Origin: a virus
Lineage: Duplodnaviria; Caudoviricetes
Direction: 5' to 3' (one strand)
DNA length: 30,214 bases
Virus record (IMG/VR): IMGVR_UViG_3300016484_000158
Location: 1 to 30,214 of that record
Shown: piece by piece, positions 1 through 30,214 of the stretch
How positions within the stretch are numbered: position 1 is the stretch's first letter
Layout: each line of letters begins with the position of its first letter
Notes under the pieces: generated by a model
What the model was told of the DNA's origin: nothing
What the model saw: the letters and a program-made list of their open reading frames with translations, nothing else
Databases searched by the model: none
Program-made: the position numbers and the translations under genes

Positions 1-17
1 TTTTTTGTTTGTCTAAC
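1..17. repeat. Terminal overlap (circular assembly), identical to 30198-30214
   Basis: TTTTTTGTTTGTCTAAC occurs at both 1-17 and 30198-30214, and a minus-strand ORF reads through the join. Confidence 0.9.
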
Positions 18-505
18 TTTTTGTTTTCAGCAGTTAAATTGTTAATTTCTTCACTCAACAATTCGGTTTTCTGTTGATAAGCTCCAACCGTTTCTTGTAA
101 GTTGTTCGTCTTTTCGTCTTTGATGTTTATTTGTTCCTGCAAATTGTCAATTACAAGCGAATCAGCTTCAATAACGCTATCGCAAGCGACTACCAAAGTG
201 CGTACATCAACAATAGTAACAGTATCTCGAACAACAATAGAATCACGAGTTCTTTGATAGGTGGTTTTGGCTGTAAGTTGAGCGTCTTCATAACGTCTGT
301 ATGTTCCGTATAAATCAATTTCTTCTTGAAGCAAACGGTCGTATTCGCCCGTATTATAATAAATAATGCTATCTTGTTTTTGTATTTGTACTTGCGTTTC
401 AATCTTCGGATTGAATTTCCAAAAAGCTAAACAAATAAATATCCAAAAAATTGAAGTTGCAATAACTACAATAAGCGCGTCGGGTTGGTATTCTCTTTTG
501 TCCAT
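1..505 (-). CDS. Membrane-anchored coiled-coil protein, spanin-like; continues across the origin (missed by ORF track)
   Basis: ATG at 505 opens MDKREYQPDALIVVIATSIFWIFICLAFW (TM segment), followed by a heptad-rich region (DNLQEQINIKDEKTNNLQETV...EEINNLTAENKKLDKQKK) with no stop before position 1. It is the last gene of the lysis block. Confidence 0.7.
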   Translation of the reverse strand, partial: MDKREYQPDALIVVIATSIFWIFICLAFWKFNPKIETQVQIQKQDSIIYYNTGEYDRLLQEEIDLYGTYRRYEDAQLTAKTTYQRTRDSIVVRDTVTIVDVRTLVVACDSVIEADSLVIDNLQEQINIKDEKTNNLQETVGAYQQKTELLSEEINNLTAENKKLDKQK

Positions 506-511
506 TGTGCG

Positions 512-625
512 TTAGATTAAATCGTTACCGTTATAGTCTGAGTGTTCCTTCGACATTTTGTCGATTCCTTTAATCCACAATACGCCAAGAAGCGCTGTGC
601 AAATGAAAATAATTGCGATTGTCAT
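512..625 (-). CDS. 37-aa single-TM peptide
   Basis: MTIAIIFICTALLGVLWIKGIDKMSKEHSDYNGNDLI. ATG at 625 follows an A-rich leader (AAACCTAAAAAATCAATT). Confidence 0.65.
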   Translation of the reverse strand: MTIAIIFICTALLGVLWIKGIDKMSKEHSDYNGNDLI

Positions 626-641
626 AATTGATTTTTTAGGT

Positions 642-1640
642 TTATAAAATTTGACCTTCGTGTATTCGAAGATTCTTGACGCTAAAGTAACCATTTTTTC
701 CCAATTCCACAATAGCAAAACCGTGATTATATTTTGAATATGGATTGTAGTCTGGAGACAACTCGCTCAAACAACCAACACCCCAACAGGTTATAAACTT
801 TCCATTCGCGTCGCGTTCGTTGTGTTCCGCTGTTTGGTGGTGATGTCCGCACAATGAAGAAACTTTCGTCTTTAAGAACAAGCCACGCGCCACGTTTACT
901 GAAGGAAGGAATTGTTTTCCGAACTCGTGTCCGTGAAAGATTGAAAGTTTACCAATATTTAGCTTGCTCTTTCCGTCAATCCACGTTATATTGTGTTTAT
1001 CTAAATGACACAAAGAAGCGAAGTCGAAAGCGTCAATGTCGAATAATTCAGGCGCTTTAATTCGCATATATCTCCAATATCTTTCTTCGTGGTTTCCTTC
1101 TTTATAATAGATATGAGCTGAAGGAAATTGTTTTCGTAACGTGTCAACGAATTGACGCATTGCGTATAACTCATCTTTGAATTTACGTTTGCGTGGATCT
1201 TTGACAAAGTCTGAAATCATGTGGCAGTCTAACGCGTCGCCATTTAAAATAACCGCGTCACACCCTTGACGAATACCTTCATTAATTGCAACGCTCAACG
1301 CTTCATTATCTTGATAAGGAATGTGAATATCGGACAGGATTAAAAACTTTGAACCTTTCAACTCGACGTGTTTACGTTTCTTCGCATACGACTTCGGAAG
1401 TGCGTAAGGGTTGGAAGGTCTTTGTTTAGTGTCTATCAATTCTTTTTGTGTATTAAATTTACGACTTTTTTCACCCATCTTACCACGAACGCGACGAACG
1501 TAATTCCTAGCGTGTTCTTGTGTTAAAAACGCTTCTGGATATTCGGAGAATAGTTTAGTCGCCAAAGAATGAGACGGCGCTTCGGGAAACTTACTGCAAA
1601 TTTCCGCTGCTATTTTCCGAGCTTCCGTTTGTCTTGCCAT
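642..1640 (-). CDS. Calcineurin-like metallophosphoesterase with N-terminal helical extension
   Basis: Motifs SDIH, NGDALD, GNHE, HGH and GHHH. Likely start is MARQTE at 1640. Confidence 0.9.
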   Translation of the reverse strand: MARQTEARKIAAEICSKFPEAPSHSLATKLFSEYPEAFLTQEHARNYVRRVRGKMGEKSRKFNTQKELIDTKQRPSNPYALPKSYAKKRKHVELKGSKFLILSDIHIPYQDNEALSVAINEGIRQGCDAVILNGDALDCHMISDFVKDPRKRKFKDELYAMRQFVDTLRKQFPSAHIYYKEGNHEERYWRYMRIKAPELFDIDAFDFASLCHLDKHNITWIDGKSKLNIGKLSIFHGHEFGKQFLPSVNVARGLFLKTKVSSLCGHHHQTAEHNERDANGKFITCWGVGCLSELSPDYNPYSKYNHGFAIVELGKNGYFSVKNLRIHEGQIL

Positions 1641-1857
1641 TCTTTGTTTTTTTAGTAAACTTTTCAATTACAGTACCGCCAAACAAACCGCCTGTTAACA
1701 ATGCGAGCGTGTCGAACATTGAAATCGGACAGTCATATTCAGAAAACGTAGCAATGTAACTCAAAAGAATTAAGTTAATTACAACAAATATAGCAATAAT
1801 ACGCTTGCTCGAAACCTTCGAACAATTACTTAACAAACTTTGAAACCATTCTTTCAT
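1591..1857 (-). CDS. Putative holin (2 TM)
   Basis: Two hydrophobic segments and a basic C-terminus, in the lysis block next to the endolysin. Confidence 0.6.
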   Translation of the reverse strand: MKEWFQSLLSNCSKVSSKRIIAIFVVINLILLSYIATFSEYDCPISMFDTLALLTGGLFGGTVIEKFTKKTKNGKTNGSSENSSGNLQ

Positions 1858-2102
1858 ATCATTTTTAAAATTAGTTGAACAATTAAACCGCCTATTATAC
1901 CAGCAGCCGTTGCAATACCGCCTAAACGAGCGACCTGCAAGCGTTGGTTATTTATGTACTTATCGTGTTTTTGAACCTTGCTCACAAGACCTTCAATCTT
2001 CATTTCGTCGTCACCGATTAAGACGTGATAGATGCGGTCAATTTTTTTATTCAACTCCTGCAGTTCTTCGTGTATCAAGGCTATCTCTTTTTCAGTGTTC
2101 AT
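1854..2102 (-). CDS. Coiled-coil plus C-terminal TM lysis-cassette protein (holin/antiholin-like)
   Basis: N-terminal heptads and C-terminal LGGIATAAGIIGGLIVQLIL; ATGA-coupled to the endolysin. Confidence 0.55.
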   Translation of the reverse strand: MNTEKEIALIHEELQELNKKIDRIYHVLIGDDEMKIEGLVSKVQKHDKYINNQRLQVARLGGIATAAGIIGGLIVQLILKMI

Positions 2103-2542
2103 TTGAAGTATAATTGTATTTCTGCTTCACGTCTATTTACTAAACCTTTTAATACTTTACCCCCACCCTTGTTCCAAAGTCTAAAAGAATCTGCAATGGA
2201 AGCGTCTAACGGGTTAACATTTAATTTTCTTAAAACAGAGGACTTCTTGAACCCACCCGTTCCGATATTATACGCAAGTGAAACACACGCACTAAATTGG
2301 TTTTCGTTAAGTGGTTGTTTTATCATTGCACGAATTGAATCCGCGAATTGCTCAACGATAAACTTCGCCAGTTCGTCAGCGCGTTGTTGTGTTATTACGT
2401 CGCCTTCTTTGACCTTCGTCCCGTCCTCGTAAAACGTGTTTCCAAAACCAATAGTCCACACACCAGCAGGGCATAGATAAGCCTTCAATCGACAACCTTC
2501 AAAGCGCTTCAATAGCGCGTAACCTTCCGCATTAACTTTCAT
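2099..2542 (-). CDS. Endolysin, GH24 phage lysozyme
   Basis: FEGCRLKAYLCPAGVWTIGFG (E-x8-C-x5-T triad), NQFSACVSLAYNIG and GLVNRREAE. Confidence 0.95.
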   Translation of the reverse strand: MKVNAEGYALLKRFEGCRLKAYLCPAGVWTIGFGNTFYEDGTKVKEGDVITQQRADELAKFIVEQFADSIRAMIKQPLNENQFSACVSLAYNIGTGGFKKSSVLRKLNVNPLDASIADSFRLWNKGGGKVLKGLVNRREAEIQLYFK

Positions 2543-2648
2543 TGACTAAACGTTTAATTTGTTTCTCTTTTTTCAAAAGGTACTTACGAAACTTTTCTTC
2601 GTATACCTTCTGTTTTACCATATCCTTTTTGCGCCCTGCTTTCGCCAT
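2532..2648 (-). CDS. 38-aa basic hypothetical protein (missed by ORF track)
   Basis: MAKAGRKKDMVKQKVYEEKFRKYLLKKEKQIKRLVNES. It fills the gap between adaptor and endolysin and has an A-rich leader. Confidence 0.6.
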   Translation of the reverse strand: MAKAGRKKDMVKQKVYEEKFRKYLLKKEKQIKRLVNES

Positions 2649-2662
2649 TTGTTTTGTTTTAG

Positions 2663-3235
2663 TTATCTAATCCAACCAAGACCTTGTCTTTTGTATGTAT
2701 AAGAACGTCTGTCGCGTCCGTCGCTAATCTCAAAAGCGTTAGACGGATATACGTTTGTTTGCGACCATATCTGTTGAGTGTCATTCGTCGTGTACTCTGG
2801 GAAGTCTGACTGATTGAAACACAAATAATCAACCATACGTTGAGTGTAGAACATTGCTTTTGAACGCGATTGATCGCGGTAGTTTTGCAAGTCGGTTTGA
2901 GTGATAGGTGTAGTGTCTTCGCTTGTACGAATAACAAGACTTCCGTTGTCGGTTTTAACGTACAAATGAGGTAACATTTCGTACAAAGACCACCACATTA
3001 TCATTCGACGCAAGTAAGTGTCAAGAAGTTCCTCGTATGCGCCTGCAATTGTATTATTAACAACGTCTTCTTTAATCTTGTTGTAAAGGTCAGTACCTAA
3101 ATACAACTGAGCGTATTCGTCTTGTGCAAGATAGATAGCAGGGTACATCAAAAGCGGGTCAACGCTTCCGTTAATCCAACTGTATTTCTTTATGTAATTT
3201 TCGTCAATGAGTAGAACTTCGGGTTGTAGTGCCAT
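2663..3235 (-). CDS. Putative head-tail adaptor/connector
   Basis: Helical 190-aa protein directly after the portal, with a LYLGTDLYNKI motif typical of Bacteroidota phage connector proteins. Confidence 0.6.
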   Translation of the reverse strand: MALQPEVLLIDENYIKKYSWINGSVDPLLMYPAIYLAQDEYAQLYLGTDLYNKIKEDVVNNTIAGAYEELLDTYLRRMIMWWSLYEMLPHLYVKTDNGSLVIRTSEDTTPITQTDLQNYRDQSRSKAMFYTQRMVDYLCFNQSDFPEYTTNDTQQIWSQTNVYPSNAFEISDGRDRRSYTYKRQGLGWIR

Positions 3236-3238
3236 TTT

Positions 3239-4945
3239 TTATGAGTATTTAAGTGAACCTCTTGTTGGTGTATCTATTGGTGCAATGCCTTCTTCGCCTT
3301 TTGGCTTAACGTATGGGTTATTTCCAACACGCTTGTCATTTTCAAGACCTTTGTTCGGAAGTATGCGTCCGTTTGTATCTCTTTTGCGAATATAAATTTG
3401 ACGCTTCCAAACGTGATGACAGAAACAACCGCCTTTCCAAATAAACAAATCGTAAGAACTTTGTCCTTCTGGAGCGAATGATTTATTTACTCCTGCCTTG
3501 CTCATTTTTTGAATGTCTTCGTAGCGAAAGATTGCGCCTAATTGAGACATTTGAACCATTTCTCTACAAAACTCACGGCTATTTGCGCTTAAATTCTGTG
3601 AGTAAGCGTAACGCAATTTGTAAAGTCCTGTATCACCCCACTCGCTTTTCTTTTCTCCTTGAGCGTCGCTCATTGAAGGCATCTTGTTACGCTTCGCAAA
3701 GAACTCGCTTGTGTATTGCAATTCTTTTTCGGGTTCGGTTACATCTTCTTCACTTACTAACTGCCATTCGTCTAAATCGATATATTCCGCTTTTTCTTTT
3801 AGTACATCAATCCAAGTACGACCTTCTTCATCTGAAAAGTCATTGTCAGCATTCGCAACTACTTTTTTTTTTAATTCAGCAGTTTGAACGGTTGGCTCAA
3901 CAACAACAGTAACGTCGTCAAAAACGTTATTCATTTCAATCTTTAAATCACTTCCAAGAATAGGCGCGAAAGTGTTTGTTATGATTCGTTGGTAAGGCTT
4001 AATAACTTGGTTGTTGAATATCTCTAATCCTACAAGCATTTCGTCTTTGTTCGAACCGAAGCCGTTAGATTCTCTAATTCCGTGAATCAATGGCGACACA
4101 ACGCGGTGTCCAACCATAATTTGCTTCGCTGTTTCTTCGCTTAAAAACTGATATTGCTTGTCAGCATCTGAAAGAGGAAACGCTTGTATGTCGGGTGTTC
4201 TTGCAGGGTCTTCATTGAAAGTCATTAAGAACTTTCCCGCGTTACTTGCACCGCTCAATCTTTCTTCCCACTCACGACGAATAGCTTCACGTTCTTCTTT
4301 CTGCGGTATTCCGTTTAAAAAGTTTATAATGAATGAAGGAAATAATCCGTTCAAGATATTGTTAACGTGATACATTCCCATTTGATGCGAAAGCTCGATA
4401 TAATTCAACGCTCCGAAATAGTCGGGTTTAGGATAGTAAGAACTTCCCGCCATCATTCCGTGAGCGTAAATAACTTGACGCGGTTGTTCTTGCGCCATTG
4501 AAGGATTGAACGCAGGAATAAACTCGGGTTTTCCTTTCTTCGAACGTGAGTTCTTCCAGTCGCGAGAATACCAAACACCCGTGATTTCTTCCTCTTCTTT
4601 GTCGTAAGCAAGACGACAATTCTCAAAAGGCAAATGGTTGATTTTAACAACGCGAGTAAAGTCCATAGACCAAATAACCTCTGCAACAAAAGCACCTTGC
4701 AATTTTAAGTCAAAAGAAATGCCTTGTAAAGCATTGTCGAGAATCGTTCCCGTACCTTGTCCCTCAATCATAAACGCAATCGAGTTAGTCAACGCGTTGT
4801 GAATTGGTGAATTGTAGTATAGGTTGATTAAGTATTGCGGATATAGGTTGTTATCTCCGTAATCAATCCACCCTTGACGATTTTCTTTCTCAATCGCCTC
4901 TGTTGGAATGTATCGGCTTAACGCTATTTGTTGAATGTTGCTCAT
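3239..4945 (-). CDS. Portal protein with C-terminal extra Cys/His domain
   Basis: WIDYGDNNLYPQYL, SPIHNA, YYPKPDY, NGLFPS and GASNAGK portal motifs. The C-terminal ~200 aa carry SREFC...KGGCFCHHVW. Confidence 0.85.
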   Translation of the reverse strand: MSNIQQIALSRYIPTEAIEKENRQGWIDYGDNNLYPQYLINLYYNSPIHNALTNSIAFMIEGQGTGTILDNALQGISFDLKLQGAFVAEVIWSMDFTRVVKINHLPFENCRLAYDKEEEEITGVWYSRDWKNSRSKKGKPEFIPAFNPSMAQEQPRQVIYAHGMMAGSSYYPKPDYFGALNYIELSHQMGMYHVNNILNGLFPSFIINFLNGIPQKEEREAIRREWEERLSGASNAGKFLMTFNEDPARTPDIQAFPLSDADKQYQFLSEETAKQIMVGHRVVSPLIHGIRESNGFGSNKDEMLVGLEIFNNQVIKPYQRIITNTFAPILGSDLKIEMNNVFDDVTVVVEPTVQTAELKKKVVANADNDFSDEEGRTWIDVLKEKAEYIDLDEWQLVSEEDVTEPEKELQYTSEFFAKRNKMPSMSDAQGEKKSEWGDTGLYKLRYAYSQNLSANSREFCREMVQMSQLGAIFRYEDIQKMSKAGVNKSFAPEGQSSYDLFIWKGGCFCHHVWKRQIYIRKRDTNGRILPNKGLENDKRVGNNPYVKPKGEEGIAPIDTPTRGSLKYS

Positions 4946-4946
4946 T

Positions 4947-5330
4947 TTATGCGCCTGTATATATTACATCGACAGGAATTGTCGGTGTTGAAACGTCAAA
5001 GTATATTGTTCCGTCTTGTAAAATCATCGAACCACGTTCAACCAAACCAACAACGGAAGCATCTGTTGGGTCTAAATTCACCGCGCTGTTTTGTCCGTAC
5101 ACGTCGTACTTGTATTTTCCAGCGTCAGTCAACCCAACTGTTGTCAAACGAATCTTTGTTACTCGTTCGTTTTCTGTGATTACGGTAACGACTTGTGCGA
5201 GTTGTTCGCCTGTCATTTCGTAAGTAAGGATTAAAAGATAGTTCGTAAACGCAACGTTGAAATACTGCCGACCTTCGTCTAACGAAAGCCACGCGTCTTG
5301 ATTCGCTGTGTTGGTGTTCAAATAAACCAT
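4947..5330 (-). CDS. Virion structural protein (beta-rich, possibly head closure/Ig-like)
   Basis: Lies between tail tube and portal; has a GKYKYDVY beta-strand pattern. Confidence 0.5.
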   Translation of the reverse strand: MVYLNTNTANQDAWLSLDEGRQYFNVAFTNYLLILTYEMTGEQLAQVVTVITENERVTKIRLTTVGLTDAGKYKYDVYGQNSAVNLDPTDASVVGLVERGSMILQDGTIYFDVSTPTIPVDVIYTGA

Positions 5331-5361
5331 TCTATCTTTTTATTTGTTGAATAAATTTACA

Positions 5362-5392
5362 GCACAGAGGGGAAATGCTCCCCTCTATGTGT
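5362..5392 (-). terminator. Stem-loop downstream of tail tube gene (processing site or weak terminator)
   Basis: AGAGGGGA/TCCCCTCT stem with no strong U-tract. Confidence 0.55.
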
Positions 5393-5405
5393 AAAAGTTT
5401 TTTGT

Positions 5406-5912
5406 TTAGTCAAGGATTGACAAAGGCGCACCGCTCAATTTATACGCTCTCTTTGGAGTTTCGTGTACAAATGCAAGTGTGTATCCGTTCATATCACCCA
5501 AAGCTGTTCCTGTTGCTGCAGTAGAAGTAGAAAGGTCTGCTCCGTACTCGTAGCCAACAGCCCACCAGTTGTCGTTTGAATCGTTAACGAAAACGATAGG
5601 ACGACCTTGTGCAACTGTTTGCAACTCTAAACGCTTCGCGCTTGATAATTTTTGCAACATTACGTTAACGGTTTGAGTATAGAATACTGTTCCGTTGTCG
5701 CGGTTGAAGTTTATTGTTTCTTCAAAAGAACCTGTTTGCGTTGGTAATTCATAAGTGAACAAGTCACCTGCAACTGGACCAACGATAGCAGTAACGATTT
5801 CGTTTGCGTCCAAAGTCAACGAAGTAACTGTATCGCAAAGAATGATTTTCTTAATCCCACCGATGCCGTCTTTGCAATCGAGTGTAAATCCTGTACTTAA
5901 TTCACAAGCCAT
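5406..5912 (-). CDS. Major tail tube protein
   Basis: MAC-x8-C-x4-GGIKKI start, NGTVFYTQT, and G-x-A-x-GD-x-NGYTL, a pattern typical of Bacteroidota siphophage tail tubes; follows the capsid gene. Confidence 0.7.
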   Translation of the reverse strand: MACELSTGFTLDCKDGIGGIKKIILCDTVTSLTLDANEIVTAIVGPVAGDLFTYELPTQTGSFEETINFNRDNGTVFYTQTVNVMLQKLSSAKRLELQTVAQGRPIVFVNDSNDNWWAVGYEYGADLSTSTAATGTALGDMNGYTLAFVHETPKRAYKLSGAPLSILD

Positions 5913-5930
5913 ATTATTAATTTTTTATTA

Positions 5931-5974
5931 GCACAAAAGAGGGGTGGTTTTTATGCCACCACCTCTCTATGTGC
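5931..5974 (-). terminator. Stem-loop downstream of capsid gene
   Basis: Minus strand reads GCACATAGAGAGGTGGTGG-loop-ACCACCCCTCTTTTGTGC, an extended imperfect stem. Confidence 0.6.
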
Positions 5975-5995
5975 AAGGGTTAGAATGGTTGTTGA

Positions 5996-6892
5996 TTATG
6001 CTTGGTAAAATGCGATTTCGTCACCGAATCCGTATTGTACACCTGCGAAGAATGAACAAGCGAAACGAACGTTGTCAGACAAATCTTTGTCGTACATATC
6101 CAATACAGCTACGCTATTCCATTGGTCTTTCAAGTTAGTACCGAACCAAAGGTTAGACTTTTGGAACATAGCCATTGTATCGTCAGACATTCCAGGGCAC
6201 TCGATAATGTCGTATTGTCCCTGCCAAGTCATCTTAACAGTTTCACCTTGGTACAAGTAGCTTCCACCACCAAGACCAAGAATTGCAGTTCTAAACGCTT
6301 CAGCAACGTTTGAAGATACAGCAATTACAGGCTTTTCAGTAGCACGACGAACCTTTGTAGGTAAAGTCAATACAAGACGAGCCATTTCGTCGATTACGTT
6401 AGTGCTGTCGATAGCAACTGGAGAAGAAACGTCAAGAACAGAAGCGTCAGCCAAGAACAAAGTTTCGAAACCTGCGTACTCACCTGCAGTAGCGTTAACA
6501 CCTTGCCACATAACAACCTCGTTTTTAGCAGCAATTCCTGCCATTACGTTTGCAATGATAGCGTCAGTCAATGAAGCGTGAAGGAAACCGTCTTGTTCTG
6601 CTTTTGATTCCCAATCCGATAAAAACGTATTTTTACACAATTGTCTGTGAACTTGGAACTTCTCTAAAACAAGAATTCTTTCAGTTAAAGTAACTGTTCC
6701 TGTTGGAGTAAAGTCGCAAGTAGCGTTAGCAAAAGTGATGTCGTCAACTAATTTGCGAACAACTTGTTTGTACTCAATGTTCTCTTTGAAAGTAACTGCT
6801 GCAAGAGACTCGTTACTCAAAAACGCAGCGCGGATATATCCTGCTGCTTCTTTACCAGCGTATGTGGTAGTTAATGAAGTGGTAGTAGCCAT
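5996..6892 (-). CDS. Major capsid protein
   Basis: 298 aa, downstream of protease and scaffold; TTTYAG, CDFTPTG, WQG and NLWFGT motifs; followed by a strong hairpin. Confidence 0.8.
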   Translation of the reverse strand: MATTTSLTTTYAGKEAAGYIRAAFLSNESLAAVTFKENIEYKQVVRKLVDDITFANATCDFTPTGTVTLTERILVLEKFQVHRQLCKNTFLSDWESKAEQDGFLHASLTDAIIANVMAGIAAKNEVVMWQGVNATAGEYAGFETLFLADASVLDVSSPVAIDSTNVIDEMARLVLTLPTKVRRATEKPVIAVSSNVAEAFRTAILGLGGGSYLYQGETVKMTWQGQYDIIECPGMSDDTMAMFQKSNLWFGTNLKDQWNSVAVLDMYDKDLSDNVRFACSFFAGVQYGFGDEIAFYQA

Positions 6893-6910
6893 TTTTTATT
6901 TGTGTTTTTT

Positions 6911-7486
6911 TTATTTGTTTAAGTGAAAAAAGAAGCGCTCTTCTGCCGACATTTTAGCGTATGGCTTAGAAGGTGCACTTTGTTTGTTTTGTTTTACTTC
7001 TTTGATAGAAGGAGCAGCAGGTTGTGCGCTCAACTTCTCAACATTTGAAGAAAGTTCTGCGTTTGCTTTTTTCATTTCAGCAAGTTCGCTTTCAAGTTTA
7101 GCAACCAAAGACAAAAGACCTTCAACCTCTGCGTTGAATGTTTCTTCTTTTGTTTCTTCAACAGATTGCTCTGTTTCTTCAACTGTTACTTCAACCTTTG
7201 GAGCTTCTTCTTCCATTGGTTTAATCTCGGTTACAACACCGTCAGCAACAACAACAATAACTGATTCAGCGGTCTTATACTCACCGTCCATAACAGCAAT
7301 CTCGTTGCCTTCTGCGTCTTTGGTGAATACACGAACACCTGCAGCCCATGCGTCGCTATCTGTGTAGATGCTTGTTCCGTCCTCTAAAATCGCCTCAACC
7401 ATTTGCTTCACCTCAACTACTTCTTCAGCAGAAAGGCTAACATTGTGTTTAGCGAATAGAGCGTTTACTTTTTCGCGTAAGTTCAT
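6911..7486 (-). CDS. Capsid scaffolding protein
   Basis: Very acidic, with a LEDGT...DGEY..V.DGVV motif and C-terminal coiled coil. Likely start is MNLREK at 7486. Confidence 0.7.
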   Translation of the reverse strand: MNLREKVNALFAKHNVSLSAEEVVEVKQMVEAILEDGTSIYTDSDAWAAGVRVFTKDAEGNEIAVMDGEYKTAESVIVVVADGVVTEIKPMEEEAPKVEVTVEETEQSVEETKEETFNAEVEGLLSLVAKLESELAEMKKANAELSSNVEKLSAQPAAPSIKEVKQNKQSAPSKPYAKMSAEERFFFHLNK

Positions 7487-7529
7487 ATAAGTGTTTATTA
7501 AATGTTTAGTTCCTAAATAGAAAAGAACG

Positions 7530-7537
7530 TATATTTG
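7530..7537 (+). promoter_or_regulatory. Bacteroidota sigma70 -7 box driving an antisense transcript
   Basis: TATATTTG matches TAnnTTTG and lies 47 nt upstream of a plus-strand terminator stem. Confidence 0.6.
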
Positions 7538-7540
7538 TTT

Positions 7541-7614
7541 CATAATTGATTCTTTTCATAGTTTCTATTTTGATTTTAGGTTTGACGGAGGGAGTGATTA
7601 CCCTCCGTTTTTTT
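7541..7614 (+). ncRNA. Putative ~75-nt trans-acting small RNA complementary to phage translation-initiation regions
   Basis: Promoter, U-rich body and intrinsic terminator; 10-13-nt blocks are complementary to leaders of the genes starting at 625, 22871, 23230, 23903 and 26139. Confidence 0.65.
7585..7614 (+). terminator. Intrinsic terminator oriented against the late operon
   Basis: ACGGAGGG-AGTGATTA-CCCTCCGT followed by TTTTTT on the plus strand. Confidence 0.8.
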
Positions 7615-7789
7615 AACCCAAAGTGTCAAGAATAGCGTTCAATACTTTAATTTCGTCCTCTGTCAATCCGTACGTCTTAAACCCCATTTTACCGCCCTCA
7701 TTCGTTATCTTCGTTAGCGCTAAAAGAAACAGGTTTGCATCGTCGTTGAACAATTCGACTTTAAGAAACCCCCCTGCTTCAATGTTCAT
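7613..7789 (-). CDS. 58-aa hypothetical protein (missed by ORF track)
   Basis: MNIEAGGFLKVELFNDDANLFLLALTKITNEGGKMGFKTYGLTEDEIKVLNAILDTLG; starts 3 nt after the protease stop. Confidence 0.7.
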   Translation of the reverse strand: MNIEAGGFLKVELFNDDANLFLLALTKITNEGGKMGFKTYGLTEDEIKVLNAILDTLG

Positions 7790-7792
7790 TGT

Positions 7793-8689
7793 CTATTTAT
7801 TCGGATCGTATGCCCAGTTTTTCAATGAAATAGTGCGCTTACTTCCGCACTCGTTTCCGTTGCTATCGGTCAATAAGTCGCCTGCTGTATTTTCTCTCAT
7901 TCTGTTTATGAAGGCAATGGTCTTTCCTGCCCACTCAAAATGTTTATTCGTCCATTCGTCTTTATTTGTTGAAAGAAGTTCAAGATTGCGCTCAATAGGT
8001 GAACGGTCAAGTGAAGCCAACGTTGAACATTCCGTTTCTGCCCACGCTTTAAGGTCTGAATAAGTCATATTCACAGCGCTCATATAGTCGTCGTAGCGCA
8101 TTGCAATTTCTTCTGTAATGGCTAACTCTATTTCTTCGAGTAAAGTTGGTTCTTGGTTGCTCATATACATTTCTTTTTCTGCAAGGAAGTTGCCCTCGAT
8201 TGAAAATCCAAGTACCTCTTTGTTTTGAATCTGTTGCTTTACTTCTTCGTTTTCAACTTTCATACAACCGAACCAAGTGCCTTCTGGAAGTGAAAACCCG
8301 AAGTTCTTACTCTTATCATTTTCTCCTTCGATTATCCAAGTTTCAACCAAAGACACTCCGTCAACAACTTTCGCGTGTTCAACTGTTGCGTTGTTTTGGT
8401 TGTTGTGCTTTAAGTAATTGTAAGCAATGGCACGAATCGTTTCTTTCGAATACTTAACGTAATACTCCTCGTTAGTGTCTTCGTTGCGTCTGTAAATAAG
8501 TTGGTCGGGAATGAGCAAAGCGCCATACAAAAGACCTCTAAAATCTTCTTTGAACTTCACGTTGTGTTGTTCGCTTAATGCTACAAAGTCTACACCGATT
8601 GCAGGTTGTTCTACGACGCTAATTGCATAAACACCGAGTGTTCCTTCGTCGTCTATGCCGTACTCAATTACTTTAATTTTTTTGTTCAT
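7793..8689 (-). CDS. Prohead serine protease (XkdF/peptidase S78-like) fused to a DUF3140-like domain
   Basis: AISVVEQPAI, ALLIPD, ATVEH, LPEGTWF and GFSIEG; the C-terminus has VNMT..L..W and SLKNWAYDP. Confidence 0.8.
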   Translation of the reverse strand: MNKKIKVIEYGIDDEGTLGVYAISVVEQPAIGVDFVALSEQHNVKFKEDFRGLLYGALLIPDQLIYRRNEDTNEEYYVKYSKETIRAIAYNYLKHNNQNNATVEHAKVVDGVSLVETWIIEGENDKSKNFGFSLPEGTWFGCMKVENEEVKQQIQNKEVLGFSIEGNFLAEKEMYMSNQEPTLLEEIELAITEEIAMRYDDYMSAVNMTYSDLKAWAETECSTLASLDRSPIERNLELLSTNKDEWTNKHFEWAGKTIAFINRMRENTAGDLLTDSNGNECGSKRTISLKNWAYDPNK

Positions 8690-8700
8690 TGTTTTATTTT

Positions 8701-10746
8701 TTAGCCACCAAGACGCGCTTGATTATTTATTAATTGTTGTGCTTCTAAATTGCTGCTCACTTGACCGCTTACGACGTAGGCTTGTAGTGGCGGTTGTTGG
8801 TTAGGTTGATTTTGCAAGAAGGCGAAGTTAGCAGGTGAAGGTGCTTGTGTTCCACTTGCGCTACCGCCACCACCTGTTCCACCTGTTGCACCACTTGCAG
8901 CACTACCGCCCCCATTCATAAATTTAGAAACTGTTGTTCCTGCTATTGTTGCAATGGAAGTAGCAGCACGAATCTTTGCAGCTAACGCTTGCGCCGAAGC
9001 GACAGCCATACCCGCAGGACCAGCAGCAGCATTTGCCGCGTAATATCCTGCTATCTCGGCTTGTGTGTCTACAATTATTTTCGCTACCGCTAAACCTTTT
9101 TCAAGTGCAAAAGCAACGTCTGCCGCTTTTTTGTTCTTTGCGAATAATGTACCTAATAAATCAACCGATGCGGTAGCTAATCCCCAACGCGCTTCGTACA
9201 ATTGTTTTTCAGCTTCAATTTTTGCCTTTGCTAAATCTTCCTCTCTTTTCTTTGCTTCTTCTTTTGCTTTTTCGTCTTCGGCTTTTAACTTTTCATTTGA
9301 AGCTATTTGTTGTTCAAGTGCTAAATCATCATATTTAACATTGATAGCATTTTCTAAAAGACGATATTTTTCAACGATAAAAACTTTATCTTCTTCAGCA
9401 CCTTCCCAAGTTTGAAGTTCCTGTTCTTTCTTTAATTCTAATTCATAAAGTTCGTTGGCCTGTGCGCTTTGATTTGCACGAATGTAGTCTTGTCTTACTT
9501 TTAGTTTTTGCGCTGCAAGGTCTTGCTCTTGTTTTAATTCTTTTGCCGCCTTAACCGCGTTTGCTTCAAGTTCTTTTTGTCTTTCTGCTTCCTTTTTTTC
9601 CGCTTCTGTTTTAGCTGCGCTTGTTGCCGCTTTTGTTTTTTCGCGTATTGCTTTTACTTCCGTTTGAACATTAGCAAGAACCGCAGACGTTGCTTCTTGT
9701 TCAAGATATGCAATGCGCTGAATACTTTCTTCTAAATCAATTGCAGCCTTACCAACTCCCTCTGTTCCGTTCCACCAATCAGATAAGTTCTGATTCGCTT
9801 CTTTGAAATATGTTTGTTGGTTAAACTTTGCCGCTTCAACCGCAGCGTTAAATTCTTCTAAAGATAGCTTTCCTTTTTTAGCATTTAACTCTTGTTCTAA
9901 TGCTATCTTCTTTGCGTATTCCGCTTCGAGCAAAGACTTTGCAGCGTTTGCTTTTGCTTCCGCTTTAATGTTTGTAATTAACTTTTCTTTCGCTGCATTT
10001 AACGCTTCGGTGTCGTTAATATCTCCATTAAGATTTGAGAAGTACGCTGGGTACATTGTCTCTAAATCTTTCAATGCTTGTTGTCTTTCTTTCTCGGTTA
10101 AGTTGTTGTCTTTAACTCGTGCAGTAAGAATTTCAACTTGCGCTATTTTCTCTGCGCCTTTTGCAAGTTCTTGTTGTGTTGCTTTGTTTAAGTCATCTGT
10201 AACTCTTGCAAGGTTCTGTTGTTCAAGTGATGTTTGATTTGACCAAGCAGCAATTTCTTTCCAATTATAAGCAATAGCTGCTAATACACCAACAGCCAAA
10301 AAGAAAGGATTTGATACAACAGCAAGTCCTAAATCTTTTAATCCTTTTGCAAGACCGCCTACTTCAGTTTTTAATGTTTTAAAATCGATACGAGCAACAG
10401 CTGCACCCATTCCACTTAATGCTTGTCCTGCACCTTTCAAGTCCAAGTCCATTAAGCGAGAACCAAACAAAGAAACGTTATTCGAAAGACCTTCGAAAGC
10501 ATTACCCGCGTTTGCGCTAATCTCTGCGGAAAGGTCGCTTATATTGTCCTTCAATTCTGCAGCACGAGCGGACGCTTTCTTAAACTCCTCGCTCGATTGA
10601 TCCATTGTGAGCAACTGCTGTTGCAACGCTCTCAATTCAGCCTTCGCACTTGTGAATCCTTTTGCGGTGTTTTCTGCTGCGTCTGCGGTTTGGTTTAAAA
10701 CCGTTACCGCATTACTCGATATATTGAACTCTTTTGTCGTTGCCAT
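8701..10746 (-). CDS. Tail tape measure protein
   Basis: 681 aa, Ala/Lys/Glu-rich helical protein with hydrophobic patches and a C-terminal QAYVVSGQVS..Q motif. Confidence 0.85.
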   Translation of the reverse strand: MATTKEFNISSNAVTVLNQTADAAENTAKGFTSAKAELRALQQQLLTMDQSSEEFKKASARAAELKDNISDLSAEISANAGNAFEGLSNNVSLFGSRLMDLDLKGAGQALSGMGAAVARIDFKTLKTEVGGLAKGLKDLGLAVVSNPFFLAVGVLAAIAYNWKEIAAWSNQTSLEQQNLARVTDDLNKATQQELAKGAEKIAQVEILTARVKDNNLTEKERQQALKDLETMYPAYFSNLNGDINDTEALNAAKEKLITNIKAEAKANAAKSLLEAEYAKKIALEQELNAKKGKLSLEEFNAAVEAAKFNQQTYFKEANQNLSDWWNGTEGVGKAAIDLEESIQRIAYLEQEATSAVLANVQTEVKAIREKTKAATSAAKTEAEKKEAERQKELEANAVKAAKELKQEQDLAAQKLKVRQDYIRANQSAQANELYELELKKEQELQTWEGAEEDKVFIVEKYRLLENAINVKYDDLALEQQIASNEKLKAEDEKAKEEAKKREEDLAKAKIEAEKQLYEARWGLATASVDLLGTLFAKNKKAADVAFALEKGLAVAKIIVDTQAEIAGYYAANAAAGPAGMAVASAQALAAKIRAATSIATIAGTTVSKFMNGGGSAASGATGGTGGGGSASGTQAPSPANFAFLQNQPNQQPPLQAYVVSGQVSSNLEAQQLINNQARLGG

Positions 10747-10965
10747 TTAGAAGAAGATTGTATATAAGATAAATATCCAAAACGCCACGTTTACCGAAAT
10801 GCGAGTTACTTTCCACGCGTAGTATTTCCACATTTCTAACTTACGCTTTCCGTTAGCCATTTTACCACGTTCTCCGTCCGTCTTGATGTTCAACTTAATG
10901 AACTCTAAACACGCGACCATTTCGTGCGCTTTACTTTGTAGATGTCCCTTTGAAGTCGCTTCCAT
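10747..10965 (-). CDS. Small protein with C-terminal TM segment
   Basis: Abuts the tape measure start; ends ISVNVAFWIFILYTIFF. Confidence 0.6.
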   Translation of the reverse strand: MEATSKGHLQSKAHEMVACLEFIKLNIKTDGERGKMANGKRKLEMWKYYAWKVTRISVNVAFWIFILYTIFF

Positions 10966-13570
10966 TGCTTATAATTGTTATTGTATCCCCTAAACCTGTG
11001 AATGTTACACTTCCGCTACCTTCAACCGTTTCGCCTGTATACGCTTGAACTGTTACGTTATTCGATGCAGAACTTTTTTGAATAATAAATTCACGTCCTG
11101 CGGTCGTCGTTGCAGAAGGTAAATAGATAGTTATATTATTGCTCGTTGTGTCTGCGAAAATCATTCGGTCGAAGTTTGTTACAACGTAGTCAGTCGTTAT
11201 CGTCTTAACTGGCTGTGAAACACCTGCGCTAAATGTAACAGGCGCACCGAAGCGTGTCGGTGCTAACGAAGGCGCTTGTTGAGTAATGAAAGAACGCGTT
11301 CCGTTGTTTGGTATCGAGTAACAATTATTCTTTGCGCTGTTCCAATAGTAGCCAAAGCGACGACAGCAATCTTCAGTAACGGTTGCAGGATCTCCGTTCG
11401 GGGTTTCCCAATTCAACGTTTGGTTGAGGTTAGCCGAAACAGGAATAATATCGCAGTCGTTGTCTATGTCAAGTAAGCGAATCAATTTCACTTTCGTTAC
11501 GTCTTGTTCACCTACTACATAACCTTCGATGTCGAGAACTCTCCACCAACTATCCACTATCCAAATCTTGTCGCTCCATTGAAAAGTAAAGATATCGTTC
11601 AAAGTAAGAGCGAACATTCCTTCCATAATTCGCGCTTGTCCGTCGTATAATTCGCGGTAGTAATTGCGCCACCAACGATTATATAAATTGTCGTAAGGGT
11701 TTGCAATGATAGTATGCGGTGGTATTTCGGGAGCAAAGTTTAGGTCGCTATCAGTAACCGTTGCGTTCATTGTCGAATAGTTATTTAAACACTTAACCGC
11801 TGTAACAATTACGCTGTCAGAAACTTCGTCGTACATATTCACAAAGAAGTCAGCGAAGTAGTAAAGGATGCGCGGTTTAGGTTGTACGAATTGCCCTTCT
11901 GCGTTGATAAACTTCGGAACAACAACGTCTGTATTCTCAACAGGAGCGGAAGGTGTTGACGCAAAAGCTAACTCTACTTTTTCTTCGCCTGTTGCGAACT
12001 CGTTGATTACTTCGAAATCGTTCTCCGTTACTTCGTAGCGTCCGTAAATGCGTCCATTGTCTTTATAGACTGAATTAAAATAGTCTCCGTCTTCGCTATA
12101 TGTAAACGTGAACTTTGCCTTCTGCATATCAACTGTTGGATAATACGCAATGTCTTTAGATAGGTCAAGTTTCGAAGTCCAGTCCAAAGTATTTCCGCTT
12201 CCAATGTATTCAACAAGTGGTTCAATTCTTAAAGTGTTTGGAAGTGTGCGGTCGGGAACGAAGGCAAGGTTGAACATCTTTTGAATTGACGTAATGAAGT
12301 CTATTTGCTTCATATCTGGAGCGTTGAATTCCATTACGCAAGTGTCGCCTGTTAAATTTGTTCCAACGCTCACTAATTCAACACCTGTTCCAAATTGATT
12401 TACGCCACCATTTCCAAACAAATCAACATCCCAAGTAAATGAAGGCGCAGTTGAATTTTGTGGTAATATTTGCAACTTAAATTTAACCGTATCACCTCCG
12501 TTGAAAGAGTATGTTTGGGTTATATTCATATAAAACAAATAACTTGATTGAAGTAATTCGTATTGGTAAGTATAAACATCGTTAACATAAACAACAATGC
12601 GAACTGGATAAGTTCCAAAGTCTTGTCCGTTCAAAGTATTTACACGCCCATTTGCTGCAATGTTAAACGAATATTGTGCTGAATAAGGAACAGTAAAAAC
12701 ACCACTACTCCAGTTTGCACCTGCGTCTTCGTATTCTGTAAATTGAGTATATAAATTGTAAATGTTTGAACTTGGGCCAAATGTTAATCCGTTAACATCG
12801 GAAGCCAAAGCTAAATTTGCAGCGTTGTCATTTAGTCCAAGTGTTGAGTTCAAATATTGTCCGTTAACAAAAGGAACGTACACGTTTTCAAGACAACCGC
12901 TTAAATTGTTGCTTGTCCATTGTACCCCTGCATCTTGAAGTATTTGGTCGAATAGATACAATGCTTTAACCGCAGGCGTCAAGTGTCCAACATAAAGCGG
13001 TTTATAGTTTTCAAAAGTTGTATCTGAAGGTGAATAGATAGGTTGTCCTTCCGTGTTGTATGTCGTTAAATTAAACTTATCACATAGTGTTAAAATAGTG
13101 TGTTCGTTAGGTGGTGTTTCAACGTTAGCGTGTAGTAAGTCGTAATCCAAGTCTCCTGCAACAATCGATTCAATATCGCGAAGTTTCTTCTCGTTCAAAA
13201 GTCTTGCAAGGTTTGGAACTTCACCAAAGAACACAACCTCAAACTCAAACAACTTACCACTTTGCCAGTACAATTTTTTAACTTGAACGTGTCCTGTTGC
13301 AATGGGAATAGTGTTGACGGTTAGCGTCGCTTCAACCTTCTTTCTAAAATCAAACCAACCATTGAAGTTAACGTTAAAGATAGCACCGAAGAAATCGACA
13401 TTTGTTTTACTCGCAGGAATACGAAACTCACGCGAGTAATTCCCTACCGAACTGAAGTCTGTAAGGTCTGTGAACTTGTAGTTGAGGTGCATTTTCTCAT
13501 TCTCGTACAAGTCGATTGTCGCTGCGTTTCCGTCGTAGTCGGTAAGCGTTAGTATTACTTCGTTTATCAT
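10931..13570 (-). CDS. Tail hub / large minor tail protein
   Basis: 879 aa with IDLY, YSREFRIPASKTN, FITSIQKMFNL, DWTSKLD and LYNRWWRNY, plus a C-terminal fibre-type beta module (DTTSNNITIYLP). Confidence 0.75.
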   Translation of the reverse strand: MINEVILTLTDYDGNAATIDLYENEKMHLNYKFTDLTDFSSVGNYSREFRIPASKTNVDFFGAIFNVNFNGWFDFRKKVEATLTVNTIPIATGHVQVKKLYWQSGKLFEFEVVFFGEVPNLARLLNEKKLRDIESIVAGDLDYDLLHANVETPPNEHTILTLCDKFNLTTYNTEGQPIYSPSDTTFENYKPLYVGHLTPAVKALYLFDQILQDAGVQWTSNNLSGCLENVYVPFVNGQYLNSTLGLNDNAANLALASDVNGLTFGPSSNIYNLYTQFTEYEDAGANWSSGVFTVPYSAQYSFNIAANGRVNTLNGQDFGTYPVRIVVYVNDVYTYQYELLQSSYLFYMNITQTYSFNGGDTVKFKLQILPQNSTAPSFTWDVDLFGNGGVNQFGTGVELVSVGTNLTGDTCVMEFNAPDMKQIDFITSIQKMFNLAFVPDRTLPNTLRIEPLVEYIGSGNTLDWTSKLDLSKDIAYYPTVDMQKAKFTFTYSEDGDYFNSVYKDNGRIYGRYEVTENDFEVINEFATGEEKVELAFASTPSAPVENTDVVVPKFINAEGQFVQPKPRILYYFADFFVNMYDEVSDSVIVTAVKCLNNYSTMNATVTDSDLNFAPEIPPHTIIANPYDNLYNRWWRNYYRELYDGQARIMEGMFALTLNDIFTFQWSDKIWIVDSWWRVLDIEGYVVGEQDVTKVKLIRLLDIDNDCDIIPVSANLNQTLNWETPNGDPATVTEDCCRRFGYYWNSAKNNCYSIPNNGTRSFITQQAPSLAPTRFGAPVTFSAGVSQPVKTITTDYVVTNFDRMIFADTTSNNITIYLPSATTTAGREFIIQKSSASNNVTVQAYTGETVEGSGSVTFTGLGDTITIISNGSDFKGTSTK

Positions 13571-14805
13571 AAGCCGACAGGTTGAGAGTATTTCAAGTTC
13601 AAAGTAACGTTGTAAAGTTTAGAATATCTTTCGTCTTTGATAACAAAGTTTTGAGTATCTACAAGAACAGGCGTTTCGCTTCCGTCGTCGTTAATTATAA
13701 AAACGTCGTTTGAACGACACAAAGTCTGCAACAAGTTGAACTCTCCAACGCTTACCCAGTCGCTGTTTATTTGTAGTCCTTTCGTCGTTGTTACATATCT
13801 ATCAGTTATACCTCTGTCATAAGTGTTGAAACCGAACGTTGAACTGTTGTATGTTCCGATTACTTTTTGATATTGCTTACGATCGTAGTTATACGACAAT
13901 TCCGACTTCTTCGTGAAGTTAAAGTAATCAACGCCGCCGCAAGTGTTCGACCAACCCAGACGAACATTGTCAAAACGACAATCATCGTCGACAAGATAAA
14001 AACAATAAACCCTTGACATAGGCGTATAAATAGGGAAGGCAATTTCTTGCCCTGCTTGCACGGTGTAGTATTTGACATTGGTAAAGTCTGCGCCTTCGCT
14101 TATTAAGTTAGCAGGATAAGCACCCAAACGACAAACCGCGTTTAAGTCTGTTGCTAAAGGATAAATTGCGGTTTCAACTATCGTGTTGCTATTGTTGTAC
14201 GTTGTGACGTACAAATTGTCTGCTAAATTATCGACTAAAAGTCCGTTATTGTTTATTGAATATAACTGCCCAAAGTCCGCTAATCGCGTTGGTATGTACA
14301 CCCATTCATTTGACAAACCGCGCGAAGGTGCTTCTATCCATTTGTGCGTATCAACGTTTCTTTCACTCAACAAGTATTTGTCAGTCCCGTCTAACGCATA
14401 GCGCATGTTTGGGTTTGGTCTGTAACCGTCTGCAACTTGATATTCAGAAAGGAACGCGTAAACGTCGTCGATGTCAGCCATTCCGCTACCGCTTACGGTA
14501 AACACTCCGTCAATAAGCCAACCTTCTTTTATCGTGCAAGAAATGAACGCAACGCTGGTACTTTCTTTGTGAATTGATATTTCACTTGTCTTTCCTGCTT
14601 CGTGCTGTAATGATTCACGAAAGATAGGCGCAAGGTCTAAGATGCCCTTATTCGCAGCGTTAGGTTGTACGTTGACTTGGAATGAACCGAAGTCGAACAC
14701 AAAACGAAAGCCTGTATTCGCCACGTTCGTTGAAGATGCAACGATCATTAACCGCTGTCCGATAGGTGTGTATTCGTATGGTTGTTCGTCTATTGTAATT
14801 GCCAT
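13567..14805 (-). CDS. Minor tail protein (distal-tail-like)
   Basis: Acidic and beta-rich, with W.N..GGVDYFNF and INSDWV motifs; ATGA-coupled to the hub gene. Confidence 0.65.
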   Translation of the reverse strand: MAITIDEQPYEYTPIGQRLMIVASSTNVANTGFRFVFDFGSFQVNVQPNAANKGILDLAPIFRESLQHEAGKTSEISIHKESTSVAFISCTIKEGWLIDGVFTVSGSGMADIDDVYAFLSEYQVADGYRPNPNMRYALDGTDKYLLSERNVDTHKWIEAPSRGLSNEWVYIPTRLADFGQLYSINNNGLLVDNLADNLYVTTYNNSNTIVETAIYPLATDLNAVCRLGAYPANLISEGADFTNVKYYTVQAGQEIAFPIYTPMSRVYCFYLVDDDCRFDNVRLGWSNTCGGVDYFNFTKKSELSYNYDRKQYQKVIGTYNSSTFGFNTYDRGITDRYVTTTKGLQINSDWVSVGEFNLLQTLCRSNDVFIINDDGSETPVLVDTQNFVIKDERYSKLYNVTLNLKYSQPVGL

Positions 14806-14808
14806 ATT

Positions 14809-15348
14809 TTAAATGTCGTTTAATTGATTCTCTATTGTTGCTGAAAAGTCTTTTCCGTATGCTTCCACAATCTTCGCTTCGTATTCGTCCCAAATGTTCT
14901 CCATTGCGTAGTCGAACGCTTTCCAGCCCTTGATTCCGTCGCGTCCTATCTTGCGAGCAATTAAGAAGGCAACTTGTTTCTTGAGTGATTCAGTCGGCTT
15001 CTTGAACTTTCCTGTTTCCTTATCTCGCAACTTGATAGGTTTAATTCGCATCCAGTCTAAAATTGCGCTCACAGGTGGCGGTTTCGCTCCTGCTCTACGT
15101 CCATCTTCACGAGCGAGAAAATACTTCGACGCTTTCCCTTTCGCATAGACTGAAACGTTTATTTCGCTTCCCTTAATCTTCAACCTATACTTCAAAGACT
15201 TTTCAAGCGTACCACTTGCAACCGCGTTTGTAAAGTTGCGTCCAACCTTTCGCTTCATACGATAGTCGGACTGCATCAATTCAACGAAACGTTTAGCCAT
15301 TTCGTTGACCACAGCGAAGAAGTTGGGTGCGCTCTGTTCGTTAGCCAT
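14809..15348 (-). CDS. Neck / tail-completion protein (HK97 gp10-like)
   Basis: Basic protein with ASGTLEKSL, EDGR...PP..AI..W and AFLIARKI...GIK motifs. Confidence 0.7.
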   Translation of the reverse strand: MANEQSAPNFFAVVNEMAKRFVELMQSDYRMKRKVGRNFTNAVASGTLEKSLKYRLKIKGSEINVSVYAKGKASKYFLAREDGRRAGAKPPPVSAILDWMRIKPIKLRDKETGKFKKPTESLKKQVAFLIARKIGRDGIKGWKAFDYAMENIWDEYEAKIVEAYGKDFSATIENQLNDI

Positions 15349-15469
15349 TTTCCTTTTCGCTTTCCTCTTTTATCTTGTTGAAAAACTGAATTAATGGTAA
15401 GCCAAATTTGACAGGCATCTCTTGAATGAAAGCGTCAAGTTGCTTCAAATGTTCCTCTGTTAAGTTCAT
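15341..15469 (-). CDS. 42-aa fibre-associated small protein (missed by ORF track)
   Basis: MNLTEEHLKQLDAFIQEMPVKFGLPLIQFFNKIKEESEKENG; tightly packed between its neighbours. Confidence 0.7.
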   Translation of the reverse strand: MNLTEEHLKQLDAFIQEMPVKFGLPLIQFFNKIKEESEKENG

Positions 15470-15470
15470 A

Positions 15471-15725
15471 TTAGAAAGATAAAATTGTTACACCTATCGC
15501 GTTTGCTACGCATTGCTCAACCCAAGTGTTGTCGCTACCCCACGCTGCAAACTCCTCTTCAGTTAAAGTGTAGTTACCATTGCTTAGAACTGCGCCTTCT
15601 TCGGTCTTTAACTCGTAGTAAGTAGTGCAAGTTGTTGCGCTTGTTTCAAAGTTGAGAATGAGAACGCTCATTTCTGTTGCTGTTCCTGCATAGAGAGGAA
15701 AGGTTATTGGTTGTATTTTAGCCAT
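15471..15725 (-). CDS. Fibre-associated protein (possible fibre chaperone or tip)
   Basis: 84 aa, immediately after the fibre gene; GNYTLTEEEFAAWGSDN. Confidence 0.6.
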   Translation of the reverse strand: MAKIQPITFPLYAGTATEMSVLILNFETSATTCTTYYELKTEEGAVLSNGNYTLTEEEFAAWGSDNTWVEQCVANAIGVTILSF

Positions 15726-15735
15726 TGTAATTATA

Positions 15736-18354
15736 TTAAATTGATGTTATTGTTTCCCACGCTGCCGCTGTTCTTACGCAAAGTTTATTAAGTGTTGTAT
15801 CGTAAACAACAAGACCTGCCGCTGGTGTAGCAATAGCGTTCTTTTGCGTTGTAGTCATTCGTGGCGGAAGGAAGCCTTTTGTTGTGCTTCTTACTTCTAA
15901 TTGAGAAGATGCGTCAATGGTGCTACCACCTACAACTAAATTACCTGCAATTTCACCCCCTGTATTGTGCGTAAAGAAACCCGATTTTAATACTCTAAAT
16001 CTTACTGATCCACCCACTTGCAAACTAATTAAATCAGAAAGTGCAGCACTTGCTGTATCTGTAATGTTTAACTTAAATGCAATAGGTGTTCCTGTTGTAT
16101 TCCAAGTTTGGCTAATATCCAAAGCACTTGTCGCAGCAGTTCCTGTCAGCGTTGCAGGTGTTATTGTAGTTGTTCCACTCACCCTCGCCGTCCCATTCAC
16201 GTCTAATCTATAACCTGCGTCTGTTGTTGTGCCGATGAGGACGTTACCTGTTGTAAAAACAAATTTACCTGCCGATTTTGATGTTAAAGTAATACTTGCT
16301 GCCGTTGCATTGCCAATAGAAATATCAGTTGTAGCTGCGTTAGTAACAGTATTGTTTATGTATGCGTTTGCGTTTGAGTCTCTAATTATATTTGTATATA
16401 ATCTTAATGCTCGAATATCTGTTGCAACATCTAAAGCATAAGAAGGCGAAGCCGTACCAATACCCAACCTACTATTCGTATTGTCCCAAAAGAAGCCTGT
16501 TCCCGACGCCCCAAATAGTACATTACCTGCTGTTGTTTCAATAGCTCTAAAATTTGCTGCTGATGTTAGGGTTGGCGCAATATAAAGACCTCTTGTTACT
16601 CCTGTTGCCGTTCCTGTTTGGTTGATGGTAGGTCTTAAATCTAATCCATACCACTCGGCACTTCCACTTGAAGGAATAAATGAAATGTCAGTATAAAACC
16701 CTCTATACAATCCACTTGTTGGAGCTTGTCCACCACTTGACCAAAAACGTGCATTGGCTGTGTTAGTTGTAGCTGTGCCACCTATTACAAATATATCTGT
16801 GCTGCGAGTGAATCCTAATCTACTTGAGCCGTTAACTTCTAAAGGGACAGTAGGTGCATTTGTTCCAATTCCTAAACGGTTATTTGTATCATCCCAAAAC
16901 AAGTTAGCGTTATCCTGCGCTATCGTTGTTCCATTGCTGAATAGAACGCTTCCATTTGTAAGAGAGGGAAGGTTAAATGTACCAACACTAAAAGTTCTAT
17001 CTGCTGATAAGTCTTGCGTTGTGCCGTTGATTGTAATTGAGCGAGTTGTTGGAACTGGAGTATATCCAAGTGCCGTTTCAACCGTCTTGTTCTTCCAAAG
17101 ACTTGTCGAACTTTCGTAAGTCAAGACCTCGTTGTTCGCAGGTGTTGTTATTTGAACTCCGTGAAGTTCGTCTAATTCGTAGCCGTTTTGGATAGCCAAA
17201 ACAACACGTCCTAAATTTGGATGCGAACGCGCGACGTAACCAATAAACACCGCGTGGTTCGGTTCTGAAGGTGGTGTATTTGCAACCATTCCACCTGCCG
17301 TTGTTGCGCTCAACCATAGCGTGTCCCCCGCCGTGAATGCGCTTGTATCTAAGTCGTGTAAAGTTCCATTAACCGCAATCTGTCCGTCTGCATTATTCGC
17401 AATATCCGAAACGACCATTCCGATAGTCTTCGAAGAAGTCGCTTCGGTGTTTGCTTGTGCAAGAACTGCGTTAGGTCGGTTTCCTGTTGCGCCACTCAAA
17501 TAGACTATTTGTCCCTTCGTTAGCGTTGAGCCTGTGCTATTGCGAACAACAATCTGAATACGTTCTGCGCTGTCAACTACTCCGTCAACGTCAGTATCGT
17601 AAACGCTTTTGAACATATCACCTTTCAACGCTATTTCAGTCTGAAGGTCGTCGATTGCTGATTCAATGTCTATAATCGTTTGACACGTTCCAATCGTTGC
17701 ACACGTTAAACCCACTTCGTCGGTCAGTAAGTACCAACCGCGCACCCCTTCGTCGTTCGTTCCGTAGTAGTAGTTCGGAGCAGGGTTTGCTTCGTCGTTT
17801 ACAAGCGACACGTTGCCGTATTCGTCGCGTGTGATACTATCGATGAAGGTCAAGATTGATCCTGTACCACCACTTCCACTCTCGAACATATCGTTCCACT
17901 CCGCAGGAATAGAACACGCGTCCCAATAGTAAGGAACAAGAAGTTCTAAACTAACTGTCCAACCTGTTAACGTGTTGTGAAATTCTTCAAGGAATGGTTC
18001 AAGGCTTACGTTTTGAACTGTGATTAAGTCGCCGAATAAAACGCGGTGGTTTGTAATTTCGGCAACCAAGTCTTCTGCTATTCTTTGAAGGTCAGATAAG
18101 ACCTCACGTTGAAATTCAACCTTATCGTCCTTATCTCTCGGAAGGTCAGCAAGGACAATCTGAAAAGAGAATGTCTTCGTTCCTTGTGCATACGTTACGT
18201 TCGAAGGAACAACGTGCATAAACGGATACTGCGTGAACTTCTCAAGGTCAGCGGTGTCTATCTGTCCGTGAGAGAAAGATTTAAGAATGAAGTGTCCAGA
18301 GGCAAAAGCCTTGAATCTATCTATAAGCGCGTTGTAGCTTTGTACGTTCGACAT
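15736..18354 (-). CDS. Tail-terminator-like domain fused to a fibre
   Basis: The N-terminal ~150 aa (YPFMHVVP, FSFQIVLAD, EPF.E.F...LTGW, CSIP) are followed by a GSGGTG linker, Thr/Gly-rich fibre repeats (FWD.TN.RLGIGT) and a GFLPPRMTT...GLVVYDT module. Confidence 0.75.
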   Translation of the reverse strand: MSNVQSYNALIDRFKAFASGHFILKSFSHGQIDTADLEKFTQYPFMHVVPSNVTYAQGTKTFSFQIVLADLPRDKDDKVEFQREVLSDLQRIAEDLVAEITNHRVLFGDLITVQNVSLEPFLEEFHNTLTGWTVSLELLVPYYWDACSIPAEWNDMFESGSGGTGSILTFIDSITRDEYGNVSLVNDEANPAPNYYYGTNDEGVRGWYLLTDEVGLTCATIGTCQTIIDIESAIDDLQTEIALKGDMFKSVYDTDVDGVVDSAERIQIVVRNSTGSTLTKGQIVYLSGATGNRPNAVLAQANTEATSSKTIGMVVSDIANNADGQIAVNGTLHDLDTSAFTAGDTLWLSATTAGGMVANTPPSEPNHAVFIGYVARSHPNLGRVVLAIQNGYELDELHGVQITTPANNEVLTYESSTSLWKNKTVETALGYTPVPTTRSITINGTTQDLSADRTFSVGTFNLPSLTNGSVLFSNGTTIAQDNANLFWDDTNNRLGIGTNAPTVPLEVNGSSRLGFTRSTDIFVIGGTATTNTANARFWSSGGQAPTSGLYRGFYTDISFIPSSGSAEWYGLDLRPTINQTGTATGVTRGLYIAPTLTSAANFRAIETTAGNVLFGASGTGFFWDNTNSRLGIGTASPSYALDVATDIRALRLYTNIIRDSNANAYINNTVTNAATTDISIGNATAASITLTSKSAGKFVFTTGNVLIGTTTDAGYRLDVNGTARVSGTTTITPATLTGTAATSALDISQTWNTTGTPIAFKLNITDTASAALSDLISLQVGGSVRFRVLKSGFFTHNTGGEIAGNLVVGGSTIDASSQLEVRSTTKGFLPPRMTTTQKNAIATPAAGLVVYDTTLNKLCVRTAAAWETITSI

Positions 18355-19074
18355 AATTGTAGTCTATTAAGTAAGTCATAAATGTAAATATTTCCCACGC
18401 ACTTTTTTCCGTAATTGCGTCCAATTTTGTTATATCCCTTCCACACGCTTCCATAAATAAGTGATACCAACCATAACGTCCGAGCACTTGGTTTAGTCCT
18501 TCTCGGTCGTCAATTCCTGCATCTCCTTCGTCAACTTCTGCACCTCTGTCTCCAAATAATCGAGCGAAGTGTTGTTTAGTTCGTTGAGCAAAGTCGAAAA
18601 AAAAAGCATCGCACCGTTGAATTGCTCAAGTGTCATTTGTTCAACGTACTCCTCAACTAACTCTCTATTTTGTTTGCTGTGAGGAACTATTGTGTACTTC
18701 TTTCCCACGCGCTTGTCTATTGGTCGGTAAAGCGTTCCCATAATCTTTACGATGTTTGCGTTCACGTCAGAAGCCCACGTTGAAATGTCAGCATATTCGC
18801 CCATTGAGATAGCGTAAAGGTCGGGAATGAACCCGAAGTCCTTATCCTTAATCGTGATTGTCTCAAAGAACTTTGCGCTTTCGTTGAGCAATGTTTCTTC
18901 AAACGCAGTAATTAAAACGGGCAAGTGTTGAAAGGGTATCTGTTCCGCTTGTTCTTTCTTCAAGTTAGAAACAGCGACAAGGCGCTCGATGTCGTTTTTC
19001 GCTTGTTTGTAGTCAAGGTATTGTTTGACTGTTACACTTGAATAGTCTGCGGGTATGCTTACTTTTATGCTCAT
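18317..19074 (-). CDS. Tail assembly chaperone G-T (-1 frameshift product, ~252 aa)
   Basis: The -1 frame after the U9 run is open to a TAG at 18319-18317 and reads ...GRYGWYHLFMEACGRDITKLDAITEKSAWEIFTFMTYLID... Confidence 0.75.
18493..19074 (-). CDS. Tail assembly chaperone G
   Basis: IPADYSSVTVKQY, FGFIPDL..ISMGEYAD and LYRP motifs; contains the slippery site at AMLFF. Confidence 0.7.
   Translation of the reverse strand: MSIKVSIPADYSSVTVKQYLDYKQAKNDIERLVAVSNLKKEQAEQIPFQHLPVLITAFEETLLNESAKFFETITIKDKDFGFIPDLYAISMGEYADISTWASDVNANIVKIMGTLYRPIDKRVGKKYTIVPHSKQNRELVEEYVEQMTLEQFNGAMLFFSTLLNELNNTSLDYLETEVQKLTKEMQELTTEKD
18597..18605 (-). other. Programmed -1 frameshift slippery site (U UUU UUU)
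   Basis: In-frame CTT TTT TTT TCG, a run of 9 T on the minus strand. Confidence 0.75.
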
Positions 19075-19116
19075 TCGTTTGTTGTTTAATATCTACAAAA
19101 TTAACTCTTTTGTTGA

Positions 19117-19272
19117 TTAAGATCCACAATAAAAACAACCTTCGTTGTCGTCGTCGATAGTGTTTGCTTCGTTGTATATTCTGATTGCTTCCATTTCAAC
19201 CTGCTCCTTCGTCCACGTTGGATTGAAGGCGCTTATCTGTGATTTCAAGAAGTTTAATTTGTTGTCGCTCAT
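19117..19272 (-). CDS. 51-aa protein ending in an acidic CxxCGS tail (missed by ORF track)
   Basis: MSDNKLNFLKSQISAFNPTWTKEQVEMEAIRIYNEANTIDDDNEGCFYCGS; ATGA-coupled to the upstream gene. Confidence 0.75.
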   Translation of the reverse strand: MSDNKLNFLKSQISAFNPTWTKEQVEMEAIRIYNEANTIDDDNEGCFYCGS

Positions 19273-19412
19273 TTGTTTTCTTCGTAAGTTTTAATACATA
19301 CCGCATAACGTTGGTTAGTATCTGGATATTCAGAAGCCATCTTGTCGTCTGACATACAACGAACAATAAATTCGTTTTTCGCTTCTGCTGTTGTTGGTGT
19401 TGGTATTGGCAT
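19269..19412 (-). CDS. 47-aa conserved phage micro-protein (MPIP...FI.RCM...QR.AVC type; missed by ORF track)
   Basis: MPIPTPTTAEAKNEFIVRCMSDDKMASEYPDTNQRYAVCIKTYEENK. Confidence 0.75.
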   Translation of the reverse strand: MPIPTPTTAEAKNEFIVRCMSDDKMASEYPDTNQRYAVCIKTYEENK

Positions 19413-19414
19413 TT

Positions 19415-19603
19415 TTATACTATTAATTCGTCAATGTTAATACTATGCTCTCGCATCAATTCATTTAGTCGCTTTCTGTTACAATTGCCATTCGACGACA
19501 ACTGCCACAAGACAAGAGCCATATCAGTAGACTTAACGCAACGTAAGTGTTCCATACGATCGTCGAAGTCTGAAAGGTCAAATGTCAATGTTGCTTTGCT
19601 CAC
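19415..19603 (-). CDS. Hypothetical protein (KATLTFDL...CVKSTDMALVLW type)
   Basis: GTGA overlap with the small terminase stop. Confidence 0.65.
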   Translation of the reverse strand: MSKATLTFDLSDFDDRMEHLRCVKSTDMALVLWQLSSNGNCNRKRLNELMREHSINIDELIV

Positions 19604-20016
19604 AATTTGTCGTTGATTATTATTTGTACTGGAGCGTCAGACACACCTGCTAATTCAGTTCGCTCAACATACCCTCGTTTCTTTCCGCGTGTCTTTAAAT
19701 AGAAAATTGTTGCGCTTGTGTTTGGAGCGTCTTGAATACGGATTACTTCTCCGTCTGGAGTTGACACCTCGCGATGCGCTCCCTTAATCAATTCGAACAA
19801 CTGACTTTCCGCGAAGTCAATAGCAAGGTCGGTTAATGATTCAACCTGTGCGCGATATTCTTCGTCTTCTTGCAACCAACGATAGTGTGTGCGTCTATCT
19901 ATTCCAACAACTTCACAAGCGGTTGTGACCACACCTAACGAGTTTTCCAATGCTTTTAGCATAGCGCTCTTTTTAAGTGTGACATTCTGCGACTTTGTTT
20001 CTTTCTTCTCGCTCAT
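19600..20016 (-). CDS. terS: Terminase small subunit (putative, HTH)
   Basis: LGVVTTACEVVGIDRRTHYRW HTH, DFAESQL and ATIFYLKTRGKKRGYVER motifs. Start ATG at 20016. Confidence 0.7.
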   Translation of the reverse strand: MSEKKETKSQNVTLKKSAMLKALENSLGVVTTACEVVGIDRRTHYRWLQEDEEYRAQVESLTDLAIDFAESQLFELIKGAHREVSTPDGEVIRIQDAPNTSATIFYLKTRGKKRGYVERTELAGVSDAPVQIIINDKL

Positions 20017-20022
20017 ATAATT

Positions 20023-20030
20023 CAAATATA
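20023..20030 (-). promoter_or_regulatory. -7 box upstream of terS
   Basis: TATATTTG ends 6 nt before the ATG. Confidence 0.5.
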
Positions 20031-20061
20031 AAACTTACCCTCGTTTACTTTTCGAAGGTAA
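20028..20061 (-). terminator. Intrinsic terminator after the 20065-20418 gene
   Basis: TTACCTTCG-N9-CGAGGGTAA followed by GTTTTATATTT. Confidence 0.5.
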
Positions 20062-20064
20062 AGA

Positions 20065-20418
20065 TTATGTCAATTTACTCTTGAAATGGTTAATAACTTG
20101 CTCCATTTTAGAATCGTAGTATTTAGAGAACGTGTTGAACCCTTCGTTGTCCAACTCGAAACAACGAAACATAACCCCTCTTAAACGTTGTGAAGGCTTC
20201 TTTAACGTATCTTCTAACTCTGACTTAAGACTTTCTACCACTTCTAACTCTTCGCGCTTAAAACTCTCGTCTTTAAACGCAAGATAACCGAACTGATTAG
20301 CGATAGTAAATAGTTCTGACGCTTGAGCAGGTGTTAACTCATTTGTTCCAAAGGTCAACTTTAACGTTTTGTCCTTTCGTGTAGTAACGGCTTCGAGTTG
20401 AGCTGGGATTAAAATCAT
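20065..20418 (-). CDS. Conserved phage hypothetical protein
   Basis: TRKDKTLKLTFGTNEL and KKPSQRLRGV motifs. Confidence 0.75.
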   Translation of the reverse strand: MILIPAQLEAVTTRKDKTLKLTFGTNELTPAQASELFTIANQFGYLAFKDESFKREELEVVESLKSELEDTLKKPSQRLRGVMFRCFELDNEGFNTFSKYYDSKMEQVINHFKSKLT

Positions 20419-20422
20419 ACAC

Positions 20423-20453
20423 TAAAGATACGAAATGAATTATTAACATTCAA
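20423..20453 (-). promoter_or_regulatory. sigma70-type promoter (leftward)
   Basis: TTG-N20-TATCTTTA, ending 4 nt before the ATG at 20418. Confidence 0.55.
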
Positions 20454-20495
20454 TAGTTGTTGAAATGTATTTGTATTTTGTTTCATTGCTTTAAT

Positions 20496-20503
20496 TATAT
20501 TTG
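20496..20503 (+). promoter_or_regulatory. -7 box (rightward) for the structured RNA region
   Basis: TATATTTG directly precedes the first helix at 20506. Confidence 0.55.
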
Positions 20504-20505
20504 AA

Positions 20506-20940
20506 TACTCGATTTTCTTCAAAGCATTGCCCCAAGCATTGTGCTGATTTTAAGTAATCGAGTACGGTGTGCGGGGCAACTTCTTTTATAGCAATTTGAG
20601 AAATGGTCTTGTCCACATTCAACCCATACTAACGAAGTGAGAAGTTAGTGAATGAACGTGATAATTAGAAGGAAGGTTATTTGTAGTGGTAGAGAATGTG
20701 AATGAGTTTCATTCTTGAGATTATACACTTAACCAGTAACAACAGTTATAAATAATCCAAGCAATGCAGAGGTGCAACTTGGGGGTGAAACTTGAAGAAG
20801 TTAACTGATTGCCCATCTACCCTGTGGGATCTTCTGAATTATGAGTAACTACTAATCACTATTAAGTAGTAGTTAAAAGGAATACTGATAAGGCATAAAT
20901 GCGAGTTTAATGTCTTTTCACCCATAAACCTTTCTATGTC
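20506..20940 (+). ncRNA. Large structured non-coding RNA or 5' leader of unknown class
   Basis: This is the longest ORF-free stretch of the genome and contains at least 8 visible helices, including long-range GGGTGAAA/TTTCACCC. Confidence 0.55.
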
Positions 20941-20954
20941 CATAACTAAAATAT

Positions 20955-21182
20955 ATGAGTAAAATAAACAAGAAAGCAAAGCAAGAATTATTCATTCAAT
21001 TGCTTACTAATTACAAGATAAACAATGTTATTACTTGGCATCACTTCCAACACGGACACTTTCGCGTTTTCACACCGAATAAGACCGTCGATTTCTTTTT
21101 GAGTGGTATGCGTTGGCACGACATCAATAAGAACACCAGAGGCGACGTATCGAGTTTAGAAGACTTTCACTTGTATATCTAA
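20955..21182 (+). CDS. 75-aa hypothetical protein (H.RV....DF.....RW......RG type)
   Basis: Has an A-rich leader and is the sole ORF downstream of the structured RNA. Confidence 0.65.
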   Translation: MSKINKKAKQELFIQLLTNYKINNVITWHHFQHGHFRVFTPNKTVDFFLSGMRWHDINKNTRGDVSSLEDFHLYI

Positions 21183-21616
21183 TCGATATTCACTTCAACG
21201 TCAGCCATCGATTCAAGAAACGTCTTGATGTCTTTCTTCACACACGCGCCACACGTCGAACGCTCGTTATAAGCGCCTGTTGCCTTGTCTTTGAAGGTAT
21301 AGAACTTACTCAAGTCTATTGCGTCAATCCTGCCCTTCTTTTGAGCGTCAAGTAAGAATGTCTTGAACTTTATTTGTTCTTCAAGTGTCAACGTTCCGTC
21401 CCACTTACTCGCAGGACAAGATGCGAAAGATAGTTTAGCCTTAACCGGCATAACGCAGCCACATAACTTAATTGTTTTGCGTTTGAACTTTACTTCGATT
21501 TCTTCTTCTGCTCCTACGATTAAAGAACCGCACGACTGCGTTGTTGCTTCGAAGAATTTACAAGCGCGGCAGATATCTAACCTGCGCTTATATTCATTGT
21601 GTTTTACGAATAACAT
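21179..21616 (-). CDS. Cys-rich putative Zn-binding protein
   Basis: RRLDICRAC, CG, LCGC, CP..KW and CGAC motifs. Confidence 0.75.
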   Translation of the reverse strand: MLFVKHNEYKRRLDICRACKFFEATTQSCGSLIVGAEEEIEVKFKRKTIKLCGCVMPVKAKLSFASCPASKWDGTLTLEEQIKFKTFLLDAQKKGRIDAIDLSKFYTFKDKATGAYNERSTCGACVKKDIKTFLESMADVEVNID

Positions 21617-22097
21617 TTGCTCTAATTTTTTGTTTTATATTATCTATTGTCCTGTAAAGAAAAGGCATCGGTATCCCTGTTTGTTTTGAGAGTTCACGAT
21701 AGGTAAAATCTTCGAGAATATATTCTTGAAAGATAAGACGTTCAAACTCACTCAATCGACTAATTAGAATATCCAGCTGCTCGTTTGTCATTCGATGACC
21801 TAACCAAGTCTTGTCAACTTCGTGCGCGTAATCTTTGAAGTCGCGTCGGTTTCTATTCCACGCTATCGTTTGTTTGTAGAACGGTGACGTTGGACTGTTC
21901 ACCGACAAATACATCACGCGAATAAGATAGAACTCGAAGTCTCCTGTGTCAATTAAGTTTTCGATATGCTTCGAACCAAACATAGAAAGTAAAGAGTCGT
22001 GCAAGAGATCCTCGTAAAAAGGTTCTTTACGCGCGATGTTATACGCAAGTTCTTTGAACTTTTTGTAGTGTCCTTCTATGTAGTGGTCAAGTGTCAA
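21594..22097 (-). CDS. ECF-like RNA polymerase sigma factor
   Basis: Region-2-like EDLLHD..L and FEFYLIRV; region-4 HTH LSEFERLIF...TYRELSKQTGIP...YRTI. Confidence 0.75.
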   Translation of the reverse strand: MTLDHYIEGHYKKFKELAYNIARKEPFYEDLLHDSLLSMFGSKHIENLIDTGDFEFYLIRVMYLSVNSPTSPFYKQTIAWNRNRRDFKDYAHEVDKTWLGHRMTNEQLDILISRLSEFERLIFQEYILEDFTYRELSKQTGIPMPFLYRTIDNIKQKIRANVIRKTQ

Positions 22098-22504
22098 CTG
22101 CTGAAGTATTCGTCTATTACTTTAATTGCTTCCTCGTTTCCCTTACAAATATAAGAAGCGTAACCCCTGTTTCTCAATTGCTCCTGCCACCATTTCTGTT
22201 CTGGAGACGCAACACCGCCTTTCTCCTTCTTCATTTCTATTGCTAATCCTTTGTAGTCCTGCGTTGGTTCGTAGATAAATAAGTCGGGAAAGCCTTTGAC
22301 GTAACCGGTGCGCTTCATTTTAATTGCTTGTAAGTAACTTGTTCGCATACCACCTGCGGAAGCGCAATACAAAGCGGTTGGGTATGCTAAACGAAGGTAC
22401 TTAACGACAATCTCTTGCTGATTCGCTTCGCTTTCTGGAGCGATTTTACGCTTCACACTACTTTTTTTGTATGTTTTTTTAAAAGTTTTTACATTCATTT
22501 TCAA
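22094..22504 (-). CDS. VRR-NUC (PD-(D/E)xK) nuclease / Holliday junction resolvase-like
   Basis: ESE..QQ, GYVKGFPDL, AIEMK and SPEQKWW...GY motifs. Confidence 0.9.
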   Translation of the reverse strand: MKMNVKTFKKTYKKSSVKRKIAPESEANQQEIVVKYLRLAYPTALYCASAGGMRTSYLQAIKMKRTGYVKGFPDLFIYEPTQDYKGLAIEMKKEKGGVASPEQKWWQEQLRNRGYASYICKGNEEAIKVIDEYFSS

Positions 22505-22543
22505 CGAGTTAGATATTTTTCTAAAAAAAAGTTTATTTTTTTC

Positions 22544-22574
22544 TTGCGTGTCCTAAATGTTTAGCATATATTTG
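22544..22574 (+). promoter_or_regulatory. Major early promoter (Bacteroidota sigma70)
   Basis: TTG-N20-TATATTTG with upstream A/T tracts, at the strand switch. Confidence 0.75.
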
Positions 22575-22609
22575 TCAAACAATTAACAACAACACCAAAG
22601 ATAAACAAA

Positions 22610-22798
22610 ATGAAAACAACAATCGAACAACAAAAAGAAATCCTTACAAACGTTGCAATTCAACTTTTACAAAAAGGTCAAGATTTTGAAATCGTTAACG
22701 ACTATTTGAAGCAATATGTAATCAATAGCCAATTCGATAGAGACATTAACGTAGATGCAATACGTTATTTAGCAAAGTGTCAATTAGGATTAATCTAA
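22610..22798 (+). CDS. Early hypothetical protein
   Basis: First ORF after the promoter, with an A-rich leader. Confidence 0.7.
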   Translation: MKTTIEQQKEILTNVAIQLLQKGQDFEIVNDYLKQYVINSQFDRDINVDAIRYLAKCQLGLI

Positions 22799-22810
22799 AA
22801 TAGTATACCA

Positions 22811-22860
22811 GGGATGCGACTGACCAACGCATATTTAACTAAAATCAAATATAAACAAAA
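22811..22860 (+). repeat. Hairpin-plus-leader element, copy 1
   Basis: GGG ATGCG-ACTGACCAA-CGCAT ATTTAACTAAAATCAAATATAAACAAAA. Confidence 0.8.
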
Positions 22861-22870
22861 CAAAACAACG

Positions 22871-23176
22871 ATGAAAACAAGAGAATTGATTAAAGCTGGA
22901 ATGGTTAACAATGGAACAAAAGTAATTGTTAACAAAGGTGCGGAATATGAATGCGGAAAGCATAGTGACCATAGAACTGTGGGTTATGTAACTGAACCAT
23001 TTACTGCAACTTGCATAAGTTCACCTAAAATTTATTTAAATTCTAACGGAATCCAAGATTTTGAATATGCTCATTTAACTTGCGTTGATGATAGCGGTGT
23101 GGAATATAGTATAAATGTTGGTCAGTGCAAATACTCGCGCGTTGATAGTCAAGATGACGTTACAATTTTAATTTAA
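22871..23176 (+). CDS. Early hypothetical protein (cassette between the two repeats)
   Basis: The start MKTRELIK at 22871 follows the A-rich leader. Confidence 0.7.
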   Translation: MKTRELIKAGMVNNGTKVIVNKGAEYECGKHSDHRTVGYVTEPFTATCISSPKIYLNSNGIQDFEYAHLTCVDDSGVEYSINVGQCKYSRVDSQDDVTILI

Positions 23177-23184
23177 TTAAACGA

Positions 23185-23229
23185 GGGGCGCGACTCACCA
23201 ACGCGCATTAACTAAAATCAAATAAACAA
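23185..23229 (+). repeat. Hairpin-plus-leader element, copy 2
   Basis: GGG GCGCG-ACTCACCAA-CGCGC ATTAACTAAAATCAAATAAACAA, with compensatory stem changes versus copy 1. Confidence 0.8.
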
Positions 23230-23343
23230 ATGAAAAAAACACTACTCTTTATCGCGATGTTATTCGCAGGAATGTTAATCGCAGGAACGATTGACGAACA
23301 AACAAGACAATTAGAACAACAACCAAATCACACAACAAAATGA
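23230..23343 (+). CDS. 37-aa signal/TM peptide (missed by ORF track)
   Basis: MKKTLLFIAMLFAGMLIAGTIDEQTRQLEQQPNHTTK. Confidence 0.7.
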   Translation: MKKTLLFIAMLFAGMLIAGTIDEQTRQLEQQPNHTTK

Positions 23344-23510
23344 AAGTAGAACTAATTCAAAAGACGACGTTGACAGATATGTACTACGTTATCAAAGTCA
23401 ATGGTGAGTTTCATATGTCGTACAATGATTTGCAAGATGCAAAGAACGCATACGACCGCATACGTTCAGCAACACCACGCGAAGAAGTAATCGAATCAAA
23501 AGAAATCTAA
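23340..23510 (+). CDS. 56-aa hypothetical protein (missed by ORF track)
   Basis: MKVELIQKTTLTDMYYVIKVNGEFHMSYNDLQDAKNAYDRIRSATPREEVIESKEI; ATGA-coupled. Confidence 0.7.
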   Translation: MKVELIQKTTLTDMYYVIKVNGEFHMSYNDLQDAKNAYDRIRSATPREEVIESKEI

Positions 23511-23525
23511 AACCCCTAAATCAAT

Positions 23526-23753
23526 ATGAACAATGAAAAACATCTTTACAAAACTCCGCTATTATTCGAGCAAGACTACAATGAACTCCGTGAAGCAATT
23601 ATTATCGCACAAAATTATTGGGGTGATAAGAGAAATGGAACATTGGATTGGGATTCGTATGTTGCCTTTAGAATTGACAAACTTGAACGAGTACTCCACA
23701 ACATTGAGTCAACGTCTTTCAAAGAACTACCAGAGCCAAACGAAGAAATCTAA
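23526..23753 (+). CDS. Hypothetical protein
   Basis: ATG with leader CCTAAATCAAT. Confidence 0.65.
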   Translation: MNNEKHLYKTPLLFEQDYNELREAIIIAQNYWGDKRNGTLDWDSYVAFRIDKLERVLHNIESTSFKELPEPNEEI

Positions 23754-23902
23754 CTTTATTTGCGTTTATTCTTCAGCTAACGCGTACAACCTAACGCACA
23801 ACGAGATAAGCGCGAACATTGAAAAATGTCAAAAACTTTCAGAAGCGCGTTGGAACGACAACTTAATCGAGTATATTTGCAACAACTAAAATCAAAATCA
23901 TT

Positions 23903-24193
23903 ATGTATTGTCCTAAAATCACTTATTGTTTTTCAGCTTCTGACTTGAAAGAAATAAACGAACAAATCAAACTAATCGCAACGAACTACGAAGAAACCGA
24001 AGGCGGTTGGTTCAACACCTCTGAAAGCGACAACGTAAAGTTTATAGACGGCGCTGGAAAGTCTTTTGTTCTTTGCGTACGCGGTCAGTTCTTTAGAAAG
24101 AACGAAGGCGAATACGACCTTGAACACGTTATGTTAATGTCAGACGGAATAACGTTGCATTTTGAAACCCGTTTATTCGACGAAAAATTGTAA
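23903..24193 (+). CDS. Hypothetical protein
   Basis: ATG with leader CTAAAATCAAAATCATT. Confidence 0.7.
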   Translation: MYCPKITYCFSASDLKEINEQIKLIATNYEETEGGWFNTSESDNVKFIDGAGKSFVLCVRGQFFRKNEGEYDLEHVMLMSDGITLHFETRLFDEKL

Positions 24194-24993
24194 TGGGTTA
24201 CTACAAGCGCCTATCAGAACAGGAACAAATGAGCGAGAGCAACTGGCGACATATCGAAGCCGACCAAGAACTCGCAGTTAAGTTCGAACAATATCTAAAT
24301 TCATTTAATAATAACAACATAATAAACAACAACACAATGAGCATTATTGCACAACCCTCAAACAACAACGGAGCAGGACAAACAGTCCCTGCAGGAACAC
24401 ACGTAGCGCGTTGCTACCAAATCATTCACATTGGAACAATCGTTGACACCTATCAAGGCGAAGAAAAGCTTGTAAACAAAGTTCGCATCGTGTTCGAACT
24501 ACCACTTGAAACAGCCGACTTCGGTAAAGGTGAACAGCCTTTCTCAATCGGTCGCGACTTCACTTTATCAATGCACGAAAAGAGCGGTTTACGCGCCTTC
24601 GTTCAAGGGTGGTTAGGTAAGGCTATGTCAGACGGAGAAGCTAACAAGTTCGATATCGCAACGCTTTTAGGAAAGGAATGTATGCTTAACGTAATGCACC
24701 GCACAGCGAACACAGGTCGCACCTACGCAGACATCAAAGGCGCTTCGCCACTTGTTAAGGGAATGTCTTGCCCACCGTTAGTTAACAGCGCTTTCTTACT
24801 TGACTACGACAGCGAAGACTTCGACTTACGTTTTAAGATGCTTCCAGAGTGGTTGCAAAACAAGGTGAGTTCATCGGCTGAATTTAGCAAACGTTTGGAG
24901 CGCTCTGCGGAGCAATTCAATAACGCTAAACAGATGCTCGAAAAAAGCGGTTTGGTTCAGTCAACAGACGACACAGACGAATTACCTTTCTAA
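24193..24993 (+). CDS. Phage ssDNA-binding/replication protein (likely internal start at 24337)
   Basis: VPAGTHVARCY..I.IGT, SMHEKS.LR...W.G and LLGKECMLNV motifs, plus an acidic DDTDELPF tail. Confidence 0.7.
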   Translation: MGYYKRLSEQEQMSESNWRHIEADQELAVKFEQYLNSFNNNNIINNNTMSIIAQPSNNNGAGQTVPAGTHVARCYQIIHIGTIVDTYQGEEKLVNKVRIVFELPLETADFGKGEQPFSIGRDFTLSMHEKSGLRAFVQGWLGKAMSDGEANKFDIATLLGKECMLNVMHRTANTGRTYADIKGASPLVKGMSCPPLVNSAFLLDYDSEDFDLRFKMLPEWLQNKVSSSAEFSKRLERSAEQFNNAKQMLEKSGLVQSTDDTDELPF

Positions 24994-25007
24994 ATAATAA
25001 CGTGTTT

Positions 25008-25043
25008 TATAAGGGACGAAAAGTCAGTATTTAGTCCCTTATA
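25008..25043. other. 10-bp stem-loop after the SSB-like gene
   Basis: TATAAGGGAC-N16-GTCCCTTATA. Confidence 0.6.
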
Positions 25044-25071
25044 TTACACTTAACGACTTAAATCTAAAACA

Positions 25072-25365
25072 ATGAAGAAACTAATTTCACTTGAAAGACG
25101 CGTTGAGAATCTATTAAAAAAATACAAGACGCTCCGCAACAATAACAAAGCACTTTGTGTTCGCGTTTGGGAACAACAGTTCGACGAACGTAAAGACATC
25201 ACAAGCAACTTCTTCGCGATGTACGAAAGCGGAAAGTATGTCAGCGCTGATAATATCACACGCATAGCACGACTTGTTAAGGAACGCAACCCAGAACTAC
25301 GCGGAACGAATTACGCTGACAATAAGAAGAAAGCGCAACTAATCAAACCACTATTAAAAAAATGA
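25072..25365 (+). CDS. Hypothetical protein (LRNNNKAL...ITRIARLV...PELRG type)
   Basis: Basic ORF coupled to its neighbours. Confidence 0.7.
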   Translation: MKKLISLERRVENLLKKYKTLRNNNKALCVRVWEQQFDERKDITSNFFAMYESGKYVSADNITRIARLVKERNPELRGTNYADNKKKAQLIKPLLKK

Positions 25366-25601
25366 ACAAACAAATCTATTCAACTCCATTCGGTCGCCTT
25401 GTGAAGTCTAACTTTAAGACGCTCAATAACTTTAAGAACGTCTTGCGAATTAGCGACCCGACGGCACGTCTTTACGTCGCACACCCAGAGCGAATGAGAA
25501 TTAAAGACTTTAACAACATTTGCCTTCACACAGGTCTTTCACGCGAAGAAGTATTTAGCACCTTTACACCAACCAAACTAATCAACGAAGAAAATGACTA
25601 A
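25362..25601 (+). CDS. Putative HTH DNA-binding protein
   Basis: TLNNFKNVLRISDPTARLY..HPE fits an HTH pattern. Confidence 0.55.
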   Translation: MNKQIYSTPFGRLVKSNFKTLNNFKNVLRISDPTARLYVAHPERMRIKDFNNICLHTGLSREEVFSTFTPTKLINEEND

Positions 25602-26127
25602 CGAACAGATAAGACAAGAGATAGCTGAAATGATACCTCTTAGATATATGGAAAGATTCGAACTACTTTGGACAATGATTATTCCCAAGTACGAAAGATT
25701 GACAGCCGACCAAATTAAACAACAGCAAGAAATGGAGAACGAAAGAGAAATGTTCTGGAGCGCACTTGAAGATGTAACGTGTTCGGTGTTAGGTGTTCCT
25801 TCACAAGCTTTATATTCAACGACAAGAAAGCGAGACATAGTAACAGCAAGACAAATAATTTTCTTTCTTGTGCGCCCTTGCTATTTGCTTTCACTTCAAA
25901 ACGTAGGAGACCGCTACAAGAAAGACCACGCTACAATCCTGCACGGAATTAATCAAGCAAGTGCACAGGTTGAGTGGGATAGACAATATAGAGCCAACGT
26001 TGAACGCATTTGTTATCTATTAAATGAGATAGGTTATGCTAAACCAATGGTATTTTTTAATAAATTTGTCGAACATATCGAATACAAGAAAGAGATAGCA
26101 CTTAAAAAGAAATCTAAAATCAAATAA
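25594..26127 (+). CDS. Protein with DnaA C-terminal (domain IV) DNA-binding domain
   Basis: S.TRKRDIVTARQI..FL...SLQNVG..Y.KDHATILHG matches the DnaA signature. Confidence 0.85.
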   Translation: MTNEQIRQEIAEMIPLRYMERFELLWTMIIPKYERLTADQIKQQQEMENEREMFWSALEDVTCSVLGVPSQALYSTTRKRDIVTARQIIFFLVRPCYLLSLQNVGDRYKKDHATILHGINQASAQVEWDRQYRANVERICYLLNEIGYAKPMVFFNKFVEHIEYKKEIALKKKSKIK

Positions 26128-26138
26128 ATCAAACAACT

Positions 26139-26342
26139 ATGAAAAGCGAACTTACATTCTGTCCGAACTGCGACAAACAACTTTTAGGCGAACGCGTTGA
26201 CTTCGTCTTGCAAGACCAACAACTTGAAGACTGGGATTCGGCTTATGAACTAATCGATTCAGAAGGTGAAATAAATCTTTGTTCCGACTGCTACGAATGG
26301 GACAGCGCAGACGACGACGCCAAAGGTGAGGGTTGGGACTAA
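26139..26342 (+). CDS. Small acidic Zn-finger protein
   Basis: CPNC...CSDC. Confidence 0.7.
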   Translation: MKSELTFCPNCDKQLLGERVDFVLQDQQLEDWDSAYELIDSEGEINLCSDCYEWDSADDDAKGEGWD

Positions 26343-26357
26343 CTAAAAAATAATAAG

Positions 26358-26792
26358 ATGCTTATATTACAACTCAAAAGACGAATCGAGATTCTTGAAG
26401 CAAAAGTTCAAGAACAAGAACAAAAGATAAACGAGATACTTAACAAGTTGTCCGAAAGGACAACAAGTCCTTCCCTCGTTCCTGCTGAAAAGAAGAAAGC
26501 ATTTCAGAAGCCAACAGTCGTTGAAATATACGACTACGCTTGTGAACGATTAAACAACGAAGACGCGCTTAAATTTACCGAGAAATTTCATGCACACTAC
26601 GAAGCGAATGGTTGGAAGGTTGGACGCAATGCAATGAAAGACTGGAAGGCTGCGGTTCGTAAGTGGGACTTGAGTACCTTTGACACTTCAAAACAAAACC
26701 TACAAAATCAAACTAAAATTAAGAATGGAAAATTCGATTCAGACGCTGCGCAACGCATCTATGCAGACGCTCACAACTACACAAAGGATTGA
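26358..26792 (+). CDS. Replication-initiator C-terminal-domain protein
   Basis: FQKPTVVEI..Y...F..HYEANGWKVGRNAMKDWKAAVRKW, with an N-terminal coiled coil. Confidence 0.7.
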   Translation: MLILQLKRRIEILEAKVQEQEQKINEILNKLSERTTSPSLVPAEKKKAFQKPTVVEIYDYACERLNNEDALKFTEKFHAHYEANGWKVGRNAMKDWKAAVRKWDLSTFDTSKQNLQNQTKIKNGKFDSDAAQRIYADAHNYTKD

Positions 26793-27480
26793 TCGTGCAG
26801 AACGCGAAAGCGCGTTTGTTGCCGATTACGACCTACCGACATTCGTAAAGTTATGCTCAAAGGTTTGCGCTATGTATGGCATAGCGTTACCAGAGGCGCA
26901 GTTACTTCAAATGCTTCACGAATTTATAGTGAAACACTTTCGTTGGGTTACGTTTGAACACTTCAACCTTGCGTTCGAAATGAACGCAGCGAATGAGTTA
27001 GACAAAAAGTGTGAACACTACGGAGCGTTGAGCGTGTCGTTTATAGGCGACGTGTTTACGGCTTACAAACCGCACCGAGACAAAATCAATTTACAAATTC
27101 AAAGAGAGATAGCTGAAGCAATAGAGCAGAAAGCGAAAGAAATAAAGGAAAATGAAATGGCAGTAAACGACGACAGCTGGCGCAAGATGCTCAAGGAAGA
27201 CATTGAGAGTTATAAAGAAGGTAAATTCATTACGTTAGAACTTCGCGGTGTATCAATGATGCGGTGGTTGGAAGAGGCGAAGTACATTGACGCTTCCACG
27301 TTCACGGACGACGAATACAAGACCTGCAAAGCGAAGGCGCGTTTCGTTGTCTTCCAAGAACAGCAACTTTCAAAAGGTATTGTTGAACGAATGAGCGACC
27401 GCAAACGTCAGCTATTGAAAGAATCGTTGCACTTTGAAGGAATGAGACAACTGTATAAACTTTATTTGAGTAAGCAATGA
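26725..27480 (+). CDS. Putative replication accessory / helicase-loader-like protein
   Basis: Follows the initiator-like gene; F.LAFEM....ELD....HYG.LS..FIGDV..AY. Likely start MENSIQ at 26725. Confidence 0.5.
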   Translation: MENSIQTLRNASMQTLTTTQRIDRAERESAFVADYDLPTFVKLCSKVCAMYGIALPEAQLLQMLHEFIVKHFRWVTFEHFNLAFEMNAANELDKKCEHYGALSVSFIGDVFTAYKPHRDKINLQIQREIAEAIEQKAKEIKENEMAVNDDSWRKMLKEDIESYKEGKFITLELRGVSMMRWLEEAKYIDASTFTDDEYKTCKAKARFVVFQEQQLSKGIVERMSDRKRQLLKESLHFEGMRQLYKLYLSKQ

Positions 27481-28457
27481 ATGAAATTGATTTATTTGGA
27501 AATACTAAAGAAGATATTATAAATGATTACTTTTTATATTGGAAAAAAAAGGGTTATCCAAATTACAAATCTGAAAATTATAATAAGAAAAAAGAACTTG
27601 ATGCATTAATATGTTTTAATGAAAATACTATTTTTAAAAATAAAATACTAAAACAAACTATGCATAGCTGCGGTTTTTTATGGACATATTTTCCGCATTG
27701 GATAGACGTAAAATATAATAATCAAAAAACTATTAGAGAACTTTGGGAAGATGATAAAAAACTTAAAGAGTTAATAGAAAAAACTTATGAATATGAAAAA
27801 AAATTTGGGAATGGTTTTATATCAGAAAATAGACTAAGACAAAATTCAAAAGTATATTTAAGTAAACAAAGTGTAAGTAATTTTAGACCAACTGTTTCAA
27901 AATTTATTTATAATAATTTTGGAAATAATGGTGTTGTTTGGGATATGTCTTGCGGGTGGGGTGGTCGTTTATTTGGGTTTTTATCATCAAATTGCAAAAC
28001 TTATATTGGAACAGAACCTTGTGTAAAAACATTTAAAGGGTTAACCAATTTAAAAAATGATTTTAATATAAAAGAAGTTTTTTTGTATAATAAAGGAAGT
28101 GAAGACTATAATCCAAAAGAAAATTCATTAGATTTATGTTTTACATCACCTCCTTATTTTGATACTGAAAAATATAGTGAAGAGGAGACACAATCTTATA
28201 TAAAATTTAATACAAAAAACACTTGGTTAAGTAATTTTTATGAAAAAACAATTTATAATTGTTATATAGGTTTAAAAAAAGGTGGTTATATGATTATCAA
28301 TATATCAAATACACCAAAACATAAATGGCTTGAAGAAGAAACAATAAAAATATCTAATCAAATTGGTTTTATTTTAACAGATATTTTTAAGTTAGAATTA
28401 TCTTCTATTAGCGGTAAAGGTAAAAAATATGAACCTATTTTTATTTTTCAAAAATGA
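27477..28457 (+). CDS. DNA amino-methyltransferase (N4-C/N6-A), AT-rich insertion
   Basis: SAM-binding DMSCGWGGRL, catalytic FTSPPY and SNFRP motifs. Confidence 0.85.
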   Translation: MNEIDLFGNTKEDIINDYFLYWKKKGYPNYKSENYNKKKELDALICFNENTIFKNKILKQTMHSCGFLWTYFPHWIDVKYNNQKTIRELWEDDKKLKELIEKTYEYEKKFGNGFISENRLRQNSKVYLSKQSVSNFRPTVSKFIYNNFGNNGVVWDMSCGWGGRLFGFLSSNCKTYIGTEPCVKTFKGLTNLKNDFNIKEVFLYNKGSEDYNPKENSLDLCFTSPPYFDTEKYSEEETQSYIKFNTKNTWLSNFYEKTIYNCYIGLKKGGYMIINISNTPKHKWLEEETIKISNQIGFILTDIFKLELSSISGKGKKYEPIFIFQK

Positions 28458-29761
28458 CACCATACAAACCCGAATACCTACCGCGTCAGATTGAAGCACT
28501 TAACTACCTTGCTACTGATAGCGAAGTTGAACAAATACTTTACGGTGGCGCTGCTGGTGGTGGGAAAACGAAGTTCGGTTGTATGTGGCAAATACAACGA
28601 CGTCTAAAGTACGCAGGAACGCGTTCGTTAATTGGTCGAAGTAAGTTAGACACGCTTAAAAAGACAACGTTAAATACATTCTTTGAGACGGCGAAAGAGT
28701 TCGGTCTTGTGGCTGATAAACATTACGTCTACAATGGACAGACTAACGTGATTAAGTTCTTCAACGGAAGCGAAATTGTACTCAAAGACCTGTTCGCTTA
28801 CCCTTCAAATCCCAACTGGGACAGTTTGGGCAGCTTAGAAATCACAGACTACTTCATTGACGAGGTATCCGAAGTAACAGAAAAGGCGGTCAACATTGTT
28901 CACTCACGTTGCCGTTATAAGTTGAATGAGTTCGGTCTTATTCCAAAAGGATTCTTGTCCTGCAACCCTTCAAAAGGTTGGTTGTATAATGAGTTCTATG
29001 TAAAGAATAACAGGAACGAACTACCGAAACACCGCGCTTTTGTACAAGCGTTACCACAAGATAACCCATTCCTTCCTGTTGCTTATATTGAATCGTTGCG
29101 TCGCCTTCCAGAATACGACCGCAAACGTCTGCTCGAAGGCAATTGGGAGTTCGACGACGACAGCAATAAACTATTCTCAACGGATAACTTGCTTCGAATG
29201 TTCCGCAACGAACTACTTGAAGGAAAGAAATACATCACAGCCGACATAGCGCGTTTCGGAAAAGATAGAACGATTATCTGCGTTTGGAATGGGTTAACGC
29301 TTATTGAACTAATTGAACTCAATCGTGCAGCGTTGGACGAAATCGTGAACAAGATTCGTTTGATATGTCAGCAACATTCGATTCTATTGCAAGACGTAGT
29401 GTGCGACGAAGACGGAGTAGGTGGTGGTGTGGTTGACTTCTTGAAGTGTCGAGGGTTCGTCAATGGATCTAAACCAAAACAACCGCAATATCAAAATCTC
29501 AAAAGCGAATGTTATTATAAATTGGCTCAATATGTAGAGGAGAATCGGCTCACTATTTTAGTCAATGGAAAGAAGGAGCAAATCGTTCGTGAATTAGAAA
29601 TGATAAAGCGCCACCGCGCAGACGTGGAAGGAAAGTTAATGGTCACACCGAAGGACGTTATTAAGAACCGCGAAGGTATTTCTCCAGACGTTGCCGACGC
29701 TATCATGATGAGAATGTATTTCGAACTCAATCCTTCTTATGGACAGTATGTTGTCGGGTAA
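28454..29761 (+). CDS. terL: Terminase large subunit
   Basis: Walker A YGGAAGGGKT, Walker B FIDE, coupling motif SCNP, and nuclease ADIARFGKD...PDVADA. Confidence 0.95.
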   Translation: MTPYKPEYLPRQIEALNYLATDSEVEQILYGGAAGGGKTKFGCMWQIQRRLKYAGTRSLIGRSKLDTLKKTTLNTFFETAKEFGLVADKHYVYNGQTNVIKFFNGSEIVLKDLFAYPSNPNWDSLGSLEITDYFIDEVSEVTEKAVNIVHSRCRYKLNEFGLIPKGFLSCNPSKGWLYNEFYVKNNRNELPKHRAFVQALPQDNPFLPVAYIESLRRLPEYDRKRLLEGNWEFDDDSNKLFSTDNLLRMFRNELLEGKKYITADIARFGKDRTIICVWNGLTLIELIELNRAALDEIVNKIRLICQQHSILLQDVVCDEDGVGGGVVDFLKCRGFVNGSKPKQPQYQNLKSECYYKLAQYVEENRLTILVNGKKEQIVRELEMIKRHRADVEGKLMVTPKDVIKNREGISPDVADAIMMRMYFELNPSYGQYVVG

Positions 29762-29780
29762 TTATTTTAGCATATATTTA
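29751..29780 (+). promoter_or_regulatory. sigma70-type promoter for the last two ORFs
   Basis: TTG-N19-TATATTTA; shares TTTAGCATATATTT with the early promoter. Confidence 0.6.
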
Positions 29781-29784
29781 GCGA

Positions 29785-30009
29785 ATGAAACAAACACCAC
29801 TATATGAATCGCTCAAAATGACTTATGAGCGCGAACGCGAAATTGTCAATTCAATAGCGACATACTTCCAACAAGCCAAGCCAGTAGGCGACATTCTCCT
29901 TGAACTTTCGCAAAGGAAAGATATGAACGCGAAAGAGAAAGTTTATCTTGCGCTTATGATAGGAACAATGATGGTTAAAAACGAAAGCAATGGCAGAGAG
30001 CAAGACTAA
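29785..30009 (+). CDS. Hypothetical protein
   Basis: ORF begins 4 nt after the -7 box. Confidence 0.65.
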   Translation: MKQTPLYESLKMTYEREREIVNSIATYFQQAKPVGDILLELSQRKDMNAKEKVYLALMIGTMMVKNESNGREQD

Positions 30010-30175
30010 AAAAGGAATCTGTGTGTACTTACACAAAGACCTGTGGAACGAGATTGACGAAAAGAGAGGCGAAAACAGCCGCAACACTTTCTTGAGTGAG
30101 GCAATAAAGTTCTCGCTCAAGTTCTATGTCGACGAATCTAAAATAAAACACTCAGAAGAAACGTCGACAAAATAG
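29990..30175 (+). CDS. Ribbon-helix-helix DNA-binding protein
   Basis: KGICVYLHKDLWNEIDEKRGENSRNTFLSEAI has the RHH pattern. Confidence 0.7.
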   Translation: MAESKTKKGICVYLHKDLWNEIDEKRGENSRNTFLSEAIKFSLKFYVDESKIKHSEETSTK

Positions 30176-30197
30176 CGACGGACGAAGCAACAGCGCT

Positions 30198-30214
30198 TTT
30201 TTTGTTTGTCTAAC
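30198..30214. repeat. Terminal overlap, identical to 1-17
   Basis: Exact 17-nt match. Confidence 0.9.

Follow-up and report, generated by a model that had tools for sequence, protein, structure and literature searches.

The window, that is, the whole stretch of DNA analysed here, comprises 30,214 bases of the virus record IMGVR_UViG_3300016484_000158, which is 97% complete. The minus strand carries the portal, protease, tape-measure and other late genes, and the plus strand carries a small-gene block, replication-type genes and the terminase. The label "early" stands for the plus strand together with the TAnnTTTG boxes at 22567 and 23872 and thus denotes a deduced timing; early and late starts were called with a home-made gene caller that favours A-rich starts. 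In clades A-C and in the clade F genome G036, the gene of the terminase large subunit (28454-29761 in the window) closes the early-strand block and is oriented against the other head genes. A DNA methylase gene of low GC content (27477-28457, about 24-33%) is inserted before the terminase and is present in 1 of 16 genomes, this one. On the minus strand, GC-rich hairpins at about 5935-5965 and 5365-5390 are found in the intervals that separate the capsid candidate and the two late genes following it. Their U tail is weak or absent, they are conserved in the relatives G005 and G007, and they are possible partial terminators or processing stems setting the capsid stoichiometry. The cultured phages closest by protein are Cellulophaga phi10:1, Flavobacterium 11b (terminase, 48%) and Nonlabens P12024 (capsid candidate, 28%), which points to a Bacteroidota host for these aquatic phages. 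A DNA-level search of the cultured-phage collection with the window gave no match, and the P0125 scan yielded no relative.

A compact unit on the plus strand lies antisense to its two neighbours, a 58-aa late gene (7613-7789) and a scaffold-like head gene (ATG at 7486), in the space between them. The coordinates that the earlier note gave for its box, body and U-tailed terminator, and for every match it listed, were exact. The unit has the following features:

7505..7509, plus strand: TTTAG, a possible -33-like element with a putative role, 20 nt upstream of the -7 box
7530..7537, plus strand: Bacteroidota primary-sigma -7 box TATATTTG (consensus from PMC9723704); the same box stands at the early promoters at 22567 and 23872
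7542..7614, plus strand: predicted small RNA of 73 nt with +1 at A7542 (71-75 nt in relatives)
7552..7563, plus strand: anti-start block, a 12-nt complement of 26135-26146, with the anti-AUG (CAU) at 7557-7559
7567..7583, plus strand: anti-leader block, complement of the CTAAAATCAAA early-leader motif by exact matches, with GATTTT in 46/46 distinct units
7584..7614, plus strand: intrinsic-terminator-like hairpin (7584-7609) of 8-9 bp with an 8-nt loop, followed by a T run giving the U tail

The -7 box of Bacteroidota spans -12 to -5 in the cited part of PMC9723704, which places the +1 of the RNA at A7542. The centroid fold of the predicted RNA leaves its U-rich body unpaired. Eight RNA runs, all as Logan contigs, have small word shares with the window (0.07-0.22). 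Contigs of six runs, from related strains, cover the stretch but are devoid of strand, ends and level, and so speak neither for nor against a transcript. The 8-nt terminator loop (7593-7600) is nearly fixed in clade A, with two main variants. Its complement resembles the sequence directly following the early -7 boxes at the 23903 and 26725 homologues, a likeness that may be due to chance.

Comparisons of the 80 related loci found through the scaffold protein showed the whole unit in 77, the remaining three being cut by contig ends. Among 46 distinct clade-A units the box reads TATA (31), TACA (8), TAGA (5) or TAAA (2), each followed by TTTG, and clade B varies at both free box positions. The +1 is a purine and the -1 is C in 46/46 of these units, and TTCAT of the anti-start block is kept in 42/46. 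The hairpin stem occurs in clade A with three cores whose changes are compensatory, and the T run after it has 7-10 T on the antisense side, compared with 1-2 T among 8 nt on the late side. The -33-like element reads TTTG or TTTA across clade A and is not conserved in clades B and C. The box and the U-tailed hairpin are retained in the more distant clades B, C, E and F, where the stems are unrelated. These lineages include clade B (L111-L121) and clade C (L149-L153), with scaffold identities of about 61% and about 47%, respectively, and the further distant loci L315 and L318/G036.

A scan of both strands for the box followed by a U-tailed hairpin found this unit and no other in 19 of 20 genomes, and the both-strand scan of the genome G039 found none. 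More distant loci were also examined in the 110 nt upstream of the scaffold start (70 of 104 loci, the rest belonging to clades already analysed or being cut at a contig end). The box is absent in 63 of these 70; the other seven are four clade-A loci, L315 and L318, and one locus with no start. A strict scan for the box plus terminator found no unit in phages 11b and P12024L. In the locus L148 (1-233), the antisense box is followed at once by a short hairpin with no anti-leader body between them, which may represent a reduced or an ancestral form of the unit. The unit thus has its own promoter, a single-stranded seed and an intrinsic terminator, all of them predicted from the sequence and all conserved, and the predicted RNA is very probably made.

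The strand opposite the box carries a likely late promoter and an open extension of the scaffold-like gene, and the earlier note had missed that the box overlaps both. The late-strand features are:

6911..7486, minus strand: scaffold-like head gene, named from its position between the protease and the capsid candidate; no PHROG hit
7487..7543, minus strand: extension of 19 codons before the scaffold-like ATG, open in the same frame, as seen in the clade-A comparison; a possible alternative start on read-through RNA
7515..7542, minus strand: likely late (phage-sigma) promoter with a -35-like TGAAAC (7542-7537), 16 nt and a -10-like CTATTT (7520-7515); putative function
7613..7789, minus strand: 58-aa late gene from gene calling; its stop codon and the last bases of the terminator T run overlap
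21594..22097, minus strand: phage sigma-factor-like gene (phrog_1740, E=6.7e-09; Sigma70_r4_2 below cutoff, E=0.005), a candidate reader of the late promoter

The neighbouring gene at 7793-8689 matches head maturation protease families. A GAAAC/GAAAT-type box, 16 nt and a CTAT/CCAC-type box precede the scaffold start whether or not a lineage has the unit. This spacing resembles that of alternative-sigma promoters, and the GAAAC/CTAT arrangement was therefore read as a late promoter. A search for the motif at other late genes found no recurring copies, so that the call is based solely on its position at the scaffold homologue. The late -35-like box covers bases -5 to +1 of the antisense promoter, and the two promoters stand back to back. 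The overlapping late promoter could account for part of the conservation of the antisense box and +1 in clades A-C. However, in L315 and L318 the antisense box is intact 30-37 nt farther from the scaffold ATG, apart from the late promoter, indicating that the box is kept for itself.

This uncoupling bears on a reading in which there is no important antisense RNA and the locus is simply the late-strand leader of an upstream start plus the late promoter, the hairpin serving as an mRNA stability or processing stem or as protection from stray antisense transcription. In clades A, C and F the body, read on the late strand, does resemble a strong leader followed by an ATG, and other late intergenic hairpins lacking a strong tail occur in the window. 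However, in addition to persisting apart from the late promoter, the antisense box is kept although its free bases switch the encoded residue from Ile to Asn, and each genome has a single unit made up of box, body and U-tail. The leader-like block of clade B has no ATG in register and stands behind a two-way terminator; the clade-B hairpin has a T run also on the late side, so that late-strand RNA would mostly stop before the body. A leader without an antisense RNA is thus an improbable account of the locus.

The 57-nt extension is stop-free in the scaffold frame in 57/57 distinct clade-A segments, in which the other two frames contain stops in 46/57 and 57/57. It contains an in-frame start codon, ATG in 55 segments and GTG in 2, and is also open in 11/11 clade-B loci. 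The open frame is the case that the earlier note itself had named as speaking against its proposal, and it has to be taken seriously. The ATG at the 7543 position is seen only where the ATG at the 7559 position is lost or out of frame. These observations, together with the overlap of the two promoters, would suit a gate acting in cis, in which the antisense promoter competes with the late promoter and the RNA pairs perfectly with read-through late mRNA, blocking the start at 7559 or 7543 or triggering cleavage, so that the head genes stay off until late. P22 sar and lambda aQ, as described in the cited passages of PMC12197685, provide precedents. However, the extension is broken in clade C, which keeps the box, body and terminator despite the broken frame, and in L315 and L318 the upstream ORF ends short of the scaffold. 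The variation of the extension is also not codon-like (entropy by codon position of 0.56/0.48/0.62; five codons without any synonymous change among 48 distinct cores). Such a gate is an unlikely main function, though the least unlikely of the alternatives considered here. A conserved small ORF starting at 7559 was rejected, since its frame and length vary among the relatives and its ATG is lost in 4/57 segments.

The body of the predicted RNA matches several initiation regions elsewhere in the window. The predicted target sites are:

23880..23921, plus strand: start region of gene 23903-24193 (short leader plus first codons), which follows a TATATTTG box of its own (23872-23879); 13-nt and 10-nt matches
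26114..26146, plus strand: leader and start of the CxxC..CxxC gene 26139-26342; -25.5 kcal/mol, the best duplex in the window
26690..26744, plus strand: leader of the gene that starts at 26725 (251 aa); -23.0 kcal/mol, absent from the earlier note
22839..22849, plus strand: site upstream of gene 22871-23176, repeat copy 1; 11-nt match
23212..23222, plus strand: site upstream of the 37-aa hydrophobic gene at 23230, repeat copy 2; 11-nt match
622..643, minus strand: site at the TM-peptide gene 625-512 (ATG 625-623), an accessory gene with identity blocks to the body; weak as a conserved target

Besides the 12-nt pairing of the anti-start block, there are 11-nt complements of positions 7569-7579 at 26114-26124, 22839-22849 and 23212-23222, a 13-nt complement of 7567-7579 at 23886-23898 and a 10-nt complement of 7571-7580 at 23912-23921. 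Two 11-nt matches lie outside the early leaders, one on the non-coding strand of a late gene (13344-13354) and one upstream of a late gene (14821-14831); neither was mentioned in the earlier note. The homologue of the CxxC..CxxC gene 26139 is the top-ranked partner in 7/13 clade-A genomes, and the best partners that recur in clade A are the homologues of 26139, 26725, 23903 and 23526. The matches at 22839 and 23212 both lie in copies of one ~36-nt direct repeat and are thus not independent. The copies of this repeat (22816-22852 and 23190-23225) flank gene 22871-23176 and each ends in the early-leader motif; the repeat is possibly a recombination scar of an accessory gene cassette. In G007, five small early-strand accessory genes at about 28,290-29,240 (oriented) share a near-identical 16-nt leader just before the ATG, which may represent a second leader tag or a cassette array.

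The identity blocks at the TM-peptide gene are exact (7540-7551 to 622-633, 12 nt; 7574-7583 to 634-643, 10 nt). However, the +1 at 7542 reduces the first block to 10 nt, and pairing with the 22 contiguous target nt described in the earlier note requires a ~22-nt loop-out in the RNA (duplex of -17.9 kcal/mol). The gene family is present in 2/16 genomes, and the TM-peptide gene is not supported as a conserved target. The other hydrophobic product, a 37-aa MKK-hydrophobic peptide encoded at 23230-23343, is kept in 15/16 clade-A records and also in G036 and G039, and had no Pfam or PHROG match.

That two short hydrophobic ORFs are among the window matches had suggested a multi-target type-I-antitoxin-like or carrier-state RNA that silences toxic membrane peptides in a persistent infection, and a promoter of a class read by the host would let such an RNA work without phage proteins. 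Besides the rarity of the 625 gene family, it counts against this role that G039 has the 23230 homologue although the scan found no unit there, and that in most clade-A genomes the leader of this homologue differs from the body motif. The candidate peptide genes lie 7 and 16 kb from the unit rather than in fixed linkage to one adjacent or overlapping toxin gene. No integrase or repressor match was found among the 26 and 24 proteins scanned, and a search of 185,579 prokaryote genomes with the capsid candidate gave 54 pattern matches, none of which was confirmed as a relative. A role of this kind therefore appears very improbable.

Comparisons with dinucleotide shuffles were made in 13 complete clade-A genomes, G013-G015 having been dropped since the unit was cut off or marker genes were missing. 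At a length of at least 10 nt, the body matches 44/238 early starts versus 9.3 expected, and 11/387 late starts versus 11.4 expected. The window alone gives a modest excess, at 10 nt or more (4/18 early starts vs. 0.84 in shuffles, p=0.039) and at 11 nt or more (4/17 vs. 0.31, p=0.009); the strength of the match excess comes from the relatives, not from the window alone. Most pairings are A-U stretches of 10-13 nt, and duplexes with own early starts have a median energy of only -14.2 kcal/mol. Sharing of 10-mers with other leaders is as frequent for ordinary early leaders as for the body, so that the matches show membership in the leader family and not which strand works. The 10-mer sharing of the body, being no higher than that of the top ordinary leaders, accords also with a late-strand leader that has no antisense partner. 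Thus, the complementarity to several distant initiation regions exceeds composition, but not the similarity of early leaders to one another.

Covariation between the RNA and its targets was found between lineages but not within clade A, where the RNA fits its own genome no better than that of a sister (p=0.20 overall) and 1/10 families, that of 23903, marginally fits its own genome better (p=0.05). The early leaders of clade B use AAACAAAAAACA, and the clade-B body is its complement over up to 14 nt. Those of clade C use AAAATCAAAAATCAA, which the clade-C body matches over up to 15 nt, and those of G036 use ACCAATAAA, matched by its own body. In clades B and F, the anti-leader block is replaced by such lineage-matched blocks. 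The cross-lineage comparison was made in 18 genomes with one gene caller, using the fractions of starts matched at 12 or 11 nt. At 12 nt, clade-B bodies match 0.13-0.15 of the B early starts, 0.004 of those of A and 0.009 of those of C, and clade-A bodies match 0.06 of the A early starts and 0.01 of those of B. Clade-C bodies match 0.22 of the C early starts at 12 nt and 0.13 of the B early starts at 11 nt, and the bodies and leaders of A and C cross-match. In G036, 5/16 of its own early starts are matched at 9 nt versus 0.51 in shuffles (p=0.002), and the bodies of other clades match 0.02-0.06 of the G036 early starts. Across the 18 genomes, own-clade late starts are not matched by the bodies, and late leaders used as queries give 0.006-0.020 at 11 nt. 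The per-genome excess reaches p<=0.05 in 10/18 genomes only, and the cross-lineage signal draws on three B, two C and one F genomes; the three leader styles (A/C, B and F) correspond to about two independent changes.

The lineage matching weighs against both accounts that place the function on the late strand. An RNA acting in cis needs no particular sequence, yet the body tracks the early-leader motif of each lineage, and late leaders do not follow this motif. For a late-strand leader without an important antisense RNA, it is likewise adverse that the early motif is not carried by late leaders. The conservation of the unit and the lineage matching support part of the proposal of the earlier note, namely a predicted plus-strand RNA directed against a motif common to the leaders of the phage's own early genes, but not the TM-peptide gene as a conserved target or a role as an antitoxin.

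The same comparisons bear on partners outside the phage, namely host mRNAs, for example those of defence genes, or a titrated RNA-binding protein (bS1 or a chaperone), with the likeness to leaders being a by-product. The host proxy was a gut Parabacteroides record, which is other than the true host; the record NZ_OY725752.1 (L388/L389), which provides the proxy gene starts, is filed as a plasmid, yet carries dnaA and ribosomal protein genes and is chromosome-like. The body is U-rich and unstructured, as would suit such partners, and the anti-start block fits common MK starts, with 6/81 proxy Bacteroidota genes matched at 10 nt or more and 14% of the proxy genes giving duplexes of <= -18 kcal/mol. 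However, at 11 nt or more the body matches 1/81 Parabacteroides genes, and the clade-A mean against these genes is 0.005 compared with about 0.11 of own early starts; the genes of two cultured phages give 1/58 and 2/65. The full two-block complement occurs in three places among 185,579 genomes, none of them titled Bacteroidota, and a protein sponge would have no need to track phage leader styles. Host mRNAs or a titrated protein are thus quite unlikely as the main partners, slightly less so than a late-strand leader on its own.

The anatomy of the unit, its conservation and its lineage-matched complementarity to early leaders are all read from sequence, and the reading that we prefer on these grounds, with a probability of about 0.6, is that the conserved unit produces a ~73-nt trans-acting RNA that pairs with the phage's own early leaders and starts and damps their translation. 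In the cited passages of PMC6847099, Bacteroidota ribosomes initiate on A-rich leaders without SD pairing, and adenines at -3, -6, -12 and -13 promote initiation in F. johnsoniae. FopS and GibS, as described in the cited parts of PMC11697453 and PMC7366714, repress translation by pairing at SD-less Bacteroidota starts. The phage RNA would be started by the host primary-sigma RNA polymerase from a promoter of the same class as those of the early operons, so that its synthesis would begin with infection and continue on every newly replicated genome. A burst of early proteins would end once enough of the RNA, protected by its hairpin, has built up to cover the A-rich, SD-less initiation regions of the early genes. 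Late leaders, which are without the C-containing motif, would largely escape. The predicted outcome is a delayed brake (an incoherent feed-forward timer) on the early and replication genes, which might also hold back a related phage that superinfects. Through its back-to-back overlap, the late promoter would tie the output of the RNA to the early/late switch. If the late sigma occluded the antisense promoter, less RNA would be made late, and the brake would then depend on existing RNA and on genome copy number. In a more tentative extension, to which we give slightly less than even odds, Bacteroidota phages mark the SD-less leaders of a whole temporal class with a shared tag, and one small RNA, placed back to back with the late head promoter, reads the tag and shuts the class. 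Early-to-late timing and the braking of superinfection would then be achieved by RNA only, with tag and reader co-evolving from lineage to lineage.

Comparisons with known systems showed partial likenesses. FopS (RF04319) and GibS of B. thetaiotaomicron likewise block SD-less initiation regions by pairing but, in the cited parts of PMC11697453 and PMC7366714, they are chromosomal, multicopy and aimed at host polysaccharide-utilisation genes, whereas the phage unit is single-copy, phage-encoded, antisense in the head cluster and matched to its own early leaders. Membership in FopS was rejected (17.9 bits, E=2.1 vs. a gathering threshold of 56 bits), as were FopS-like multicopy paralogues, since there is a single match in its own genome and one unit per genome in 19/20. 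An Rfam scan of the window gave nothing at the gathering level and six weak matches, all far below threshold. Judged from these comparisons, the conserved element is real and, in its predicted mode, resembles FopS and GibS without being a FopS member.

P22 sar, lambda OOP and aQ are also short phage antisense RNAs that tune their own programme, and sar blocks translation initiation. As presented in the cited passages of PMC12197685 and PMC5415839, each has one overlapping target gene, in temperate coliphages or P22, unlike the phage unit, which has several distant predicted targets with a common leader motif. SviR of the Vibrio cholerae satellite PLE is likewise an intergenic small RNA of a mobile element with a conserved promoter, seed and terminator that pairs near the 5' UTRs of several of its own element's operons (10.1101/2022.04.08.487710). 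SviR differs in being 210 nt long, induced by the helper phage, equipped with two seeds (one against the helper phage) and active in an SD-type host, and the cited part of that source describes no shared leader tag of a temporal class. Searches of the open-licence PMC and bioRxiv literature and the first half of a 2025 phage-sRNA review gave no such RNA in Bacteroidota phages; uncharacterised sRNAs catalogued with that review could be relevant here.

T4 RegA is a protein translational repressor that damps a set of early mRNAs at their initiation regions. The phage unit would exert a similar multi-target early damping, but by RNA pairing rather than by a protein. To our knowledge, early-gene turn-off in small phages without their own polymerase is poorly known outside the model coliphages. 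If the proposed reading is true, one phage RNA that reads a leader tag specific to its lineage would time a gene class compactly and without the need for a protein. The RNA/leader pairs of clades A, B and F should then be orthogonal, which offers a ready test of specificity, and the design would suggest multi-gene silencing tools for use in Bacteroidota.

What the first reader, a model, noticed from the sequence alone, without database searches (positions are those of the whole stretch)
22811..23409. Two covarying hairpins whose loops each match a site 200-300 nt downstream
Seen: copy 1 is ATGCG[ACTGACCAA]CGCAT (22814-22832) and copy 2 is GCGCG[ACTCACCAA]CGCGC (23188-23206). The stem changes are compensatory and both copies follow AGGG. 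Loop 1 (22819-22828) is the exact complement of GTTGGTCAGT (23117-23126) inside the next gene. Loop 2 (23193-23200) is the exact complement of TGGTGAGT (23402-23409). The single G/C loop difference is mirrored in the targets, and also in the immediately upstream CAG/GAG, so a local pseudoknot is an alternative pairing. Inference: an RNA device, not matching any class I recognise, in which a guide loop pairs long-range with coding sequence. Possible roles include translational coupling, antitermination, processing or nuclease protection.
Basis: partly seen in the sequence, partly recalled or inferred. Interest (0 to 1): 0.8.

Follow-up and report, generated by a model that had tools for sequence, protein, structure and literature searches.

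The report
Tiny RNA knot behind phage genes
The two hairpins are copies of a roughly 25-base element, predicted to fold into an RNA pseudoknot, that many unrelated phages place a few bases behind a gene's stop codon and that likely caps and protects the upstream message, while the proposed pairing with distant coding sequence is not conserved in relatives.

Summary
The base before AG pairs with the variable loop base in 182 of 185 viral copies (90 expected), in all four Watson-Crick forms. Downstream loop complements of 8 nt or more occur in 3 of 122 copies (upstream control 2); target 2 survives in 2 of 81 ortholog rows and target 1 in 0 of 5 loci. The knot occurs in about 1,200 viral stretches and in cultured phages (Rosebush, Fishburne, BFK20, phi92). 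It stays at least 8 nt behind a stop, travels with the upstream gene (181 of 204), and follows the first gene after a promoter motif (81 of 115 AT-rich copies). It also abuts convergent genes, terminators and tRNAs. Best reading (0.5, inferred): a protein-free 3' cap that stabilises the first cistron. No Rfam match. Eight earlier notes of this scan describe a similar knot on other DNA; I could not check identity. Function is untested.

The parts
22567..22574 (+). TATATTTG, a Bacteroidota-type -7 promoter motif (TAnnTTTG consensus recalled) ahead of the rightward early operon
   Evidence: sequence; the same motif lies 27-60 nt before the upstream gene in 80 of the 81 relatives that carry it
22610..22798 (+). 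g1, 62-aa ORF of unknown function, first gene after the promoter motif
   Evidence: no PHROG or Pfam hit; all 4 homologs carry the knot behind the stop
22809..22832 (+). Pseudoknot copy 1: S1 CAG 22809-22811 with CTG 22820-22822; L1 GG 22812-22813; S2 ATGCG 22814-22818 with CGCAT 22828-22832; L2 A 22819; L3 ACCAA 22823-22827; S1 starts 10 nt after the g1 stop
   Evidence: sequence; covariation; fold predicted, not probed
22835..22870 (+). A-rich linker and leader of g2; its first 16 nt recur behind copy 2
22871..23176 (+). g2, 101-aa ORF of unknown function; a swappable cassette, placed directly behind the promoter region in 4 of 5 homologous loci
   Evidence: relatives L544 and L561 go g1-knot-g3 without it
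   Evidence: differs in all 5 homologous loci, none of which has a knot before g2
23183..23206 (+). Pseudoknot copy 2: S1 GAG 23183-23185 with CTC 23194-23196; L1 GG 23186-23187; S2 GCGCG 23188-23192 with CGCGC 23202-23206; L2 A 23193; L3 ACCAA 23197-23201; S1 starts 6 nt after the g2 stop
   Evidence: sequence; covariation; all 5 g2 homologs carry a knot behind the stop
23230..23343 (+). g3, conserved 37-aa hydrophobic ORF; most homologs have no knot in front
   Evidence: 9 occurrences with, 54 without
   Evidence: kept in 2 of 81 ortholog rows; silent positions vary

Best explanation
Each copy is predicted to fold into a compact H-type RNA pseudoknot (S1 of 3-5 bp, loop GG, S2 of 5 bp with an invariant GCG/CGC core, loop ending in AA) that likely acts as a protein-free barrier at the 3' end of the upstream message. 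Shown by comparison: the two interlocked stems, the sense strand as the folding strand, the position just outside the stop codon, and linkage to the upstream gene. Inferred: the long early transcript is cut downstream (in the A/U-rich linker, or by RNase P at a tRNA) or ends further on, 3'-to-5' exonucleases trim back and stall at the knot, and the first cistron, which alone keeps the native 5' triphosphate, survives as a stable short mRNA. The spacing of at least 4-6 nt between stop and S1 would keep the knot clear of the terminating ribosome. This phage has two copies because a second gene-plus-knot cassette (g2) sits behind the first. The knot may also resist attack from the 5' side, and so act as a two-way boundary.
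For: S1 covariation at a position left free in the search: 182 of 185 Watson-Crick (C-G 121, G-C 39, A-U 17, U-A 5) against 90 expected; next pair 125 against 54. G-U wobbles outnumber A-C mismatches in the outer S2 pair, 7 to 0. With loops left free, GG was found in 101 of 104 and AA in 98 of 104; with S2 left free, the GCG core was found in 106 of 108. Stop-to-GG distance has minimum 8 and mode 9, and 149 of 213 lie at 9-14 nt, while the distance to the next ATG is broad. Homologs of upstream genes carry it in 181 of 204 occurrences. It follows the first gene behind TAnnTTTG in 81 of 115 AT-rich copies, against 5 of 73 controls. Some contexts leave nothing downstream to serve: directly against the stop of a convergent ORF in L016, L035, L057 and L077 (one gene family), before an intrinsic terminator in L012 and L421, and 3-5 nt before a tRNA in phage Pumpernickel and L106. 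There is no frame bias and no consistent U tract.
Against: No transcript ends were seen: the RNA runs were contigs only, so the function rests on genomic context alone. In phi92 the knot follows a tRNA and precedes a gene, and in L106 it lies between two tRNAs, where no message lies upstream to protect. 186 of 220 viral copies have genes on both sides, which fits most rivals too. The end-of-unit cases are few (7 of 220) and partly related. Linkage to the upstream gene could be hitchhiking at recombination points. The element is optional: 9 of 57 long g4 loci carry it.
Confidence: 0.5

Rival explanations
1. The knot is a leaky, non-canonical transcription terminator or pause that gives the first gene more mRNA than the genes behind it.
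For: Position after the first gene; end-of-unit cases with no other terminator found (L016 group); mild T enrichment at +2 to +6 after S2 (104-135 of 271, falling to about 50 by +10).
Against: An A follows S2 in 261 of 271 copies and 37 of 271 have no T in the next 9 nt; S2 is only 5 bp; copies lie directly before tRNAs and before real terminators.
Confidence: 0.15
2. The knot protects or promotes downstream RNA: a block to 5'-to-3' decay (RNase J, or RNase E scanning), a Rho roadblock, or a put/nut-like antiterminator placed after the first early gene.
For: Structural obstacles, pseudoknots among them, hinder RNase E scanning (PMC9943677: abstract and section headings seen). The promoter-gene-element layout resembles lambda cro-nutR (recalled). 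phi92 context: tRNA, knot, gene.
Against: It travels with the upstream rather than the downstream gene (89 of 104 against 104 of 201 occurrences; the latter over-samples g3). It abuts convergent genes and terminators. Most relatives express the same downstream genes without it.
Confidence: 0.14
3. The knot acts on the terminating ribosome (pausing, release or reinitiation), or is a docking site for a universal translation component.
For: Sharp minimum of 4-6 nt between stop and S1, also after counting one per gene family; strong sequence conservation across host phyla; tobamovirus 3' pseudoknots also follow a stop codon and PK3 contacts the ribosome (10.1101/2025.10.12.681957, passages).
Against: No frame bias (41/42/50 of 133) and no excess of open fusions; a long tail of larger distances; copies next to tRNAs with no stop nearby.
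Confidence: 0.11
4. The knot binds a protein or ligand, for instance as a decoy for a host defence RNase (like type III antitoxin pseudoknots, recalled) or as a small sensor.
For: Many invariant bases; early position; 119 of 125 upstream gene families have no Pfam hit, as is common for counter-defence genes (inference).
Against: No shared neighbouring protein (125 upstream families among 186 proteins); no tandem array or expression platform; base triples alone could explain the invariance.
Confidence: 0.06
5. One reading: the loop is a guide that pairs with coding sequence 200-300 nt downstream.
For: Both complements are exact and unique in the window; shuffle probabilities are 3.5e-4 and 3.3e-3. 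In the swap control 8 of 200 permutations reached 3 matches of 8 nt or more, and none reached the observed mean match length.
Against: Upstream and same-sense controls show the same raised mean (5.25 and 5.39 against 5.30), which points to base composition; 0 of 58 same-loop copies have a complement. Targets are not kept in orthologs, and none of the 19 candidate rows in orthologous loci exceeds 7 nt. The same loop bases are used by the covarying S1.
Confidence: 0.03

Closest known systems
Intercistronic 3'-stabilising stem-loops of bacterial mRNA (REP elements, malEFG type; recalled, no paper read for this)
   Same: Intergenic, close behind a stop codon, optional, associated with the upstream cistron; the same inferred job.
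   Different: Those are nested hairpins; this is a 24-30 nt two-stem pseudoknot with a weak 5-bp hairpin and invariant loop bases, found mainly in phages of several host phyla.
Tobamovirus upstream pseudoknot domain (UPD) pseudoknots
   Same: Small H-type knots behind a stop codon, sometimes in tandem; in some viruses PK2 follows the stop directly (10.1101/2025.10.12.681957, passages; PMC4683447, passages). Tandem knots also occur here. A likeness of stem sizes and core is recalled, not tested by sequence.
   Different: Seven Rfam UPD models scored one by one did not hit either copy, nor did the whole-library scans. No tRNA-like structure follows; the hosts are bacteria.
Viral exoribonuclease-resistant RNAs (class 3 xrRNA; coremin)
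   Same: Compact, sequence-constrained RNA folds in 3' UTRs and intergenic regions that block a nuclease without protein.
   Different: Class 3 has stacked P1/P2 helices and about 54 nt (PMC11702639, passages); coremin has a YGAD-loop hairpin, a spacer and a second hairpin (PMC10520033, passages). Neither architecture is present, and context here favours the 3' side.
Lambda nut and HK022 put antitermination RNAs (recalled)
   Same: RNA element after the first gene of an early transcript.
   Different: No boxA/boxB or twin stem-loops; no shared partner protein; found at ends of transcription units; absent from most close relatives.
Frameshift and readthrough pseudoknots (BWYV, MuLV type; recalled)
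   Same: Compact H-type knot 5-9 nt behind a decoding site.
   Different: No frame bias and no excess of open fusions; S1 is short and S2 long, the reverse of the luteovirus type.

Membership tests
Any Rfam 15 family | score at or above the gathering threshold | tested here: not met
   0 hits in the window; only unrelated matches with E > 0.6 in 1.1 kb and 51-nt scans
H-type pseudoknot (fold class) | two interlocked stems in the order S1-L1-S2-L2-S1'-L3-S2', with covariation in both | tested here: met
   S1 free-position test 182 of 185; 3 of 4 S1 pairs and 2 of 5 S2 pairs change on both sides in alignment A1 (that set was selected for pairing)
H-type pseudoknot (fold class) | the fold forms in RNA | not testable with these tools
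   needs SHAPE/DMS or a structure
   3 of 122 downstream, 2 upstream, 0 of 58 same-loop copies; targets lost in orthologs
Tobamovirus/furovirus UPD pseudoknots | match to UPD covariance models | tested here: not met
   a model for TMV PK2 was not identified by accession (one search failed); whole-library scans negative
Tobamovirus/furovirus UPD pseudoknots | lies upstream of a 3'-terminal tRNA-like structure in an RNA virus | tested here: not met
   the window is a tailed phage (portal, terminase) and coding genes follow both copies
Class 3 xrRNA | stem-loop of stacked P1 and P2 with a pseudoknot from the apical loop to the 3' end | tested here: not met
   single 3-5 bp S1 and no second helix, compared with PMC11702639 passages
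Class 3 xrRNA | blocks Xrn1 or RNase J1 | not testable with these tools
   biochemical assay needed
Coremin (xrRNA-C) | hairpin with YGAD or YGNNAD loop, spacer, second hairpin | tested here: not met
   consensus, compared with PMC10520033 passages
Intrinsic terminator | GC hairpin followed directly by a U tract | tested here: not met
   neither copy is called; A follows S2 in 261 of 271; no T in 37 of 271
Recoding pseudoknot | slippery site or leaky stop with a downstream ORF in a fixed frame | tested here: not met
   offsets 41/42/50 and open fusions 18/15/13 of 133; slippery heptamer in 19 of 186, without control
3'-stabilising intercistronic element | lies just 3' of a stop and is linked to the upstream cistron | tested here: met
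3'-stabilising intercistronic element | stable RNA 3' ends accumulate at it and upstream mRNA is stabilised | tested here: inconclusive
   only assembled contigs were available, which cannot show ends

The most novel reading that the evidence does not exclude
A universal, self-contained ~25-nt RNA knot, shared by phages of Bacteroidota, Actinomycetota, Proteobacteria and other phyla and by some chromosomes, is the first natural bacterial pseudoknot cap that stops processive ribonucleases mechanically. It is the prokaryotic counterpart of viral xrRNAs and lets a phage turn its first early gene into a long-lived message.
Probability: 0.3. Interest if true: 0.85.

Novelty: new variant of a known kind. 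Interest (0 to 1): 0.66.

Why it matters
A minimal RNA fold conserved across phages of distant hosts must act through its own shape or on a universal machine. If it is a 3' cap, it adds a class of bacterial mRNA-end element that terminator and hairpin predictors miss. It would also explain how phages raise the output of their first early gene, mark those unannotated genes as priority counter-defence candidates, and offer a very small portable stabiliser for engineered RNA. Its presence in cultured phages of E. coli, M. smegmatis and C. glutamicum makes the question directly testable.

Tried and rejected
Long-range loop-target pairing: rejected on homologs, though unlikely by chance within this one genome. 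A third helix GG/CC: rejected, because the CC in L3 varies freely while GG does not. Readthrough or frameshift: no frame bias. An ORF starting at the ATG inside stem 1 (22814): g2 homologs align from the 22871 start and have no knot in front. Rfam: no match; seven UPD models negative. No ribozyme was found in 20 selected loci, only tRNAs. RNA runs X1, X2, X8 and X3 were contigs of related strains and show neither ends nor strand. The Synechococcus phage BLAST hits that were listed are 17-nt matches inside genes and were not counted. Genome-collection hits include chance matches: only 50 of 70 pair at the free position. Literature: nine full-text searches gave no description of this motif. Minerva preprint passages and Weinberg 2017 main-text passages do not describe it. 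Seven supplementary files of Fremin 2023 had no match, but its files 1-2 and the Weinberg 2017 supplement could not be read, so the motif may be listed there. The passage search of PMC3997798 gave no REP support, so the REP comparison is recalled.

Full report
Observation. Copy 1 (22814-22832) and copy 2 (23188-23206) are 5-bp hairpins with 9-nt loops. Both follow AGGG, and both are followed by the same A-rich tail. The two distant complements exist, and each occurs once in the window. The hairpins alone fold no better than shuffles. The window is a 30,214-nt tailed phage record, 97% complete, with portal, tape-measure and terminase genes. A TATATTTG motif at 22567, of the Bacteroidota promoter type (consensus recalled), heads a rightward operon of small unknown genes. 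Copy 1 lies between g1 (stop 22798) and g2 (start 22871), and copy 2 between g2 (stop 23176) and g3.

What it is. Pattern scans found a large family: 110 viral stretches with the window's loop, and about 1,200 with a freer loop, estimated from 7 of 64 parts. Among 185 distinct viral copies, the base before AG, which the pattern left free, is Watson-Crick complementary to the base after CT in 182 (C-G 121, G-C 39, A-U 17, U-A 5), against 90 expected. The next pair is complementary in 125 against 54 expected, and the third is at chance. With loops left free, GG was found in 101 of 104 copies and AA in 98. With S2 left free, the GCG core was found in 106 of 108, and 33 of the 34 fully paired metagenome hits, out of 71, were GCGCG/CGCGC. 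AG/CU can change to GG/CC, and a subtype has L2 = CA. The pair counts on alignment A1 agree, but that set was chosen for pairing, so one search is the fair test. Invariant loop bases suggest base triples (inference).

The long-range idea. In 122 copies with full flanks, a loop complement of 8 nt or more lies within 400 nt downstream in 3, upstream in 2, and as a same-sense match in 1. None of 58 copies with the window's own two loops has one. Two results run against my reading. The mean match length exceeded all 200 swap permutations, although the upstream and same-sense controls were raised equally. The two matches in this genome are also individually rare (3.5e-4 and 3.3e-3). Orthologs decide the matter. 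Target 2 is kept in 2 of 81 g4 rows, with silent sites varying. One of those two loci has no knot and the other has a non-matching loop. Target 1 differs in all 5 g2 homologs, none of which has a knot in front of g2. I judge the matches a coincidence, picked out after the fact.

Where it sits. The distance from the upstream stop to GG is never under 8 nt, has mode 9, and is 9-14 nt in 149 of 213 copies, while the distance to the next ATG is broad. Upstream proteins fall into 125 families among 186 and downstream ones into 87 among 168; 119 of the 125 upstream families have no Pfam hit. The knot travels with the upstream gene: 181 of 204 homolog occurrences carry it (loci were fetched through the element, so this is an upper estimate). 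All 5 g2 and all 4 g1 homologs have it behind the stop, before different genes, and L544 and L561 show g1-knot-g3 without g2. It can be gained or lost cleanly at one junction (L491 against L081), and only 9 of 57 long g4 loci have one. In AT-rich phages, 81 of 115 copies follow the first gene behind TAnnTTTG (control 5 of 73; GC-rich 3 of 26).

Reach. Copies checked in sequence lie in cultured phages LilMcDreamy, Rosebush and Fishburne (Mycobacterium), PSonyx and BFK20 (Corynebacterium), Pumpernickel (Microbacterium) and phi92 (E. coli), and in a Microviridae record after VP1. All lie in unannotated intergenic gaps. The genome scan gave 71 loci, of which 50 of 70 scored copies pair at the free position, so some are chance. 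Covarying ones occur in records labelled Flavobacterium, Microcystis, Streptomyces, Blastocatellia and others.

How it likely works. Most copies (186 of 220) have genes on both sides and do not discriminate between models. The rare ones do. Four abut the stop of a convergent ORF (one gene family), two precede an intrinsic terminator, and two end 3-5 nt before a tRNA. There is nothing downstream to translate or protect there, and RNase P cleavage would leave the knot at a new 3' end (established tRNA processing; applied here by inference). I therefore commit to a 3' barrier (0.5). After a downstream cut or termination, exonucleases would stall at the knot, and the first cistron, which retains the 5' triphosphate that disfavours RNase E entry (PMC3997798, passage), would persist. 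The minimum spacing would keep S1 outside the terminating ribosome. Against this, phi92 and L106 have a tRNA rather than a message upstream, and no RNA ends could be seen. Rivals are a U-less terminator (0.15), downstream protection or antitermination (0.14), action on the ribosome (0.11), a protein or ligand binder (0.06) and the long-range guide (0.03).

Comparison with what is known. No Rfam family matches. It works, by inference, like intercistronic stabilising hairpins (recalled), and it resembles in placement the tobamovirus 3' pseudoknots (passages), but seven UPD models did not hit it. Class 3 xrRNA and coremin architectures are not met (passages). Terminator and recoding features are not met. 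Nine literature searches found no description; two large catalogues could be read only in part, so absence from print is not established. Eight earlier notes of this scan describe a 27-28 nt knot behind stop codons on other DNA. They give no sequence, and sequence look-ups were blank, so identity is probable but unchecked. They prompted my tRNA and end-of-unit tests and moved the 3'-cap reading to first place; they are not counted as support.

Verdict. The feature is real and widespread, and it is not in the catalogues I could search. The structure is strongly supported by covariation and the function is inferred. Class: new variant of a known kind; interest 0.66.

Noticed in passing
L468, L016, L029, L035, L057, L058, L077 (5' leaders of the first early gene; e.g. 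L029:419-445): A second, different small pseudoknot (5-bp S1 AAGTG/CACTT, loop AG, 3-bp S2 NCA/TGN with N covarying, loop ending AAAC) lies between the promoter motif and the start codon. In L016, L035, L057 and L077 one gene is flanked by this knot at the 5' side and the reported knot at the 3' side. The pattern did not hit the window.
   Followed up: partly
L467, L469, L473, L320, L458, L515, L445, L457 (0-2 nt before the element); L337, L434, L241, L450 (about 27 nt before): A further pseudoknot of 9-10 bp (GGCC..GGGTGG/GGCC..CCACCC type) sits between the stop and the reported knot, giving tandem knots in GC-richer phages; shuffles gave such a knot in 0-3 of 20.
   Followed up: partly
window 24991-25060: A 31-bp-arm inverted repeat behind the 266-aa gene, without a clear U tract; related contigs carry a different hairpin (AGAGGGTTGAAATATACCCTCT type) at this place.
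   Followed up: no
window 22580-23230 and L518-L597: The stretch between the early promoter and g3 is a variable cassette slot: dozens of different small genes occupy it in relatives, joined at A-rich linkers.
   Followed up: partly
L472, L493, L018, L046, L306 (downstream of the element): tRNA-like or tmRNA-like stretches, judged by eye, follow the knot; ARAGORN did not call them, and Rfam did not in the three scanned (L018, L046, L306).
   Followed up: no
L609 (phage PSonyx, record 61000-63700): At least three longer-loop variants (L2 = CA, L3 ending in CA) lie in early-gene gaps beside four standard copies.
   Followed up: partly
L608 (phage LilMcDreamy, record 64650-69510): A separate repeat of about 80 nt (GGAGGCTATAGAC ... 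GAGGCGGGAACGACCCGCC) occurs three times in front of early genes.
   Followed up: no
L396:2979-3058 (Microcystis chromosome): The knot lies between a 950-aa nucleotidase-like ORF and a PEP-CTERM-like ORF (labels by eye), outside any obvious prophage.
   Followed up: no
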